Source: Pseudomonadota bacterium (GTDB lineage Bacteria > UBA10199 > 2-02-FULL-44-16 > JAAZCA01). Taken from it: a stretch of 64,000 nucleotides of DNA. A program made the translations under genes and the position numbers. Of this stretch, positions 1-64,000 are shown in pieces. A model generated the notes under the pieces. That model was not told the origin of the DNA, made no database searches, and worked only from the letters and a program-made list of their open reading frames with translations. How positions within the stretch are numbered: the first letter of the stretch is position 1; each line of letters opens with the position of its first letter. Location of the stretch: positions 23,226-87,225 of the forward strand of contig JAZDOG010000102.1 of the NCBI GenBank assembly GCA_043798915.1. The letters run 5' to 3'.

Positions 1-325
1 CGGCCTGTCGGTCCTGCGCGGGGTGGGCACGGGAGACTGGGTCGATATCGGGGACAAACACGGCGTTAAACTGGGCAAGATCCGGGCGCTGACCATGGTC
101 AACAAGGTCGACGATGCCAAGGGCCTCATCCAGCATTACGTTGCGATCGGCACGCTCAAAGGCGCGATCAACGGAAGCGTTGCGGTCCACAAGGCATCCG
201 TGATGCCGACAGCAGTTGTTCCTGAAACTCCGCAGATTCCGTCGGCGACGCCTGTGGTTACCACCGTGCCGCCAAAAGCAAATGTCACCTCGGCATATAT
301 TATGAAGAAGCCAACCGGCATTTGA
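1..325 (+). CDS. Hypothetical protein, 5'-truncated by window edge; Pro/Thr/Val-rich C-terminal tail
   Basis: Frame open from position 2 to TGA at 323-325; followed by a hairpin at 364-393. Confidence 0.55.
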   Translation, partial: GLSVLRGVGTGDWVDIGDKHGVKLGKIRALTMVNKVDDAKGLIQHYVAIGTLKGAINGSVAVHKASVMPTAVVPETPQIPSATPVVTTVPPKANVTSAYIMKKPTGI

Positions 326-347
326 GGAGAAAATAGAAAGCCCAAGA

Positions 348-405
348 GGGTGGGGATGGAAATCAAGGCCGGGCCAACAATGGTCCGGCCTTGGTGTTTT
401 ATATT
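348..405. repeat. Hairpin-containing repeat, copy 1 (terminator-like)
   Basis: 46/58 identical to 3406-3463; stem caaggccgggcca/tggtccggccttg followed by a T-rich tail. Confidence 0.7.
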
Positions 406-484
406 AAAAAGGGATGGCGGTTCAACTATTTGACAATATCTGCCTAGAAAGCTACACGCCTCGCCAGAAGCTATTTAACAAACG

Positions 485-1972
485 ATGGGAGACAACATGA
501 TCAACATCTGTGACCCGATTCAATACATACCGAAGCTGAACGGAAAACCGGAGGATTATTGGCAAAAGCTTCAAGACCAATGTGACAAAGGCCGCAATGC
601 TTTCGATGTCGACAACGCGCCTCTGATGGAAATAAGAAGGCAAATTGGAAAAGCACGTCTATTGCCTGATGCGAGCACTAAAATTTTTGCGCTGGTCCAA
701 GAGCTGAAGAAAAAAGCCGCTACCATTAAAGATGATTATATTAAAAACAAGACACTATGTAAGAAAGGCAAAGAACAGAACGCTGAAGCCTGTGGCTACG
801 TCGACTACTACGACAAATTTGAAACCATCCTGGGTCCGGTTGACGAGATAAGAAAGCCTGCCAAGTCGCCGACATCTGTCCCCCTCGTCCCATTGAGGAG
901 CGGCAATCCAACAATCAATCTCCCCCCTCCATTCAAAGGCCATCAAGTCCAATTTGATACGGGCTCATCAACCTCTCTCTTCTCCAAGAGATTCGTAGAA
1001 TCTCGCCCTGATAATTTTTTGCCATTACAGATTACATCTGGAGATTATGGCCTGGGGGTATACAGGATCGAAGATATCAAAATCAACATAGGCAACGCAG
1101 CATTTTCACCTCAGGTGGGCGTAGCTGTTTCGGCGGTCGATGAGGACGGTGGAACTGACAGGGAAGGTCAGCTTATTGCGACGTTGGGTTTGGACTTTCT
1201 CCTCATGAGATCGGTCAGATTCAATTACTCCAAACAATCGATCGTCTTTGATCAAAACTTAGACAAGGAACTTCGCACAGGGAAGTGGGAGGCAATCCCC
1301 CTGCAGATCCGGAGGGAAGGGCTGTTTGGAGGGCTTTTTATAAGTCTCGAGGTTCTTCTGAACGGACAAGCAACTCAAATGCATTTTGATACCGGGGCAG
1401 AACTGTCATATGTTTTTGAGAGCTGTCTCCCCAAACTCCCTGAGTTGCCTGATGCCACAAATGACAAATCCTGTGGTTACACGGGCGTAAATAGCCGTGG
1501 CAGCTCCAGCAAAACCATTTCCGATGTAAAAGTCTCGCTCGGTGGATACGACATCAGAATACCGATGGATGTGCTCCCGGCAGATCTACCACACGTTAAA
1601 CTGCTGCTGAGTAAAAATATCTGCGGAATGGCCGGCCTTAATATGTTTACGCGCTTCAATCCAATATTCGATCCAGCGACATCCACGCTGTACCTCGAAT
1701 CACCCCAAAAAGGGCAAAAGATATACAGCTTCAAAAATTTTGATTTTATCTACAGACAACAATTCAGCTATCGCTATGCCAGTGATGTCACAAAGGGCGG
1801 GTCTGCAGAAAAGGCCGGCTTGAAAACAAACGATATAATTTTAAAAATCAACGGCAGCGATGCTGCCAGCATGACAGGACGTCAATATATAGAATTGTCC
1901 TACGCTGATACTATAACGCTGCTCATAGATCGCGATGGCAAAAAAAAGACAATCAGAATAAAACTCCATTAG
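485..1972 (+). CDS. Two-domain retropepsin-like aspartyl protease with C-terminal PDZ domain (start may be ATG at 497)
   Basis: Two FDTG motifs each followed by LGLDF/AGLNM; PDZ signature AEKAGLKTNDIILKING; GGAG precedes ATG 497. Confidence 0.8.
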   Translation: MGDNMINICDPIQYIPKLNGKPEDYWQKLQDQCDKGRNAFDVDNAPLMEIRRQIGKARLLPDASTKIFALVQELKKKAATIKDDYIKNKTLCKKGKEQNAEACGYVDYYDKFETILGPVDEIRKPAKSPTSVPLVPLRSGNPTINLPPPFKGHQVQFDTGSSTSLFSKRFVESRPDNFLPLQITSGDYGLGVYRIEDIKINIGNAAFSPQVGVAVSAVDEDGGTDREGQLIATLGLDFLLMRSVRFNYSKQSIVFDQNLDKELRTGKWEAIPLQIRREGLFGGLFISLEVLLNGQATQMHFDTGAELSYVFESCLPKLPELPDATNDKSCGYTGVNSRGSSSKTISDVKVSLGGYDIRIPMDVLPADLPHVKLLLSKNICGMAGLNMFTRFNPIFDPATSTLYLESPQKGQKIYSFKNFDFIYRQQFSYRYASDVTKGGSAEKAGLKTNDIILKINGSDAASMTGRQYIELSYADTITLLIDRDGKKKTIRIKLH

Positions 1973-1986
1973 CCTACGAACCGCCG

Positions 1987-2011
1987 ACCAAGGCCGGGCC
2001 TTGATTTTTTA
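1987..2011 (+). terminator. Intrinsic terminator-like hairpin; collapsed reverse copy of the 348-405 repeat
   Basis: caaggcc-g-ggccttg followed by a T run just after the protease stop. Confidence 0.5.
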
Positions 2012-2041
2012 GCTACACTGAGGTTTGCCGACCATTCAACT

Positions 2042-3286
2042 TCAAAAATCAAAACTCTCTGGCGTGATGAGTTTGACCTCGCGCCCCATCGCTGGCTTTA
2101 GAATCTGCGAGCGCGACTTCACTTCATATAGCATTGTCTCTTCTCCTCGCCTGATGACGAGGTCCACTTCCTGCCCGGTGCTGGAGGAATACCAGAAGTA
2201 AGTGCGCTCAAATTGATGCGCGAACTGAGAAGCAACTATCGATTCGAACAAATTTCCCCTCATTCCGGCGTCTGCCAGTGCGCCATCCCACCATCTGGCC
2301 ACATTTCTGATGCCGCGCAGATACCCGCCGGCCACCTGGTAGAGCAGCGGGTCTATGAAATAAATTTTTTTTGCCTTTCTAGGGGCAGCCATGTCCTTGT
2401 CAGGATCGTAGCAGGAAAGGACATTGCATAAAAACGCCGATTCAAGATGCTCCACGTATGCCGCGGCGGTCTCGTGGCTGCGCACCGGCGATTTTTCAAT
2501 CAGGCGCTGCCAGGTAACCTGGCTCGCCAGGGTGTCATAGACACGAAACAGGATGTGGAGCAGCACCTCCCGCGCCAGCTTAAAACGATACGCATCGCCA
2601 AAAATCCAGTTTGCATATGTTTCGCACGTTTCATCTGTAACTTCGCCGCGCTCACAGTAATCCCTGACAGCGTGAGGAAATCCTCCGACGCGGCTGTACA
2701 CCTTCAAAATTTCATTTTTTTCCCAGCCTTTAAAAACTGGAAGAATTCGATAGTCGGAAGGGGATAAAGGATAAATCCTGCTTTCGACCACCTTCCGTCC
2801 CGGGAAACGCTCCCCCATCTCTTTTAAGTCCCTTGCGTTCGATCCGGAAATAAATGTCGTGGCGTTGGCCAGAAGTCCGGAATTGATTAACCAGAGCAAA
2901 GCGCGTTGCCACCCCACGACAAAAGTTATTTCATCCAGACACACCAGGACCGGACGGTCTTTTCTCCCCTCCATCCATTCAACGATGGTCGCCCGCAACT
3001 CGGAATGAGAATCGATGTTTTCGCAGGTTAAAAACAGGCAATCCTTTGCATTCACCATCTCTTCCGTCAGCGTTCGCGCAATCATCTCCTTCATCAAAGT
3101 TGTTTTTCCTACCTGCCGCGCGCCACGGAGAATGCAGGTCTTCCCTTTTTTGAAAACAAGGTCGGCTTTGACGGGATTGTCGAAATAAAAGTGCTTGCCG
3201 GCAATGGCTTGCAGATGTGAATCGCTTTTTATCGCCTCAGGGTTTTCCCACCACGGATTCAATACTTCGATCGACTTTCGGTCCAT
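2042..3286 (-). CDS. Standalone AAA ATPase (AAA_14 + DUF4143-type architecture)
   Basis: NPWW N-terminus, Walker A GARQVGKT, Walker B VCLDEI, GGFP, KKIYFIDP, C-terminal EVDLV..YEVK; GAGGTG RBS before ATG 3286. Confidence 0.85.
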   Translation of the reverse strand: MDRKSIEVLNPWWENPEAIKSDSHLQAIAGKHFYFDNPVKADLVFKKGKTCILRGARQVGKTTLMKEMIARTLTEEMVNAKDCLFLTCENIDSHSELRATIVEWMEGRKDRPVLVCLDEITFVVGWQRALLWLINSGLLANATTFISGSNARDLKEMGERFPGRKVVESRIYPLSPSDYRILPVFKGWEKNEILKVYSRVGGFPHAVRDYCERGEVTDETCETYANWIFGDAYRFKLAREVLLHILFRVYDTLASQVTWQRLIEKSPVRSHETAAAYVEHLESAFLCNVLSCYDPDKDMAAPRKAKKIYFIDPLLYQVAGGYLRGIRNVARWWDGALADAGMRGNLFESIVASQFAHQFERTYFWYSSSTGQEVDLVIRRGEETMLYEVKSRSQILKPAMGREVKLITPESFDF

Positions 3287-3321
3287 AACACCTCGATAAT
3301 TAAGGATAAACAACCACTTTG

Positions 3322-3351
3322 TAAATTATGCGATCATGATCGCATAATTTA
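3322..3351. promoter_or_regulatory. 30-bp perfect palindrome upstream of the AAA ATPase (putative operator)
   Basis: TAAATTATGCGATCA|TGATCGCATAATTTA. Confidence 0.6.
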
Positions 3352-3405
3352 AATTTCAAATCAAGGCATTACCACAAGCCAGGGAGTTGTCTGTTGCTGG
3401 ACATG

Positions 3406-3463
3406 GGGCGGGGAAGGAAATCGAGGCTGGACCAGCTTTTAGCCCGGCCTTGGTGCTTTATGT
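3406..3463. repeat. Hairpin-containing repeat, copy 2; terminator position for the - strand protease
   Basis: Direct repeat of 348-405; lies immediately after the stop at 3467. Confidence 0.7.
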
Positions 3464-3466
3464 TGT

Positions 3467-4921
3467 TCAGCGTGCGGCCTTCCGTTTCGTTCGGTCGATG
3501 ATGATATTCATCCAGTCCCCGTTCCGGCGGATAAGGATTTTGGATCTCTTCCTTCTCGCGTAAGCCCACTCGACGATCCAGAACGGCGTCAGCTTCGATG
3601 CTGGCGTCTTGTCAATCCCTACGATTTCATCGCCAGACCGCAGCCCGCTTTTGTATGCAGTGCTGTCCTCAGTGAGGTTGCCAACAACGAGCCTTCCGTC
3701 ATCCCGGCGTTCTGTGAGGAAACTAGGATTGATCGACGCCTCTCCCTTGGATTTTCGAGGGGAAATAAAGAGCGTGCGCGTCTCGGGGTCAATAATCATA
3801 TTGAAGCGGGCGAGGACATCGAGCCCAATCGAGCCGCAGAGGCCATTTTTTTCCACCGTAGCGGAATTGGGGTCGCTCGTCGAAGTTACCGTAAGGCTAT
3901 CAAGCGGGATATGTGATCCGCCTAATGTCAACGTAATGTTCCCAATTGCCATTGCGTCGACAGTTGTTCCGTCTGCAATTCGTCCACCACCCAGACTGCG
4001 GACGGTCTGTTTCGGAAGTTTCAATAGGCAAGACGGGATAATAGAGCTTAAATTTGAACCCGTATCCACGGCAAAGGGAAAGCTCACACCGTCGACGTCT
4101 GCCTTGACCAGAATGAGAACACCCAAATTCGAACTTTGAATTCCCGCTATAGAAAATGGGACAGGCCCCCATCTCTTTTCTGCCAGGCGCCTGCCTACGT
4201 CCTGGTTCTCCGTCACCGTCCAGGAGTCGTAGTTTATCTCAACGGGACTTTGGAGAAAAAAATCGAGACCAAGCAATGCAACAAGGCGTTTGCCGGGTTC
4301 CGTGCCCTCGAGCTTGTCGAGAAGACCGACCTCAACGACGAATGGAGGCGAGTACGATATCTGGCCGAGGACAAAAGCGAGACCGGAGGTATTGTACGCC
4401 TTGAGACCATATATTGGAACTCTGTTCTTCTCGGTAAAATGGGCCGACTCCAAGGTCTGCAAATATTTCGAAACTCCTGAACTACTAGAACCAGTATCGA
4501 GGAAGACTTCCCGCCGCTCCCCTCCCTTTGTCGAAAGCTCGGCGACAAGATAGCCGCTTTTGAGGGGAGTAAGTTTTGCCGAGCGAGGCTCCCCGGAAAA
4601 ACGCCCAATCTCGCCCGGATTCCCGAAGAGTTTGACAAAATTATCATAGACGGCGGTGAACCCGCAGGCAAAGGCATCGGCGTTCTCGGAGCAAGACTTG
4701 GCCTTATCGAGATACTCCTCTTCGACTGGCCGGGCTCTTACTGGAAGAAGCCGTTTGAGATTTTCAATCTCGGGGTCTGTGAGGGAAGCGGCCTTCCTCC
4801 TCCCAATTTCGCGCCGGATCTCTATGAGAGGTGAAATCCATCTATCAAAAGTCACTACGCCTTGGGAGCACTGCTGCCGATCGGATGCGTTGATGTTCGG
4901 GGAAAAGCAAAGATTGCCCAT
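3467..4921 (-). CDS. Two-domain retropepsin-like aspartyl protease with C-terminal PDZ; paralogue of 485-1972
   Basis: LDTGS and VDTGS motifs, LLGLDFF, AYKSGLRSGDEIVGID; AGGAG RBS. Confidence 0.8.
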   Translation of the reverse strand: MGNLCFSPNINASDRQQCSQGVVTFDRWISPLIEIRREIGRRKAASLTDPEIENLKRLLPVRARPVEEEYLDKAKSCSENADAFACGFTAVYDNFVKLFGNPGEIGRFSGEPRSAKLTPLKSGYLVAELSTKGGERREVFLDTGSSSSGVSKYLQTLESAHFTEKNRVPIYGLKAYNTSGLAFVLGQISYSPPFVVEVGLLDKLEGTEPGKRLVALLGLDFFLQSPVEINYDSWTVTENQDVGRRLAEKRWGPVPFSIAGIQSSNLGVLILVKADVDGVSFPFAVDTGSNLSSIIPSCLLKLPKQTVRSLGGGRIADGTTVDAMAIGNITLTLGGSHIPLDSLTVTSTSDPNSATVEKNGLCGSIGLDVLARFNMIIDPETRTLFISPRKSKGEASINPSFLTERRDDGRLVVGNLTEDSTAYKSGLRSGDEIVGIDKTPASKLTPFWIVEWAYARRKRSKILIRRNGDWMNIIIDRTKRKAAR

Positions 4922-5048
4922 ATTGTTCTCCTGTTCACATCCCCCAAGACTCCATAGGCCAGGCCCTTTTGAAAATCAATGCCCGGTTATGATTTCCCCA
5001 ATAGTATTGTTGATTATCCAGATAAACAGCATTACAATTGCTATTAGT

Positions 5049-5465
5049 ATGAAACACACACGCATCATAGCCGCAGCTGCAATCCTCATCACCGCCTTTG
5101 TGCCGTATGCATCGCTGACGCACGGCGACGCCATGGCCTCCGCAAAGGCGCCCGTCAAAGGCGCCGGATTCGAGGGATCGGCCGCATGGGCAAAGGCCGA
5201 TCTGCGCCTGCGCGAGGCATGGCGCGGCGCCTCTGAAAAGGGAAAGGGATCGGAGAGGCTCGAATGCCTGATGAAGACCCGCATGCCTATCGGCGCGAAT
5301 GAACGGGCCCTGCTCAAGAGCGCGGGTTTTGTCGTGCACACCGTGATCGTGACCATCGCAACGGGGGATCTCGCCGCGAAAAACCTCCCCGCCGTGGCTT
5401 CGCTGGATTTTGTGGAGTCGATGGAACTGGCGGCGCCGATGTCTATAAAACGGAAGAAGGATTGA
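5049..5465 (+). CDS. Small secreted protein resembling a standalone subtilase-type prodomain
   Basis: Signal peptide MKHTRIIAAAAILITAF; C-terminal pattern GFVVHTVIVTIATGDL..LPAVASLDFVESMEL. Confidence 0.55.
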   Translation: MKHTRIIAAAAILITAFVPYASLTHGDAMASAKAPVKGAGFEGSAAWAKADLRLREAWRGASEKGKGSERLECLMKTRMPIGANERALLKSAGFVVHTVIVTIATGDLAAKNLPAVASLDFVESMELAAPMSIKRKKD

Positions 5466-5724
5466 CTGCGGCAACTGAATCTACGAATACGCTTGCCGCG
5501 TCCTTTGTCACTTCCACAAATCCACTGCCCGCATCGTAATCCTCGCGCCTCGGCTTTTTCTCTTTGTCCAGATATCGAAAATAGATCCTGCCCGGCTTCA
5601 AGCCAGCGATCAGGCGGTCGTGGCCGGGAAGGACCGTGAGCTGGCCCGCCTCACCCGGCAGCGTCACCGAATCGACGTCGCGCTCGAGGACAATCTTTGC
5701 AGGTGTAAGAATTTTTAGTTTCAT
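5443..5724 (-). CDS. atpC: ATP synthase F1 epsilon subunit (N-terminal domain only)
   Basis: LKILTP..VDSVTLPGEAGQLTVLPGH..GFVEV; last gene after atpD. Confidence 0.9.
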   Translation of the reverse strand: MKLKILTPAKIVLERDVDSVTLPGEAGQLTVLPGHDRLIAGLKPGRIYFRYLDKEKKPRREDYDAGSGFVEVTKDAASVFVDSVAAVNPSSVL

Positions 5725-5734
5725 CGGCAACTCT

Positions 5735-5834
5735 CCCCCCTCCTTTGTAAGGAGGGGATGGGGGAGGTAGATCAGAGGTGAATCTGTTTCAAATATCTAC
5801 CCCACCCTGACCCTCCCCTTACAAAGGGGAGGGG
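5735..5834. repeat. REP-like palindromic element family A, copy 1
   Basis: CCCCTCCTTTGTAAGGAGGGG..GGTAGA..TCTACC..CCCTCCCCTTACAAAGGGGAGGGG; near-identical copies at 7294 and 11768, more diverged copy at 34192. Confidence 0.9.
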
Positions 5835-5852
5835 ATTAAAGCCCCTTGATTT

Positions 5853-7387
<1,535 letters not shown>

Positions 7388-7395
7388 ATTAAAAA

Positions 7396-8247
7396 TTATT
7401 TCAGCGCCTCGGCCCCACCAACGATATCCATCAGCTCGGAGGTGATGTCCTCCTGGCGGGCGCGGTTGTAGACGAACGTCAGGTGGGCGATCATGTCGTC
7501 AGCGTTCCGGGTTGCGTTGTCCATCGCGGACATGCGCGCCGCAAGCTCCGCCGCGCGCGACTCGAGGATCGCCTGCCGCATGCTGGCGGTGATCGCCATG
7601 GCGCAGAGTCTATCCAGGGCCGTCTCTCTCGTCGGTTCATAGAGATATTCAAGGTGCCTCTCCTTCGCGTTGCCCCGCTTGTGGAGGGGCAGGAGGTTCC
7701 AGAACGTCAGCTCCTGCCTGCCGGCGCTTGCAAACCTGTTGAACGCCACGTTTCCACCGGCGCTCTCTCCCTTTCTGTAGCGCTCCATGAGGCGGGCGGC
7801 GATCCACGATGCCACGCCAGCGTCGTCGCCTCCCGGCACCGCCTCAACATCGCGGCCGCGGGCGCTTAAGTACCGCATACCCTTTTTGCCTATGACGTAG
7901 AGCCTGGTATCTATGTTGTGGCTCGCGGCGTTTGTCACGGCCTCCTCTATCCTGCGCAGGAGGTTCTCGTTGAAGCCGCCGCAGAGACCGCGGTCAGAAG
8001 TCACGACGGCCAGATCGACGCAGTTCAAATCCTTGGGCCTCTGCCACATGAGAGGGGCCCGGGGCCCAAGCCGCCTCGAGACGAGCATAGCAGTATCGAT
8101 TATTCCGGAGGAGTAGCTGCGCGCGTCGAAGGCGGTCTGCTGCGCGCGCTTGAGCCTCGCCGCGGCGACAAGCTTCATCGCGCGCGTCATCTTCTGCGTG
8201 CTCTTCACCGCCTGAATCCGCCTTTTGATGTCCTTGAGCGCAGCCAT
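7396..8247 (-). CDS. atpG: ATP synthase F1 gamma subunit
   Basis: TQKMTRAMKLVAAA, SDRGLCGGFN, RARQEDITSELMDIVGGA. Confidence 0.98.
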   Translation of the reverse strand: MAALKDIKRRIQAVKSTQKMTRAMKLVAAARLKRAQQTAFDARSYSSGIIDTAMLVSRRLGPRAPLMWQRPKDLNCVDLAVVTSDRGLCGGFNENLLRRIEEAVTNAASHNIDTRLYVIGKKGMRYLSARGRDVEAVPGGDDAGVASWIAARLMERYRKGESAGGNVAFNRFASAGRQELTFWNLLPLHKRGNAKERHLEYLYEPTRETALDRLCAMAITASMRQAILESRAAELAARMSAMDNATRNADDMIAHLTFVYNRARQEDITSELMDIVGGAEALK

Positions 8248-9773
<1,526 letters not shown>

Positions 9774-9777
<4 letters not shown>

Positions 9778-10313
9778 GTCAAACTCTCCTTCATTCGTTC
9801 CAATTTGCCCCTGATGCTCGCATCGTAGCGCATGTCCCCGAGCCAGACTTCGATGCCGCCGAGGAGCGATGCATCCACGCTGACATCGCATCTGCTCGCA
9901 AGCTTCAGGACATCGCTCAATATCTCCTCGATCCGCCCTTTCACCTCGGCCGCGAGACCGCCGTCGGCCACGTGTGCGCGCGCCACCGCGAGGCGCTCGT
10001 GGCGCTCAACCCTTGCGGCAAAATCCTCCGAGACGAGTTCGAGAATATTGAGGCGGCCCCTTTCAATCAGGAGTTTCAAGAGATTTTTCGCCATTTTCCC
10101 GACCCCGAGCGCGTCTGCTGCGTCGCCTGCAGCAGCAAGCCGCCTCTTGAGATCGACGCGCTCGTCCGAAAGACCCTTGATGAAATGCGGCACGTCGTTC
10201 GCACATTCGCCGATGCGCTGCACGTCTGCGAGCAGACGCTTCGCGTCTCCGGACTCCAATGCGAGGTCGAAGATCGCCTTGCCATAGCGCTTTGCGATTG
10301 CGCTCTCCCTCAT
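9774..10313 (-). CDS. atpH: ATP synthase delta subunit
   Basis: [22 protein letters not shown]; operon position. Confidence 0.95.
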
Positions 10314-10831
10314 CAGCGTCCCCCCGATTGCAGGCCGGCGAGCGAGCCCGGAAGGATTGTCGAAAATTCACCGAGCCCTTTGCGGACCGCCGCCTTCTTC
10401 ATCTCTGCCGACATCTCCTCTTTGAGGATTGATTCGGCCCGAACGAACGCCCCTTCCACTATCCTCCGCTTGAAATCCGCGATGGCAGCGATGATCTCCC
10501 CTTCCCCCTGCCTCTCTGCGTTCTCCCTGATGCGTTCCGCCCGCCTCTGCGCCTCTTCCAGCGCCGCCTTGCTTTCCTCCTCTGCGAAACGCGCGATCAA
10601 CTGCTTTCGCGCCGCGAGGTCGTCCGGGAGGCGGGAAGCGAGGCGCGAACTCTCTGCCGCGCGAGCCTTCGCCGCCTTGATCAGCTCCGCTGCGTCGCCG
10701 ATCTCCTTTTTGATTTTAGCGCGGCGCGCATAGAAGAAATGGCGCCCCACGCGATGCCAGCTGCGCAGTATCAGGCCGATGAGAAGCCCCAGATTGCCGA
10801 GGCCGAACAGGAATATTTTGAATTCGCTCAT
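10313..10831 (-). CDS. atpF: ATP synthase F0 subunit b
   Basis: N-terminal TM helix plus charged coiled coil; operon position. Confidence 0.8.
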   Translation of the reverse strand: MSEFKIFLFGLGNLGLLIGLILRSWHRVGRHFFYARRAKIKKEIGDAAELIKAAKARAAESSRLASRLPDDLAARKQLIARFAEEESKAALEEAQRRAERIRENAERQGEGEIIAAIADFKRRIVEGAFVRAESILKEEMSAEMKKAAVRKGLGEFSTILPGSLAGLQSGGR

Positions 10832-10841
10832 CGGGCCGCCT

Positions 10842-11288
10842 TTATGATTCGGACGTAATGCGGGAGACTATCTCCCTTGCCAGTTCGCTCGACCGCTTCC
10901 CCACCTCTGCGGCGATCGATTCCTCCGACGGCTTCCCTGCGCGGGACATGCCTGCGATGTTCTTGGCCTCGGCGCGCGCCTCGGCGACGATCTTCCCCGC
11001 GGCAATCCTCGCCTCGGCAAGTTTCGTCGTCCGCTCTGCGTTGGCATCCGCGAGCGCCTTCGACACCGCAGCCACCCTTTCCGCTTCGAGGGCAGCGGAC
11101 TCTGCGGCCAACAGCGAAGCATCCTCGCGCGCCCCGCTGGTGAGCTTTTTCCTTTGATCGATTATGCGGAGCACGGGCCTCAAGACAAAAAAGTGGATCG
11201 CAGCGGCCGCCGAAAAAAAAACGCACAGCTGGACGGCGACAGTCCAGTCCGGCATGAGGTGTATCTCTGCACCCAAAACGGCGAGCAT
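10842..11288 (-). CDS. ATP synthase F0 subunit b'
   Basis: PDWTVAVQLCVFF..LRPVLRIIDQR TM plus coiled coil; operon position. Confidence 0.85.
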   Translation of the reverse strand: MLAVLGAEIHLMPDWTVAVQLCVFFSAAAAIHFFVLRPVLRIIDQRKKLTSGAREDASLLAAESAALEAERVAAVSKALADANAERTTKLAEARIAAGKIVAEARAEAKNIAGMSRAGKPSEESIAAEVGKRSSELAREIVSRITSES

Positions 11289-11317
11289 TTATTTGATTTC
11301 CCCCGAGATAGGCTTGT

Positions 11318-11740
11318 TCACATCATGAGCGAGTCTTCGCCCTCTTCGGCTATTCCAGAGCTCTTGTGCGCAGTTGTTTGAGCGACCCCTGAGGGAAGCG
11401 GCTCCTCCATCATCTGGCACTGTCCCTGAAAGATGGACCCCTCTTCGATCATGAGCGAGGGCGCGACGATGTTCGCTGAGACGCGGCAACCCCTGCGGAG
11501 TTCCACCTTGCGCTTGGCTTCGATGAGCCCCTGCAAGGTGCCCTCCACGATGATCGTGTCCACCTGGACCTTGGCGTTCACCTGCGCCTCCGCCCCCACG
11601 ACGAGCGTACCGTCCGAGAGGATCTCCCCCCTGAAGTCGCCGTTGATCTGCACGGTGCCGTCGAACATGAGCTTTCCCTCGAAGCTGCAACCGCGATCGA
11701 GCAAGCCATTCAGCTGAGATTCATCCTTGTTGCGTCCCAT
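11318..11740 (-). CDS. Bactofilin (polymer-forming cytoskeletal protein)
   Basis: GCSFEGKLMFDGTVQINGDFRGEI..LMIEEGSIFQGQCQM; GGAGG RBS. Confidence 0.92.
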   Translation of the reverse strand: MGRNKDESQLNGLLDRGCSFEGKLMFDGTVQINGDFRGEILSDGTLVVGAEAQVNAKVQVDTIIVEGTLQGLIEAKRKVELRRGCRVSANIVAPSLMIEEGSIFQGQCQMMEEPLPSGVAQTTAHKSSGIAEEGEDSLMM

Positions 11741-11767
11741 TGTGTGCCTCCATTGTGGTTTCACAAT

Positions 11768-11861
11768 CCCCTCTCCTTTGTAAGGAGGGGCTGGGGGAGG
11801 TAGATATCGCATCTCTGGAAGGTCTACCCCACCCTGACCCTCCCCTTACAAAGGGGAGGGG
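11768..11861. repeat. REP-like family A, copy 3
   Basis: Same arms as copies 1 and 2. Confidence 0.9.
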
Positions 11862-11866
11862 AAATG

Positions 11867-12730
11867 CTAATGGTTTATGATCCTTTTGTATATCCTGTCC
11901 AAGTCCTGTGCCGAATAATATTCTATGATGAGCTTCCCTCCGTTCCCTTTGGGGAGAAGCGAGACCTTGGTGCCGAGCGAACTCTTCATCGTATCGAGAA
12001 GCTCGTTTGTCTGGGCGCTTATCTCTGAGCGCTTGCGGAAGGCTCTTCTACCACCGCTCTGATATGACTGCACCATTTTTTCAACATCGCGCACCGTCGG
12101 CACTTCGCGCAGGATACGCTCGCGCAGTTTGAGCTGTTCGTGTATTCCCTCCACAGCGAGTATCGCCCTCGCATGCCCCGCCGTATATCTTCCGCTTGCC
12201 ACATCATCTTGAATCACGCGCGGCAGCGCGAGGAGGCGCAAGCTGTTTGCCACGGCAACCCTCGACTTCCCCACTTTTTTCGCGACGTCATCCTGCGTGT
12301 AGCCGAACTGCTGCGTGAGTTCCAGATACGCGCGCGATTCTTCGATCGGATTGAGATCCTCACGCTGGACGTTCTCCATGATGGAGAGGGCGAGAAGCCC
12401 CTCGTCATCCACCTTCCTGATGACGACAGGGACATCGCTCAGACCCGCCAGGCGAGACGCCCTGAAGCGCCGCTCTCCTGCGATAAGTTCGTAGCGGCCG
12501 CCTTCGATAGGAGAGACTGCAAGCGGCTGGAGCACCCCCTGCTCCCGGATGGAGTCGGCCAACTCCCTGATCTTTTCCTCGTCGAAGACGGAGCGCGGCT
12601 GGAGCCGATTGGGCACGATCGAGTCGATCGATATCATTCTAAGGCCATCTCCCTCCGTCTGCCCTTGAACCATGGGCGGAGGTATGAGCGATTCGAGCCC
12701 TCTTCCCAGACCTCGTTTGAGCTGCATCAA
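11867..12730 (-). CDS. parB: Chromosome partitioning protein ParB
   Basis: GLGRGL, QPR, LIAGERRFRA, ENVQREDL, HTH. Confidence 0.97.
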   Translation of the reverse strand: MMQLKRGLGRGLESLIPPPMVQGQTEGDGLRMISIDSIVPNRLQPRSVFDEEKIRELADSIREQGVLQPLAVSPIEGGRYELIAGERRFRASRLAGLSDVPVVIRKVDDEGLLALSIMENVQREDLNPIEESRAYLELTQQFGYTQDDVAKKVGKSRVAVANSLRLLALPRVIQDDVASGRYTAGHARAILAVEGIHEQLKLRERILREVPTVRDVEKMVQSYQSGGRRAFRKRSEISAQTNELLDTMKSSLGTKVSLLPKGNGGKLIIEYYSAQDLDRIYKRIINH

Positions 12731-12764
12731 TTCCTCCGCATTACAAATAAGTTATACATATCAA

Positions 12765-13571
12765 CTAGTTATTATCGAAAACTCGTGGAGACTCGGTTGC
12801 AACAGAAGAAACAGCCGTTCCCAGGACCTCTCGCGCGAGGTCGAAATAGCTGGTCGCGCCCTTCGAACTGACGTCGTATAAAAGAATCGGTTTGCCATGG
12901 CTCGGGGCTTCGCTGAGCCTCACATTTCGGGGTATCACGACATGAAAGACCGACTCCTTGAAATGGCCGCGGATCTCCTGTTGGACCTGGTGTGAAAGAT
13001 TGTTTCTCGCATCAAACATCGTGAGCACGATACCCCTGATCCTCAATTTTGGATTGATTCTTCCCTTTACGAGCGAAATCGTCCGCTGAAGATCGGCTAT
13101 CCCCTCCATGGCATAGTATTCACACTGCACAGGGATAAGCACCGACTCGGCTGCGGCGAGGGCGTTGAGCGTCACGAGACCGAGCGAGGGGGGACAGTCC
13201 ATTATCACAAAATCGTAATCATCCCTTATCGCGTCGATGTGAAAACGGAGACGTGTTTCACGTGAAACAACTCCGACGAGCTCTATCTCGGCACCGACCA
13301 GCGACGGGTTCGATGGCACCATCTTGAGATGGGTGAGATCTGTAGGCTGAACTATGGATGCGATATCGACGCCGTCGACCAGCACATTATATATGCTCTG
13401 GCTGATATGATGCTTGTCGAGGCCCATCCCGGTGGTGGCATTTCCTTGTGCGTCGAGATCTATGAGGAGGGTCCGCTTTTCAGCGGCTGCAAGCGCAGCG
13501 GAAAGATTGATGGCGGTCGTCGTCTTGCCCACACCGCCCTTTTGATTGCATATGGCTATGACTTCTGCCAT
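12765..13571 (-). CDS. parA: Chromosome partitioning ATPase ParA/Soj
   Basis: NQKGGVGKTT, DCPPSLG, IPRNVRLSEAPSHG. Confidence 0.98.
   Translation of the reverse strand: MAEVIAICNQKGGVGKTTTAINLSAALAAAEKRTLLIDLDAQGNATTGMGLDKHHISQSIYNVLVDGVDIASIVQPTDLTHLKMVPSNPSLVGAEIELVGVVSRETRLRFHIDAIRDDYDFVIMDCPPSLGLVTLNALAAAESVLIPVQCEYYAMEGIADLQRTISLVKGRINPKLRIRGIVLTMFDARNNLSHQVQQEIRGHFKESVFHVVIPRNVRLSEAPSHGKPILLYDVSSKGATSYFDLAREVLGTAVSSVATESPRVFDNN
13254..13269. promoter_or_regulatory. parS: parS site inside the parA coding sequence
   Basis: Perfect TGTTTCACGTGAAACA. Confidence 0.85.
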
Positions 13572-13628
13572 CGGACCCCCACGTTGAATCTTTTCTAGGT
13601 TGTTTTATCTGAAAGTGCAATGGAAAAT

Positions 13629-13644
13629 TGTTTCACGTGAAACA
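13629..13644. promoter_or_regulatory. parS: parS site upstream of parA
   Basis: TGTTTCACGTGAAACA within a 22-bp palindrome at 13626-13647. Confidence 0.92.
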
Positions 13645-13705
13645 ATTGCCATAAAACTATATTAAATTAGTTATTTAACCAATAATATCAACGAGTTAGC
13701 TTTGG

Positions 13706-13808
13706 TGTCATTGCGAGGAGCGAAGCGACGTGGCAATCCCGTGCTAACCACTGTTTTAAGGGGATCGCCACGTCGCTCCAAGTCTATCAAGGGCTCCTCG
13801 CGATGACA
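13706..13808. repeat. REP/RPE-like palindromic element family B (full copy)
   Basis: Outer IR TGTCATTGCGAGGAGC/GCTCCTCGCGATGACA; inner IR GCGACGTGGCAATCCC/GGGATCGCCACGTCGC. Confidence 0.8.
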
Positions 13809-13905
13809 GCCCGGCTCGAGAACAATCTTCATTTGAGCACAAAAAAACACAACTCACCCCTTGACTATGGGGAGACAGGTATTATATGAAGACCAACTGA
13901 AGCCG

Positions 13906-13932
13906 TTAGCACTCAACTGCAACAAGTGCCAA
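13906..13932 (+). promoter_or_regulatory. CIRCE (HrcA operator) upstream of groES
   Basis: TTAGCACTC-N9-AAGTGCCAA vs consensus TTAGCACTC-N9-GAGTGCTAA; TTGACT -35 candidate at 13861. Confidence 0.88.
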
Positions 13933-13984
13933 CAATAAAAATCGATTAGTTGTTAATAACTTAACAACCACAAGGAGGAAGGGT

Positions 13985-14284
13985 ATGGCAACATCAAAGA
14001 TCAGACCGCTGCAGGACCGCATCCTGGTCAAACGCCTCAATGAAGAGGAGAAGACCAAGGGCGGAATCATCATCCCCGACTCGGCGAAAGAAAAACCGCA
14101 GGAGGGCGAGGTCATCGCCGTGGGCAACGGCAAGGTGCTCGAGAATGGCACAAAGGTTCAGCTCGACGTGAAGATCGGAGATCGCATCCTGTTCTCAAAA
14201 TATTCCGGCTCAGAAGTGAAGATCGACGGCAACGAGTACACGATCATGCGCGAAGACGACGTCCTCGGCATCCTCACGAATTGA
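13985..14284 (+). CDS. groES: Co-chaperonin GroES
   Basis: [27 protein letters not shown]. Confidence 0.99.
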
Positions 14285-14319
14285 TCAGCAGACAAAAAAT
14301 TAAACTGGTGCACAAATAA

Positions 14320-15975
<1,656 letters not shown>

Positions 15976-16010
15976 TTGGAGCGGCTTAAGCTTTATTCTG
16001 AGAAATACAG

Positions 16011-16044
16011 GGCGGCATCCTCAAATTGGATGCCGCCTTTTTTT
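16011..16044 (+). terminator. Rho-independent terminator of groESL
   Basis: ggcggcatcc-7nt-ggatgccgcc-ttttttt. Confidence 0.9.
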
Positions 16045-16137
16045 GTTCGATGGCTCTTCTTGACGTCAATAAAATCAACGTGTTACTATGCCGCGTTCAG
16101 TTGCTGGCTGGCTCTCATCGCAAGGAGCTTTAGCGGC

Positions 16138-17847
16138 GTGACAATCCTTTTGAAAATGATATCGCGAGCGGCCCTTGCGGGCATCGTCTTTGTTTCGCTC
16201 GCTGCATCCGCATCCGCATCCGATTTCTCCCTGCATGGTTATTACAGGAACCGCGTCGTAGCCAACGACAACCTGGATCTGCAGAACAAAAATTCAGGCA
16301 TTGCACACAGCAACGATCGCTTCGGCTTCATACAATATAACCAGATGCGGCTTCGGCTCGAGCCCAGCTTCAAGCTGAACGACAACCTCTCCCTCCATGC
16401 CCAGTTCGACGTCCTCGACAACATCGTCTTCGGAACGAAGGACACCCGCCAGCTGCAGATCACCGCTCCAATCGTCGGGAACCAGACTCTGCCCGCCGGC
16501 GGGGGATCGTTCTACATGACAGGCCCCTCCACGATGGGCGAAAACGGCGCGATCAACGTGCGCCGCATCTGGGCGGACATACTGACGCCCGTCGGAAAGT
16601 TCCGCATCGGTCGGCAGCCGTCGCACTGGGGGCTCGGCATATTCCAGAACGACGGAAACGAGCTGCAGGGCGATTTCGGCGACACGGCAGACCGCATACT
16701 CTACCTCCTGCAGTACGATATACCCGACGCGGGCTCGTTAACAGGCGGGCTCTTCTGGGATATCGCCTATTCGGCGCAGTGGGATCCGCGCACCGACACG
16801 AGGATGACCTCCGTCGCCATGCCTTCGCACAACAGGGATACGCAGCAGTTCGGCGGCCTGTTTTTGTTCGACCGGCCGGAGGTCTCCGCGGGGCTCTTTG
16901 GGGGCATGCGCTACAGAAACGGGCCCGATGGAGCGACGACGATGACGGCAACGGATGCGCTTGGCACTCCCACCGCTGCCGGAATCGACGGCGACACGCT
17001 TCTCTACTTCATAGATCTCTATGGTCGCTACGCGTTGGAAAACTACACGTTCAAGCTCGAGGGCGTCTTCGTCGGCGGGAAGGTGACGACCGGCCTTGCG
17101 CTCAATGCCATACCGTTTGCGGGCCTCGGGGCAGGGCAGGGTATCATACAGCTGCCGCCTAAGCAGGACATGCGGGTCTTCAATGCCGCATTTGAGGTAG
17201 AGGGGCACTACAAGTTCGGCGGGGCATGGAAATTCCAGACTGGATATGCGGAGGGAGACGGTTCGCCGCTGTCTCAACGGGTCACACAGCTGGGATTCAG
17301 GCCCGACTACCAGATCGCCCTCATCATGTTCGACATGCCGCTCGGCACCTCCCCGGCCCTCTATGGCGCCAAGGCAGGCGGCGGCGCGGCAACCCAGTTC
17401 CTGGCCGGCAACCAGCAGATCACCGGCAACTTCATAAACAACGCGTTCTACGTCTCTGCCGGCTACAAACACACCTTCAACTTCAAGGGCAATGACTGGG
17501 TCGACTGGTTGAAGGTAGGTGGGAAGGTAACAACTGCCTGGGCGCCCCAGAAGAACACAAACATAAACTTTCAGGATCTCATCGCCCAGACCGGCAACTG
17601 GCCAGCCATCTCCGATACCGCCAACTCCATGTTCAAGCGCTGGTACGGACTCGAGGTCGACGTCGCGGCTGAGGCCATGCTGTGGCAGCACTTCTATGCC
17701 GCGCTTGAGGGCGGCCTCCTGATGCCCGGCAGGGCCTACGACATCAATGTCAATCTCTTCAACCCTGGCTCAATCGTGGATCCAATCCCCAATGACAAAG
17801 CTGAGTTGACGTGGATGATAAGGCTCTCGGCGATCATGGAATTCTAG
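16138..17847 (+). CDS. Outer-membrane beta-barrel protein (porin-like; start GTG 16138 or ATG 16156)
   Basis: Signal peptide ending ASASA, LHGYYRNR, RLRLEP, GRQPSHWGLGI, alternating strands, terminal Phe. Confidence 0.75.
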   Translation: MTILLKMISRAALAGIVFVSLAASASASDFSLHGYYRNRVVANDNLDLQNKNSGIAHSNDRFGFIQYNQMRLRLEPSFKLNDNLSLHAQFDVLDNIVFGTKDTRQLQITAPIVGNQTLPAGGGSFYMTGPSTMGENGAINVRRIWADILTPVGKFRIGRQPSHWGLGIFQNDGNELQGDFGDTADRILYLLQYDIPDAGSLTGGLFWDIAYSAQWDPRTDTRMTSVAMPSHNRDTQQFGGLFLFDRPEVSAGLFGGMRYRNGPDGATTMTATDALGTPTAAGIDGDTLLYFIDLYGRYALENYTFKLEGVFVGGKVTTGLALNAIPFAGLGAGQGIIQLPPKQDMRVFNAAFEVEGHYKFGGAWKFQTGYAEGDGSPLSQRVTQLGFRPDYQIALIMFDMPLGTSPALYGAKAGGGAATQFLAGNQQITGNFINNAFYVSAGYKHTFNFKGNDWVDWLKVGGKVTTAWAPQKNTNINFQDLIAQTGNWPAISDTANSMFKRWYGLEVDVAAEAMLWQHFYAALEGGLLMPGRAYDINVNLFNPGSIVDPIPNDKAELTWMIRLSAIMEF

Positions 17848-17879
17848 CAAGCCGTTCACAAATCTGCCAGAAGCTAAGA

Positions 17880-18227
17880 TTATTTCACAACAATTGTCTG
17901 CGTGGATAACCCGCTATCGTTGCAGGTTGCGATGATACGAAACGTGTCGCCGGAACCGGCCGGGATGGCAAACGGCGACATCGCCTGATTGCGGTGGCTC
18001 GTCTGAAAATCGAAATCCCGTCTTGCAACCTCCGTCCCGTTTTTGAAGATCACGACTTCCTTGATAAAATGCCCGTTGCGGTCCGCCGCATGGTGCTGCA
18101 CGGTGACGTGCAGCTTCTGATGCTCCAAATCATAGCTGGCGTGAATCGCATTGGGGGCATTAGCCATCAGGACGCCTGAAACCAGCATCCCTGCCACAAG
18201 CACGATGTAGAAGATTATCTTCATCAT
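17880..18227 (-). CDS. Small secreted His-rich beta-sandwich protein
   Basis: Signal peptide; H..HFIKEV..CN pattern. Confidence 0.6.
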   Translation of the reverse strand: MMKIIFYIVLVAGMLVSGVLMANAPNAIHASYDLEHQKLHVTVQHHAADRNGHFIKEVVIFKNGTEVARRDFDFQTSHRNQAMSPFAIPAGSGDTFRIIATCNDSGLSTQTIVVK

Positions 18228-18245
18228 TCTTATGAATGGAGCCAG

Positions 18246-18319
18246 CGCGCCCGGCAGGATTCGAACCTGCGACCCTCTGATCCGTAGTCAGATACTCTAA
18301 TCCGCTGAGCTACGGGCGC
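18246..18319 (-). tRNA. tRNA-Arg(ACG), CCA not encoded
   Basis: GCGCCCG acceptor stem, TAGCTCAG D arm, TCTGA-CTACGGA-TCAGA anticodon arm, GGTTCGAATCC. Confidence 0.97.
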
Positions 18320-18394
18320 GCTGACTCCACCACACATCTCTGTAAACTCGGCCCGGCAGGGTAAACCAGCCGGCCTCAACCTGTCAAGCGCGCC

Positions 18395-22481
<4,087 letters not shown>

Positions 22482-22695
22482 CCACCGGCTTCGCATTTTG
22501 GTGTCCGCTATGAGCCCCAAGCCAAGGCGAATTTCGATGACCTGACGCCGGAGGATAAATATCGCGTCCTTGAGGCGCTCCGGGAGGATCCCTTCAAGAG
22601 CCGCCAGTTTCTGGCAAAGCTCCTCCCAACTCCGTTTCATCTATTCAACATCGCCCCCCTTGAAATGAAGCCTCATTCATGATAGTAAGTGCTCA

Positions 22696-23103
22696 ATGGT
22701 TGAATCGAAAAATATCGTGCTCCAGTGGATGGAGCGGGCCGATTACGATTTGAGTGCAGCGGCAGCGATGAGAAAAAGCGGCCACTTGCTTTATGTCGCC
22801 TTCATGTGTCAGCAAGCAGTGGAAAAAACGCTCAAGGCAACGTGGTGCCGCCGGCGCGACGATTCTCCTCCTTTCACACACAATCTGGCCACGCTGGCGG
22901 AGTCTCTTGGTCTGGACATATCTGAAAAACAAAAGATACTTCTCGATAGGCTTGGCCGGCACTATATTGTCGGCCGGTACCCCACCTTCAAACAGAAGCT
23001 GGCGTCGGCTCTGAACAAAGAAGATGTGTCTGATATGCTCAAACAGACGGAGGATTTTGTAAAATGGTGCAGGAAATCTATCCCAACGTTGAAGAAGTCG
23101 TAA
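22696..23103 (+). CDS. HEPN domain protein
   Basis: ADYDL..AFMCQQAVEKTLKA..THNL..RYP. Confidence 0.88.
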   Translation: MVESKNIVLQWMERADYDLSAAAAMRKSGHLLYVAFMCQQAVEKTLKATWCRRRDDSPPFTHNLATLAESLGLDISEKQKILLDRLGRHYIVGRYPTFKQKLASALNKEDVSDMLKQTEDFVKWCRKSIPTLKKS

Positions 23104-23399
23104 ATGCCTTCATAGCCGAGCTGAAAAAACGCGTGCATGTGCGAAGGGTGATTCTCTTTGGTTCCTATGCGCGCGGGACTCCAAGGCCGTGGAGCGATAT
23201 CGACCTGGCCGTCATTTCATCAGATTTTCATGGCGGGACAGAAGGGGATCATCTCCTATTGGCCGAGGTGGCACGCAGAATAACACCTCAGATAGAAGCC
23301 ATCCCTTATCTGCCCGAGGATTTTGCCGGGTGCGACTCGAGGAGCTTCGAGGCTGATATCCTTCGAAACGGGAGGGTCATGTTCGACGAAGCGGCCTGA
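23064..23399 (+). CDS. Minimal nucleotidyltransferase (MNT), partner of HEPN
   Basis: LFGSYARG..SDIDLAV; overlaps the HEPN gene. Confidence 0.9.
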   Translation: MVQEIYPNVEEVVNAFIAELKKRVHVRRVILFGSYARGTPRPWSDIDLAVISSDFHGGTEGDHLLLAEVARRITPQIEAIPYLPEDFAGCDSRSFEADILRNGRVMFDEAA

Positions 23400-23407
23400 C
23401 TCAGCAT

Positions 23408-23893
23408 TCACGCTATTTTGAGGCTCTTGAGGAACAGCTGGAAAGGTTTGTAGTATTCCTGGAACCTGTCGTCCGGGAAGCTGGCGGTCATGTTGATGGC
23501 GAGGTTGCCCTTGAGCAGGGTGACCTGGACCTGCTTTACGATCTGGCCGGGCTTGATGTTCGGCGCAGGCGCGTTGGGCTGCTGCTGCTTCATCAGATCG
23601 GCCATCGCCGAGACGTCCCAGCTGCAGACCATCATCTTGCCGCGCACCCCGGAGATCGCGATGTCGCGCTCGTCGGAGATCTTCAAATCCTTTATGCCAC
23701 GCTTCTCGATCGACTCCTTTATGCGGCCGAAATAGCTCGCCAGATCGATTTCCTTGGGAAGGTACTCCTTGGTGAGGATTACATTCGGCTTGACGTTGGG
23801 GTCGGGAGAGGGCAGCGTAAGAGTCAGCATCCCCTGAACGTTCCAGTCTTCCGGGGTCTCCGCAGCCAGCTCCGCCATCTCGATCCGTGGCAT
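23408..23893 (-). CDS. DcrB/DUF1795 (PsbP-like) protein
   Basis: TPEDW..PNVILTKE..QVQVTLL pattern; GGAGG RBS. Confidence 0.6.
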   Translation of the reverse strand: MPRIEMAELAAETPEDWNVQGMLTLTLPSPDPNVKPNVILTKEYLPKEIDLASYFGRIKESIEKRGIKDLKISDERDIAISGVRGKMMVCSWDVSAMADLMKQQQPNAPAPNIKPGQIVKQVQVTLLKGNLAINMTASFPDDRFQEYYKPFQLFLKSLKIA

Positions 23894-23971
23894 GTGTCCC
23901 TCCTGAAATGGAGGTGAGGGATAACACGGGCTTGAGAGGCTTAGCAAGCGGAATTGCCAAGGTGCGATCTT

Positions 23972-25105
23972 ATGGAAAACCATTTCACAGTTGAAAACAG
24001 GGACATCGGCCAGCGCCTCGACAAATGGCTCTGCACGCGACTACCCGGCTTATCGCGAAACCAGATCAAGTCGCTATTGGATGATGGGCGCATCCTCATC
24101 AACAACCGCCGGGTTGTGATCGCAGGCTGGGAGCTGGAGGCCGACGACGTGGTCGAGGTGAGGATCCCGCCGGACTTCGAGAAGAAGGCCGGGGGAGAAG
24201 GCTCCGTCCCCAGTCCGCAACATGCCGCCCCGGCAAGCCCAGTCACGCCGGATGGGGCGGAGGTCCCCGCTGAAAAGGCCAAGATCAGGGCCTCGATCGA
24301 AAGGCATTTCACAAGGCAGAAGGATCGGCACCACCGCAAACCCGAGGAGACAAAAAAAGAGAACAAGGAAAATAAGGAGGGCGCACAGTCGAGGCCCGGG
24401 CGCCTGAAGATATATCATGAGGACAGGGACCTGATCGTAGTCGAGAAGCTGGCTGGTTTGCTCTCGGTTGCATCCCAGGAGGAGCGCGGGAGCCAGGACC
24501 TCGTGCGCGAGATCAAGGGCTACATGCGCCGGCGCCACCGCGGGAGCCAGCACTCTTTCGTCGCGCCTCTCCACCGGCTTGATGCGGAGACCAGCGGCAT
24601 CATGGTCTTCGCACTCTCGAGGGAGGGACAGAAGCTCGAGCATCAATTCCGCGACCATTCGATCAGGCGCGAGTATACAGCCATAGCAGCCGGACGACTG
24701 GAAGAGGAAAAGGGAATCATAGACATCCCGCTCGAAAAGGGTGACTTCCACGGCGGGAAGAAAGTGCGCAGCGCAGAAGGCGGCGGGAAGAGGGCGGTGA
24801 CGGAATTCAGCGTCAAGGAGCGCTATCGCAACGCGACCCTCCTCGAACTCCGGGTGCGCACCGGCCGCACGCATCAGATCCGCGTCCATCTGGCTGAGAA
24901 GGGCTTTCCGCTGATAGGCGACAAGCTCTACGCCGACCGTGTGCCGGAGGGCATCCCGCCTTTCAGCCGGCACGCGCTCCACGCTCACTCGCTTGGCTTC
25001 CGTCATCCGGCGACCGGCAAAAAACTGACCTTTCACTCTCCGCTGCCCCGGGACATGCGCGAGTTGATCGATAAGCTCCGCGAAGCTATTGCCAAGGGTG
25101 AATGA
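23972..25105 (+). CDS. RluA/RluD-family pseudouridine synthase with S4 domain
   Basis: RLDKWL S4 domain, HRLDAETSG, TGRTHQIRVHL, GDKLY, LHA. Confidence 0.93.
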   Translation: MENHFTVENRDIGQRLDKWLCTRLPGLSRNQIKSLLDDGRILINNRRVVIAGWELEADDVVEVRIPPDFEKKAGGEGSVPSPQHAAPASPVTPDGAEVPAEKAKIRASIERHFTRQKDRHHRKPEETKKENKENKEGAQSRPGRLKIYHEDRDLIVVEKLAGLLSVASQEERGSQDLVREIKGYMRRRHRGSQHSFVAPLHRLDAETSGIMVFALSREGQKLEHQFRDHSIRREYTAIAAGRLEEEKGIIDIPLEKGDFHGGKKVRSAEGGGKRAVTEFSVKERYRNATLLELRVRTGRTHQIRVHLAEKGFPLIGDKLYADRVPEGIPPFSRHALHAHSLGFRHPATGKKLTFHSPLPRDMRELIDKLREAIAKGE

Positions 25106-25120
25106 TGATGTTGATTTTTG

Positions 25121-25201
25121 TGCCCAGGGCGGGACTCGAACCCGCATAGGTTGCCCCACACGCCCCTCAAACGTGCGCGTCTGCCATTCCGCCACCTGGG
25201 C
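25121..25201 (-). tRNA. tRNA-Leu(GAG), CCA not encoded
   Basis: GCCCAGG acceptor stem, CACGT-TTGAGGG-GCGTG anticodon arm, long variable arm, GGTTCGAGTCC; downstream of secG. Confidence 0.96.
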
Positions 25202-25225
25202 TAAAAAATTCGCAATACATTTTCC

Positions 25226-25540
25226 CTATTCGCTTTCCTTGGGCGTCTCTCCCAAAGGCGCTGCCGGCTCCGACTGCGCCGGCATCGCCTTGTCGATCAC
25301 CGTCTGGACCGAGCGAGTCTTGGATATCTGCGCAAGCCATATCGACGTGACGAGGAATGCGATCGCCATCCCGGCGGTCATCTTGCTCAGGAACGTCGCA
25401 GGGCCACGGCCTCCGAATACAGTCTGCGAGGCCCCGCCGAACACCGCTCCGATGTCCGCACCCTTGCCCACCTGCAAAAGGATCACGACGATCAAAAAGA
25501 AGCAGATCAAATAGTGGACTGTGATCAATACCGTTTCCAT
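25226..25540 (-). CDS. secG: Preprotein translocase SecG
   Basis: ILLQVGKGADIGAVFGG..FLSKMT; follows tpiA. Confidence 0.96.
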   Translation of the reverse strand: METVLITVHYLICFFLIVVILLQVGKGADIGAVFGGASQTVFGGRGPATFLSKMTAGMAIAFLVTSIWLAQISKTRSVQTVIDKAMPAQSEPAAPLGETPKESE

Positions 25541-25549
25541 GTCATCCTC

Positions 25550-26305
25550 TCAATGCGCGCTGCGCACGATCGCAGCGAACTGTTTCGGGTCCAGCGATGC
25601 GCCGCCCACTAGCGCGCCGTCTATATCCTCCTTCGACAGGAGTTCCCGGCTGTTGGACGGCTTGACGCTGCCACCGTATATTATCCTGATATTTTCCGCA
25701 ACAGCCGCGCCGAAGGCCTTGGCAAAGTGTCTGCGGATGAGCGCGTGCACCTCCTGGGCCTGTTCTGGCGTTGCCGTGCGCCCTGTGCCGATCGCCCAGA
25801 CCGGCTCGTAGGCGACGACGGCGCTTGCCGCGGCCTCCGCACTCATGCCCATGAGGCCCCCTTTAAGCTGGCGCTCTATGACATCCCACGTCCGGTTCGC
25901 TTCCCGCTCGCCGAGCGTCTCTCCCACGCAGAGGATCGGAATCAGGCCATGGCGCAGCGCCGCCCGAAACCGGCGATTCGCCGTTTCGTCGGTTTCGCCG
26001 AAGAGCTGCCTGCGTTCGGAGTGGCCGATCAGCGCGCAGCTGCACCCGACATCCCTGAGGAAGAGGCCCGATATCTCGCCCGTGTAGGCGCCCGAGTCCT
26101 CCCAGAAGATGTTCTGGGCGGCGAGCTTGAACTCCGTCTCGGCCAGCGCCACACCGATGGAATAGAGCGCGGTGAAGGGCGGGGCGATGACGACATCGAC
26201 GTGCCCTGCGGCCTTGAGCTCGGATGCGAGCGCGGCAACAAACTTGAGCGCCTCCGGGACCGTGTTGTTCATCTTCCAATTTGCGGCGATGAAGGATTTT
26301 CTCAT
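25550..26305 (-). CDS. tpiA: Triosephosphate isomerase
   Basis: NWKMN, GHSERR, AYEPVWAIGTG, LVGGASL. Confidence 0.99.
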   Translation of the reverse strand: MRKSFIAANWKMNNTVPEALKFVAALASELKAAGHVDVVIAPPFTALYSIGVALAETEFKLAAQNIFWEDSGAYTGEISGLFLRDVGCSCALIGHSERRQLFGETDETANRRFRAALRHGLIPILCVGETLGEREANRTWDVIERQLKGGLMGMSAEAAASAVVAYEPVWAIGTGRTATPEQAQEVHALIRRHFAKAFGAAVAENIRIIYGGSVKPSNSRELLSKEDIDGALVGGASLDPKQFAAIVRSAH

Positions 26306-26317
26306 ATTCACCCTTGG

Positions 26318-27505
26318 CTATTGCTCAAGTGCTGCTATTCCAGGCAGCTTCTTGCCTTCCAGAAATTCCAGCGACGCACCGCCGCCGGTGGATATATGGT
26401 TTATCTTGTCAGCCACGCCAGCCTTTGTCACGGCCGCCACGGAATCGCCGCCTCCCACGACCGATACGGCGGCGCTGTCCGCCACCGCCTGCGCCATCCG
26501 GTCCGTGCCGACGGAGAAGGGCGCGAGCTCGAAGACTCCCATCGGCCCGTTCCAGAAGATGGTGCCGGCCTTTTCGATCGCCGACGTGAATTTCGATATC
26601 GTCCTGGGGCCGATGTCCAGGCCCATCATCTCGTCCGGAATCGCCTGGCCCTCGGTCTCCTTGGGGAGCGCCTCCGCACTGCAGACCGAAGCGACGATGT
26701 GGTCGAGGGGAAGCATTATCTGGATGCCCCTGGTCTCCGCACGTTCGAGTATGCGCCTGGCCGCGTGGATCTTCTCCTCCTCGACGAGCGATTTGCCGAC
26801 CGCGATACCCTTGGCCTTGAGGAATGTGTAGGCCATGCCGCCGCCGATCAGGAGCCTGTCGCAGATGTTCATCAGGTTCTCGACAACGCCCAGCTTGTCC
26901 GAGACCTTTGCCCCGCCGAGGAGCGCAACGAACGGCCGCGCCGGATTCTTGAGCAGGCGCGTGAGCGCCTCCACCTCGGCGCGCATGAGAAAGCCGGCGC
27001 CTTTCTGAGCAACATAAGGAACCATCCCGACGGTGGATGCGTGAGCCCTGTGGGCGGTGCCGAAGGCGTCGTTCACGTAGACCTCGGCGAGCGAGGCCAG
27101 CTGTTTTGCGAAGGCGTCGCCGTTTGCCTCTTCCTCGGGATGAAAGCGCAGATTTTCGAGGAGCATGACCTGCCCCGGCGCAAGCTCGGATGCTAACTTC
27201 TTCACTGCATCGCCGACGCAGTCCTCCGGGTGCAGGACATCCACATCCCCCAGAAGCTCCGCGAGCCTCTCGCCCACCGGCCTCATCGAATATTTGGGGT
27301 TCAGTTTTCCCTTTGGCCGGCCCAAGTGCGACGCAAGGATGACCCTCGCGTTCTGTCCCAGGGCGTAGCGGATGGTGGGAAGCGCTGCGCGGATGCGCGT
27401 GTCATCGCTGATCGCCCCCCCTTCGTCCATGGCGACATTGAAATCCACGCGGATGAAAAGCCGCCTCTCCGCAATCTGCAGTTCGTCGATGTATTTGATG
27501 GTCAT
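26318..27505 (-). CDS. pgk: Phosphoglycerate kinase
   Basis: RVDFNV, SHLGRPKG, WNGPMGVFE, STGGGASLE. Confidence 0.99.
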   Translation of the reverse strand: MTIKYIDELQIAERRLFIRVDFNVAMDEGGAISDDTRIRAALPTIRYALGQNARVILASHLGRPKGKLNPKYSMRPVGERLAELLGDVDVLHPEDCVGDAVKKLASELAPGQVMLLENLRFHPEEEANGDAFAKQLASLAEVYVNDAFGTAHRAHASTVGMVPYVAQKGAGFLMRAEVEALTRLLKNPARPFVALLGGAKVSDKLGVVENLMNICDRLLIGGGMAYTFLKAKGIAVGKSLVEEEKIHAARRILERAETRGIQIMLPLDHIVASVCSAEALPKETEGQAIPDEMMGLDIGPRTISKFTSAIEKAGTIFWNGPMGVFELAPFSVGTDRMAQAVADSAAVSVVGGGDSVAAVTKAGVADKINHISTGGGASLEFLEGKKLPGIAALEQ

Positions 27506-27515
27506 AGAATGAAAC

Positions 27516-28520
27516 CTATAGTTTCTTGCCTATGTATTCCGTCAGCCTCAGCATCTGGTTGCAGAAGCCGATCTCGTTGTCGTACCAGGCCAGCACCTTC
27601 ACCATGTTGTCGATCACCTTGGTGGACAGCGCATCGACGATGGAGGGGTGGGTCTCGCCCATGAAATCCACCGAGACGCATTCATCCTCGCAGTACGCCA
27701 GTATCCCCTTGAGCTCCCCTTCGGACGCGGCCTTCAGCGCGGAGTTCACCTCAGCTGCCGAGACGGCCTTCTTGAGGACCGCGACGAGATCGACGAGGGA
27801 GACGTTCGCCGTCGGAATGCGGATCGCCAGTCCGTCGAGCTTGCCGGCCAGAGCCGGCAGAACGAGCCCCACGGCGCGTGCGGCGCCGGTCGTCGTCGGT
27901 ATCTGGGAGACGGCCGCAGAGCGGGCGCGGCGGAGGTCCTTGTGGGGGCCGTCGACGACGCGCTGGTCGTTTGTGTAGGAGTGAACGGTCGTCATGAAGC
28001 CGCGCTCTATGCCGAACGAGTCCTGCAGAACTTTTGCGACAGGCGCCAGACAGTTGGTCGTGCAGCTGGCGGCGGAGAGGACGTGGTGCTCGGAAGGCCT
28101 GTAGCTCTCGTGATTGATGCCGAAGACAAACGTCGGCGTGTCCTTGCCCTTGCACGGCGCGGAGACGATGACCTTCTTCGCGCCCGCCGCGATGTGTTTG
28201 GAGGCGGACTCCCTGTCCGTGAAAATACCGGTGCATTCGAGCACGATGTCACAGCGTTGGTTCTTCCAGGGAAGCGCCGAGGGATCCTTCTCGCTATAGA
28301 CGGGAATCGTGTGGCCATTGACGACAAGGCCGGATTCCGAGGCCTTCACCTCGCCTTTGAACCTGCCGTGCGTGGAGTCGTACTTGAAAAGGTGGGCCAT
28401 CGTAGCCGGCGGGACGATATCGTTGATCCCGACGCACTCCAAACCCTTTTTCTCCGCCATCACCCGAAGAGCCAGTCTGCCTATACGACCAAAACCGTTG
28501 ATGCCTATGCGCAATGTCAT
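27516..28520 (-). CDS. gap: Glyceraldehyde-3-phosphate dehydrogenase type I
   Basis: GINGFGRIGR, ASCTTNCLAP, WYDNE. Confidence 0.99.
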   Translation of the reverse strand: MTLRIGINGFGRIGRLALRVMAEKKGLECVGINDIVPPATMAHLFKYDSTHGRFKGEVKASESGLVVNGHTIPVYSEKDPSALPWKNQRCDIVLECTGIFTDRESASKHIAAGAKKVIVSAPCKGKDTPTFVFGINHESYRPSEHHVLSAASCTTNCLAPVAKVLQDSFGIERGFMTTVHSYTNDQRVVDGPHKDLRRARSAAVSQIPTTTGAARAVGLVLPALAGKLDGLAIRIPTANVSLVDLVAVLKKAVSAAEVNSALKAASEGELKGILAYCEDECVSVDFMGETHPSIVDALSTKVIDNMVKVLAWYDNEIGFCNQMLRLTEYIGKKL

Positions 28521-28705
28521 GACATGCCTCCTTTTATAGATTTTATATTAGCACAAACGCCCGTTTCTATCGAGGGCGGCGCAGTATACACCTTTGCGAT
28601 TGCCCGTCAAGCCTTCGCCCGCACATGCACAACAGGGGCTCAAATGCGGCTATTTTGCCTTTTGAATGATTGACAGGTACGCATTGGCGGGGATATGAGC
28701 CGGAC

Positions 28706-30070
28706 ATGCGTGAGTTGGGCGTGGGCGACACGATCTGCGCGATAGCGACCCCGCCGGGGCACGGCGGCATCGGGGTCGTGCGGATAAGCGGTGCGGATGC
28801 GCGCAGGGTCCTGGCTTCGGTCTGGCGCGGCCGCGTGGCGGTGTCCGATTTCGAGCCGAGGAGGCTCTACTTGGGCGATGTCGGGGTCGATCGCGTGATG
28901 GCGGTCTTCATGCCGGCGCCCGCTACCTACACCGGCGAGGATGTGGTGGAACTCTCGGCCCACGGATCCCCCGCGGTCCTCCGTCAGATCATGGAGGGCT
29001 GTCTTGCCTCCGGCGCCAGGGCGGCAGGTCCTGGAGAATTTACGAGAAGGGCGTTCGTGGCCGGCAAGCTCGACCTCGCACAGGCAGAGGGCGTCGCGGA
29101 CCTCATAAACGCGACGAGCGAGAGGGCCGCGAGGCTGGCCGGCGAGCAGCTCAAAGGCGCGCTCTCGGAGAAGGTCTCCGATGCGGGGGATGCCCTCGCA
29201 ACTTTGCGCGCCGAGATCGAAGCGGGGATAGATTTTCCTGAGGAAAATCTGGAGCAGCGCGCGATGGGCGATGTCATCGATCGCCTGCAAGATATTGCAT
29301 CGAACCTGAAGATCCTCTCGTCGACATATGCCGGAGGGCGCCTGATCCGCGAGGGCGCGCGCGTGGCTATCGTCGGCCGCCCGAACGCCGGCAAGTCGAG
29401 CATCTTCAACCGCCTCGCCGGCGCTGACAGGGCCATCGTCCACCATGAGCCGGGGACCACGCGCGATGTGGTGGAGGAACAGATATCGCTCGGCGGGCTT
29501 TCGTTCAGGCTCCGCGACACGGCGGGGCTTCGGGCAAACGCCGGCGAAATCGAGGCGATCGGCGTGGGCCGCGCCCGCGAGGAGATCGCCGCAGCGGATA
29601 TCGTCGTAGCCGTCTTCGATGGCTCGCGCGCATGGGACGGCGAAGATGCCGAGCTCATGGCCACGCTCGATCCTCGACGATGTATCGCGGTGATCAACAA
29701 GTGCGACCTTACCCTCGCGTTCGATCCGGAGAAACTTCCCGTGCTGAGCGGGGGCATAAAACCGCTGCATCTCTCCGCAAGGACCGGATCGGGCATCGAG
29801 TATCTTGCAAGCCAGCTCGTCGGATGCGCCGCAGCGGATGCGGGCAAGGCCGAAGGCGTCATGGTCGCGAGCGCCAGGCACAAGGCGCTCATCGACGAGG
29901 CCCTCCTCGCCATCGACGCCGCACAGAACTCGCTCGAAAAAGGCGAGCCGGCCGAATGCGCGGCGGCAAGAATGCTCGCCGCGCAGGATGCGCTGGGCTC
30001 CATCACGGGCAGGGTGACAACAGACGACATCCTCGACCGGATATTCTCGACCTTCTGCATAGGCAAGTGA
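28706..30070 (+). CDS. mnmE: tRNA modification GTPase MnmE
   Basis: [38 protein letters not shown]. Confidence 0.98.
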
Positions 30071-30077
30071 GCCTAAT

Positions 30078-32048
30078 ATGAAATACGACATCATCATCAT
30101 AGGCGCAGGACACGCCGGCTGCGAGGCCTCCCTCGCCGCGGCGCGGATGGGCGCCCATGTGGCGCTTGTCACGGCGAGGCGGGACACTATAGCGGCGATG
30201 AGCTGCAATCCTGCGATCGGGGGATTGGCCAAGGGCCACATCGTCCGCGAGATAGACGCTCTCGGCGGCGAGATGGCCCGCGCCGCCGACGCCACTGGCA
30301 TACAGTTTCGCCGCCTCAACATGAGCCGCGGCCCGGCGGTGCGCGCCACGCGCTGCCAGTCCGACCGAAAGCACTACCATCTCTATATGCGGGCGGCGAT
30401 CGAGGCAGAGGAGAACATCGATATCATCGAGGCTGAAGCAGTTGCGCTTTTGACAGACCCCTCCCCCTCGATGGGGGAGGGCAAGGGTGGGGGTGATCTT
30501 GGCAATCGCGGCCACCCTCACCCCGACCCTCTCCCCTCAAGGGAGAGGGAAAAGAGTGTCATCAAGGGCGTTACGATAAAAGGCACGGGAGAGGTCAACC
30601 CGAAGCAGGAACTCAGCGCATCGCGTGTCATCGTCACGACCGGTACTTTTTTAAACGGCCTGCTTCATTTCGGAATGGAATCGGGACCCGGCGGTCGCAT
30701 CGGCGACCACGTCGCCGGCGGCCTCTCTGCATCGCTCGCATCGCTGGGCTTCGCGCTCGGTCGACTCAAGACCGGTACTTGTCCCAGACTCGCGCGCGAC
30801 ACCGTCGACTTCAGCGTCTGTGAGCGCCAAGATGGGGACGATCCACGGCCGCGCTTCTCGGACGACGATGTGGGGAATATGTTGCCTGAGCTCCCCTGTC
30901 ACATCACGTACACGACGCCGGAGACGCACGCCGTGATCCGGGCAAATCTCTCGCGCTCTCCGCTCTACAGCGGCCGCATCAGGGGAACAGGGCCCCGCTA
31001 TTGCCCCTCGATCGAGGACAAGGTCGTCCGCTTCGCCGAGCGCGACCGTCACCAGCTCTTCCTTGAACCGGAGGGTATCGACACCGACTGGATCTATGTG
31101 AACGGCCTCTCGACATCACTGCCGCTGGACGCTCAGCGCGAGATGTTGAAGACGATACCGGGACTGGAGCACGCAGAGATAGTGCAACCCGGCTACGCCG
31201 TAGAATACGATTTCGTCCCTCCCACGCAGCTCAAGGCCACGCTCGAGACAAAGCTCGTGGACGGCCTCTATCTCGCCGGACAGATCAACGGGACGTCCGG
31301 CTATGAGGAGGCGGCGGCGCAGGGGTTGATCGCCGGAATCAACGCGACGTGCGCACTGCGCAAAGAGGGCGAAATAATCCTCAGGCGTGACGAATCGTAC
31401 ATCGGCGTCCTCATCGACGACCTCGTCACGAAGGGAACGGACGAGCCGTACCGCATGTTCACATCGAGGGCGGAATACAGGCTCCTGCTTCGTGAGGACA
31501 ACTCCGCAGAGAGGCTCTCTCCGCTGGGACGGAAGCTGGGCCTGATAAAGGACGAGAGGTGGCAAAGATTCAAAGACAGACAGGAGGCGCTGAAACGAAC
31601 CATCTCGATCCTCAAGGAGACGGCGGTGGCACCCACGACGGAGACAAACGCCGCGCTCGGCGCGATGGGGAGCTCCTCGCTCAAGAAACCGGCCTGCCTC
31701 GCCGACCTCGTGGCGCGGCCCGAGCTCGGCATCAGGGAGGTCCTCTCCGCATTCGCCCCGCACGCGATCACGAAAGACTACGGAGGAATGCTGGAGAGCG
31801 CAGAGATGGACACGAAATACGCCGGCTACATCAGGGCCGACCTGGAGCGCGTCGGAAAATTCATGCATCTGGAGGAGATAGGGATTCCCGCCGACTATGA
31901 ATATTCCTCTACACATGGCCTCTCGGCCGAGGCGCGCGAGAAGCTCTCGCGTATCAGGCCGGCGACTCTCGGGCAGGCCTCGCGGATTCCGGGGATCACT
32001 CCCGCGGCCATATCCGTGCTCATGGTGGCCCTTGCGTCGAGGCGCTGA
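30078..32048 (+). CDS. mnmG: tRNA modification enzyme MnmG/GidA with a ~31-aa repeat-derived insertion
   Basis: [45 protein letters not shown]. Confidence 0.98.
30458..30549. repeat. REP-like palindromic element (family A-related) inserted in-frame in mnmG
   Basis: CCCTCCCCC-tcgat-GGGGGAGGG..GGGTGGGGGTG..CACCCTCACCCC..CCCTCTCCC-ctcaa-GGGAGAGGG. Confidence 0.85.
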
Positions 32049-32715
32049 TCTTTCGCACCGGAAAAAGGAACGACACTCCCCCGTTCATGATGACGTCCGC
32101 GTTGAACTTGTCGCCGGAGGGAATAGGCGTCGGATGGAGGAGGGCGTTGACGTCGAAGCGCACCGCGAGCCACGGCAACGGAGTGTAGACCTTGATGCCC
32201 CCGCCCACCACGAAGGCGGGTTTCCATTCGTGGTTGATGTAGATCGTGCCGCCGCCAAGCGTAAAAAAGAGATCGCTGTCGATGATCGTCTTCCCGGCGC
32301 GGATGGCACAGTCGTTGCTGATCGAAACCTCGGCATCGAGTATGTGTGAATTGTTGGTCGTGAGGCTGTTGCCAAACGATGTCGAGGAGTTGGCCCTTAT
32401 GTAGCTGTAGAGATACGACGCGCCGACCGAAAAGGCATTGCTGACATGGAGCATGTACCGGGCGCCCGCGTCCCAGGTGTTGAGCCACTCGTCCCCCAGA
32501 TAATCCCCGCCGGAGATCTCGATTTCGCTCTGCCATTTCTTCGAGAAGCGATCGCGGCGGTCGAGCGCCTTGTGCAGGGGCGCGAACTCCGGCCCTCCGG
32601 CCGGGGCCTCACTCGAGATTGTCGCTGGTTTGTCCTCCGACGAATGGGCAACGCCGCCCGCCAGACAGATGAGGAGCGCCGCAATCATAAATCTGTTCAG
32701 GATTTTACGAGTCAT
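32020..32715 (-). CDS. Small outer-membrane beta-barrel protein
   Basis: Signal peptide; amphipathic strands [23 protein letters not shown]. Confidence 0.7.
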
Positions 32716-32720
32716 GGTAA

Positions 32721-34136
32721 CTATTCGGCATACGCCTCGGCTTCCTCTTTTGCCAGCTTGCCGGACTTGGAGGCAGCGGCCGCCAGATCCTTCGTCACCT
32801 TCCAGGCGCTGCCGGGGAAGCGGTGGCACCCCTCCATCACCTGCTCGAACGCGGAGAGGAACCTCGTGACGTGCACCTCGTTCAGCACCAGAGGCGGCAG
32901 GAGCTTGACGACGTCGAGGTTATGGCCGGCCACCTGCGTGAGTATATGGTGTTCCTTCATGAGTGGGACGACGATCATCTGCGGGAAGAGGCTCTTTGAA
33001 AGCGCATGGACCAACTTCCAGCCAGCCTTGAGCCTGAGCGATTTCGGCTCGCCGAACTCAATGCCTATCATGAGGCCCATGCCACGCACGTCCGAGAGCA
33101 TTTCGAAGCGACACTGCATCGCGCGGAGCCCGTCGACGAGCAGCGAACCCATCTCCGCAGAGTTTTCAACAATTTTTTCCTCCTCGATCGCGTCGATGGC
33201 AGCGAGGCCCGCCGCCATCGCGAGGATGTTGCGGCCGAAGGTGTTGGAGTGGACCACGCAGTGTTCCATGTCGGTGAAGACGCGGTCATAGATGCTGCGC
33301 CTGTAGCAGATCGCGCCCACCGGGACGAAGCCGCCGGAGAGGGCCTTGGCCATCGTGACGATGTCGGGCTCGATCCCGAAGTGCTGGTGTGCGAACATTT
33401 TGCCCGTGCGGCCGAAGCCGGTCTGCACCTCGTCGCAGATCATGACCGCTTCGTAGCGCCGGCAGAGCGCCTGTGCCTCCGTGTAGAAGGAGCGCTCTGC
33501 GATGTAGACTCCCTTGCCCTGGATCGGCTCGAAGACGAACGCCGCCACGTCCCCCTTTTTGAGCTCTGCCTCGAGCGCTTCGACGTCGCCCATCGGAATC
33601 TTCGTGGCCTCGAGGAGTTCGCCGAAACCTTTTCGGAATTCTTTTCCGCCGTTGAGCGAGAGAGACCCGGTGGAGAGGCCGTGAAAGGCGTGGTCCCAGA
33701 ATACGATGCGGTTCTTGCCCGTGCTCTTCCGCGCGAACTTGATCGCACCCTCGTTGGCCTCCGTCCCGGAGTTCGTGAAGAAGACCGTGTCCACGCCCTC
33801 GGGCATGTGGGAGAGGAGCCTCTCGGCGAGCAACCCTGCCGCAAGCGGGGCGTCCATCTGCACCATGTTGGGATACGAGAGATCCAGCGCATCGTGGAGG
33901 GCCTTGCGAATCTTGGGGTGCGAACGGCCGAGAGCGAAGACACCATAGCCGGCGAGCATGTCGAGGTAGGAGTTCCCCTCGCGGTCGAAGAGCAGCGCCC
34001 CCTCAGCGCGGACGTAGTCGCGGTCGAAGCCGATGGTGCGCAAAACCCTTACTAGCTGGGGATTTACGTGCCGGGCGAAGAGTTCGTGCTGACGCCCGGC
34101 GTTCTCTTCCAGAAGCTGCCTGATATCTATCGTCAT
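32721..34136 (-). CDS. Class III PLP aminotransferase, HpnO-like
   Basis: [48 protein letters not shown]. Confidence 0.8.
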
Positions 34137-34191
34137 AGGCCGCAACACCTATCAGATGCTGACTTTGGAGGCAAGCCCCGTCAACAGCGCA

Positions 34192-34281
34192 CCCTCCCTT
34201 TGTAAGGGAGGGATGGGGAGGGTAGACCACGGATATTTCGCACGATCTACCCCCTCTAACTCCCCCTTACAAAGGGGGAGG
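34192..34281. repeat. REP-like family A, diverged copy 4
   Basis: CCCTCCCTTTGTAAGGGAGGG..GGTAGA..TCTACC..CTCCCCCTTACAAAGGGGGAG. Confidence 0.85.
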
Positions 34282-34285
34282 ACTA

Positions 34286-35221
34286 TCATTCCAAGTGCTG
34301 GATACAGCCCTTTGTGAGGCCCAGACGGTGCAGGGCATCCTCCGCCTCGGCGAATTCTGCCTTCACGACCTTCCGACCGAGGATCGGATCGCCAACCGCC
34401 TGGTCCGCCGGAAAATACTGGCTCATGAGGTTGACCGGCACGTCGGTCGAGAGCTCGCCCGCGATGAACTCGAATACTTTTTCGGATGACGCGAAGCCTC
34501 CGGGCAACACGAGGTGGCGGATCAGGAGGCCGCGCCTGCCTATCCCCTCGCCGTCCATCTCAAGCGGCCCGACCTGCCTGAACATCTCCTTCACCGCAGG
34601 GCGGACGTGCTCCCAATAGTCCGGCGCATCCGAGCATCTCGCCGAGGCATCCCTCGTCGCATACTTGATGTCGGGCATGTAGATGTCGACCACCCCATCG
34701 AGGAGCTTGAGCGCCTGCATCCCGTCGTATCCGCTGCAGTTGTAGACGATCGGGATGCAAAGCCCTTCTTTCGCAGCGATCGCAAGCCCGGCCAGGAACT
34801 GCGGGACGACGTGCGAGGGCGTGACGAGGTTGATGTTGTGCGCGCCGCGCTTCTGGAGATCGAGCATCATCCGCGCGAGGGCCTGCGGGGGTGCGGGCCG
34901 CCCGTGGCGAAGCCGGCTGATCGGGTAGTTCTGGCAGAAGCGGCAGTGGAGGTTGCAGCCCGTGAAGAAGATCGTGCCAGAGCCGCGCGTCCCGGATATC
35001 GGAGGCTCCTCTCCAAAATGGAGATTCGCGCTGGCCACGCCGGCAACTTTGTCCGTCCTGCAGACTCCGGGCTTCCCATGAATGCGGTCGACCGCGCAGT
35101 CGCGAGGGCAGAGCCGGCAGCTTTTCAGCGCCGCATATGCCCGCCCAACGCGGCGGGAGAGTTCTCCTGAGGGCAAGAGGTGGAGATATGAAGGATATGA
35201 TTTAGCTGAATCAGTCACCAT
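34286..35221 (-). CDS. PflX-like radical SAM protein
   Basis: CRLCPRDC, HFGEEPPISGTRGSGTIFFTGCNLHCRFCQN, IRHLVLPG. Confidence 0.9.
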   Translation of the reverse strand: MVTDSAKSYPSYLHLLPSGELSRRVGRAYAALKSCRLCPRDCAVDRIHGKPGVCRTDKVAGVASANLHFGEEPPISGTRGSGTIFFTGCNLHCRFCQNYPISRLRHGRPAPPQALARMMLDLQKRGAHNINLVTPSHVVPQFLAGLAIAAKEGLCIPIVYNCSGYDGMQALKLLDGVVDIYMPDIKYATRDASARCSDAPDYWEHVRPAVKEMFRQVGPLEMDGEGIGRRGLLIRHLVLPGGFASSEKVFEFIAGELSTDVPVNLMSQYFPADQAVGDPILGRKVVKAEFAEAEDALHRLGLTKGCIQHLE

Positions 35222-35612
35222 ACGACTCTGTTATGATCTGTCCGGCCTTGTAGTCGATGGTCACGCGGAACTGCCTGAAAAAATCGAGGCCAATGAGCGC
35301 GTCGATGCCCCAGGATTTTTCAAAGTGAGAGACATAGACCGCCAGACTCTTCATCGCACAAGAACATGCTTCTATATGAGGCAAAACAATTTGGCCGTAT
35401 TTTTGGGTCTGCAATCCTGGTTTCAATTGAACATTCGGGTTTGTGTCCTCAAGGAAACCAAGATGTTGGAGAACTTCGTCAGAAAATTCTGTAGATGGGG
35501 CCCCTGTATCGAGAAGCGCAATACAATCTCGTTTCCTGCCATTCTTACCTTCTACATAAATTTGAAGGAGGATATATCGACCCTGAGTATCAAACGCCGT
35601 GACATTGCGCAT
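35211..35612 (-). CDS. Single-domain retropepsin-like aspartyl protease
   Basis: ALLDTGA and ALIGLDFF motifs; GGAGG RBS before ATG 35612. Confidence 0.8.
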   Translation of the reverse strand: MRNVTAFDTQGRYILLQIYVEGKNGRKRDCIALLDTGAPSTEFSDEVLQHLGFLEDTNPNVQLKPGLQTQKYGQIVLPHIEACSCAMKSLAVYVSHFEKSWGIDALIGLDFFRQFRVTIDYKAGQIITESYGD

Positions 35613-35832
35613 GGGCCCTCCACCCCCCAGGAAACTGGCTTTCTCCTGTATATCGAAAAGCACAGTCCTTATCTATCGCAGGCAATTGGTAAACCTCGTT
35701 CTTTTCGATAGAATGCCTTTGCACCACCCCCTCAACTATACAACCAAGCGAATTGGTCTTATAGTCGGTGATCAGCAACCACTCGTCCGGATACGCCTTC
35801 TTCATCTCTTCCCAAGTCATCCTTTGACCCAT
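35590..35832 (-). CDS. Small protein coupled to the retropepsin gene (DUF5678-like)
   Basis: MTWEEMKKAYPDEWLLI..G.V..H..F.YTG; AGGAGG RBS; overlaps the protease start. Confidence 0.65.
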   Translation of the reverse strand: MGQRMTWEEMKKAYPDEWLLITDYKTNSLGCIVEGVVQRHSIEKNEVYQLPAIDKDCAFRYTGESQFPGGWRAHAQCHGV

Positions 35833-35925
35833 GACGTCCTCCTTCTTGTTCGATCTTGCCCAATTCTACGGCTGTGGCCGTTTACTTATCAAGGAGAATT
35901 TCGGAACTATCCGTCACTACAAATT

Positions 35926-36198
35926 TTACGCTGCCCGTTTATTGAACACAGCCTTTTCAAGTTTCTGCAGCCTCTCCATGATTGTCGAGGTTTCATCCAC
36001 AAGTATTTGTCGAAGCATTTGATTGAGGACTGTCTGATACCTTCCCCCAGATTTGTTCGCCAATTCCTTCAGGGCCTTAAGAACGTCCTCATCAAGATAC
36101 GTTGTCACGCGAATCTTTGTGCCGCGAAGCTCATACCTAGACATTTTTGGCCCGGATATTCTTTTCATCTTATTTGGATCTGGAATTTTCTTTTTCAT
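35926..36198 (-). CDS. brnA: BrnA-family antitoxin
   Basis: KIRVTTYLDEDVL..GRYQTVLNQMLR RHH motif; overlaps brnT. Confidence 0.85.
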   Translation of the reverse strand: MKKKIPDPNKMKRISGPKMSRYELRGTKIRVTTYLDEDVLKALKELANKSGGRYQTVLNQMLRQILVDETSTIMERLQKLEKAVFNKRAA

Positions 36199-36460
36199 AA
36201 AATTTCCTCCATTTGCGCCACCTGGCGGCGCCGAATATTCTGACGGTCTTCCCTCTGACGGTATAACGCACAATGATCACTGTGCCTTTTAACGTTTTTC
36301 CCACAGCATAGAACCTGTCTTCCTCTGATGAATGTTTTTCATCTTCCAAATGTATAACCTTCGGATCAGCGAATACCTCAATTGCCTCCCGAAACATCAC
36401 CTTATGTTTGGAAACATTCTTCAGCTCTCTATAAATGTCCCACTCAAAAGCCAAGCTCAT
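36170..36460 (-). CDS. brnT: BrnT-family toxin
   Basis: FEWD..NVSKHKVMFREAIEVFADP..HSSEEDRF..VRIFGAAR. Confidence 0.9.
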   Translation of the reverse strand: MSLAFEWDIYRELKNVSKHKVMFREAIEVFADPKVIHLEDEKHSSEEDRFYAVGKTLKGTVIIVRYTVRGKTVRIFGAARWRKWRKFYEKENSRSK

Positions 36461-36466
36461 ACTATG

Positions 36467-36496
36467 ATTATACATATATTATATGTATAATGTCAA
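36467..36496 (-). promoter_or_regulatory. Consensus sigma70 promoter overlapped by a 12-bp inverted-repeat operator
   Basis: - strand TTGACA(36496-36491)-N18-TATAAT(36472-36467); ATTATACATATA-T-TATATGTATAAT at 36467-36491. Confidence 0.8.
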
Positions 36497-36599
36497 TGTC
36501 CTTATTGAGATTGCACCGGAAGCTTGGGCTCTAAATAAAGCTCGACAATTAAGCTCAATATAGGTAATCTTTAACCAATATTAAGGCCATTCTGCTTCA

Positions 36600-36977
36600 A
36601 TGGAAGCGCAAATGAAACATTTAATCGTGTCACTGAAGACTTCAGATGAAGTCCTCGATGAATTCAAGAAGGCTTTCCGCAAGGCCAAAAAGGGGAAAGT
36701 TAAAACTCCTCATTTTGAAATCAGCTTCGACAATAAAAGAGACTTCGACCGATTCGTGCGTAATCTCTATATCTTGAAATACATCCTCATTTTCAAACCG
36801 AAGTCGGTCTATGAGTTGGCCAAGATAGCCAAGATCGATGTGTCGAATTTGAACAAGGTAATGCTTTTCTTCGAAGAAGTAGGGGCCATCAAGGTCAAGA
36901 CGATTAAAACATCCGGCCGCGAAGTCAAAACGCCCACGGTGGCATACGACGCCATAGAATTTAAACTGACGGCTTGA
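36600..36977 (+). CDS. HVO_A0114-like wHTH DNA-binding protein
   Basis: ISFDN..KPKSVYELAK..SNLNK..GAI..KTPTVAYDAIEF. Confidence 0.7.
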   Translation: MEAQMKHLIVSLKTSDEVLDEFKKAFRKAKKGKVKTPHFEISFDNKRDFDRFVRNLYILKYILIFKPKSVYELAKIAKIDVSNLNKVMLFFEEVGAIKVKTIKTSGREVKTPTVAYDAIEFKLTA

Positions 36978-37099
36978 GACACGTGGCAGGCCCCAACTGC
37001 TCCGGGACCGATGGTTCGAGACTGATGGTTGACAGTCAGTTGTTTTTATTAATCAGCTGCGCAAAGAGACTGTCTGGTGTCCAAACTTGATCCTTCTTT

Positions 37100-38563
37100 T
37101 CAATCAATAGGCAGCACATCACTTTTTTTAGCCTTTATGCGTTCAACTGTGTTTACGGCCTTTCGAAAGCATGGATGGATTTGAACTTCCTCAAAACGGG
37201 GTTCATGACGTTCCTCATTAGAATAATAAATTTTGCTTCCACCCTCTCCCCCCTTCACAAAATCACCCAAAAACCCGATTTCATAAAGTACTCGCATAAA
37301 AGCTCTAATGTCAGTGCTCTCAACAATTTGGTTCCACCATTGCGCATTCAATTCCACTCCTGCTGCAAGTTGCAGCAGCATATCTTCAACCTCCATCTTC
37401 GACAAATGATATTTATGGCGAAAGAATTTCGTCTTCCAGTAGTTGAAGATTGCCACAAGACCCGGATATTGGTTTGAATACTCCGCGCAAAGGTCGTCCA
37501 GCTTCCATGATGAATATGGGCCTTCTGATGCCTTTAGCGCATCGGCGCTCGGCAGTGCTCCTTCAACAGATTCCGTGTAGTACCTTGCCAGCTGAATGAG
37601 CTCCCTGGGCCTGCCAAGTGTGCGCTCAACGAGCCAATTATCAGCATTGCTAGTTCCAATTGTGACTGGAAACACAGTTGAGAAGGGAGATTTCTCGGCT
37701 AGTAAGTTGTGGCAAACTCTATTATAGTTTATTCGCTGATGGAGAATATTTAACAAGTCTTCCTTGTTCCAACGAACGCGCTCAATATTTCTATACTTGT
37801 CTGCGTGCTGCGTTTTTGTGATAAGAATGGAATATACATCTTCACGCATAAACACACATGTGAAAATGTTAGGCGATCTCCCAGAGAGATAATTTGTTGC
37901 AGCCAGGAGACCAAGGAGCATATTGTTCGCGGTTAAAGAATTATCCCAACCCAGATCAAGATCATCGATCAATACAACAAATTTACCACCATCATTAGCA
38001 ATCTTCTGCATATGGTGTTCAAGGGATTCAACTTCCGCAATACTACGAAGTTCTCGCTCTACGTTGATTCCAAATTCTCCCAAGGATCCAACCTTGCCTT
38101 TAACTTTAGCAAGAATATCGGCTACATTCTCAACGAGGTCTTTTGAGGTGCGGTTCAGTTCCACTGCAATGTGTCGCGCAAATTCGATGCTGTCTTGGGC
38201 AAACTGACCTTTAGCTTTATCACCAACGACGCACAAAGAATCGAGTAGTATCTGGCGTAGCCAAACATGTTGAAAAAATATCTCCTCACCGAAAGTGTCA
38301 ACTATATCTTTTTCATTAAGAACGCTCTTGATTGAATTATATTTGGGCGAGATATTAATAACGAAAGTATTAGCTTGATCTTGGAAGTTCTGTTCGAGCT
38401 TTTTTCTAAGAGCGCTCTTGCCTGAACCTTTGCGACCGATGACGATGCATTTGCTCTTTTCATAAATACGACGAAACGCATCTGAGCTAACAAAATATTC
38501 AAGAAGATTGGGATCTTTTTCTGCGCTATCATCGCCCCATTGAATATCTGCGATCTTCATCAT
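37100..38563 (-). CDS. P-loop ATPase, Sll1717-like family
   Basis: WGDDSAEKD..YFV, GRKGSGKSA, VLIDDLD, RPRELIQ, LYEIGFLG..IHPCF; low GC; AGGAGG RBS. Confidence 0.75.
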   Translation of the reverse strand: MMKIADIQWGDDSAEKDPNLLEYFVSSDAFRRIYEKSKCIVIGRKGSGKSALRKKLEQNFQDQANTFVINISPKYNSIKSVLNEKDIVDTFGEEIFFQHVWLRQILLDSLCVVGDKAKGQFAQDSIEFARHIAVELNRTSKDLVENVADILAKVKGKVGSLGEFGINVERELRSIAEVESLEHHMQKIANDGGKFVVLIDDLDLGWDNSLTANNMLLGLLAATNYLSGRSPNIFTCVFMREDVYSILITKTQHADKYRNIERVRWNKEDLLNILHQRINYNRVCHNLLAEKSPFSTVFPVTIGTSNADNWLVERTLGRPRELIQLARYYTESVEGALPSADALKASEGPYSSWKLDDLCAEYSNQYPGLVAIFNYWKTKFFRHKYHLSKMEVEDMLLQLAAGVELNAQWWNQIVESTDIRAFMRVLYEIGFLGDFVKGGEGGSKIYYSNEERHEPRFEEVQIHPCFRKAVNTVERIKAKKSDVLPID

Positions 38564-38875
38564 GCCTCCTATTTGTCGTAAGACTTTCTCTTTTGCATCT
38601 GTACCAATTCAATGCCTTCAAGTCGAGGGTTCTTATCAGCTGGCGGCCGTTCATCTTGCCGGTTAGGGACCCATTTACACCACCACAGAGAGTTTGAATC
38701 CTTTTAATTTGAGCCTTCGATCATTTCATGGGTATATAAACAGGGGATTTAAGCGGGACGCCGCTTTAAAGATTCCACAAGCTGGGATCCCCCGTCCAGA
38801 TTGAACAGGAACAGGGGTTGTGCCAGTTAGCCGATGAGGTGCCTAATTGCACACGAAGGTTGCTCGCTATATGGA

Positions 38876-39122
38876 GTGGTGAAAGAGGGGATGACCTCAT
38901 CAGGCACCTCGCGGAACGAACCGATTTGGTCGGCGAAATGCCGCCGGTCGTGTTCCTTATGCTGTTCACGACGCCGAAGGCTGTTTGATCCGAGCGCTCA
39001 ACAATCTGACGTTGATTCTGTTGAGCGCTCGGGAGTTGCCTGAGGCGAGGCGGCATGAGACCGTTACCAAATCGTGCGAGTGTAGCGCTGGTGCCTGGTG
39101 AGGTCATCCCATCTTTCGCCAC
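38876..39122 (+). ncRNA. Candidate structured non-coding element (long branched hairpin), family unknown
   Basis: 33-bp closing stem (30 Watson-Crick, 2 G-U, 1 mismatch) plus nested 9-, 8-, 6- and 14-bp helices. Confidence 0.5.
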
Positions 39123-39137
39123 AACCAATGATTTCAC

Positions 39138-39176
39138 GGGATCGCCACGTCGGCCTTCGGCCTCCTCGCGATGACA
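39138..39176. repeat. Right half of a REP-like family B element
   Basis: GGGATCGCCACGTCG..CTCCTCGCGATGACA, as at 13761-13808. Confidence 0.75.
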
Positions 39177-39187
39177 GCGAGGACTGA

Positions 39188-40354
39188 TTATTTATACAGG
39201 AGATGCACCTTGCGTTCGGACAGAAGATTTGCGGGTGTCTTACACATCGACTTCAAATCGTCCAAAGAAAGCGCGTCGATTCCCTCGCGGAATTTGGATG
39301 AACCGGTGAGGAGGTCGATCGCCGGGCGGTTCGTGACGAATTCGTATGGCTCATGGCGCCACTCGAAGCCGCGCCCTTTGTAGAGCTTGTTCACAAGCCA
39401 GAGGAACGCGAGCCCCGTGAGATATGGCTCAAATGCGCCGACGTCGCTTATTATCCATCGGACTCCGTTGCAGATGAGGCTCTTCCATTTCTGCCGCGTC
39501 GGGATGAAGGATGAAGGGGCGACTCGCACGCCGGGGAGTTTCAGCGCCCCAAATGCCTCGATGATCTCCTCCGAATCGATATAGGGTGCGCCCACTATCT
39601 CAAACGGGGTGTCGGTCCCGCGCCCCTCGGAGATGTTGGTCCCCTCGATGAGGCACATCCCGGGATAGAGGAGCGCTGCGGTGTATGAGCACATGTTGGG
39701 CGAGGGGTTGGTCCATGGGATGCCGGTGTCGGTCCAGCTCATGTCTCGCCGCCAGCCCTCCATCGGGACGACCGTGAGATTTGCGCCGATCCCGGCCCGA
39801 TTGTTCATTAACTGAACGATCTCGCCGATCGTCATCCCGTGCCTGACCGGCAGCGAATGGAGGCCGACGAATGACTCGAAGTCCTCCTCGATCCCGCCCC
39901 CCTCGACCCGCGTGCCGCCGATTGGGTTCGGCCTGTCGCAGACGACGACCTGCTTCCCCGCCTCCGCGCAGGCCTCGGCGCAGAGGCTCGCGGTCCAGAC
40001 GTAGGTGTAGTAACGGCTGCCGACGTCCTGGAGGTCGACCACGAGGACATCTATGCCCTCTAGCATCGCCGCCGTGGGTTTGAGCGAATCGAGCGTTGCG
40101 CCGTAGAGGCTGTGTATCTGGATGCCGCTCGACGGATCGACGGCGGAGGAGACCGCCTCCATGTCCTGTGCCATCGTGAGCAGCCCGTGCTCCGGACCAA
40201 AGAGGGCGGCCATTTTCCCGCCGCCTCTCGCAATCCGGTCCACTGCATGCAGTCCCTCCGCGTTCAGGCTTGCTGCATGCGCAAGGACGCCGATCCTCCG
40301 GCCCTTGAGGAACTCCAACCGCGAATCCATGAGGACATCTATTCCGAGACGCAT
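39188..40354 (-). CDS. namZ: Exo-beta-N-acetylmuramidase NamZ (DUF1343)
   Basis: LFGPEHG, DLQDVGSRYYTY, DRPNPIGG, RHGMTIGE, PSPNM, SEGRGT. Confidence 0.9.
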   Translation of the reverse strand: MRLGIDVLMDSRLEFLKGRRIGVLAHAASLNAEGLHAVDRIARGGGKMAALFGPEHGLLTMAQDMEAVSSAVDPSSGIQIHSLYGATLDSLKPTAAMLEGIDVLVVDLQDVGSRYYTYVWTASLCAEACAEAGKQVVVCDRPNPIGGTRVEGGGIEEDFESFVGLHSLPVRHGMTIGEIVQLMNNRAGIGANLTVVPMEGWRRDMSWTDTGIPWTNPSPNMCSYTAALLYPGMCLIEGTNISEGRGTDTPFEIVGAPYIDSEEIIEAFGALKLPGVRVAPSSFIPTRQKWKSLICNGVRWIISDVGAFEPYLTGLAFLWLVNKLYKGRGFEWRHEPYEFVTNRPAIDLLTGSSKFREGIDALSLDDLKSMCKTPANLLSERKVHLLYK

Positions 40355-40468
40355 ATGAAGTTTCTATCAGAATTTTTTCTGAAAGTCAGGCACAGAGTCG
40401 GGTGATTGACGTCTGAGGCGGTTCACGATAGAGCACGAAGCCTGTTCGCCAATCAAGGAGGGAGATCC

Positions 40469-41731
40469 ATGAAGCTCAATCAGGACCGGCTCGTCGACAG
40501 ATTCGTGAAGTACGCCCGGATCGACACCCAATCGGACCCGGAATCCAAAGCCACCCCCAGCACGCCGGGGCAGCTCGTGCTCGCGACGATCGTCGCCGAG
40601 GACATGCGCCAGGCTGGGATCGCCGACGTCCAGATGATGGCGGAGGGCTTCGTCTTCGGGACCATCCCCGAGAATCTCCCCGAGAACCATCCGGCGAAGG
40701 GCAAGGCCCCGACGCTCGGTTTTCTGGCGCACTTCGACACGGCGGGCGAAGCGCCGGGGGCGAACGTCGAACCACAATTCATCAAAAACTATCAGGGAGG
40801 AGCGGTTCGTTTCCCCAAGAATCCGGAGATCACGCTCACGCCGGACACCACCCCGCACCTCAAGCGCTGCATCGGCCACACTCTCATCACGAGCGACGGG
40901 ACGACGCTCCTGGGCGGAGGTGACAAGGCGGGCATCGCGCTGCTCGTGGAGCTCGCGCACGCCTGTCGGGAAAATCCGGAGATCCTGCACGGAAAAATCC
41001 GCCTCGCGATCATCCCGGACGAAGAGATCGGCGTCGGAACGGAAAAGCTCGACCTTAAGACATTCAGCGCCGACGTCGCCTACACGTTCGACGGCGGCGA
41101 GATGGGCGAGATCGACATCGAGAGCTTCAACGGCTTCATGGGCAAGGTCGAGGTGGAGGGCTACGCCGCATTCCCGGGCTACGGCAAGGGGGTCTACCTC
41201 AACGCGATCCAGGTCCTCTCGAAGTTCATCGCGGCGATGGAAGATCGACGATGGCCGCAAAACTCCGACGGCCGCGACCCGATCTGGTGGATCCAGAGCA
41301 TGGAGGGCAAGGTCGCCAGGGCCTCCGCGGCGGTCTACCTGCGCGACTTCGACCTGCAGGGCATCGAGAAACAGAAGCAGATCCTCGCCGGAGTTCGGCA
41401 GCAGATCCTCAAGGAGTTCCCCAAGGCGAAGATCGCGATCGACATCGACGAGAGCTATCGCAATTACAAATTCCTGCTGGAGAAGGACCCCCGGATCGTC
41501 GCGTACGCCGAAGAGGCGATGCGCCGCATCGGCATCGAACCCAGGAAAAACTACGTGCGCGGAGGCAACGACGCCTGCCACCTCTGCGTCAACGGGCTCC
41601 TCTCGACCAATCTCTTCGTCGGCATGCAGAACATGCACAGCCTCGCCGAATGGAACACGGTCGAGTCGATCGAGGGGGCGCTCAAGACCGCGATCTCCCT
41701 CTGCGGCGTCTGGCTCGACCATTCAGTTTAA
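40469..41731 (+). CDS. pepT: Peptidase T-like M20 tripeptidase
   Basis: IDTQSD..PSTPGQ, AHFDT, TLLGGGDKAG, PDEEIG, AYTFDGG, RGG.D, NMHS.E. Confidence 0.85.
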   Translation: MKLNQDRLVDRFVKYARIDTQSDPESKATPSTPGQLVLATIVAEDMRQAGIADVQMMAEGFVFGTIPENLPENHPAKGKAPTLGFLAHFDTAGEAPGANVEPQFIKNYQGGAVRFPKNPEITLTPDTTPHLKRCIGHTLITSDGTTLLGGGDKAGIALLVELAHACRENPEILHGKIRLAIIPDEEIGVGTEKLDLKTFSADVAYTFDGGEMGEIDIESFNGFMGKVEVEGYAAFPGYGKGVYLNAIQVLSKFIAAMEDRRWPQNSDGRDPIWWIQSMEGKVARASAAVYLRDFDLQGIEKQKQILAGVRQQILKEFPKAKIAIDIDESYRNYKFLLEKDPRIVAYAEEAMRRIGIEPRKNYVRGGNDACHLCVNGLLSTNLFVGMQNMHSLAEWNTVESIEGALKTAISLCGVWLDHSV

Positions 41732-41744
41732 AAGGAGAAATACT

Positions 41745-42134
41745 ATGTCACTCAAAATAGTGAATACGGAGAAAGCACCGAAGGCGGTGGGGCCTTACAG
41801 CCAGGCGATCCGCGCCGGGGAGTTCCTCTTCTGCTCCGGCCAGATCCCGATCGATCCGGCCACCGGCAGGCTCGAGCTCTTCGACGGCAACGTCGCCGAG
41901 CAGACGAAGATCGTGATGACGAATCTCAAAGCGGTGCTCGCGGCAGAGGGTCTGTCGTTCAAGGACGTGGTGAAGACCACGATATATCTCTCGGACATGG
42001 AGAACTTCGCCCAGGTCAACGAGATGTACGCCTCGTTCCTCGGCGACCATAGGCCGGCGCGGGCGACCGTCGAGGTCGCCCGCCTCCCCAAGGATGTCGG
42101 CGTGGAGATCGACGCCATAGCCTGGGCAGGATAA
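41745..42134 (+). CDS. ridA: RidA-family enamine deaminase
   Basis: [39 protein letters not shown]. Confidence 0.95.
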   Translation: MSLKIVNTEKAPKAVGPYSQAIRAGEFLFCSGQIPIDPATGRLELFDGNVAEQTKIVMTNLKAVLAAEGLSFKDVVKTTIYLSDMENFAQVNEMYASFLGDHRPARATVEVARLPKDVGVEIDAIAWAG

Positions 42135-42235
42135 TGCCAATGGCATTGCAAAATAATGATAAAAATCAATATATTGAAAAGAAAAAACTCCAATAGTCAT
42201 CATATCTCTTGATAACTACATAAAATGTGTATACG

Positions 42236-42257
42236 CTTATTATGTATACATAATAAG
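42236..42257. promoter_or_regulatory. 22-bp perfect palindrome upstream of the AAA ATPase (putative operator)
   Basis: CTTATTATGTA|TACATAATAAG; GTATAC occurs three times (42229, 42244, 42257). Confidence 0.6.
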
Positions 42258-42273
42258 TATACGTGGAGTGCTT

Positions 42274-43404
42274 ATGAAAAATCCTTTTCGCTACGGCGTA
42301 CCCGTAAGTGGCGATTATTATTTTCCGCGCCCTGATTTTTCGAAAAAACTTTCTCCCTATACCCTGTCGGGTCAGAAAATCCTTCTATATGGCCGCAGGA
42401 GGTTTGGAAAAACTTCGTTTCTGAAGGAGTACTCCGACACCCTCAAAGAGAAAGGCAGCGCGTCCGTATTCGTCGACGTCTATCCCATCACATCGTTGCG
42501 CGATTTCCTGCATGCCCTGTCTGCCGGCATAAAGGAGAGCGGGCTTCTTTCGACGACGGATCGAATGAAAGGGATCGTATTCGATCTCTTCCGAACCCGG
42601 CCACGACTCGCTGTGGAGGGAGACTCCACTTCGCTCGATTTTTTCATTCCGTCGCTTAAAGACGACGATGTCAAATCCGCCATCGAAGATACGATCCGGC
42701 TCTTTGGAAAAATCGCCGAAGCGCAGCCGATCGTCGTCGTCTTCGATGAGTTCCAGAAGATTGCTGAAATAGATGACGCGGGATGGCTCGAGGGAACGCT
42801 CCGGAGCGAAATACAAAAACAGGAGGCCGTGCCTTACATATTCTGCGGCTCGCGGCGAGGCCTCATACTCGATATGTTTCAAAACTCTTCGAGACCGTTC
42901 TATCAGATGTGCACGGCCATAGAACTCCCCCGCCTGCAGGATGATTTTGCGAAGTGGCTGCGCACAAAACTGCTCGGCGCAAAAGTCGCCATCGATTCTG
43001 AAACATCACTTGCCTTGCTGGACAAAATCAATTGGAGTCCTAACTACGCTCAGATGATCGCATTTCACCTTGTAGCGGATCCTCCCGAAGGAAATGTCAG
43101 CGTCGATGATATTGAACGCGTCCTGGATGCGCTCTGCCAGCTGAACGGCTACACGTATATGACGCTCTACGATTCGCTCGGCGCAAATGCGCAGCGGCTC
43201 CTGCGCCTTGTCGCAAAAAATCCAGGCCAGAGCCCCTTCCGCCAGGAACTGATGGCAACATTCGATTTGAGAACGTCGGGCGTTCAGTCCGCCATTCGCA
43301 GCCTGATCAACAGACACATCCTGGATGACACGACGTCGGGCGGGAACGTTTATTTTGACGATCCGCTTTTTTCCAGATGGCTCAAGACCAGGTTGGGGTA
43401 CTGA
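42274..43404 (+). CDS. Standalone AAA/STAND-like ATPase (archaeal-ATPase type) with C-terminal wHTH
   Basis: [35 protein letters not shown]. Confidence 0.85.
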
Positions 43405-43421
43405 AGCGACCAAAGCGCACA

Positions 43422-43519
43422 TCCTGGGCGACCACAGGCCGGCGCGGGCGACCGTCGAGGTGGCCCGCCTCCCCAAGGATGTCGCAGTGGAGATCGATGC
43501 CATAGCCTGGGCTAAATGA
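43422..43519 (+). pseudogene. Duplicated 3' end of ridA (direct repeat of 42037-42127)
   Basis: 85/91 nt identity over 43422-43512; encodes [31 protein letters not shown]. Confidence 0.9.
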
Positions 43520-43535
43520 CGCCGAAATTTGCGCG

Positions 43536-45290
43536 TCATCTATTCCTGGTCGCCAAGGTCAGATACGCTCCTCCGTTCTCTATCAACAATCTTAGGTCGA
43601 TGAGATCCTGGAGCGCGCTGTCTCGGCAGGCGAGTTCGTTCCGTTTTTTCGGCGTCAGACATGCAACGAGAATGTCGCTGTGGGGGGGGGTCAATGTATA
43701 GTCAAACCACTTTCTACTGGTTGTTCTTCGATCTTTCACCCGACAATAATCCTTTCCACCAACATACAATTCAAGCGCGCCTCCATCTTCGCCATTCACA
43801 ATTGACGCTGGGAGAACGCACTTCGCAGTAGGGCGCGGAGCATAATCCCAATAAAGCGTCGGCTTGAATCTGTAGCGCTTCGGCAAAATCATTTTGTAAA
43901 AGTTCGCCGGAGACATCGCCACGATTCCACCCTCCGCAGGATAGCCGAAATATCTGCTTCCGTATTTCAGATTGAACGGCATCTGCGAGACAACTCCGTT
44001 GATGAGGTGGGAAATGGCGCTCAGCGTTGTCCGGTTTAGTGCATAATCGTCTCGGGCTCCTCCGGGGTAAGGAGATATAATCGTAAAATCTGCAGTTATG
44101 CCAAGACTCTTGGCAGTCTGCAGCATCACAATATTTTCCAGCGCCGTTACTCCCTTTTTCATCTTTTCAAGGAGTTCATCGCTGAACGATTCTATTCCGA
44201 CAAAACAGCGCCGCAGCCCGGCTTTCGAGAGAAGCTCGAAATGCCTGGCGGAAATGCTGGCCCTCAACGCCATGCCAAAATTATAATCATAAGGCGAATC
44301 GATAAGGGCTTTGGCGAGCGACTCCAATTTATTGGGCTGCACCGAGTCGGCAAAGTAAAAATTCAAGCACCTGTGCCGCTTTGCCAGATGTTCCATGCCC
44401 GCCACGACGCGATCATCCGACATCCGTTCATATGAGCGATGCCCATAACAAACATAATTGCAGAAAGTACATTTTCTCCACCAACAGCCCCTGCTCGCTT
44501 CAACTGGAATTTCGGAAGAAATTTCAACCTGTGATTTTATCCTTCGAAGCGACGGGGAATTAAAATAATCGTCATAGTCCGGGAAAGGAAGGCTCTCAAG
44601 GTCTATTGGTTTTCTCAAAGCTTTATTGATTGTAACCGCTTTTCCAACTCTGCGGCACGTCCCTGCCGGCGCTTCATGCGTTCCCCTCTCTACGATCCTC
44701 ACAATCTCCGACAGCACTCCCTCGCCCTCTCCATCTACAACCCAATCGATAAAAGAAAACGCTTTTGCCAATGCGCGTCCGACCTCGCCTATGCACTCTG
44801 ACCCCCCAAAAATGACTTGAACGCTTGGATAAAGCTTCTTGACGATATATCCGCAGAACAATGCCGGCATCAGATTGTAATTGGCGCTCACCCCAACAAC
44901 AGCATAAGGAAATCTTTTTTCCCAGCGCCTGGCGAGGTGATTGTTGAAACACAGGACGCTTCTCCGGAGTTTGATGAATAATTTTCGCTGATTTTTTTTA
45001 GGATCGCGATAGACAGACCTCATCGTCTGCAGGTAACGTCTCTCTGATAAATGTTTGGGGAATACCGCTGACGAATAGAGTATATCGGGCAGCTTGCCCA
45101 GCGCCTTCCTTCCCATCCACTCCCGCAGCTCATTGTCAAGATACGCATGAAGATCGAGGTTCGTGTAATGACAATCGCATGACATCCCCTCTGCGCTCAG
45201 AGAGGCCTTCAAACGTCCGAGCGCACAGGATGGCTGATGTATTGGAGCTAGCGGTGGCTGGATAAGGAGAATTCGTCGTTCGTCTGTCAT
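43536..45290 (-). CDS. B12-binding radical SAM enzyme resembling the RiPP maturation radical SAM protein 1 (TIGR03975-like) family
   Basis: ILLIQPP..PSCALGRLKA..YTNL, IFGG..GEGE, LPFPDYDDYF, EASRGCWWRKCTFC, GIESFS..L..MKKG, C-terminal wHTH-like YLTLA. Confidence 0.8.
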   Translation of the reverse strand: MTDERRILLIQPPLAPIHQPSCALGRLKASLSAEGMSCDCHYTNLDLHAYLDNELREWMGRKALGKLPDILYSSAVFPKHLSERRYLQTMRSVYRDPKKNQRKLFIKLRRSVLCFNNHLARRWEKRFPYAVVGVSANYNLMPALFCGYIVKKLYPSVQVIFGGSECIGEVGRALAKAFSFIDWVVDGEGEGVLSEIVRIVERGTHEAPAGTCRRVGKAVTINKALRKPIDLESLPFPDYDDYFNSPSLRRIKSQVEISSEIPVEASRGCWWRKCTFCNYVCYGHRSYERMSDDRVVAGMEHLAKRHRCLNFYFADSVQPNKLESLAKALIDSPYDYNFGMALRASISARHFELLSKAGLRRCFVGIESFSDELLEKMKKGVTALENIVMLQTAKSLGITADFTIISPYPGGARDDYALNRTTLSAISHLINGVVSQMPFNLKYGSRYFGYPAEGGIVAMSPANFYKMILPKRYRFKPTLYWDYAPRPTAKCVLPASIVNGEDGGALELYVGGKDYCRVKDRRTTSRKWFDYTLTPPHSDILVACLTPKKRNELACRDSALQDLIDLRLLIENGGAYLTLATRNR

Positions 45291-45457
45291 AATGAACAAC
45301 GAGTGTCGTTGCCGGTCTCGTTCCTCGACGAACCCGCCGCATCAGATGAAGGCAACGCGCGCTCGCAGATCAGCAGTTAATAAACCAAGCCACACAGCGC
45401 CTGGCCTTATCGCACCAACACTTTTAAAACAAAATTCCACGATCCTACCAAGAATCG

Positions 45458-45616
45458 CTACTTTTTGGTGCTTTTCGGAACTCCCACATCATATCCCTTA
45501 TCATATCCTTTCCCCCATGGGGCGTTCTTTGAAGCAGCATTTGGATTCCCTGCCGTTTTCCCCGGCCTGGGCGGAACCACCACAACCTTCGGCTGCACCG
45601 TCTTAGTGACCGCCAT
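45458..45616 (-). CDS. 52-aa small protein, putative RiPP precursor: MAVTKTVQPKVVVVPPRPGKTAGNPNAASKNAPWGKGYDKGYDVGVPKSTKK
   Basis: Hand-translated ORF below the ORF-track cutoff; AGGAGGT RBS at 45627-45621; co-directional upstream of the rSAM gene. Confidence 0.7.
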   Translation of the reverse strand: MAVTKTVQPKVVVVPPRPGKTAGNPNAASKNAPWGKGYDKGYDVGVPKSTKK

Positions 45617-45656
45617 ATACACCTCCTCTTGTTTTTATTCCCAGATAACCATTTAT

Positions 45657-45685
45657 ATTTTACTATTGTTATTGGTTGAAATCAA
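45657..45685 (-). promoter_or_regulatory. Sigma70-like promoter for the peptide/rSAM unit
   Basis: - strand TTGATT-N17-TAAAAT. Confidence 0.55.
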
Positions 45686-45781
45686 TTAAATCAAAAACGT
45701 CGCGTTCGATACTATAATATATATAAACCCAAGACGTCGTTATTGCCTGTGTCTGGCGATTCGTGCTAATGGATACCGGTC

Positions 45782-47167
45782 ATGATACGCCGATGCTTTC
45801 TTGCCTTGCTCCTGTTCATGCTGCCATCCGCCTCGCTTGCGGATCCCCAGCATGTCACCATCCTGCACTTCAACGATATCCACGGCCACCTCGAACCCGT
45901 CGAGGCGAAGGGCGGCGAGAGATGCGGCGCCGCGCGCATAGCGACGATCGTCCATCGAATCGAAGATGAGAACGGCGCGAAGGGCGCCGAGACGATCCTC
46001 CTCTTCGGCGGGGATGCGCTCACTGGCACGCTCATCTCGCTCGAGTTCAAGGGCGATGCGGAGTTTGATTTCTTCAATGACATCGGCGTAGACGCAATGA
46101 CGATAGGCAACCACGACTTCGACGAGGGCCTGCCTCGCCTTGAGGCACTCATCCAGAAAGCGCAATTCCCGGTCCTCTCCGCCAACATCCGCTGGAAGAA
46201 GAGCGGCGAGCTTCTCACCAGACCCTGGACGGTGATCAGCGGCCGCGGCCCGGAGGTGGCGGTCGTGGGGCTCGCTACGATAGAAACGCGCACGACTACA
46301 GCTCCTCAAAACATAGCGGAGCTCGACGTAACCGGCCCGGCCAAAGAGGCGCAAGGGGAGATGAAGAAGCTCCCCAAAAACGTACCGCTGCGCATTGCGC
46401 TGGCGCACATGGGACAGAAGGAGGGCGCAGATGTCGCGCAGAAGGTTCGGGGGCTCTCCGCCGTGATCGGCGGCCACGATCACAGCGCCCGGCCGGAGGA
46501 GAACTGCCGGATGGTGAAAAAAGTCCCGGTCTGCCTCACGCCGCCCAACGGCTGTTACGTCGGGAGGTTGGATTTCGAAGTCGACGGAAATAAAGTCAGG
46601 TTTGAGGGCTCCAGGCTTTTGTCTGCGGGCGCATCCGTGCCCAAAGACAAGGCCGTCGCAAAACTGGTCGACGGTTACTCAAGAAGGTTGAGCGGCAAAT
46701 ACGACCGTGTGATTGGAAAGGCGACAAAGAATCTGAAGGTGTCGAAGGCCGAACAGACGCCGCTCGGCAGGCTCATCTGCGACGCCATCCGCTGGAAGAC
46801 GGGAGTGGAGATCGGCTTTATCAACAGCAGCGGCGTCCGAGCGCCATTGAAACGAGGGATAATCAAAGTGCGCGACGTCGTCGAGATGCTGCCTTTCAAA
46901 AACACCATCACGATCCTCCGGATGAAGGGGAGCGAGATCGCGGACGTCGGGGCGCAGGGAAGCAAGCGGGGCGCCGGTTTCATACAGATATCGGGCGCAG
47001 ACGATCTGGAGAAGGACAGGACATACAGTGTCGGCACGGTGGATTTTCTGGCCGACGGCGGCGACGGATTCGAGATGCTCAAGGGCATCGAGGATCGAAA
47101 ATCCTCGGACATCCTCCTCCGCGATGTTGTCATGGATTATATTAAGAAGCGAAGAACCATTCCTTAA
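45782..47167 (+). CDS. Secreted 5'-nucleotidase/metallophosphoesterase
   Basis: Signal peptide, HFNDIHG, GGD, GNHDFD, GGHDH, GVRA..LPF.N, GGDGF. Confidence 0.9.
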   Translation: MIRRCFLALLLFMLPSASLADPQHVTILHFNDIHGHLEPVEAKGGERCGAARIATIVHRIEDENGAKGAETILLFGGDALTGTLISLEFKGDAEFDFFNDIGVDAMTIGNHDFDEGLPRLEALIQKAQFPVLSANIRWKKSGELLTRPWTVISGRGPEVAVVGLATIETRTTTAPQNIAELDVTGPAKEAQGEMKKLPKNVPLRIALAHMGQKEGADVAQKVRGLSAVIGGHDHSARPEENCRMVKKVPVCLTPPNGCYVGRLDFEVDGNKVRFEGSRLLSAGASVPKDKAVAKLVDGYSRRLSGKYDRVIGKATKNLKVSKAEQTPLGRLICDAIRWKTGVEIGFINSSGVRAPLKRGIIKVRDVVEMLPFKNTITILRMKGSEIADVGAQGSKRGAGFIQISGADDLEKDRTYSVGTVDFLADGGDGFEMLKGIEDRKSSDILLRDVVMDYIKKRRTIP

Positions 47168-48027
47168 CCGAACATCCCCTTCATCCGCAGGCGATCCCTC
47201 TCCGATATTTCGCGCGCGGGGCACTCCGACATCCAGCCCTTGAGCATCGCCGCCAGGAAGGCCCTTCTGGCGCCTGGGGCGCGCAGGGCCATGTCGATCA
47301 GCGCCGGGTATATCTCTCCTGTGCGCTCCTCCGGCGTGGAGCGCGACATGAGCTGAATGAACAGATCCCCCACGAGCCGATTGCTGCCCGCGCTGTCGCC
47401 GGAGACGACGCCGGCGAGGGTCACGAGCCTCACGCGGTTGTCCGCAATCGAAAAGATATGTTTGATGAGCTGCCTTCCCTCCGCCGGACGCAGGCGCGCG
47501 ACGCGGAGGGATGCGCTGGCAAGCTCGGGCGACGCCTTGATCCTGTGCTCATCCAGACCATCCGCCAGCTCGAAGGCCGCAGCGCTGTCCCCGCATGCGA
47601 TCCTGAGGAGCAGCCCCCACTCGGGCGCGCTTCGATCGCTTTTCTCCGATATCATCCCGATAGCCATCTTGGGATTGTGCGATGCCAGAGAGGCCGCGTC
47701 TGAGAGCTTCTCGGCGAAGAACCTGCGCGCCACCTGCGGCGCGATGGGATAGCAGATGGGGTCGATGACTGCAGCGAAGCTCGTCCTGAAGCCGCCGAAC
47801 CTCAAGGCGATGCGGCCCCATAGGCCAGAATCCATCTTCGCAATCGGAGACGGGGCCTCGTCCGAGGAGTAGGATGATTGGACGGAGGCCGGAGACGGCA
47901 GGGGCGTGGCAGCAGGGCTGATGAATACGGAGGAAACCCTGTCAAAAGCGATGTCGGCCGGGATCTTCATCGAAGGGAGAGCATATGGTGGCAGTTTGCG
48001 AGCAGGCAAGCTTTTTTTAGAACTCAT
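47164..48027 (-). CDS. Hypothetical protein downstream of recF (low-complexity N-terminus, helical C-terminus)
   Basis: ATG 1 nt after the recF stop; fills the gap to the convergent gene. Confidence 0.55.
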   Translation of the reverse strand: MSSKKSLPARKLPPYALPSMKIPADIAFDRVSSVFISPAATPLPSPASVQSSYSSDEAPSPIAKMDSGLWGRIALRFGGFRTSFAAVIDPICYPIAPQVARRFFAEKLSDAASLASHNPKMAIGMISEKSDRSAPEWGLLLRIACGDSAAAFELADGLDEHRIKASPELASASLRVARLRPAEGRQLIKHIFSIADNRVRLVTLAGVVSGDSAGSNRLVGDLFIQLMSRSTPEERTGEIYPALIDMALRAPGARRAFLAAMLKGWMSECPAREISERDRLRMKGMFG

Positions 48028-48028
48028 T

Positions 48029-49141
48029 TCAAAGCGCCATGGCGTGGCCCGAGGCCACCTCGAAGCGCTTGGCCCCGGAAAGGTGGGTGGCCCAAAGGCT
48101 CCCGGCATCGGTGGCCGTCACGAATACCTGCCCGGCGACATTGCCCAGATAATCGAAGAGAAAACGGCTGCGCTCCGAATCGAGTTCGCTGGCCACATCG
48201 TCCAGAAGGAGGATCGGCTCATCCCCCAGGGCCTCCCTCAACAGCTCCATCTCGGCGATCTTGAGGGCCAGGACGAACGACCTGTGCTGCCCCTGCGAGC
48301 CGAAGTGCCGGACGGCGGCGTCGCCGATCCTCGCCTCCAGGTCATCCCTGTGAGGACCCACGAGCGTGGTCCCGCGGTCGATTTCGTCGGGCCGCCTCTC
48401 TGCGAGCGCGAGTTCAAGCGCCTTCCTGACGGCTGCCTCTCCATCCTTCACCGCCTCCTCGCCACAGTGCGGACGATAGAGAAAAAGCGCCGAGGCGTCC
48501 TGCGGGGCGATTGCGGCGTATTTGTGGGGGATGATCCCGTTGAGCCTCTCGCACCAATGGCTTCGCTCTACCGATATCCTCGTGCCGAGCTCGATGAGCT
48601 GCCCGTCCCAGGCGGCGAGTTCCCTCTCAAGTGAGGGCGGGGGGAGCCCCTCCTGCAGAAGACGGTTCCTGTGGCTTACCACGCGCTCGTAGCGGCCCAC
48701 TACGCCGCGGTAGGATGGTGAGAGCTGTGCGATGAGTCCGTCGATGTGCCTGCGCCTCGCCGAGGGCGAGTCGCGAAGGAGGATTATCTCCTCCGGCGCG
48801 AAGATGACCGTCCCGAGGCCCACGAACCCCCCGGGCCTCGACCTCTTGGAGTTCCTGTAGAATATCTTGGCGGCCGGGTCCATGTTGACCCTGAGTTCGT
48901 CCGAGCCGGCGCTGCCAGATGAAGAAGCCGTAACCCTGGCGGCCTCGCAGTCGCTCCTGATCATATCCCTGAATTCAGAGGTGCGAAAGGACCGTCCGGT
49001 CGCCAGGAGCCCGACCGCCTCCACGATGTTGGTCTTCCCCTGCGCATTCATGCCTATGAGGAGATTGAAATGCGGATCGAGCTCGACGTGTTCATCGGCG
49101 AAATTACGGAAGTTTTTGAGATGGAGGGACTCTAAATACAT
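48029..49141 (-). CDS. recF: DNA replication/repair protein RecF
   Basis: NFRNF, GMNAQGKTN, GPHRDDL, SQGQHRS, LLDDVASELD. Confidence 0.98.
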   Translation of the reverse strand: MYLESLHLKNFRNFADEHVELDPHFNLLIGMNAQGKTNIVEAVGLLATGRSFRTSEFRDMIRSDCEAARVTASSSGSAGSDELRVNMDPAAKIFYRNSKRSRPGGFVGLGTVIFAPEEIILLRDSPSARRRHIDGLIAQLSPSYRGVVGRYERVVSHRNRLLQEGLPPPSLERELAAWDGQLIELGTRISVERSHWCERLNGIIPHKYAAIAPQDASALFLYRPHCGEEAVKDGEAAVRKALELALAERRPDEIDRGTTLVGPHRDDLEARIGDAAVRHFGSQGQHRSFVLALKIAEMELLREALGDEPILLLDDVASELDSERSRFLFDYLGNVAGQVFVTATDAGSLWATHLSGAKRFEVASGHAMAL

Positions 49142-49156
49142 AGCTGACAGCTGATG

Positions 49157-50266
49157 TCACAGCCTCATCGGCATGATGACGTGCGTGAATCCCTTGTCGG
49201 TCTCACTTCGAAGGACGCACGGCGCAGTTTCGTCGCCCATCTCGAGCACCGCCATCTCATCGTTGACAGAGGCGAGGGCATCCAGAAAATATTTGGCGTT
49301 GAATCCCACTTCGAAGGATTCGCCCTTATAGGTCGTCTCGATCTCCTCGCGGGCCTCTCCGAGGTCGGGGTTCGAGCTCGATATATCGATGTTCTTCGAC
49401 GACACAGCGAACTTCACCCCGCGCGATCGGTCGGTCGAAAGGACCGAAACCCTCTTCAGGGCATGGATGAGGTTGTCCCTTTGAACCTGGACCACCCTCT
49501 TGGATTGCTTTGGCACCACCTGCTCATAGGGCGGGAACTGGCCGTCGATCAGCCTCACAACGAGCGTCACGTTGCCCTTGTAGGCCATGATGTGTTTTGA
49601 ATCCACCCATAGGTCCAGAGGCTCGTCGCCTGAATCCACAAGCTTCTTTATCTCCTGCACTCCCTTGCGGGGAATTATCGCGCCCTTCTGGATGGAGCAC
49701 TTCGTCCCCACGTCCCTCTCGACGATGGAGAGCCTGTGGCCGTCCGTCGCAACCATCTTGAGCTTCGTCTTGTCCTTCCCTGTCGGATCCACATAGACGC
49801 CGTTCAAATTAAATCTCGTCTCATCCGTGGACATCGCGAATGATGTCTTGTCTATCATCTGGCTGAGCAAGCTTCCGTCTATCCTCCACACATCCCCCTG
49901 CCCGCGCGTCGGGAGGGCGGGAAACTCCTCGGAGGATAGTCCGACGATCTTATAGCGGCTCTTGCCGCAGCTCATCTCTATCCAGTTGCCATCCTTGACC
50001 GCTATATGGACCGTGTCATCCGGCAGCTCTCTCGCAATATCGTAGATGCTCCTGGCGTGGACGGCCACTTTGCCATTGGCGATAACATCTGCCGGATAGG
50101 TGCAGTTTATTCCAACCTCAAGGTCCGTCGCTGTGATGGAAAGTTTTTTTGCAGTGGCCTCGAGCAGGACGTTGACGAGAATCGGCATCGTCGTCTTCCT
50201 CTCGACGATTCCCTGGACCAGCCCCAAACCTTTGAGAAGTTCACCTCTGGCTATTTTTATTTCCAT
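49157..50266 (-). CDS. dnaN: DNA polymerase III beta clamp
   Basis: ATDLE, DETRFNLNG, ATDGHRL, IMPMRL. Confidence 0.99.
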   Translation of the reverse strand: MEIKIARGELLKGLGLVQGIVERKTTMPILVNVLLEATAKKLSITATDLEVGINCTYPADVIANGKVAVHARSIYDIARELPDDTVHIAVKDGNWIEMSCGKSRYKIVGLSSEEFPALPTRGQGDVWRIDGSLLSQMIDKTSFAMSTDETRFNLNGVYVDPTGKDKTKLKMVATDGHRLSIVERDVGTKCSIQKGAIIPRKGVQEIKKLVDSGDEPLDLWVDSKHIMAYKGNVTLVVRLIDGQFPPYEQVVPKQSKRVVQVQRDNLIHALKRVSVLSTDRSRGVKFAVSSKNIDISSSNPDLGEAREEIETTYKGESFEVGFNAKYFLDALASVNDEMAVLEMGDETAPCVLRSETDKGFTHVIMPMRL

Positions 50267-50280
50267 GGGCGCCTCGCCTG

Positions 50281-50533
50281 TTGTTGTTTAAAATATATTA
50301 AATACAAAACCAGTAGTAGTAGTAGTAGGACTGGATATGTTTATAAACCAAAAAATCACGATGTCCTTCGTCCACTTGTCCGCCCCAGGTTAATGCTGAT
50401 CAGGATGTGGAAGAATGCGCGCCTGCGGATGTTTTCAGAATGCAGAATGAGAAGTAGTCCACCGACTCAAGGGTTGTCAACAGACAATTGAGAGAGATAC
50501 ACAGGAAATCAACATGGGGGTGTGGGCAAGTTG
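50281..50533. other. oriC: oriC unwinding region between dnaA and dnaN
   Basis: AT cluster 50286-50309, (TAG)5 DnaA-trios 50314-50328, box TGTTTATAA 50338-50346, further degenerate boxes at 50406, 50474, 50521. Confidence 0.85.
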
Positions 50534-51874
50534 TTAGTGCAGGATGTCTTTTTCGATGACGGCGATGTCGCTCTGGAGATGGGCGTCCTCCTCGATGAGT
50601 TTTTCGATCTTCCGGCAGGCGTGCATGACGGTGGTGTGATCCTTCCCCCCGAACTTGTTGCCTATCTCCGGGAAAGATGAACGCACGTGCTTCTTGCAGA
50701 GATACATCGCCACCTGTCTCGGGTGGGCGAGCATCTTCGTCCGCCTTGGAGATTTGAGGTCGGAGATGTTTATTTTGTAGTAGTCCGCTACGATCTTCTG
50801 GACGGATTCTATCGTGCAGTTTCGCTCCCTCTCTTCGAGGGCCTTGCCGAGGATCTCCTGCGCGAGTCCGATGGTCATCTGGGCGCCCGTGAGCGATGCG
50901 AAGGCGTTTATCCGGATGAGAGAGCCTTCGAGTTCCCTCACGTTGGTCCTGATCGAGCTTGCGAGGAACATCGCCACGTCGTCCGGGCACTTGAGGCATG
51001 AAGCCTCCGCTTTCTTGCGGAGGATGGCGATGCGAGTCTCGAGGTCCGGCGGGCCGATGTCGGCGATGAGCCCCCATTGAAATCTCGTGCATAGCCTCTC
51101 ATCTATCCCCTTGATGTCCTGCGGGAGGCGGTCGCTGGTGACGACAATCTGCCGGCCGGAGCCATGCAGGGCGTTGAACGTGTGGAAAAACTCCTCCTGG
51201 GTCCTCTCCTTCCCCCCCAGGAACTGAACGTCATCCAGGAGGAGGACGTCGCAGCGGTCTCGGTGCTTCTTTCTGAAATCTTCCATCCTCTCATTCCTCA
51301 GCGCATTTATCAGCTCGTTCATGAACTTCTCTGCGCTGGCATAGTGGATGTGCATCTGGGGATGCGTGGCCATGAGCTGGATGCCTATGGCATGCAGGAG
51401 GTGCGTCTTGCCGAGCCCCACGCCGCCATAGATGAAGAGCGGGTTGTAGTGACCCCCGGGGAGGTCCGCGACCGCCTTGCATGCTGCGTGGGCGAACTGG
51501 TTTGCGGAGCCGACGACGAAGCGATCGAAGCTGTACTTGGGGTTCAGCGGCTCCACCGACCTCGCCCGCGGGACCGCCTGCGGCTCCCGATTTTCAGATG
51601 CCGCCGCCGGCGCGCGAGGAGGCTCGTCCGGCGCTATTTCATAGCTGAGTCTGTAATTCATCTGCGTCAGGGAGAAAAGCTCCTGGCGGATCAGATCGCT
51701 GTAGTAGTCGTTGATCCAATCGGCGACGAATTTGTTCGGGACGACGAGGACGAAGGCCCCGTCTTTGACGTTTGCATCGACTATTGGATTGAACCACGTG
51801 TTATAATTCAGCTCGCTGATCTTGCCCTTGATCGATTCCCTGAGCTGTTCGAAGACTTGATTCATAATAGGCAT
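50534..51874 (-). CDS. dnaA: Chromosomal replication initiator DnaA
   Basis: YNPLFIYGGVGLGKTHL, LLDDVQF, NVRELEG, FGGKDHTTV. Confidence 0.99.
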   Translation of the reverse strand: MPIMNQVFEQLRESIKGKISELNYNTWFNPIVDANVKDGAFVLVVPNKFVADWINDYYSDLIRQELFSLTQMNYRLSYEIAPDEPPRAPAAASENREPQAVPRARSVEPLNPKYSFDRFVVGSANQFAHAACKAVADLPGGHYNPLFIYGGVGLGKTHLLHAIGIQLMATHPQMHIHYASAEKFMNELINALRNERMEDFRKKHRDRCDVLLLDDVQFLGGKERTQEEFFHTFNALHGSGRQIVVTSDRLPQDIKGIDERLCTRFQWGLIADIGPPDLETRIAILRKKAEASCLKCPDDVAMFLASSIRTNVRELEGSLIRINAFASLTGAQMTIGLAQEILGKALEERERNCTIESVQKIVADYYKINISDLKSPRRTKMLAHPRQVAMYLCKKHVRSSFPEIGNKFGGKDHTTVMHACRKIEKLIEEDAHLQSDIAVIEKDILH

Positions 51875-51906
51875 TAATTCACAATCTTATCCACATCTGT
51901 GGATAA
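51875..51906. promoter_or_regulatory. DnaA box cluster upstream of dnaA
   Basis: TTATCCACA 51887-51895, TGTGGATAA 51898-51906, TAATTCACA 51875-51883. Confidence 0.92.
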
Positions 51907-52122
51907 CTTATTTGGTCCTGCGTTGAACTTGATTTCATCCCCTGCGGTTTTCCAAGGACATCGAGCTTTGATTTCCTAATGCGAAGGGGGAATTCTTTGC
52001 AAGATAAAAAAATAAAATTCGAATGCGGAAAATCAGAGGCAAGAGAATCGCCTTGACTCACCAGTTGAAATAAGGTCTCTATCCCCGCGTTCTTGCGGGG
52101 ACTTGGAGGAAGGCGGCAGATC

Positions 52123-52263
52123 ATGAAGAGAACCTATCAACCGAGCAAGCGAAAGCGTAAAAACGTGCATGGATTTCGCCAGCGGATGAAGACCGCGGGC
52201 GGGAGAAAGGTTCTCGCCAGACGGCGGCGCCTCGGCCGGAAGCGGATCGGCGTGAAGCTATAG
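52123..52263 (+). CDS. rpmH: 50S ribosomal protein L34 (not in ORF track)
   Basis: [46 protein letters not shown]. Confidence 0.98.
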
Positions 52264-52279
52264 TCGCGGTGCGTTTTCG

Positions 52280-52627
52280 ATGCCCCGATTCCCAAAATCC
52301 AGGCGGCTCTTGAAACCCGTCGAGTTCGGCGAGGTGAAAAGACGTGGCGTTTGCGCGCGCGCGGGGGTCGTCTCTGTCGCCTGGCTTGGGAAGGATGGAG
52401 TGCGGAGGTTGGGCATCGTCGCCTCGCGGCGGGCAGGCAACGCCGTCGAGCGAAACAGGTTGAAGCGCGTCATCCGCGAATTCTTCCGCATGGAGGGCTG
52501 CCCGTTTCCGATGGGAGATTGCGTCGTCGTGCTCGCCCCCGGCGCGGGGGCGTTCGACAACTTCCGAATAAGGGCCGACCTCGGACGGGCGCTGGAAAAA
52601 ATCAAATGGTTTCGATCTTGCGCATGA
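52280..52627 (+). CDS. rnpA: RNase P protein component
   Basis: FPKSRRL, RLGIVASRRAGNAVERNRLKR. Confidence 0.95.
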   Translation: MPRFPKSRRLLKPVEFGEVKRRGVCARAGVVSVAWLGKDGVRRLGIVASRRAGNAVERNRLKRVIREFFRMEGCPFPMGDCVVVLAPGAGAFDNFRIRADLGRALEKIKWFRSCA

Positions 52628-52836
52628 TGTTCGCTGTCTATCGCACGGCGATCTCTCCCGTTCTCGCGGGGCTCGGTTGCGGCTGTCGCTTCCACCCGTG
52701 CTGCTCGGAGTATGCCAGGGATGCATTTCTTTTGCATCCGCCAGGCCGCGCGATTTTGCTGGTGGCGAAAAGGCTCCTCCGCTGCGGTCCGTGGCATCCC
52801 GGCGGGATAGACCGCCTGCCAGTCATTTCTGCATGA
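52606..52836 (+). CDS. yidD: Membrane protein insertion efficiency factor YidD
   Basis: YRTAISP..CRFHPCCSEYA..RLLRCGPWHPGGID. Confidence 0.93.
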   Translation: MVSILRMMFAVYRTAISPVLAGLGCGCRFHPCCSEYARDAFLLHPPGRAILLVAKRLLRCGPWHPGGIDRLPVISA

Positions 52837-52846
52837 AAGGGAAAAG

Positions 52847-54559
52847 ATGAAACCCGAACACAGAACTATCATTGCGGTAGCGCTATCGGCGGCCTTCTTT
52901 ATCCTGTGGATCACGGTGATCAATCCGTCGAAAAAACCACCCCAGGATGCGACGGCGCCGGCGGCCCAGACGGCGCCGGCGGCAAATCCGCAGGGCGCAG
53001 CAGCGGCGCCGACGGTCGCTGGGACGCAGGCGACAAATCCTCCGTCTGCTCCGGTCGCTTCCGGACCGGCTGATCCGCAGGCGAAGCTGCCTGTCAAGAC
53101 GTGGACGATAAAGAACGACCTCGTGGAGGCGGAGCTCACGAGCGATGGCGCGGTGCTCGCCAGCTATCGAGTCCTCAAGTACAGGCAGACCACAGACGCG
53201 GGGAGCCCCGCGATCGACCTGGCGGCGAGTTCCGTGGGGTTGCCTCCGGCGCTCTCGCTTTTGTTAGAGGGGGCCAACTTCGCGTTCCCTGTTCGGGCCC
53301 ACTTCGAGCTCGTCTCTGCAGATGAATCGAAGGCCGTCTTCGAGTGGCGCTCCCCGGAGGTCGTGGTCGTGAAGACGATCTCGATTCCCAAGGACAGCTA
53401 CGTCGCCGACGTGTCGGTCGAGGTGAAGAACCGCACCTCCCGCGCGCTGTCAGCGCGGGCGCTCCTCGCATGGAGCGGCATGACGCCGCCGCCCAAAAAG
53501 GGAGGGTTCTTCAGTTTCTTAAAACAGCCGTCCTCCGACACGAAGGATCCAGTCTATTACATCAACGGTTCCGTGAAGCGCGAGACAAACCCGGCGAAGA
53601 TCGGCGCCAGGTCCGAACAGTCGGGCAGCGTCCTCTGGTCCGGCGTCGAGAGCCGCTATTTCTTAAGCGCCGTGATACCGCGCGTGCAGGGCGAGGGCCT
53701 TTCGGTCGAATACGGCTCCGCAGAGCTTTCGGCTGAACCGGCCGGAACGCGCGGTGTATGGGCCGGCGCGGCACTCCCGCAGTTCACGGCGGTGCCGGGC
53801 GAGGCGGCCGTGCAGCGCTTCTCCGTCTACGCTGGCCCCAAGGAGATAAACCAGCTCAAGGCCGTGGGGGTGAAGCTCGACGAGGCGATTGACTACGGCT
53901 GGTTCACGGTCATCGCGGTGCCGATCCTCTATCTGCTCAAGTTCTTCTACGGCGCGATCAGAAACTACGGGGTCGCGATCATCCTCCTCACGATCTTCGT
54001 CAAGCTCCTGCTCCATCCGGTGAACATCAAATCGCTCAAGTCGATGAAGGAGATGCAGAGGCTCCAGCCGAAGCTCAAAGAGCTGCAGCAGAAGCACAAG
54101 GGCGACAAACAGCGCATAAATCAGGAGACGATGCAGCTCTTCCGCGCGCACAAGGTGAACCCGATGGGAGGGTGCCTCCCGATGCTCCTGCAGTTCCCGA
54201 TCTACATCGCCCTCTACAAGGTGCTGTGGAACTCGATCGAGCTCTATCACGCGCCGTTCTTCGGGTTCTACCGGGACCTCTCCGCGCCGGATCCGTATCT
54301 CATCACGCCGATACTCCTCGGCATCTTCATGGTGGCGCAGCAGAAGCTGATGCCTTCGGCTTCGGCTGACCCGGCGCAGCAGAAGATGATGATGTTCATG
54401 CCGATCATGTTCGCCGGCTTCATGCTCTTTCTGCCGGTCGGGCTAGTCGTCTACATCCTCATCAACACCGCGATGAGCGTCACGCAGCAGTGGATGTACA
54501 ACAAGGGGATCAGATATCGCGATCTAATCAGGGGAAAGTGGCTGCCAAGGTCTGCTTAG
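52847..54559 (+). CDS. yidC: Membrane protein insertase YidC
   Basis: YAGPK, DYGWF, NYGVAIILLT, VNPMGGCLPMLLQFP, DLSAPDP. Confidence 0.98.
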   Translation: MKPEHRTIIAVALSAAFFILWITVINPSKKPPQDATAPAAQTAPAANPQGAAAAPTVAGTQATNPPSAPVASGPADPQAKLPVKTWTIKNDLVEAELTSDGAVLASYRVLKYRQTTDAGSPAIDLAASSVGLPPALSLLLEGANFAFPVRAHFELVSADESKAVFEWRSPEVVVVKTISIPKDSYVADVSVEVKNRTSRALSARALLAWSGMTPPPKKGGFFSFLKQPSSDTKDPVYYINGSVKRETNPAKIGARSEQSGSVLWSGVESRYFLSAVIPRVQGEGLSVEYGSAELSAEPAGTRGVWAGAALPQFTAVPGEAAVQRFSVYAGPKEINQLKAVGVKLDEAIDYGWFTVIAVPILYLLKFFYGAIRNYGVAIILLTIFVKLLLHPVNIKSLKSMKEMQRLQPKLKELQQKHKGDKQRINQETMQLFRAHKVNPMGGCLPMLLQFPIYIALYKVLWNSIELYHAPFFGFYRDLSAPDPYLITPILLGIFMVAQQKLMPSASADPAQQKMMMFMPIMFAGFMLFLPVGLVVYILINTAMSVTQQWMYNKGIRYRDLIRGKWLPRSA

Positions 54560-54589
54560 AATTTTGTGTCGACGCATGGGGTGAATGAC

Positions 54590-55366
54590 ATGACCGATAT
54601 TGGTTTGAGAAAGAGGATACAGAAGCTCTGCCTTTCTTTGCGCGAACTCACGGAACCCCAGCTTGAATTCATTGAAAGCATTGTCGCGCAACTGCGAAAG
54701 CGTTTCGTGAGGATAGAGCGCAATTCGAGGTCGGACATCGTCGACGAGAAATTTTTGCGGGATTTCGGCGACGTGCTGCGCATTCATCACTGTTTGTCGA
54801 AGGAAGCGTTATCGAAGGATCGCTTTGAATATGCCTTTGAAAGGACACTCAACCAGCGCGGGAAGAAGGCGGAATTAGCCCCATCCCGCGCGCGCCCTGG
54901 TTACGACATAACAATTGATGGCGAACCTTGCTCATTGAAAACGCAGGCCGACAAGGAAATTAAAGACGAGGAAGTCTATATTTCTAAATTCATGGAGCTC
55001 GGAAAGGGCAGATGGTCGGGTTCGGTCGAGGATTTCATTGGCTTGAGAGAGCAGTTTTTGAAGCACATGAAGGCGTACGATCGTATTTTTTCGCTGCGAT
55101 CTCTATCAAGTGGACCTGGGCGAAGGAAATATGAGCTTGTGGAAATTCCAAAGACCCTCCTCCGGGAGGCCCGCAATGGCAAGATTACAGTTTGCAAAGA
55201 AAGCAGACAGAAACCCAAACCAGGATACTGCAACGTTTCAGGCGCCGGGGGCAAACTCAAATTTCAGCTCTATTTTGATGGCGGGACAGAAAGAAAATTA
55301 CAAATCAAACACATCCAGAAACACCTCTGTACCGTTCATGCCCGGTGGGAATTTGACGCGGATTGA
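54590..55366 (+). CDS. Type II restriction endonuclease, SmaI-like
   Basis: Motifs recalled from R.SmaI: FGD.L..HH, PG.DITID, LKT, SK.MELGKG.W, Y.LVEIPK, KPGY, LYFDGG.ERKLQIKH. Confidence 0.8.
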   Translation: MTDIGLRKRIQKLCLSLRELTEPQLEFIESIVAQLRKRFVRIERNSRSDIVDEKFLRDFGDVLRIHHCLSKEALSKDRFEYAFERTLNQRGKKAELAPSRARPGYDITIDGEPCSLKTQADKEIKDEEVYISKFMELGKGRWSGSVEDFIGLREQFLKHMKAYDRIFSLRSLSSGPGRRKYELVEIPKTLLREARNGKITVCKESRQKPKPGYCNVSGAGGKLKFQLYFDGGTERKLQIKHIQKHLCTVHARWEFDAD

Positions 55367-56271
55367 ATTGGAAGGTGCAGCACCGGATGAGAATTCCTCA
55401 CCCGTTCGAGCGCGATATCGACATACTCTGGATTAAGTTCGATACCTATGCAACGTCTCTGAAATTCTCGACACACGATGCCGACCGTGCCTGATCCAAA
55501 AAAAGGGTCGAGCACTTTTGAACCACGTTCCGAACCCGCTAAAAGACAAGTCTTAACAAGGTCGGGAGGGAAAACGGCGAAATGCGCACCGTGAAATCCA
55601 TTTGTATTGACGTTCCAAACGGTCCGACGATTTTTTTGATCCTGGCCGTTCGTCGATAATTCTTGGATGGCTTTGTAGTCATAATAATATGACTCCGCCT
55701 TGCTCATGAGAAAAACATATTCGTGCGATCTTGTTGGACGATCTTTGACGGACTCTGGCTGGCAATTAGGCTTATTCCAGATGATATCAGAACGCAGAAA
55801 CCAGCCATCGGCTTGAAGGGCCAGGGCGAGGCGCCAAGGGATGCCGATCAAATCCTTCGGTTTCAGGCCGCTGGGCGTCGGAGGGCGATAGCTCATCGCG
55901 CGTGCGGGATTTTTTTTGTCGGCGTCTCGCCATCGTCGGTTGCCGCTTGTGTAGGAATCACCGAGATTGAGCCAAAGAGTGCCATCTTCGCGCAAAGTCC
56001 GGCGAACTTCACGGAAGATGGAAACTAAATCACGAATATATTCTTCTGGATCATCTTCGGCGCCTATCTGTCCGCCGATTCCATAATCACGCAGTCCCCA
56101 ATATGGCGGACTGGTGATGCAACACTGGAAGTAGTTATCCGGGATTTTGCTCAAAACTCTTCTGGAATCACCCTGAACGATTTGAATGTCATCCGCATTA
56201 TACAACATTCGAACGCACAGCTTTTCCTGCTCTTTGTACATTTTTACAATGGATTTAGCTGGCGAGCTCAT
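55336..56271 (-). CDS. N4-cytosine DNA methyltransferase, M.SmaI/M.Cfr9I-like (start uncertain)
   Basis: TSPPYWGLRDY, GTLWLNLGD, KPKDLIGIPWR, HFAVFP, VLDPFFGSGT; convergent with the REase. Confidence 0.9.
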   Translation of the reverse strand: MSSPAKSIVKMYKEQEKLCVRMLYNADDIQIVQGDSRRVLSKIPDNYFQCCITSPPYWGLRDYGIGGQIGAEDDPEEYIRDLVSIFREVRRTLREDGTLWLNLGDSYTSGNRRWRDADKKNPARAMSYRPPTPSGLKPKDLIGIPWRLALALQADGWFLRSDIIWNKPNCQPESVKDRPTRSHEYVFLMSKAESYYYDYKAIQELSTNGQDQKNRRTVWNVNTNGFHGAHFAVFPPDLVKTCLLAGSERGSKVLDPFFGSGTVGIVCREFQRRCIGIELNPEYVDIALERVRNSHPVLHLPIQSASNSHRA

Positions 56272-56415
56272 GGTGAGAGGAGAAGGCACTATTACAAATA
56301 AATCCGCGTGGTTAGAAGATAGAAGACGCGTACACCAAACATTGAATTATAGCAATAAGAATGACACGGTTTTGGATAAGAAGAATTGCGGCCAAAAAGG
56401 CACGGCAGAGAAGCT

Positions 56416-58137
56416 TCAGGCGCGTTGAGAAGGCAACTCGTCGAGGATTCCATTGAGGGGAATCTTTGGGTCTTGAGAGAGTTTTCTGACGATAGTTTCG
56501 AAATGCCTGGCCTCAACTTTTTGTGACATGCACGCCCGCGCGAGTCCAAGCCAGAGATTCTCATCTATGTCGGAGCAGTCGATCCCCTGCCGTTTCAAGC
56601 TCCGTGCTGTTTGTCCCAAAAGTCTCCCGACCATTTTCATATCGAGGCCTTCTTTTGCCAGCCGGTCGATGAGGCCCACGTGAGTCGAGAGCGCCAGGCC
56701 TCCGATCACATCATCCGGCAGGCCGTGGTTTTTCAGTCGCGCCTCGATCTCGTGTGTCGGCTCGGGAAGCGCCTCTTTGTTTCGCGCAACCCTCTCCGGC
56801 GCGATTCTCACGGGCGGGTGGTCGGTGTCCGGGTACATCCTGTCCGCGCCGGGCAGTATCCGTTCGAAATCGGTGAGGCCGTCGCGCAGGTGCTGTCTCG
56901 TCTCGCAGGGCACGCCGTCGAAGGCCTCGACGATCCGGTTTTTTATCTCCTGCGTCGCGGTGATCGTGTCTGACTCGGGTCCCCAGACTAGCACGCCGAC
57001 GTCTTCGCGGTTGAGCGAGAGCGCGAGTCTTATGGTGCGCTGGTCGATGTGGTTTCTCGGATACTCCGGATAATTGTCGGTGTGGAAGATGTTGGGGATC
57101 TCGTCCAGGCAGGCGATCACGCGGACGCGCCCCGAGAGTTCGGAGGCGAACATCCTGCCAGGCTGCGTGGGGCGGTTGAGTATTCCGGCGAGCCTCCTGA
57201 GCGCGATCGCCCGGATCCGGTGGCCCTTCGAGAGCGCATCGGAAAGGTTCGGCGAGCGCGTGTTCTTGAGCGCCTCCGTCATGTCGATCTCAGATGCCTT
57301 GAGATTCTTGGCGTCCAGGCCGCGGCGCTTCAGTTCGTTTTTAATATCCAAAAGGGCCTTTTGCCTCAGGGCCTCGATCCTCGTCAGCGCCGGGATGAGT
57401 TGGTAGCGCGGCACGCCCTTGATCTCGACGCGGGAGCCGCCCTCGATCGAGACGTTCACGTCCTGCCTCACCGCGCCGATCCCGAGCCTGACCTTTCCGC
57501 TCGCGCGCAGGAGCCTGCCGATGTGGCGCACACCGCGCCCGGCCTCCTCGGGGCTCTTGAAGCAGGCCTCCGTCACCACTTCGATGAGGGGCATGCCGAG
57601 GCGGTCGGTCCTGAAACGGATCATGTGGCCTTCGTCCGTGACCTCGCGGCAGGCGTCCTCCTCGATCGAGAAATGCGAGACGCCGATCCTCTCCCCCTCG
57701 AACGGGATGGAGCCGTTGATCCCGACGATGCCGGTTCGCTGAAAGCCGGTCGGTATCGAACCGTCGAGATACTGCTTTCGCGCGATGTGCATCTCGTCGA
57801 CGATCGAGCAGCCGCACATGAGCGCCAGCTCGATGGCGATCTCCAGCGCATCCTGGTTGATAGGAAACGGCGGCGTGTCGTCCAGCTCGTAGGTGCAGAC
57901 GGATTCCTTGTTGAGCAGGTAGACGATCTCCTTCTTTGTCTTGTACTCCATGAGCGCGCAGCCGTCGTAGACGCCCATCTCGGAGAGCGTGGGCCTCATG
58001 TGGCGCAGCACTTCGGCGTGGTGCACCTTCGAATATCTGGCGGCCGGGCAGCGGCAGAAGAGCTTCTTCTCCGTCAGGAGCTGCTGGTGGATTTCGACGC
58101 CGCACTTGAACCCTAAGCCTTTGAGATCGTCTGCCAT
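56416..58137 (-). CDS. gatE: Glu-tRNA(Gln) amidotransferase subunit E
   Basis: GVEIHQQL..KLFCRCP, RKQYLDGSIPTGFQRT, EEDACR, DRLGMPLIEV, RQDVNVSI, RVEIKGV, AspRS-like insertion, PGADRMYPDTD. Confidence 0.92.
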   Translation of the reverse strand: MADDLKGLGFKCGVEIHQQLLTEKKLFCRCPAARYSKVHHAEVLRHMRPTLSEMGVYDGCALMEYKTKKEIVYLLNKESVCTYELDDTPPFPINQDALEIAIELALMCGCSIVDEMHIARKQYLDGSIPTGFQRTGIVGINGSIPFEGERIGVSHFSIEEDACREVTDEGHMIRFRTDRLGMPLIEVVTEACFKSPEEAGRGVRHIGRLLRASGKVRLGIGAVRQDVNVSIEGGSRVEIKGVPRYQLIPALTRIEALRQKALLDIKNELKRRGLDAKNLKASEIDMTEALKNTRSPNLSDALSKGHRIRAIALRRLAGILNRPTQPGRMFASELSGRVRVIACLDEIPNIFHTDNYPEYPRNHIDQRTIRLALSLNREDVGVLVWGPESDTITATQEIKNRIVEAFDGVPCETRQHLRDGLTDFERILPGADRMYPDTDHPPVRIAPERVARNKEALPEPTHEIEARLKNHGLPDDVIGGLALSTHVGLIDRLAKEGLDMKMVGRLLGQTARSLKRQGIDCSDIDENLWLGLARACMSQKVEARHFETIVRKLSQDPKIPLNGILDELPSQRA

Positions 58138-58252
58138 GGCGGGCAGGAATAGGACAAACGCCGTTGCATGGCAAGCGAAAGCAGGCGCGGGCGACCTTGA
58201 CAACAGGCCCCAATGAGATAGAGAGGGCGCTTGTTGCTGAGAGGCTTAAGAT

Positions 58253-59638
58253 ATGCCAGAGTCCGATGATTACAAGGGTTATCGCGATCCCGGATTGGCC
58301 GTTCTCAAAAAATACGGCGTGGCCGTGTGGGACCGGGTCGAGATAGACACGCACAAGGGGCCGTTCGCCGGCCTCATCCTCCCGCGCTCCTCGACCGAGG
58401 ACGCCTGCCACATCGTCATCAAGATGCCGATAGGCTACAACACCGGCATCCACGTCGATTCGATAAAGTCGATAAAGAAGGTGGGCCGGCGCGAGGGCCA
58501 CTACGCAATACCGGAGAAGAAATTTCCCTACGACAAGCGGAAGAAGAGCGTCTTTCTGCTGGGCACCGGCGGGACGATCGCATCGCGCCTGGATTACACG
58601 ACGGGCGCCGTCGTGCCGGCATTCTCGCCCGGCGAGCTCTACGGCGCCGTGCCGGAGCTGGCCGACATCTGCAACCTCACCACGAAGAAGCTCTTCGGCG
58701 TCTTCTCCGAGAACATGGCCAGGGAGCAGTATCAGGGTCTGGCGGAGGAGATAGGAAGGCTCATCAGGGACGGCGTCGACGGGATCGTCATTGGCCACGG
58801 CACGGACACGATGCACCACACGGCGTCGATCCTCTCGTACATGGTGCAGGGCTCGCCGGTCCCGATCATCCTCGTGGGCTCTCAGCGCTCCAGCGACAGG
58901 CCGAGCTCCGACGCCGCCAGAAATCTTTTGAACGCGACGTTCGCGGCCGCGCACTCCGACATCGCCGAGGTCATGGTCTGCATGTTCGGTCCGACCTCCG
59001 ACGACTACGATCTGCTCCATCCCGGGACGCGCGTGCGCAAGATGCACTCGAGCTATCGCTCGACGTTCCGGACGATAGGGGACATCCCGCTGGCGATGGT
59101 CTGGCCCGACCGGGTGGTCCCGCTCAAGGAATACAAAAAGCGCCGCACCGATCGCGAGGTGAAGATCAACACCGCATACGACGATCGCGTGGCGATCCTC
59201 TACTATTATCCCGGGATGAATCCGGACATGGTCGATTCCCTGGTGGACAAGGGGTATCACGGCATCGTCATCGCGGGGACGGGCTTGGGGCACGTGAACG
59301 CGGTGCTCAATCCCTCGCTCAAGCGGGCGGTCGACGCGGGGGTGACCGTCGTGATGACGGTCCAAACGCTCTGGGGTTTCGTCCACATGAACGTCTACGA
59401 CACCGGGCGCTATCTCCTGGAGCTGGGGATCATCCCGTGCGAGAACATGCTGCCGGAGGCGGCGTATATGAAGCTCTGCTGGGTCCTCGGGCAGACCTCC
59501 GACCTGCCAGAGGTAAAGAGGATGATGCTGACCCCGATCGCCCACGAGATCACCGAGCGCGAGCCGCACAACGGATACCTCGTCTATCAGGGCGGGATCC
59601 CCGAAGTTGAACGGTTCCTTTCCACCTACAAGAAATAA
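58253..59638 (+). CDS. gatD: Glu-tRNA(Gln) amidotransferase subunit D
   Basis: N-terminal domain with IVIKM..GYN.GI, TGGTIASRLDYTTGAV, HGTDT, GSQRSSDRPSSD, RKMHSS. Confidence 0.93.
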   Translation: MPESDDYKGYRDPGLAVLKKYGVAVWDRVEIDTHKGPFAGLILPRSSTEDACHIVIKMPIGYNTGIHVDSIKSIKKVGRREGHYAIPEKKFPYDKRKKSVFLLGTGGTIASRLDYTTGAVVPAFSPGELYGAVPELADICNLTTKKLFGVFSENMAREQYQGLAEEIGRLIRDGVDGIVIGHGTDTMHHTASILSYMVQGSPVPIILVGSQRSSDRPSSDAARNLLNATFAAAHSDIAEVMVCMFGPTSDDYDLLHPGTRVRKMHSSYRSTFRTIGDIPLAMVWPDRVVPLKEYKKRRTDREVKINTAYDDRVAILYYYPGMNPDMVDSLVDKGYHGIVIAGTGLGHVNAVLNPSLKRAVDAGVTVVMTVQTLWGFVHMNVYDTGRYLLELGIIPCENMLPEAAYMKLCWVLGQTSDLPEVKRMMLTPIAHEITEREPHNGYLVYQGGIPEVERFLSTYKK

Positions 59639-59673
59639 TCTACAGCGGGATCGGCACGTGATATGGTTGTGCC

Positions 59674-60471
59674 GTGAGCACAGCCGCCATGCAAAATCCG
59701 CCGCTCAAGGTCGTTCTCGGCATCTTCCTCGCGGTCGTCCTCTTGCAGATACCGGCCGAGTTCATCATCGCCGGCTTCTCCGTGGCGTGGGGCATCCTCA
59801 TCAACGAGGCGCTGTTCATCCTTGCGGTGCCTCTTGCCATCCTCAAGCTCATGGGGTTTGGCATCTCCTCGATCCTCCCCCTCGGCCGCCCCGGCAAGAG
59901 GCAGGTCCTTGTGGCCGCATGCATGACGCTCGGGGCCGCCGTCGTCATAAGCTACGTCCGCTCGGCGAGTGATCACCTCATCCCCCTCCCCGAGGCGTTC
60001 GTCGCGCGCCAGACGCGTGCGATGGCCGTCCGCTCGTGGAACGATTTCTTCCCCAAGCTCCTGCTCCTCGGCATGATAGCTCCGTTCTGCGAGGAGATCC
60101 TCTTTCGCGGCATCATCCAGCCCGCGCTCGCCCGCCGGACCGGCTCCGCAATCTCGATCGTCATAACGGCCGTCTTCTTCGCCCTCATCCACAGCACTTC
60201 ATTCCAGCCGCACCTCTATCTCCTCCTGGGGCTTCTCTTCTCCTGGCTCTTCGCCGTCACCGGGTCGCTGCGCATCACGATAATGTGCCACGCCATAAAC
60301 AACTCCTGGGCGCTTGCGAATCAGGTCAGAGGGCTCGGTTTTCCGATCGAAGGGAGCATGAGGGCGGCAGACTGGACCCTCCTGGCCAGCGGGGCCCTGA
60401 TTGTTCTGGCCGGAGCGATCCTGATGATGCGGTTCAAGCGCGAAACCGCACGGGGGCGCAGCGGCGCCTGA
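59674..60471 (+). CDS. CPBP (CAAX/Abi) intramembrane metalloprotease
   Basis: EEILFRG, FALIH, HAINN; multiple TM helices. Confidence 0.88.
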   Translation: MSTAAMQNPPLKVVLGIFLAVVLLQIPAEFIIAGFSVAWGILINEALFILAVPLAILKLMGFGISSILPLGRPGKRQVLVAACMTLGAAVVISYVRSASDHLIPLPEAFVARQTRAMAVRSWNDFFPKLLLLGMIAPFCEEILFRGIIQPALARRTGSAISIVITAVFFALIHSTSFQPHLYLLLGLLFSWLFAVTGSLRITIMCHAINNSWALANQVRGLGFPIEGSMRAADWTLLASGALIVLAGAILMMRFKRETARGRSGA

Positions 60472-61243
60472 GGATCGCGGCGAAGGCGAAGAAGACGAGG
60501 ACCGCTGCGGCGAGGAGGATTGCATCCGGTCGGCCGAAGGGATGGGAGAGCGGTAGTTCGAAGCCGCGCATGTGGTTGATGAAGCTCCATGAGTTGTTGA
60601 TGAGATGGCAGAGGATCGGCGCCCACAGAGTTCCCGTCAGGGCGTAGATCCAGCCGAGGAGCAGCCCCAGGATGGAGTAGAGATGGAAATACCACGGGTT
60701 GCCGTGGAGGATCGCGAAGAAGAGGGCCGTGATCGCGATCGCGGGCCAGTCTCCCCAACGCGCCGAGAGAGACGTCTGGCAGAATCCCCTGAAGAACAAT
60801 TCCTCGCAGAAGGCCGGGAGCAGGCACAGGACGACGAGCTTTATCGCGGCATCCGCCGGCCCGGAGATGGCCATGATCCTGTCGTAGGCCGCGCTCACCT
60901 CGGGCGGCAGGGGGAAGAAGTGTTCGCTCCCGGCGGTCATGTAATCGATCAGGATGGCGGCTGAGATGGTGACGACGGCGGTGAGCGCCAGCACCGCGAT
61001 GGACGGGCGCTCAAGCGGCAGGAGGCGCCTACGGTTGAATCGAAGGAGGGCGATTATAGCGAGCGGCACTCCGGCCACGGCGATTATTTCGTTCGCAGCC
61101 ACGCCCAGCGAAACGAAGCCGGCGCGGAGGAGGAGCTGGGTCGGAAACTGAAAGAGCGTGACGAGCGTCAGCGTCAGGAAAACGAGCGGCGCCGATGCCG
61201 TCGCAGTCCCGGGCTTCAAGATCGATTCAAACCATCGCTTCAT
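60434..61243 (-). CDS. CPBP intramembrane metalloprotease, paralogue
   Basis: EELFFRG, FAILH, HLINN. Confidence 0.88.
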   Translation of the reverse strand: MKRWFESILKPGTATASAPLVFLTLTLVTLFQFPTQLLLRAGFVSLGVAANEIIAVAGVPLAIIALLRFNRRRLLPLERPSIAVLALTAVVTISAAILIDYMTAGSEHFFPLPPEVSAAYDRIMAISGPADAAIKLVVLCLLPAFCEELFFRGFCQTSLSARWGDWPAIAITALFFAILHGNPWYFHLYSILGLLLGWIYALTGTLWAPILCHLINNSWSFINHMRGFELPLSHPFGRPDAILLAAAVLVFFAFAAILRRRCAPVRFRA

Positions 61244-61273
61244 GAGGCTGCCTCGTCTTTCACCTTGCTCAGC

Positions 61274-61795
61274 TCATCTGAAAACGACCACGTCCTCCAT
61301 CTTCTTTCTCGGCGGCGTGCGCAGCTCAGGGACGTCGGGTACGCCGATCGGGATGATTGCCAGCGTGCGGAGGTTTTTGGGGAGCTCCAGTATTTTTGCG
61401 GCCTGCGCCTCGTCGAAGGCGCCGATCCAGCAGGTGCCAAACCCCAGCGCCACCGCGGCCAGCATCATGTTCTCGATCGCCGCGGCGGTCTCCTGGAGGG
61501 CATAGGTCTTGCGCCCGCGCTCGCCGTAATGGTGCTCCGCCTCGTCGAGATCTGAGCAGACGACGATCGCCACCGGCGCTTCGTCGATGAACTTCTGGTG
61601 GCCCGCTTCGAGCGCGAGTTTGCGCTTGAGCTCGCGGTCCCTGACGACGAAGAAGCGCCACGCCTGGCCGTTTCCCGCCGTCGGCGCCAGGAGCCCGGCT
61701 TCAAGTATCTTTTTGACCGCGGCCTCGTCCACCGCGCGGTCGGCATGAAACTTCCTGACCGACCTCCTCTTTGCTATCGCATCGAATATGTCCAT
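61274..61795 (-). CDS. Nitroreductase family protein
   Basis: AIAKRRSVRKF, APTAGNGQAW, ENMMLAA..GFGTCWIG; GAGGAGG RBS. Confidence 0.92.
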   Translation of the reverse strand: MDIFDAIAKRRSVRKFHADRAVDEAAVKKILEAGLLAPTAGNGQAWRFFVVRDRELKRKLALEAGHQKFIDEAPVAIVVCSDLDEAEHHYGERGRKTYALQETAAAIENMMLAAVALGFGTCWIGAFDEAQAAKILELPKNLRTLAIIPIGVPDVPELRTPPRKKMEDVVVFR

Positions 61796-61913
61796 TGGTT
61801 CCTCCTCAAGAATGCCTGCGTTAAAACATATTTTGCGGGAACGCAAGGACGCGGCGAGGGTGCTTTTTTTAAGGCTTGGCATCGCTCCGCAAATATCCTT
61901 ATACTTTCCTTGT

Positions 61914-62831
61914 ATGACGACGAAGCCAAGGGCGTTAAATAAAGGGGACACGATCGGCATCGCGGCGCCGGCCTCCCCGTTCGACCGAGCGAAATTTATG
62001 AAGGGCATACACGCCCTCGAGAAGCTCGGCTTCAGGGCATTCTATCAGGACGACATCTTCGACCAGAACAGATATCTGGCGGGCACCGATCGCCGGCGCG
62101 CGGAGGAGCTCTCCGAGCTCATCCGCAGGCGCGATATCGCTGCAATCATGTTCGCGCGCGGAGGGTACGGCAGCCAGCGCATCATCCCGCTTCTGGACGC
62201 GAAGGCACTCTCGCTCCACCCCAAGCCCGTCATCGGATTTTCGGATCTCACTGCGCTTCTCAGCTTCCTTCGCCAGAGCTGCCGTATCCCCACGTTCTAC
62301 GGGCCGGTGATCACACAGCTGGGCGCCGCAAAGGGCGAGGCGACAGGCCTGGCGTTGATAAGGGCGCTCACGGCGAAGGAACCATTGGGCAACATGCCGA
62401 TGGGAGGCGTGAAGGTCATAAAGCCGGGCCAGTCGGAGGGGCCGCTGGTCGGCGGGTGCCTCTCGCTGATCAACTCGAGCATCGGAACGCCCTACGAACT
62501 CAACGCCGAAGGCAGCGTCCTCTTCATCGAGGAGATAGGCGAGAAGGTCTACGTCCTGGACCGGATGCTCACGCAGCTCAAGAACAGCGGGGTGATAGGC
62601 AGGGCGCGCGGGATCGTCTTCGGATCGATCGTTCCGCTCCCGGACGAGCCGCACGACGTGGGGCAGATGATCCATGACGTCCTCGCAGACTTCACGGGGC
62701 CGGTGGTCGCCGGTTTTCCGGCCGGCCACACTGACGATTTCGTGACGCTGCCCATGGGCGCCGCGGTGAAACTCACCGCGACCGAGGCCGGCGTCCCCGA
62801 ATTCTGTTACACAACGGGTTTGCTTTTTTAA
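61914..62831 (+). CDS. LD-carboxypeptidase (S66 family)
   Basis: GDTIGIAAPAS, RGGYG, IGFSDLT, LFIEEI, GFPAGH. Confidence 0.9.
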   Translation: MTTKPRALNKGDTIGIAAPASPFDRAKFMKGIHALEKLGFRAFYQDDIFDQNRYLAGTDRRRAEELSELIRRRDIAAIMFARGGYGSQRIIPLLDAKALSLHPKPVIGFSDLTALLSFLRQSCRIPTFYGPVITQLGAAKGEATGLALIRALTAKEPLGNMPMGGVKVIKPGQSEGPLVGGCLSLINSSIGTPYELNAEGSVLFIEEIGEKVYVLDRMLTQLKNSGVIGRARGIVFGSIVPLPDEPHDVGQMIHDVLADFTGPVVAGFPAGHTDDFVTLPMGAAVKLTATEAGVPEFCYTTGLLF

Positions 62832-62833
62832 AT

Positions 62834-63997
62834 ATGAATCAGGCAATCGACAGGGTGTTCAAAGAGGCGGTGGCCGAAGGGGTCTTTCCGGCTGCGGAGC
62901 TTCTCGTCGCGAGGGGCGGTGAGGTCCTCTACGCGTCGCACTACGGAGACGCGCGGGCCCATGCCTGTTTCGATATCTCTTCGCTCACGAAGCCGGTGTC
63001 GACTGCGACGCTCGCGGTGATGCTCGCGGCCGAGGGGCTGCTCAAGTTCGACGACACGGTCTATCAGTGGCTGGCCGGCGCGCGCGAACCGCAGCACAAG
63101 CAGATGACGGTTCGGCAGCTCCTCGAACACACGTCGGGGCTTCCGGCGTGGCAGCCATTCTTTCGCGAGATCCCCGAGAGCCTCATTGGCACGGAGGCGG
63201 GCAAGCGAATCGTCCTCGATTCTTGTTATGCAGAACCGCTCATCTCTGAGCCGGGAGCCAAGACACTCTACAGCGATCTGGGATATATAATCCTGGGCGA
63301 GATCGTCGAACAGGCCGGCGGCGCTCCGCTCGATGCGCTCTTCATGCAGATGATCGCGAGGCCGCTCAAGCTCGCCGAGACATTCTTCGTCCGCGTGATG
63401 GGGTCTCACCTCAAGGCCGGCGGCCGGCGGACATCCACCACCGCGGACCAGCACGTCCCCACGCCGAAGCACAACATCAAGGGGGAGCGCGCCGAACTCA
63501 AGGAGGGCGAGCACAGGCGCTTCGCGCCGACGGAGGATTGCCCGTGGCGCGAGAGGGTGATACACGGCGAGGTCCACGACCAGAACGCCTATGCGCTGGG
63601 CGGCGTGGCTGGAAACGCCGGCCTCTTCTCGACCGCCTCGGATCTCAATCTCTTCGTCAGGGAGCTTGTAAAATCGCTCAAGGGAGAATCAAACTGGCTG
63701 CCGAAGGAAATTCTGGCCGAACTCGTGACCGGCGAAAAGGCCCCTTCATCGGGAGACAGGTATGTGCTGGGGTGGAACAGACCCTCGAGGAGGAACTCCG
63801 CTGCGGGCCACCACTTCTCTCCGACGTCGATCGGGCACCTGGGCTACACCGGCTGCTCAGTCTGGATAGACCTCAAGGCGGATTTCTGGACGATATTGCT
63901 CACCAACCGCATCCATCCCTCGACGACCAACGAGAAGATCAAGGCCTTCCGCCCGTCTATACACGATCTGGTATACGAAGAGCTCATCAAGGCGTGA
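62834..63997 (+). CDS. Serine hydrolase, beta-lactamase-related
   Basis: SLTK, LLEHTSGL, YSDLGY, VHDQNA..GGVAGNAGLF, GHLGYTG, LTNR. Confidence 0.9.
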   Translation: MNQAIDRVFKEAVAEGVFPAAELLVARGGEVLYASHYGDARAHACFDISSLTKPVSTATLAVMLAAEGLLKFDDTVYQWLAGAREPQHKQMTVRQLLEHTSGLPAWQPFFREIPESLIGTEAGKRIVLDSCYAEPLISEPGAKTLYSDLGYIILGEIVEQAGGAPLDALFMQMIARPLKLAETFFVRVMGSHLKAGGRRTSTTADQHVPTPKHNIKGERAELKEGEHRRFAPTEDCPWRERVIHGEVHDQNAYALGGVAGNAGLFSTASDLNLFVRELVKSLKGESNWLPKEILAELVTGEKAPSSGDRYVLGWNRPSRRNSAAGHHFSPTSIGHLGYTGCSVWIDLKADFWTILLTNRIHPSTTNEKIKAFRPSIHDLVYEELIKA

Positions 63998-64000
63998 GGC

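Follow-up and report, generated by a model that had tools for sequence, protein, structure and literature searches.

The window, by which we mean the whole 64,000-nt stretch of DNA analyzed here, contains a long hairpin between two minus strand genes, and the question raised by this locus is what such a hairpin might be. One of the two genes, encoding an ATPase, starts 313 nt leftward of the hairpin, and the other, encoding a NamZ protein, ends 66 nt rightward of it (Table 1). The first-pass annotation described the hairpin as a branched rod of ~250 nt at 38876-39122, lying in an otherwise empty intergenic region, and took it for an undescribed structured element. It also proposed to compare the fold with shuffled sequence, to search for homologues and to look for covariation. 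Every helix named there was recovered by the minimum free energy (MFE) fold and a repeat finder, the latter reporting 33-nt closing arms with 91% complementarity and 14-nt apical arms (38990-39003/39019-39032) with 100% complementarity. The plus strand of 38876-39122 folds with an MFE of -151.7 kcal/mol, compared to a shuffle mean of -88.1 ± 4.8 (z = -13.2), and none of 200 dinucleotide shuffles matched this stability. The minus strand folds too (-137.6 kcal/mol, z = -12.3). Two of the three imperfections in the closing stem are indeed G-U on the plus strand, as the stem consists of 30 Watson-Crick pairs, 2 G-U pairs and 1 other mismatch.

Some details of the original description had to be revised. 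The pairs assigned to a helix at 38978-38981/39038-39041 exist but belong to an interrupted 7-bp helix (P6 in Table 1). A bubble of 13/15 nt had been placed past the closing stem; it is not open and houses a 3-bp helix, a lone pair and G-A dinucleotides that face each other and are conserved. The intergenic region is not quite empty either, since it carries a separate 38-nt dispersed hairpin repeat with 3 near copies in the genome of the window. This repeat is distinct from the one at 30459-30557, and the part of the BLAST query in which it lies accounted for most matches listed (81-97% identity). Rfam 15 returned no family match over 38400-39400 of the window, where the best score was 21.1 bits against a gathering threshold of 37 (E 0.66), and at eight other loci carrying copies of the element the only match was a chance one to a miRNA (28.7 vs 98 bits). 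With E limits of 10 for the window and 0.1 for the eight loci, neither RF01731 (TwoAYGGAY) nor any other Rfam family was matched, and the element can still be called undescribed. The window hairpin is real, and it is one member of an uncatalogued family of rod-shaped, RNA-like elements.

Table 1. Features of the hairpin locus and its surroundings, in window coordinates.
Feature	Position	Strand	Basis or remark
Sll1717-family P-loop ATPase, neighbor not partner	37100..38563	-	NF047389, 247.3 bits
Upstream "leader" resembling sequence 5' of G005 and G001 rods	38775..38846	+	alignment
Weak promoter-like TTGCAC-N15-TATATG, candidate only	38847..38873	+	sequence
Variable closing stem, 5' arm	38876..38908	+	33 nt; pairs with 39090-39122
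Conserved 181-nt core, rod-shaped, with GA-rich internal loops up to a three-way junction	38909..39089	+	model R1
P1, 3 bp	38910-38912/39085-39087	+	helix map
Lone pair	38916/39081	+	helix map; 38910..38916 includes 5' halves of GA-rich loops
P2	38920-38929/39067-39077	+	helix map, covariation
P3	38931-38934/39059-39063	+	helix map
P4, 8 bp, tandem G-A/A-G loop before it	38938-38945/39049-39056	+	helix map, covariation
P5 side hairpin, 6-bp stem, variable loop	38947-38952/38967-38972	+	helix map
P6	38973-38981/39038-39046	+	helix map
Conserved loop strands TGTnTGA and GAGTT	within 38973..39046 (P6/P7 arm)	+	alignment of copies
Apical P7	38989-39002/39020-39033	+	helix map; all 14 apical pairs covary
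Variable closing stem, 3' arm	39090..39122	+	pairs with 38876-38908
Dispersed 38-nt hairpin repeat, separate from rod	39139..39176	+	BLAST
NamZ exo-beta-N-acetylmuramidase, neighbor	39188..40354	-	PF07075, 250.9 bits; PF20732, 137.7 bits

A BLAST search of 41 related genomes with the intergenic sequence as query matched some part of it in 19 genomes, and the rod itself was matched solely over its inner ~185 nt (70-78% identity), with several such sites per genome in G008 and G005. When folded, the matched sites displayed a similar inner structure, each with a long closing stem of very different sequence. A covariance model of the core region, R1 (183 positions), was built from 5 copies and scores the window core at 197.3 bits (E 2.3e-46). 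With this model, 35 copies were found in 7/13 genomes of the same family: 11 in G003, 10 in G005, 7 in G001, 2 each in G008, G012 and the genome of the window (G000, 97% complete), and 1 in G011. A second family of the order presented 5 copies in one genome (carriers 8/22 genomes of the order) and a third family presented 5 copies in two genomes (carriers 10/93 genomes of the class). Searching the whole genome of the window with nhmmer gave exactly two copies, the window rod and a copy at C37:921-1114, located between a Gp49/HigB-like gene and PEPCK. A stringent core pattern, with a sensitivity of 21/35 known copies, was run against one genome each of ~185,000 species and matched four MAGs, all of them already known carriers; among metagenome contigs it matched 12 loci confirmed by R1, two of them with head-to-head pairs. 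A relaxed core pattern gave 0 matches among viral contigs. Copies that are truncated or carry insertions were also encountered, namely G008:C1, G001_C9 (257 nt) and G012_C51 (217 nt). Overall, the window rod is one copy of a multi-copy family and not a singleton.

Covariation within the core is strong. RNAalifold applied to five cleanly aligned copies yielded 82 pairs, 41 of which show compensatory changes. Over 51 copies aligned to R1, an alignment fitted to the R1 structure and made of related, not independent, copies, standard pairs occupy 93.7% of 2601 cells and 48/53 core base pairs show changes on both sides. Sliding the 3' partners by 1-3 columns lowers pairing to 31.6-40.1%, and 0/500 column shuffles attain any of five pairing measures. 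Changes on both sides were likewise found at 44/53 core pairs in a smaller set of 36 copies. Among individual helices in the 51 copies, P2 keeps its pairing in 99% of cells with compensatory changes in 9/10 pairs, P4 covaries at all 8 pairs, P5 is paired in 97.7% of cells and the apical helix P7 covaries at all 14 pairs. The most conserved portions of the core are the internal loops and the junction, and the two hairpin tips vary in both length and sequence. Three of the internal loops hold a near-invariant G-A facing another G-A, a layout that, judged by sequence, is that of putative tandem sheared G-A pairs.

A closing stem is present on every copy and measures 17-81 nt per side, with complete rods spanning 211-393 nt. 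Its pairing is near perfect and its sequence is copy-specific: the arms of 35 copies within the family comprise 1193 Watson-Crick pairs, 37 G-U pairs, 20 A-C and 66 other mismatches and 43 gaps. Arm sequence changes far faster than core sequence. In G003, core identity is 84% and arm identity 53%, compared to 49% for shuffled arms, yet the arms still pair, which indicates that core sequence and arm pairing are both maintained. Core and arm identities are 76% and 62% in G001, and the copy pair of G000 shares 64% of the core, 58% of the 5' arm and 50% of the 3' arm, with a recognizable arm motif common to both copies. Arms can also be alike at different loci, as in G005 (core identity 90% and arm identity 91%, over 10 different loci) and in a subgroup of G001 copies (up to 90%), so arms are copied along when the element duplicates. 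The 91% arm identity across G005 loci rules out that arms are rebuilt from local DNA at new sites. With a possible role as guides in view, the arms of both G000 copies were also searched against their own genome, and neither copy gave a second-site match (best 14 nt exact, E 0.17).

The preference for the plus strand proposed in the first-pass annotation was borne out across the family by four signs, namely fold stability, purine-rich loops, G-A loops and G-U excess. In 47/50 copies the plus strand folds more stably as RNA than the reverse complement does; the mean difference is 10.5 kcal/mol, and the advantage is present in all 11 lineage groups. Conserved unpaired columns consist of A (34%), G (32%), U (25%) and C (10%). 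On the opposite strand the G-A loops would turn into pyrimidine-pyrimidine mismatches, which further supports the plus strand. G-U outnumbers A-C in the core (70 vs 41) as well as in the arms (37 vs 20), and this overall ratio of ~1.7:1, derived from counts that are not independent, is a modest excess and below expectation for a typical RNA family. The element is not coding: no reading frame is conserved, open frames occur in varying phases with 22/50 rods lacking any, and core lengths shift the frame, ranging over 157-257 nt across copies and taking values of 170, 171, 172 and 173 nt within one genome. A 123-aa ORF at 38766-39137 on the minus strand matched no Pfam family.

Taken together, covariation this dense, a branched core bearing G-A loops and the constant strand preference argue for a functional single strand, which we regard as certain, with RNA as the most likely molecule. 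The reading that we lean toward, and hold tentatively, is a lineage-restricted, multi-copy family of structured ncRNA genes that duplicates to new intergenic sites and acts through its plus strand, probably as RNA. In the core of ~183 nt, four stacked short helices joined by tandem G-A loops open into a three-way junction, and the tips of its two hairpins vary freely. This core would do the work of the molecule, most likely as a platform that binds protein or adopts a tertiary fold. The closing stem, of 17-81 bp, would need pairing alone and may serve to protect the ends. Stems flanking rRNA act as RNase III-type processing stalks, and a rod stem of at least 22 bp could be a stalk of this type, freeing the core from a host transcript.

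Several observations speak against a family of ncRNA genes: there is no promoter signal, orientation is random, the G-U excess is modest and the distribution resembles that of mobile DNA. The weak promoter-like string TTGCAC-N15-TATATG noted in the first-pass annotation is present just upstream of the window rod, but a sigma-70 scan of 38500-39300 called no promoter. A similar TTGCAC...TATCTA string lies upstream of some G005 copies. Over 50 copies, promoter likeness was 7.24 of 12 upstream vs 7.12 downstream, that is, no signal. With respect to flanking ORFs, the 38 copies with an ORF on both sides, of 55 examined, are oriented opposite/opposite in 11 cases, same/same in 11, same/opposite in 9 and opposite/same in 7. 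In addition, template switching at the DNA level can yield compensated changes in long palindromes without RNA selection.

The strongest rival explanation, which we consider possible and somewhat doubtful, is a selfish DNA repeat, hairpin-forming and non-autonomous, of the MITE/REPIN/ERIC kind broadly understood, with RNA as a by-product. A recombinase or transposase acting in trans would recognize the single-stranded or cruciform fold, and the covariation would reflect selection for mobilization competence along the genealogy of the element, together with template switching within the hairpin. Much of the distribution fits this explanation. Non-orthologous sites and a copy number of 0-11 between genera of one family are the behavior of mobile DNA, as is the restriction to 10/93 genomes of the class, and G005 displays a recent burst, with its 10 copies at different loci alike in cores and arms. 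Neighbors are unrelated housekeeping genes, for example those encoding a release factor, QueA, MnmG, GidB, glutamate synthase and thioredoxin, and elsewhere endonuclease III, PolA, Dus, YkuD and FolE; among the 42 annotated copies, the sole neighbors seen twice were Fic and a cytidine deaminase. The random orientation relative to genes, the lack of a promoter signal and the truncated and insertion-bearing copies point the same way, as do Y1/HUH transposase genes in these genomes and the other mobile elements (group II introns) of the many-copy carriers.

A MITE had been among the alternatives first considered, and it holds in part. The elements are small, non-coding, multi-copy and dispersed (211-393 nt, 1-11 copies per genome, unrelated loci), with many copies at non-orthologous sites, but their ends are unconserved and no target-site duplication is seen at the rod ends. 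Over 52 copies, the best direct repeat at most 14 nt away from the ends of the rod, outside which the true ends might lie, averaged 3.27 nt vs 3.22 nt in shuffled pairings, in line with the first-pass annotation, which had seen no clear duplication. A single copy, G001_C7, shows a 9-nt direct repeat. In G005, the window copy and the metagenome group, similarity does reach past the rod, over ~100 nt on its upstream side and 30-50 nt on its downstream side; the real unit may therefore be asymmetric and extend further than the rod. The leader may be either part of the rod unit or a separate adjoining repeat, as far as alignment can tell; a portion of it, 38775-38828, matches by BLAST sites without rods in G003 and G012. 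The flanks of G001_C11 in G010 and those of G011_C67 in G006, each pair from the same genus, were found on different contigs with 69-80% identity, and yielded no filled/empty pair.

The ends and the orientation of the copies are harder to reconcile with selfish DNA. Arms differ from copy to copy, down to random identity in G003, so that a transposase would find no conserved terminal inverted repeats to recognize. Y1_Tnp (PF01797) occurs in 78/93 genomes of the class vs 10/93 for the element, hence its presence does not track the element. In single-strand transposition of the IS200/IS605 type, orientation follows replication direction. In G003, where GC-skew domains are clear on all three contigs, the copies divide five to six between the two orientations relative to the skew, and a replication-strand bias is thus absent. 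A 183-nt core with a three-way junction, three G-A loops and a constant strand preference is also, to our knowledge, a more elaborate design than the hairpin sites of known transposases. Nor did any copy appear on viral contigs with the relaxed pattern. Selfish DNA accounts for the patchy, bursty distribution and the missing promoter, and not for the free ends, the absent duplication and the elaborate core.

A further explanation, which we find rather improbable, is that the rod acts in cis within the mRNA of a neighbor, where it would stabilize the transcript, terminate it or direct RNase III cleavage. All copies are intergenic and many lie near a gene end, with a median distance of ~90 nt from core to downstream ORF. 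A long duplex would be an obvious nuclease target or barrier, and there is reported precedent in REP, ERIC and Correia repeats; repeats of this sort are described as frequently transcribed, with effects on expression (PMC3184786). Against a role in cis, the plus strand opposes both neighbors in 11/38 two-sided contexts, including both G000 copies, and in this quarter or so of the contexts read-through could not produce a plus strand RNA. Copies have no preferred placement upstream or downstream of same-strand genes. Moreover, a simple hairpin would suffice for a cis role, which leaves the conserved branched core unexplained.

The remaining candidates are those named in the first-pass annotation: an RNA acting with the Sll1717 ATPase, a 6S RNA of atypical form, or the ncRNA of an orphan retron. 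In their favor are the position of the window copy upstream of the ATPase start and the rod-like shape with its long closing stem, and all three are very unlikely on the evidence that follows. The neighboring protein is of Sll1717 type as first annotated (NF047389 of NCBIfam, 247 bits vs a cut-off of 75). Flanking ORFs were annotated for 42/55 copies, that is, all except 13 on metagenome contigs, and among these 42 a Sll1717/AAA_16-type neighbor occurs at the window copy only; one further copy adjoins an unrelated AAA_14/DUF4143 ATPase. The element therefore has no gene partner in the ATPase. 6S RNA occurs as one or two copies in a genome, with a large open central bubble between closing and terminal stems. 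The rods reach 11 copies per genome, have no Rfam 6S match and are structured in the supposed bubble. Retron ncRNA (msr-msd) is defined by an adjacent reverse transcriptase gene, and RVT_1 has 0 matches in the whole genome of the window. RVT_1 was detected in 4/5 other carriers tested vs 0/5 non-carriers above the cut-off. Three of the carrier genes belong to group II introns and none is close to a copy; the reverse transcriptase genes of these carriers lie on other contigs or far from copies, and R1 found nothing beside them (best 13 bits). Since G000 and G008 hold copies without any reverse transcriptase, retro-mobility was rejected along with the retron, and the association with carriers probably reflects a general load of mobile elements.

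Our literature search, partly framed for an Omnitrophota-like lineage, returned only general papers on repeats and ncRNAs and no description of the rod element. It can be set beside the known systems that it most resembles. HEARO/omega RNA, ROOL and GOLLD, large ncRNAs of bacteria that travel with mobile DNA, are tied to particular genes (IscB/TnpB) or prophages. The rods share with them a large, complex conserved fold and the presence of several copies in some genomes, but have no recurrent neighbor, no copies on viral contigs and no Rfam match to them. Rfam motifs of the TwoAYGGAY type likewise have a conserved center under a closing stem whose pairing persists as its sequence varies, and are often multi-copy; the core of the rods is branched and several times their size. 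REPs are units of 20-40 nt; in REPINs, which are doublets, it is the arms that are conserved. Like these, the rods are hairpin-forming dispersed repeats in genomes with Y1 transposase genes; unlike them, their arms are variable, the conserved unit is central and 183 nt long, and Y1_Tnp is far more widespread than the element, as noted above. REP/REPIN elements are described as mobilized by RAYT (Y1) transposases (PMC3116915).

The definition of MITEs, among them ERIC, Correia/NEMIS and YPAL, calls for target-site duplications and for terminal inverted repeats that are conserved (PMC3184786). The rods resemble them, as characterized in that source, in being small (up to ~400 bp), non-autonomous, intergenic and multi-copy and in forming long stem-loops. 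They differ in that the arms vary between copies and no duplication was detected, an inverted pattern, with conservation at the center and freedom at the ends. Another precedent is bcr1 of the Bacillus cereus group, reported as a transcribed element of ~155 bp with 5-bp direct repeats at its flanks (Delihas 2011, PMC3184786). Similarly to bcr1 as described there, the rods are multi-copy, non-coding and patchy between relatives, with a stable fold kept by compensatory changes. In contrast, they are 211-393 nt long, lack direct repeats at their ends and possess a branched 183-nt center and copy-specific arms, and they are known from DNA alone. Dispersed repeats whose structure is maintained through compensatory changes are thus a known general kind, with bcr1 as an example (PMC3184786). 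New in the rod family are a core of this size and complexity, stalks of this length and the absence of a transposition signature.

The conservation pattern is an odd one, with a fixed center, ends that are free yet always paired, and unusually dense covariation in the 183-nt core. Few large RNAs with an elaborate conserved fold are found in bacteria, and those that have been solved perform sophisticated biochemistry. A bolder and rather unlikely reading holds that the rods, of ~210-390 nt, form a new class of RNAs with a three-way-junction core, tandem G-A platforms and a copy-specific dsRNA stalk of 17-81 bp, maintained as up to 11 separate paralogues per genome with no known transposition signature, and that the stalks are functional in themselves. 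They could then be precursors of locus-specific small duplex RNAs, for instance, or alternatively address tags for a dsRNA-binding machine, and not mere closures. More generally, as RNA the rod family would add a new class of large ncRNA from an uncultured lineage that has been little studied; as selfish DNA it would point to mobilization without conserved ends or target duplications.

Two repeated stretches border the rod, the 247-base hairpin element of the window. The stretch directly before it finds matches elsewhere by BLAST, with 81% identity at G003:C2:848633-848686, 88% at G003:C2:841504-841536 and 73% at G012:C1:145501-145596, in two other genomes that carry rods. None of these three sites is a rod site. 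By alignment, the same stretch is also similar to the DNA upstream of the rods in G005 and of one copy in G001 (G001_C11), and it may represent a second repeat module with a tendency to lie next to the rod. On the other side lies a hairpin-forming repeat of 38 nt, REP-like in appearance. When related genomes were searched by BLAST, the query stretch containing this repeat was the source of most of the matches listed (81–97% identity), which among those listed were spread over many genomes of the class, frequently at multiple sites in each. Three near copies occur within the source genome itself. On comparison, the 38-nt repeat proved distinct from the repeat at window 30459-30557.

Features in and around the rod and its copies
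Feature	Location	Strand	Remark
HVO_A0114-like small protein	window 36600-36977		
ORF overlapping the rod	window 38766-39137	-	
Upstream stretch	window 38775-38846		directly before the rod; matches elsewhere by BLAST
38-nt hairpin-forming repeat	window 39139-39176		17 nt downstream of the rod
Second archaeal-type ATPase	window 42268-43404		
5'-truncated rod copy (L030)	G008:C1:60211-60281		

The copies themselves vary in extent and arrangement. The truncated copy in G008 has the same outer flanks as a full copy in that genome (G008:C179), and with these common flanks included the rod exceeds 350 nt. Paired copies were found head to head, approximately 110–170 nt apart, on two metagenome contigs (L105:698-1258 and L109:698-1192) and on the same strand, 1.1–1.3 kb apart, in G003 (G003:C1:112568-114014 and G003:C1:1002759-1004010). 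As reported by the covariance-model search, 30 of the 35 family copies lie on the + strand of their own contigs, an excess that is unexpected given that draft contigs are arbitrarily oriented. It showed no agreement with GC skew in G003, and may be accidental or an effect of the first look made by the search.

At least one wholly stop-free frame was present in 28 of 50 rods, against approximately 10.9 expected from shuffles; the majority of these frames are on the - strand and their phases are variable. They are probably non-coding, a consequence of pyrimidine-rich loops on the - strand.

Reverse transcriptase (RVT_1) genes over the cut-off were found in 4/5 carrier genomes tested (G001, G003, G005 and G012) and in 0/5 non-carriers tested (G002, G004, G006, G007 and G009), and three of the carriers' RVT_1 genes are group II introns. 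Matches to the Y1 transposase family (PF01797) were detected in 78 of 93 genomes of the class, with 2–11 matches per genome. Many of them fall within unusually long open frames of approximately 315–365 aa. The small REP-like repeat may owe its spread to these long-frame enzymes. As to the immediate neighbourhood, the patch surrounding the window rod (36600-43404) contains three poorly characterised genes: the Sll1717 ATPase beside the rod, which gave weak PADLOC matches to PDC-M28C and PifA, the HVO_A0114-like small protein and the second archaeal-type ATPase. The patch may be a variable or defence-like islet.

Follow-up and report, generated by a model that had tools for sequence, protein, structure and literature searches.

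A candidate two-gene RiPP-type module on foreign DNA: a lysine-rich small open reading frame upstream of a TIGR03975 cobalamin-type radical SAM gene

Cobalamin (B12)-dependent radical SAM (rSAM) enzymes modify unactivated carbons, and few of them have a known peptide substrate. The characterised cases, as given in the accessible portions of the reports, comprise polytheonamides, bottromycins, pheganomycin, clavusporins and biphenomycins (PMC11285071; PMC12257519; bioRxiv 10.1101/2024.01.23.576971). The locus studied here, within a 64,000-nt stretch of bacterial DNA (hereafter the window), raises the question of whether a 52-codon open reading frame (ORF) encodes the substrate of an enzyme of this type. 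Our analysis suggests that the 52-residue peptide is probably the substrate of the downstream rSAM enzyme, and we consider the chances evenly balanced that the pair constitutes a horizontally acquired, two-gene peptide-modification module of the RiPP type. If true, reconstitution of such a unit, with recognition built into the enzyme itself, would be unusually simple, and the accessible part of the clavusporin report provides an expression recipe (bioRxiv 10.1101/2024.01.23.576971).

A sequence-only reading of the locus had described a hidden precursor gene with its own expression signals ahead of an rSAM gene. The anatomy it reported was confirmed in full from the sequence, namely the 52-aa ORF, its AGGAGGT ribosome-binding site (RBS), the 167-nt gap from the stop side of the ORF to the ATG of the enzyme gene (45290), the 584-aa rSAM and its CWWRKCTFC motif; the ORF lies upstream of the enzyme gene on the same strand (Table 1). 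The candidate peptide comprises nine Lys, one Arg and two Asp (K+R 0.19) and contains PKVVVVPPRPG and WGKGYDKGYDVG. Judged by RBS, length and GC3, the ORF exceeds chance and looks like a gene: in shuffled islet sequence an ATG opens at least 52 codons in 6% of trials, and of the 450 AGGAGG sites in its own genome that are followed by a start codon at a distance of 4-9 nt, 293 lead into ORFs of at least 50 codons. Although absent from the ORF track, the ORF is not hidden from all callers, as a public protein collection already includes it as P0121.

The flanking signals were less distinctive. The promoter described earlier is present as a string, but such sites occur at chance level (3 found vs 2.9 expected in shuffles), and its position alone favours it. 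Likewise, the terminator-like hairpin is not above chance (1 found vs 3.0 expected); it is possible that it acts as a partial terminator between precursor and enzyme. The 186-nt spacer folds no better than its shuffles (z -0.28). A riboswitch or other RNA within 45200-45800 was considered and rejected on this spacer value and on the Rfam search, whose sole row was a chance-level lncRNA match (E 3.6). Relatives of the peptide were sought in a 5.8-billion word search and among 1.84 billion HMMER representative proteins, where only the self-match was returned; no second copy was found elsewhere in its own genome, no usable match in the ESM Atlas and no matching family in NCBIfam or Pfam. The absence of a match in Pfam, NCBIfam and the protein searches agrees with the earlier statement that no described precursor family fits this peptide.

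Table 1 Features of the insert and of the candidate precursor-enzyme pair (positions in the window).
Feature	Position	Strand	Basis or remark
Insert of 3.6 kb between ridA and the 5'-nucleotidase gene	42135..45781	.	ATPase cassette, ridA' fragment, rSAM, peptide
ATPase cassette in the insert	42268-43404	+	
Orphan second ridA 3' end (ridA'), in frame, between ATPase cassette and rSAM stop codon	43422..43523	+	Direct repeat
B12-type radical SAM gene, 584 aa, NCBIfam TIGR03975	43536..45290	-	HMM, fold; without Shine-Dalgarno of its own
Beta-beta-beta-alpha-alpha-beta-beta winged-helix (RRE-like) domain, codons ~504-584	43539..43781	-	Structure models
Cluster motif CWWRKCTFC (Cx4Cx2C), codons 269-277	44460..44486	-	Sequence
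Terminator-like hairpin at the small-ORF stop codon, then T-rich tail	45439..45458	-	8 pairs, 3 G-C
Lys-rich ORF of 52 aa, candidate precursor peptide	45458..45616	-	Sequence; end coordinate takes in the stop codon
KGYDKGYD, codons 36-43, tandem 12-nt duplication (AAAGGATATGAT / AAGGGATATGAT)	45488..45511	-	11/12 bases identical
Val/Pro-rich stretch PKVVVVPPRPG, codons 9-19	45560..45592	-	Sequence
Shine-Dalgarno AGGAGGT, 5 nt ahead of the small-ORF ATG	45621..45627	-	Sequence
Promoter-like TTGATT-N17-TAAAAT, in AT-rich gap common to the divergent 5'-nucleotidase gene	45657..45685	-	9/12 consensus matches

Both genes sit in DNA that is foreign to its surroundings. In three relatives (G008, G003 and G010) the PepT, RidA and 5'-nucleotidase genes adjoin directly, with gaps of about 44-136 nt. 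The ridA' fragment inside the window's insert repeats 42037-42138 in direct orientation over 102 nt with 89% identity, and both copies read the same protein end. The GC content is 0.46-0.53 over 42.1-45.8 kb compared with 0.58-0.65 in the flanks, and GC3 is 0.54 for the rSAM gene and 0.57 for the peptide compared with 0.76-0.85 for neighbouring core genes, which bears out the earlier description of an AT-richer unit. We show that the insert is of foreign origin and that the rSAM and peptide genes share a foreign make-up. The genes around the pair encode NamZ, an M20 peptidase, RidA, the ATPase, the 5'-nucleotidase, an unknown protein and RecF; no protease or exporter lies next to the pair, as had been noted before. 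The islet is a patchwork in which the ATPase cassette is separately bracketed.

The assignment of the enzyme to TIGR03975, previously made without an HMM, was upheld by one: the protein scored 293 bits against a cut-off of 281.85, with residues 7-580 matching model positions 1-605 of 606, so that the match spans the N-terminal B12-type Rossmann part, the rSAM barrel and the C-terminal domain. NCBIfam names this family (rSAM_ocin_1) 'RiPP maturation radical SAM C-methyltransferase'. Pfam returned Radical_SAM alone (E 1e-9), and PF02310, precomputed for the subfamily members P0007 and P0009, was unmatched by the window enzyme. The AF2 model of the enzyme (pLDDT 92.7) was matched by Foldseek to OxsB and TsrM (E 1.7e-17) and then to CysS, MgmA and TokK, with alignments of 506-573 columns to OxsB, TsrM, CysS and TokK at E 1e-13 to 1e-17. 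This is the fold of B12-dependent rSAM enzymes, as the earlier reading had it, and it predicts an N-terminal cobalamin-binding Rossmann domain (class B). All 65 aligned family members retain Cys269, Cys274 and Cys277, the triad being the family consensus, and the reading frame of the window enzyme runs unbroken, with no family-invariant residue missing.

While matching TIGR03975 over its full length, the enzyme falls into a deep subfamily with very few members, the eight other sequences being 42-54% identical to it (P0002-P0009) and the next 32% or less. These eight are encoded on a 56,313-bp Logan contig carrying four paralogues, on JGI/ENA contigs of 147,419 and 71,482 bp, and on two contigs of about 5 kb. 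Its best identities were at most 32% in the genome collection, 28% in plasmids and 26% in viral contigs; the best locus of a metagenome scan was 33% identical among the matches listed, and a search of 92 further genomes from the phylum gave no match at E <= 1e-60. A single cobalamin riboswitch in its own genome suggests that cobalamin is in use in the host. CobS and CbiB were not found in this genome, so B12 would need to be imported.

The C-terminal domain had been proposed to be a RiPP recognition element (RRE) of winged-helix fold. The winged helix stands, and the top structural match is a leader-bound RRE, but the match is tied with generic winged helices. Folded alone (pLDDT 80.5), the domain had leader-bound TbiB1 as its best match (5v1u_A, Z 6.2; 64 residues at rmsd 2.2 A), followed among RRE-bearing structures by 6jx3_B and TigE 8vpo_A (Z 5.3 each), with generic winged helices, including ordinary DNA-binding ones, at Z 5.2-5.8 and statistically tied with them. 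Alignments to the RREs take in all three leading strands (model residues 24-92), while most generic rows begin at residues 31-52. PqqD-like RREs, as in TbiB1, the lasso peptide B1 proteins and the TigE N-terminal domain, have three strands followed by helices, as does the window domain, which is a C-terminal fusion within the enzyme. Foldseek returned nothing for the domain at E <= 0.001, and Pfam gave no match to it.

NHLP or Nif11-leader peptides are the original genomic partners of TIGR03975 enzymes. No such leader (TIGR03793, TIGR03798) scored above cut-off in the 97% complete genome that carries the window. A different arrangement is known from Streptomyces clavuligerus, where the accessible part of the report describes a clavusporin system of the 39-mer precursor MpcA, the B12-rSAM MpcB, which methylates, the DUF5825 protein MpcC, a partner needed for activity, the S9 peptidase MpcP and the transporter MpcT (Zhang and Seyedsayamdost, bioRxiv 10.1101/2024.01.23.576971). 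MpcB (WP_003958123.1), whose record carries the PGAP name 'RiPP maturation radical SAM C-methyltransferase', is 28% identical to the window rSAM over 481 aa (E 7e-49), a homology at the family level only. MpcA is unannotated and lies in the 148-nt gap upstream of MpcB, the same position directly ahead of the rSAM gene as the window ORF; its core is Val/Ile/Thr/Pro-rich, and VVVVPP occurs in the window peptide, which has no sequence likeness to MpcA. In contrast, the clavusporin precursor has an acidic follower where the window peptide has a basic tail, MpcB has a Cx7Cx2C motif (reading CWWGEKHHCTFC) instead of Cx4Cx2C, the C-terminal domains of the two enzymes do not align, and the window host, unlike S. 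clavuligerus, is not an actinomycete. DUF5825 (PF19142) gave no match at E <= 1 in the window's own genome and none adjacent to the pair, and neither an S9 peptidase nor an MFS transporter adjoins it.

Proteusin precursors carry long NHLP-type leaders, and their clusters include an epimerase and other genes; neither these genes nor such a leader was found with the window pair. PoyB and PoyC of the proteusin polytheonamide, likened here by description, are class B rSAMs that methylate the beta-carbons of Val and Ile, PoyC having a Cx7Cx2C motif, according to the accessible text (PMC11285071). The biphenomycin enzymes PbsB and BpmD, also likened by description, are B12-rSAMs whose substrate is a short ribosomal peptide in which two aromatic residues lie near each other. 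As far as the accessible text goes, PbsB joins two ortho-Tyr (Tyr in the YTY variant) by a C-C bond in which its authors see no obvious cobalamin role, and this cross-linking system depends on a separate RRE protein and on hydroxylation by an MNIO beforehand (PMC12257519). MNIO (PF05114) had no match in the window's own genome and none adjacent to the rSAM.

Among loci of the window's own family and order (L003, L004, L005, L187 and L188), a basic ORF of 46-57 aa lies directly upstream, on the same strand, of seven of the eight TIGR03975-like rSAM genes, the exception being L187 12857. Five of these seven ORFs have an AGGAGG-type site among the sites listed, and two overlap the rSAM start. Over all fetched loci, RBS-preceded basic ORFs were found upstream of 12 of 142 rSAM homologues compared with 11 among the 846 other long ORFs (Fisher test, p 1.6e-5, related sequences not being independent); about 90% of the homologues have no such ORF, and the window pair fails the stricter thresholds of this count (K+R 0.19, gap 167 nt). 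Short tandem repeats occur in three upstream peptides (ITRFPGR x2 in L188, KIKEIGG x2 in L187 and AIKFGS x2 in L055). GYD-type repeats, expected near homologues by the sequence-only reading, were not recovered there: a regex and six-frame search of 171 loci (the P0002-P0009 loci not among them) returned the window copy only. The window peptide was like nine basic peptides from relatives in composition but not in residue order: it had a profile score of 1.8 against 5.2 +/- 2.5 for shuffles, with 1936 of 2000 shuffles at least as good. This shuffle test also ruled out an N-terminal 'MA.K.V..KP' motif common to the window peptide and its counterparts in relatives (in alignment A3, row L188:4057-4194 begins 3 nt past the true ATG). 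NCBIfam gave no match at E <= 10 for 10 basic peptides.

We propose that the 52-aa basic peptide, with predicted strong translation, serves as substrate for the downstream cobalamin-dependent TIGR03975 enzyme, whose translation is predicted to be weak. The enzyme would most likely use the RRE-like winged helix fused at its C-terminus to hold the peptide, and would then most likely place at least one methyl on unactivated carbons: a 5'-deoxyadenosyl radical would abstract hydrogen, and methylcobalamin would donate the methyl. Beta-carbons in the Val/Pro run (V11-V14, P15-P16) would be the likeliest targets, with Lys, Tyr or Asp of the KGYD repeat as alternatives. In the characterised relatives, methylation falls on beta-carbons of Val, Ile, Thr and Pro, as the accessible portions of the reports describe (PMC11285071; bioRxiv 10.1101/2024.01.23.576971), so that VVVVPP may be as good a target as KGYD, and the KGYD repeat may be recent since its 12-nt units are nearly identical. 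The sequence-only reading had taken the Val/Pro-rich part as leader-like and the KGYD part as core-like. PKVVVVPPRPG could be either a leader strand for the RRE-like domain or else the methylated core, the latter option being based on MpcBC/PoyC residue preferences and the MpcA core. The product may remain full length or be processed by host functions. Complex prediction for the enzyme (65-row alignment) with the peptide scored 0.01 and 0.02 where the mark was 0.32, which speaks neither for nor against binding.

Several other readings of the locus have to be weighed. The ORF might not encode a substrate at all but be fortuitous, or specify a small, unrelated basic protein, and the rSAM would then be one more orphan on mobile DNA with an unlinked substrate or none. 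We consider this rather unlikely. It would fit a peptide without a relative in any search and without order-specific likeness to the relatives' peptides, promoter- and terminator-like sites at chance level, a patchwork islet with a separately bracketed ATPase cassette, and the lack of any protease, exporter or partner protein among those sought. However, the strong RBS, an ORF length reached in so few shuffles and GC3 of the same foreign type as the rSAM argue for a gene, and its place directly upstream on the same strand is that of MpcA relative to MpcB and of the ORFs beside rSAMs of the same family and order. Furthermore, canonical NHLP/Nif11 candidates elsewhere in the genome stay below cut-off, and the intact rSAM frame retains every family-invariant residue. 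Classical branched-chain amino-acid attenuators use Val runs, and the ORF could be a regulatory leader peptide in which stalling at four consecutive Val codons, together with the hairpin and T-rich tail at its stop codon, attenuates transcription of an rSAM gene that follows a 167-nt spacer and has no Shine-Dalgarno of its own. Such a role seems highly improbable, as the Val run lies ~120 nt ahead of the hairpin, too distant for classical coupling, the spacer folds like its shuffles and holds no Rfam element, and the downstream gene is outside amino-acid biosynthesis.

A last alternative keeps the same module but changes its chemistry, the enzyme cross-linking the C-terminal part of the peptide (Tyr38-Tyr42 C-C, or a Trp34/Lys link) into a -2 Da macrocycle. 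The peptide does carry W-G-K-G-Y-D-K-G-Y, the upstream peptides of L188, L187 and L055 also have short tandem repeats, and PbsB, a B12-dependent rSAM, forms a C-C bond between two (ortho-)Tyr in the accessible account (PMC12257519). Yet we regard cross-linking as distinctly unlikely: the NCBIfam name is that of a C-methyltransferase and the aligned relative MpcB methylates (accessible part of bioRxiv 10.1101/2024.01.23.576971), the biphenomycin partners were not found, with no MNIO in the genome or adjacent, the window Tyr pair is spaced i, i+4 and not i, i+2, and KGYDKGYD comes from two nearly identical 12-nt units, a duplication of possibly recent date.

A broader reading is that Lys/Arg-rich peptides of only about 45-75 aa, which lack NHLP/Nif11 leaders and in many cases bear a small tandem repeat in their C-terminal half, are an unrecognised substrate class for several TIGR03975 clades, of which the window pair would be the most reduced mobile form (RRE-fused enzyme plus peptide), with chemistry on a polar Lys/Gly/Tyr/Asp motif unlike the known hydrophobic beta-methylation. 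We hold this generalisation to be unlikely as it stands. If the basic peptides beside family members in several lineages were true substrates, TIGR03975 would extend beyond hydrophobic, leader-dependent precursors, and a class of small genes would have been overlooked by annotation. Nothing on Lys-rich precursors of TIGR03975 enzymes was found in print, subscription journals and bioRxiv supplements lying outside the scope of the search. A scan that covered 150 of the 346 candidate small ORFs close to homologues gave a single match to an NHLP-type model, which suggests that unrecognised precursors are common in this part of TIGR03975. Between the peptides of G016 and G018, 18 of 32 N-terminal residues are in common.

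The best-supported reading of the locus is a two-gene RiPP-type module, in which a B12-type radical SAM (rSAM) enzyme is preceded by a small ORF encoding its candidate precursor. The enzyme scored 293 bits on the NCBIfam model TIGR03975 (cut-off 281.85; product name 'RiPP maturation radical SAM C-methyltransferase') with the whole model covered, in agreement with the family named in an earlier sequence-only reading; it belongs to a known family, and Pfam recovered the Radical_SAM core only. Its AlphaFold2 model (pLDDT 92.7, 65-row alignment) matched OxsB and TsrM best in the PDB (E 1.7e-17), both cobalamin-dependent radical SAM enzymes, followed by CysS, MgmA and TokK. The three cluster cysteines are invariant across the 65 aligned sequences, so that Cx4Cx2C is the family's own spacing.

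The 52-aa ORF with its AGGAGGT ribosome-binding site, located 167 nt (stop codon to ATG) upstream of the CWWRKCTFC-bearing rSAM, is present in the sequence as proposed earlier. The ORF exceeds chance expectation: a 52-codon opening from an ATG arose in only 6% of cases in shuffled sequence of the insert, and in the organism's own genome 293 of 450 AGGAGG sites that have a start codon 4-9 nt further on lead into an ORF of at least 50 codons. A public protein collection already holds it as a predicted protein (P0121). In the tandem 12-nt duplication that encodes the KGYD repeat, the two units agree at 11 of 12 bases. A motif scan located the promoter put forward in the sequence-only reading, although such sites are no commoner than chance (3 found vs 2.9 expected), and the terminator-like hairpin beginning at the peptide stop codon is also at chance level (1 found vs 3.0 expected). 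The peptide-rSAM spacer matched no Rfam family and folded no better than shuffled sequence.

Positions of the features discussed (window coordinates unless a locus is named)
Feature	Position	Strand	Remark
Insert	42135-45781		3.6 kb
ridA 3'-end repeat, copy 1	42037-42138		102 nt
ridA 3'-end repeat, copy 2	43422-43523		102 nt
ATPase gene	42268-43404	+	
rSAM	43536-45290	-	584 aa, carries CWWRKCTFC
Small ORF	45458-45616	-	52 aa; 9 Lys, 1 Arg, 2 Asp
PKVVVVPPRPG	residues 9-19		window peptide
WGKGYDKGYDVG	residues 34-45		window peptide
AGGAGGT	45621-45627	-	5 nt ahead of small-ORF ATG
314-aa ORF	47164-48108	-	overlaps recF 3' end at 48029-48108
rSAM/ATPase neighbourhoods of L187	1178-2383, 9584-10918, 14706-15836		L187 = G005:C26:8000-25000
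ITRFPGR x2 peptide	L188 8769-8942		
KIKEIGG x2 peptide	L187 5388-5543		
MAKK-type peptides	L017 1407-1580; L019 7324-7533; L033 7744-7941; L043 5976-6143; L051 332-487; L055 4967-5194		
Cobalamin riboswitch	G000:C92:6867-7061		locus L196, 71.9 bits

The unit lies in an insert, because three same-family genomes (G008, G003 and G010) have the PepT, RidA and 5'-nucleotidase genes directly side by side. GC content is 0.46-0.53 over 42.1-45.8 kb vs 0.58-0.65 outside, and GC3 is 0.54 for the rSAM, 0.57 for the peptide and 0.61 for the ATPase gene, vs 0.76-0.85 for the PepT, RidA, 5'-nucleotidase and RecF genes; the unit is therefore AT-richer than the flanking core genes, as noticed before. No match at E ≤ 1e-60 turned up in any of 92 other genomes of the phylum. 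The ridA 3' end is present as a direct repeat, two in-frame copies with 89% identity, which flanks the ATPase gene alone; this gene looks like a cassette inserted at, or recombined through, the ridA end, and its arrival was probably separate from that of the rSAM-peptide pair. The bracketed gene is a single one of ATPase_2/AAA type. Between the 5'-nucleotidase gene and recF, a 314-aa ORF without a Pfam match overlaps the end of the former with its 3' end and the latter with its 5' end.

Among 5.8 billion protein clusters searched, the enzyme has eight close relatives at 42-54% identity, four of them on one 56-kb contig, and the next-best reach at most 32%. In a midpoint-rooted FastTree phylogeny of 170 sequences (ORFs below 450 aa after trimming left out), the window enzyme, these eight and one further protein (P0010) formed a separate clade. 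For the window peptide, a word-based search and HMMER against 1.84 billion representatives (E ≤ 0.001) returned only the query itself, the ESM Atlas returned nothing, and we found no second copy in the organism's own genome and no GYD-type repeat in 171 fetched loci. We infer that relatives of a 52-mer below ~45-50% identity would miss the threshold at such library size; given this limited sensitivity, the absence of relatives weakens the case but is not fatal to it.

Further evidence, of an indirect kind, comes from ORFs upstream of distantly related family members. WP_003958123.1, encoded on a plasmid of S. clavuligerus, followed by a DUF5825 gene and bearing the TIGR03975 product name, is MpcB of the clavusporin pathway (28% identity to the window enzyme over 481 aa, E 7e-49). 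In the portion of the clavusporin report available to us, MpcB is a B12-rSAM that works together with the DUF5825 protein MpcC to introduce many beta-methyl groups at Val, Ile, Thr and Pro, its substrate being a 39-mer encoded directly upstream of MpcB (10.1101/2024.01.23.576971). The unannotated MpcA ORF can be read in the 148-nt gap upstream of MpcB. We inspected five loci with eight TIGR03975-like rSAM genes (27-32% identity) from the same family and order (G005, G012, G016, G018), where a basic 46-57-aa ORF precedes the rSAM on the same strand in all but one case (L187 12857); AGGAGG-type sites occur at five of these seven ORFs, and two ORFs overlap the rSAM start. The G016 and G018 peptides have 18 of 32 N-terminal residues in common and diverge after, as would be expected of a conserved recognition part and a variable part.

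Taken over all loci, basic ORFs of 35-80 aa with an RBS in front were commoner upstream of rSAM homologues than of other ORFs of at least 300 aa under strict (K+R ≥ 0.22, gap ≤ 150 nt; 12/142 vs 11/846, Fisher p 1.6e-5) and looser thresholds (K+R ≥ 0.18, gap ≤ 200 nt; 16/142 vs 28/846, Fisher p 1.7e-4), p values that overstate because related sequences are not independent. Such an ORF is absent from most rSAM homologues, and the window peptide (K+R 0.19, gap 167 nt) misses the strict thresholds. On a profile of nine basic peptides from the same four genomes it scored 1.8 vs 5.2 ± 2.5 for its shuffles, 1936 of 2000 of which scored at least as high; it resembles the relatives' peptides in position and composition only. 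An NCBIfam scan of small ORFs near homologues (150 of 346 candidates) gave one NHLP-type match and one thiopeptide-enzyme fragment.

The final ~80 residues of the enzyme are predicted to consist of three strands, two helices and a hairpin (pLDDT 80.5 when folded alone); the wHTH-like domain assigned there earlier reappears as a winged helix in the model. Neither Pfam nor Foldseek (E ≤ 0.001) returned a match for this domain. A Foldseek-independent aligner gave its highest rank to TbiB1, a lasso-peptide RRE with its leader peptide bound (Z 6.2, rmsd 2.2 Å, 64 residues), and placed two further RRE-bearing proteins at Z 5.3, in a statistical tie with ordinary DNA-binding winged helices (Z 5.2-5.8); the modelled domain is plausibly an RRE.

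Under the two-gene module, the peptide would be produced in excess because it has a strong Shine-Dalgarno sequence and the rSAM has none, and the hairpin past its stop codon may pass only part of the transcripts. The enzyme would hold the peptide via the fused winged-helix domain and methylate its unactivated carbons using methylcobalamin, the class B mechanism as outlined in the part of a review available to us (PMC11285071). That rSAM and window peptide are enzyme and substrate has about even odds. The sequence-only reading saw the leader in the Val/Pro run and the core in KGYD. The same part of the review has PoyC methylating beta-carbons of Val and Ile (PMC11285071), and by analogy four Val then two Pro would be just what PoyC/MpcBC-type enzymes take; MpcA, in the available portion of its report, has its core near the N-terminus, then a charged follower (10.1101/2024.01.23.576971). 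A Val-rich strand would equally be what an RRE pairs with, and the Val/Pro run and KGYD are about equal candidates for the core. It is also possible that the chemistry is not methylation but, for example, Tyr-Tyr joining: the window peptide has Tyr38 and Tyr42, and PbsB, a B12-rSAM, is described in the accessible part of its source as forming a C-C bond between two (ortho-)Tyr (PMC12257519).

The window locus lacks defining features of clavusporin, proteusin and biphenomycin clusters, and its genome holds no NHLP or Nif11 leader above family cut-off, no DUF5825 and no MNIO. The searchable literature yielded no description of the gene set, precursor or enzyme subfamily; for a RiPP-mining specialist, the locus is a reasonable lead, not a surprise. 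The genome encodes several B12-type radical SAM enzymes and one cobalamin riboswitch, neither CobS nor CobD/CbiB turned up in its 97% complete assembly, and the organism probably imports B12.

In L187, a same-family locus, each of three TIGR03975-like rSAM genes has an AAA_14/DUF4143 ATPase gene on its 3' side, with an AbiEii-like nucleotidyltransferase and an ORF resembling a transposase nearby. An ATPase likewise lies 3' of the window rSAM, and this neighbourhood could be a functional link or merely a shared variable region. A second, distant TIGR03975-like clade from metagenomes has upstream 51-75-aa peptides of the 'MAKK...KKLSVKKE...' type with a common KKL(S/T)(V/I)KK motif; the three scanned (L017, L019, L043) matched no NCBIfam model. 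GG occurs further along in the L043, L051 and L055 peptides, the last with a tandem AIKFGS repeat, and the tandem ITRFPGR and KIKEIGG repeats of two same-family upstream basic peptides echo the doubled KGYD of the window.

Follow-up and report, generated by a model that had tools for sequence, protein, structure and literature searches.

What does a bacterium that can charge tRNA-Gln directly do with GatDE, the two-subunit amidotransferase of archaea? The question is raised by a gene pair in a 64,000-nucleotide stretch of DNA (called the window below, meaning the whole stretch that was analysed), which belongs to a genome bin of 105 contigs, 97.23% complete and with an estimated contamination of 3.26%. 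The features concerned are the following.

56416..58137, minus strand: gatE, encoding GatE, the kinase/transamidase subunit (ATG start at 58137, 573 aa)
56419..56811, minus strand: what is left of the helical C-terminus of GatE (residues 443-573), without the YqeY-like tail proper
56914..57312, minus strand: AspRS-like (GAD) insertion domain of GatE (residues 276-408), a structural match to AspRS
58138..58252, no strand: spacer between the divergent genes gatE and gatD (115 bp)
58253..59638, plus strand: gatD, encoding the GatD subunit (461 aa)

The gatE reading frame is uninterrupted and its product exceeded both equivalog cut-offs (NF003107, 514.1 bits against 456; TIGR00134, 426.1 bits against 319.55), whereas the GatB models gave only 57-129 bits against cut-offs of 315-680. 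The protein carries the Pfam domain GatB_N and matches the PDB sequences 1zq1_C (E 1.5e-98) and 2d6f_C (E 2e-92). Based on passages of a review (PMC2330236), Mg is bound in the Methanothermobacter thermautotrophicus GatE by His15, Glu157 and Glu184. The alignment with 2d6f_C places H17, E159 and E186 at these positions, and none of the three varied across 40 homologues. With the frame, the profile scores and the catalytic residues all in place, gatE is intact, as the preliminary description had stated. The AF2 model of the whole protein (pLDDT 85.9) superimposed on the GatE chain 2d6f_D with a Z of 36.5 and an rmsd of 5.5 over 515 aligned residues. In 2d6f_D, GatE is bound to tRNA-Gln. An in-frame TTG upstream, at 58203, would extend the ORF to 56416..58203 (minus strand), adding 22 aa and shrinking the spacer to 49 bp. 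The ATG at 58137 is the probable start, since homologues are 555-600 aa long and the alignment consensus begins there; with this start, the pair is arranged divergently around a 115-bp spacer, as originally reported.

In GatD, residues 24-76 form the N-terminal GatD domain and residues 100-425 an amidase of the asparaginase type, with Pfam matches to GatD_N (PF18195), Asparaginase (PF00710) and Asparaginase_C (PF17763). It scored 504.4 bits with NF003217 (cut-off 310) and 495.2 bits with TIGR02153 (cut-off 324), and it matched 1zq1_A with an E of 1.4e-118. The N-terminal domain and the motifs TGGT, HGTDT and SSDRPSSD, on which the gene had been called intact, are all in the translation, and the segments GTGGTIASR, HGTDTM and VRKMH are aligned and conserved with respect to 1zq1_A and 2d6f_A. 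Individual residues of GatD are taken by us to be the catalytic Thr and the Thr-Lys-Asp triad. A free type I L-asparaginase was considered for gatD and rejected, because TIGR00519 reached 385 bits, below the 495-504 bits of the GatD models, GatD_N is present and gatE is adjacent. In the spacer, Rfam returned nothing at E<=1 and a sigma-70 consensus was not found, so that a riboswitch, leader or promoter was rejected as well. Loci of the same order have the same divergent gatE/gatD arrangement, with gaps from 150 bp to 2.3 kb.

The AspRS-like insertion attributed to GatE is borne out by the AF2 model. Residues 276-408 matched the E. coli AspRS insertion domain (1c0a_A) with a Z of 13.4 and an rmsd of 3.0 over 122 aligned residues, and 11 further AspRS entries with Z of 10.6-13.2. 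An AspRS-like insertion domain is a feature of GatE that is absent from GatB. The C-terminal tail had been described as short and diverged, and several measures agree. The GatE profile matches end at 548 of 622 and 562 of 630 positions, and the alignment of the model with 2d6f_D extends no further than chain residue 538 (2d6f_C as deposited has 619 residues). After the YPDTD motif, the window's GatE has 137 residues (117-167, variable, in loci of its order) versus 187-205 in 54 of the 60 loci from other lineages, and full-length relatives extend 48-70 residues beyond it. Only the first, helical part of the C-terminal extension is left; the YqeY-like tail, which would have taken up the final 50-70 residues, is gone. 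This module binds the tRNA D-loop, as stated in the review's account of GatE (PMC2330236). What remains (residues 443-573) is 34-52% identical within the subclade, and the GatE core 73-89%. PF02637 had no match in GatE or anywhere in the genome, and the rejection of a trans-acting YqeY protein as a substitute rests on PF02637 and PF09424 both being unmatched across the genome at E<=0.01. The loss is restricted to the window's bacterial order and common to all of it, including 11 genomes without GlnRS; the truncation is therefore older than the arrival of GlnRS.

The preliminary description suggested that the pair replaces or supplements GatCAB. An inventory of gatCAB, glnS, gltX and asnS found GatCAB to be missing: in the 97.23% complete genome, TIGR00132 (GatA) was unmatched and TIGR00133 (GatB) matched only gatE itself. 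Genes were found for GlnRS, AsnRS, AspRS and a single GluRS, as well as two of AsnB type, and asnA is absent; glnS scored 750 bits (cut-off 425.8) and adjoins gltX on contig C67. A replacement is thus not needed, since the genome has GlnRS and AsnRS. Judged by gene content, GatDE is the sole tRNA-dependent amidotransferase of the genome, yet not its main route to Gln-tRNA(Gln). As a reason for retention, tRNA-dependent asparagine synthesis is not required, given AsnS and the two AsnB-type genes.

Among the relatives, GatCAB was swapped for GlnRS in two lineages, and GatDE is present in both states. Four genomes with GlnRS and without GatA and GatB (G000, G004, G006 and G011) form one GluRS clade with a support of 0.979, and in each of them glnS directly adjoins the vertically inherited gltX; a fifth, G013, is independent. 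gatE is intact in all five, which span four genera. In 26 GatDE-bearing bacteria of other phyla, GlnRS was found in 23, AsnRS in 25 and GatA in 9. GlnRS or GatA accompanies GatE in 42 of the 44 GatE-bearing bacterial genomes examined, the exceptions being G018 (83% complete) and G042 (no GluRS match either). GatDE is the only apparent Gln-tRNA route in just those two, and never clearly the sole route in bacteria. The bacterial-type GatE is the only GatE seen in five Thermoplasmatota genomes, and it stands beside canonical GatE in the Thermoplasmatota G061, G075 and G097.

The pair lies near oriC, as had been noted, with recF, dnaN, dnaA, rnpA and yidC at 48029-54559 and a distance of ~4.5 kb to dnaA. 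Its GC-rich codons are host-like, as also described: GC3 is 0.82 for gatE and 0.87 for gatD, close to yidC (0.83) and a CPBP gene (0.85). The gatE-yidC-rnpA-dnaA synteny is common to relatives (YidC in 8 loci, RnpA in 6, DnaA in 5), which answers the earlier concern that the contig might be chimeric. GatDE scored over the cut-off in 17 of 41 relatives and is missing from the order members G002, G015, G017, G019 and G021. The whole GatE diverges no faster than the GluRS of the same genomes, the GatE/GluRS identities (%) being 76/74 for G004, 71/69 for G011, 76/70 for G001, 74/68 for G003, 71/71 for G009 and 62/65 for G013. GatD is 78-86% identical among loci of the order. The pair is vertically inherited and not chimeric, and it is old, given its presence in these relatives, its GluRS-like evolution and its host codon usage. 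In a GatB-rooted tree, the bacterial GatEs group with archaeal (Thermoplasmatota) sequences, a placement consistent with ancient cross-domain transfer, and the proposal of an old cross-domain acquisition is supported. Linked tRNA-Gln genes or other informative neighbours were also sought and rejected. Within ~6 kb of gatE, the 60 related loci scanned had no tRNA-Gln (one had a tRNA-His), and no conserved neighbour hinting at another pathway was found in 77 loci, gatD apart. The clusters are lineage-specific synteny, with YidC, RnpA and DnaA in the window's order; in Zixibacteria and Ignavibacteria the neighbours are glycosyltransferases and a gene resembling cytidylate kinase.

The pair had been expected to need compatible tRNA-Gln identity elements, among them the 1-72 pair. 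For archaeal GatDE the identity element is A1-U72 of tRNA-Gln, as given in the review's treatment of tRNA recognition (PMC2330236). Both tRNA-Gln genes of the genome have the bacterial U1-A72 and not the archaeal pair. In relatives, each of the 39 tRNA-Gln genes that were read also starts with a U paired to A72. We considered a partition of isoacceptors, in which the CUG tRNA-Gln (C2-G71, A3-U70, A10) would go to GluRS and GatDE and the E. coli-like UUG tRNA-Gln to GlnRS, on the basis of what we take to be the GlnRS identity set. It was rejected because both tRNA-Gln types are inherited vertically throughout the class, whether or not GatDE and GlnRS are there. GluRS is inherited vertically, being 68-74% identical to the single GluRS of the GlnRS-less family members, an enzyme that must charge tRNA-Gln there. 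The Arg358 rule for discriminating GluRS is undiagnostic here, since an Arg aligned with Arg358 of T. thermophilus in 24 of 24 GluRS, including 19 from GlnRS-less genomes. The residues flanking this position changed from ERER to VRVR in the GluRS of G000 and G004 and independently in that of G013, and in 0 of 19 GlnRS-less relatives. The change may mean that GluRS turned discriminating, leaving no Glu-tRNA(Gln). A dedicated second GluRS in GatDE-bearing genomes was rejected, two full-length copies being present in only 3 of 26 bacteria (G041, G060 and G066).

Taken together, we favour, at slightly better than even confidence, a working GatDE of the bacterial type that serves as an auxiliary Glu-tRNA(Gln) amidotransferase. 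The integrity of the genes, the catalytic residues, the fold, the gene inventory and the conservation pattern are observed. By homology, GatD would free ammonia from Asn or Gln, and GatE would phosphorylate the side-chain carboxyl of glutamate on tRNA-Gln, the substrate that we infer, and then amidate it to glutamine. GlnRS would charge tRNA-Gln directly and AsnRS would charge tRNA-Asn. The single GluRS, which derives from the non-discriminating GluRS of sister genera that lack GlnRS, probably retains some non-discrimination and still makes some Glu-tRNA(Gln), which GatDE would convert. The presumed physiological role of this conversion would be to prevent Glu-for-Gln mistranslation and also to supply Gln-tRNA without dependence on free glutamine. 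Recognition of the tRNA would differ from that of archaeal GatDE: with U1-A72 in tRNA-Gln and the D-loop-binding tail gone, selection would have to rest on the acceptor end. The strong constraint on the GatE core and on GatD appears to support an auxiliary role, as does the retention of gatE after GlnRS arrived in five genomes. An ancestral Glu-tRNA(Gln) amidation would fit the five Thermoplasmatota with this GatE type alone. Against the auxiliary role count the near-constant company of GlnRS or GatA, which one would not expect of a fully competent Glu-amidotransferase, the missing YqeY-like module, the U1-A72 pair, the ERER to VRVR change in GluRS and the lack of linkage between gatE and tRNA-Gln.

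It is possible, though doubtful, that the bacterial-type GatDE serves a separate conserved function, kept in addition to a complete Gln-tRNA(Gln) route. The enzyme would then read the acceptor end only, which would fit the lost D-loop-reading tail and the conserved core. It could remove, as a proof-reader, the Glu-tRNA(Gln) that a leaky GluRS produces, or it could amidate a different acyl acceptor. A repurposed enzyme is a reading that we rate as unlikely: kinase and amidation chemistry would be kept on a substrate other than Glu-tRNA(Gln), notably in the tail-less form, with Asp-tRNA(Asn), another acyl-tRNA, or a small acceptor-stem-like or non-tRNA carboxylate as candidates. Repurposing would explain why GatDE persists beside complete direct charging systems, such as those common in the other phyla where GatA is infrequent. 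The constant presence of GatDE in the window's family through the exchange of GatCAB and GlnRS, the Thermoplasmatota that have the bacterial type beside canonical GatE, the fast C-terminal region next to a conserved core, and a GluRS motif change suggesting that the canonical substrate may be gone all point the same way. However, the active site has the residues of the Glu-tRNA(Gln) enzyme, and the equivalog cut-offs are exceeded. The two AsnB-type genes and AsnS make a tRNA-dependent Asn route unnecessary, and in modelling reported in part of the review (PMC2330236) the GatE insertion domain clashes with AspRS. Further, the 77 loci offer no neighbour for another pathway, and five archaeal genomes appear to depend on this GatE type alone.

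A decaying relic, redundant since GlnRS came and not yet lost, with the tail deletion as the first step, is disfavoured and in our view very improbable. Direct enzymes for Gln and Asn, the truncated and length-variable C-terminus and the absence of GatDE from five order members are what one would expect of it, but the whole order is tail-less from before GlnRS, none of the five genomes with GlnRS and without GatCAB has a broken frame, the GatE catalytic core is more conserved than GluRS and GC3 is host-like. Least credible of all is a chimeric contig or contaminated bin that joins GatDE and GlnRS from different organisms, for although the bin is fragmented and slightly contaminated and glnS lies on contig C67 and gatDE on C53, gatE sits beside yidC-rnpA-dnaA with the same neighbours in up to eight related loci, glnS adjoins vertical gltX in four genomes, GC is alike (C53 0.580, C67 0.558, genome 0.577), and the genotype is found again in four other relatives and in 16 of the 26 other-phyla genomes, three of these 16 being titled whole chromosomes.

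How does the auxiliary amidotransferase that we favour compare with known systems? With archaeal GatDE (M. thermautotrophicus 2D6F, Pyrococcus abyssi 1ZQ1) it shares two subunits of identical domain order, a GatD N-domain with asparaginase and a GatE cradle with AspRS-like insertion and helical domain, as well as the Mg-site His/Glu/Glu and the Thr/Thr-Lys-Asp motifs (E 1e-92 to 1e-118, Z 36.5). It differs in its bacterial host, the lost end of GatE, the tRNA-Gln 1-72 pair, the presence of GlnRS, which is encoded by no archaeal species according to part of a 2022 review (PMC9499178), and the divergent genes in place of an operon. Closer is the wider bacterial clade (Zixibacteria, Ignavibacteria, Bacteroidales, Planctomycetota, Calditrichota, Gemmatimonadota, CSSED10-310 and others), which occupies the same GatE tree branch (GatE 41-57% and GatD 63-69% identical) and likewise mostly has GatDE beside GlnRS and AsnRS. 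There, GatE is full length in most loci, PF02637 is recorded for 30 of 53 more distant matches (P0068-P0120), and gatE-gatD is mostly an operon or unlinked, in contrast to the tail-less, divergent state of the window's order. Thermus, Deinococcus and Bdellovibrio keep GatCAB beside direct synthetases, as described in portions of PMC2330236 and PMC4206432, and so offer a precedent for our case in retaining an amidotransferase with both GlnRS and AsnRS. Their GatCAB serves tRNA-dependent asparagine synthesis, AsnA/AsnB being missing, whereas the present genome has two AsnB-type genes and its enzyme is of the Gln-specific GatDE type.

Reviews of 2008, 2021 and 2022, in the parts that treat GatDE, call it an archaeal signature or archaea-only and tie it to the absence of archaeal GlnRS and to the archaeal A1-U72 tRNA-Gln. 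The preliminary description's account of GatDE as the archaeal route agrees with them; its novelty in a bacterium is weakened, because a large bacterial clade exists, and NCBI and JGI records already use the names GatE/GatD for it. Our literature search found no paper characterising this clade. The window's locus is one more member of it, and many bacteria have GatDE together with GlnRS, AsnRS and U1-A72 tRNA-Gln, against the archaea-only picture. The exchange of GatCAB for GlnRS with GatDE kept, within one family, allows the contribution of GatDE to be addressed directly. Should that contribution be auxiliary or proof-reading, it would bear on why indirect aminoacylation pathways persist; should GatDE have another substrate, it would be a new use of amidotransferase chemistry.

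The window carries gatE and gatD, intact and divergently transcribed around a 115-bp spacer, as the preliminary description had stated, and flanked by a SmaI-type restriction-modification pair and two CPBP-protease genes.

Features of the gatDE locus (window coordinates)
48029-54559: recF, dnaN, dnaA, rnpA and yidC
54566-56289: SmaI-type restriction endonuclease (PF17411, 287 bits) and N4/N6 DNA methylase (PF01555), overlapping tail to tail, between yidC and gatE
56416-58137, minus strand: gatE, 573 aa, ATG start
Between gatE and gatD: spacer of 115 bp, counted with the ATG start of gatE
58253-59638, plus strand: gatD, 461 aa

An in-frame TTG at 58203, upstream of the ATG, would extend GatE to 595 aa; the ATG is favored because of the length of the homologues (555-600 aa) and the alignment consensus. 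Both products exceeded the cut-offs of the NCBI equivalog models, with 514.1 bits for GatE against NF003107 (cut-off 456) and 426.1 against TIGR00134 (319.55), and 504.4 bits for GatD against NF003217 (310) and 495.2 against TIGR02153 (324). The GatB models scored far under their cut-offs on GatE. Pfam recognized GatB_N in GatE, and GatD_N, Asparaginase and Asparaginase_C in GatD. Sequence matches to solved structures were strong for GatE (P. abyssi, E 1.5e-98; M. thermautotrophicus, E 2e-92) and GatD (E 1.4e-118 and 1.5e-111, respectively), and the asparaginase motifs previously read in GatD aligned with those structures. H17, E159 and E186 of GatE, invariant across 40 homologues, align to His15, Glu157 and Glu184, which, according to a 2008 review (PMC2330236), bind Mg and cannot be mutated without loss of enzyme activity. 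An AlphaFold2 model of GatE built from a 40-sequence alignment (pLDDT 85.9, pTM 0.83) resembled 2d6f_D, the GatE of the tRNA-Gln complex (Z 36.5, rmsd 5.5, 515 aligned), and its residues 276-408 matched the AspRS insertion domain (1c0a_A, Z 13.4), in agreement with the AspRS-like insertion proposed earlier.

The C-terminal tRNA-binding tail of GatE had been described as short and diverged, and its shortness was confirmed. The GatE profile matches end at 548 of 622 and 562 of 630 positions, the Pfam GatB_Yqey model gave no match in this protein, and the structural alignment with 2d6f_D ends at residue 538, the deposited GatE sequence having 619 residues. Measured as residues beyond the conserved YPDTD motif, the tail is 137 residues here and 117-167 in 12 loci of the same order, versus 187-205 in 54 of 60 loci of other lineages; the six exceptions (L040, L041, L049, L059, L071 and L084) have 29-174, some of them being broken frames or contig-end cuts. 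Full-length relatives of GatE run 48-70 residues longer. Of the top 120 database hits, the 66 numbered P0002-P0067, to which every hit of at least 62% identity belongs, include a single one with a recorded PF02637; the 53 more distant hits include 30. Within the subclade, identity is 73-89% in the catalytic core (residues 1-275) and only 34-52% in the C-terminal remnant (443-573). A search of the whole genome to which the window belongs (G000) gave no YqeY or GatB_Yqey domain. The review cited above places the C-terminal extension of GatE in contact with the tRNA D-loop (PMC2330236). In the GatE tree the order is monophyletic (support 0.999) and nested among full-length sequences whose records carry the labels Planctomycetia and Myxococcales; the loss of the tail is therefore derived.

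The GatE tree (FastTree, LG+gamma, rooted on three GatB) comprised 58 bacterial and 26 Thermoplasmatota sequences, those with fewer than about 520 residues beyond the N-terminal motif having been dropped. Eighteen archaeal sequences form a canonical clade (support 0.986), and the remaining eight branch off stepwise toward the bacteria. A group of 61, consisting of three archaeal and all 58 bacterial sequences, has a support of 0.979, and the split of those three from the bacteria has a support of 0.0. Both GatE types occur in three archaeal genomes (G061, G075 and G097) and the bacteria-like type alone in five. The two genes of the former (L095, L199, L201, L212, L218 and L219) differ in TIGR00134 score, 529-681 bits for canonical GatE and 420-469 bits for the bacteria-like type. 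This topology, with Thermoplasmatota as the one archaeal phylum sampled, fits an old inter-domain transfer of GatE, as had been suggested.

G000 (2.34 Mb, 105 contigs, 97.23% complete, 3.26% contamination) was inventoried for charging routes. Genome-wide profile scores gave no GatA, and no GatB except gatE itself. GlnRS (750 bits) immediately adjoins the sole GluRS (549.5 bits), and AsnRS (447.5 bits), a bacterial AspRS (761.8 bits) and two AsnB-type genes above cut-off are present; AsnA was not found in G000. GatDE is thus the sole amidotransferase of the genome, although all direct charging enzymes are present. The proposal that it replaces or supplements GatCAB holds so far as GatA and GatB are missing, but GlnRS and AsnRS are there as well. 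The glnS-gltX adjacency (C67:5698-8841, L015) recurs in G004, G006, G011, G022, G046, G051 and G056, spanning GlnRS-bearing relatives and several GatDE-bearing genomes of other phyla. ARAGORN called 47 tRNAs and Infernal 43. The 1-72 pair, which had been put forward as a check on compatible tRNA identity, turned out to be U1-A72 in both tRNA-Gln genes (one UUG, one CUG). Neither list contained a tRNA-Asn, though AsnRS is present, and that gene is probably unassembled. A tRNA-Sec lies on contig C75. Two ARAGORN calls of tRNA-Thr(tgt), at C33:11173-11248 and C94:71461-71542, have a long identical stretch in common, are unlike the other tRNA-Thr genes and are missing from the Infernal matches; a repeat with a tRNA-like fold is the likely explanation.

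Among 41 relatives, G000 included, GlnRS was found in 8, AsnRS in 27 and GatA above cut-off in 32. GatE exceeded its cut-off in 17 and is a contig-end fragment in G010. GatA accompanies GatE in 12 of the 18 GatE-bearing relatives, only one of the 12 (G036) also having GlnRS. The other six (G000, G004, G006, G011, G013 and G018) have neither GatA nor GatB, and all but G018, which is 83% complete, have GlnRS. In a GluRS tree covering 24 of the 41 genomes, which left out G022, G026 and G036, the pairs G000-G004 and G006-G011 form one clade (support 0.979). Because G013 falls outside it, GatCAB was replaced by GlnRS twice independently, and GatDE was left in place each time.

The sample of other phyla held 26 GatDE-bearing bacterial genomes of unreported completeness (Calditrichota, Bacteroidales, Planctomycetota, Zixibacteria, Ignavibacteria, Gemmatimonadota, CSSED10-310, Coatesbacteria and others), with one Thermoplasmata archaeon as control. 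GlnRS was above cut-off in 23 of the 26 (missing from G042, G052 and G059), AsnRS in 25 and GatA in 9, and only three had two full-length GluRS copies. Sixteen combined GatDE and GlnRS without an above-cut-off GatA, one of them (G047) having a partial GatA below it. Over relatives and other phyla together, GlnRS or GatA stands alongside GatE in 42 of 44 bacterial genomes. The two exceptions, G018 and G042, look incomplete, G042 giving no GluRS match either.

The sole GluRS of G000 is vertically inherited; it has 68-74% identity to the GluRS of family members, whether or not these possess GlnRS, and in the GlnRS-less ones GluRS must charge tRNA-Gln. According to PMC2978374, bacterial GluRS turned discriminating once GlnRS had been gained, Arg358 being the decisive residue in the T. 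thermophilus enzyme. All 24 GluRS compared have an Arg at this position, so that the residue is uninformative here. Residues flanking it in the anticodon-binding domain read ERER[GA][KR]T in G006, G011 and every one of the 19 GlnRS-less relatives, and VRVRG[DK]T in the GlnRS-bearing G000 (L015:1492-2889) and G004 and, independently, G013. Judged from the motif, the change may shift anticodon reading, and it may be convergent, following GlnRS gain; it is the main reason for doubting that Glu-tRNA(Gln) is still made in G000.

On balance we lean toward GatDE being a functional Glu-tRNA(Gln) amidotransferase that the cell keeps beside GlnRS as a safeguard or auxiliary route; its action on U1-A72 tRNA-Gln would then rely on the acceptor end alone. 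A less likely but serious reading is a change of substrate or role: bacterial GatDE is almost never found to be the only route to Gln, some archaea hold the bacteria-like form alongside the canonical one, and the module that binds the tRNA body has been lost or relaxed, the core remaining highly conserved. Decay is improbable; both genes are intact in G006, as is gatE in G004, G011 and G013, and over the same genome pairs GatE diverges no faster than GluRS.

An artefact is scarcely credible, since YidC, RnpA and DnaA adjoin gatE in clustered related loci (8, 6 and 5 cases, respectively) and GC3 is host-like; the chimeric contig that the preliminary description had allowed for is likewise not borne out. 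The placement near oriC with host-like codons was confirmed, dnaA being about 4.5 kb away and GC3 being 0.82 for gatE and 0.87 for gatD, compared with 0.83 for yidC and about 0.8 for the neighbours. Loci of the same order share the divergent layout, with 150 bp to 2.3 kb between the two genes; in other phyla gatE and gatD either make up a gatE-gatD operon or are not linked. The restriction-modification pair, unlike its neighbours, has a GC of 0.49 and a GC3 of 0.50-0.57, and looks like a recent insert because the related loci lack it. The two CPBP (Rce1-like) intramembrane protease genes at 59674-61243 are convergent, their 3' ends overlapping by 38 bp.

The claim to novelty is reduced. Among the matches listed by full-text literature searches, including papers since 2013 that use the word GatDE, none was on bacterial GatDE. 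The locus nonetheless adds one more member to a clade that databases already cover, because NCBI and JGI records name such proteins GatE. The distinctive features here are the tail-less GatE and the clean exchange of GatCAB for GlnRS among the relatives.
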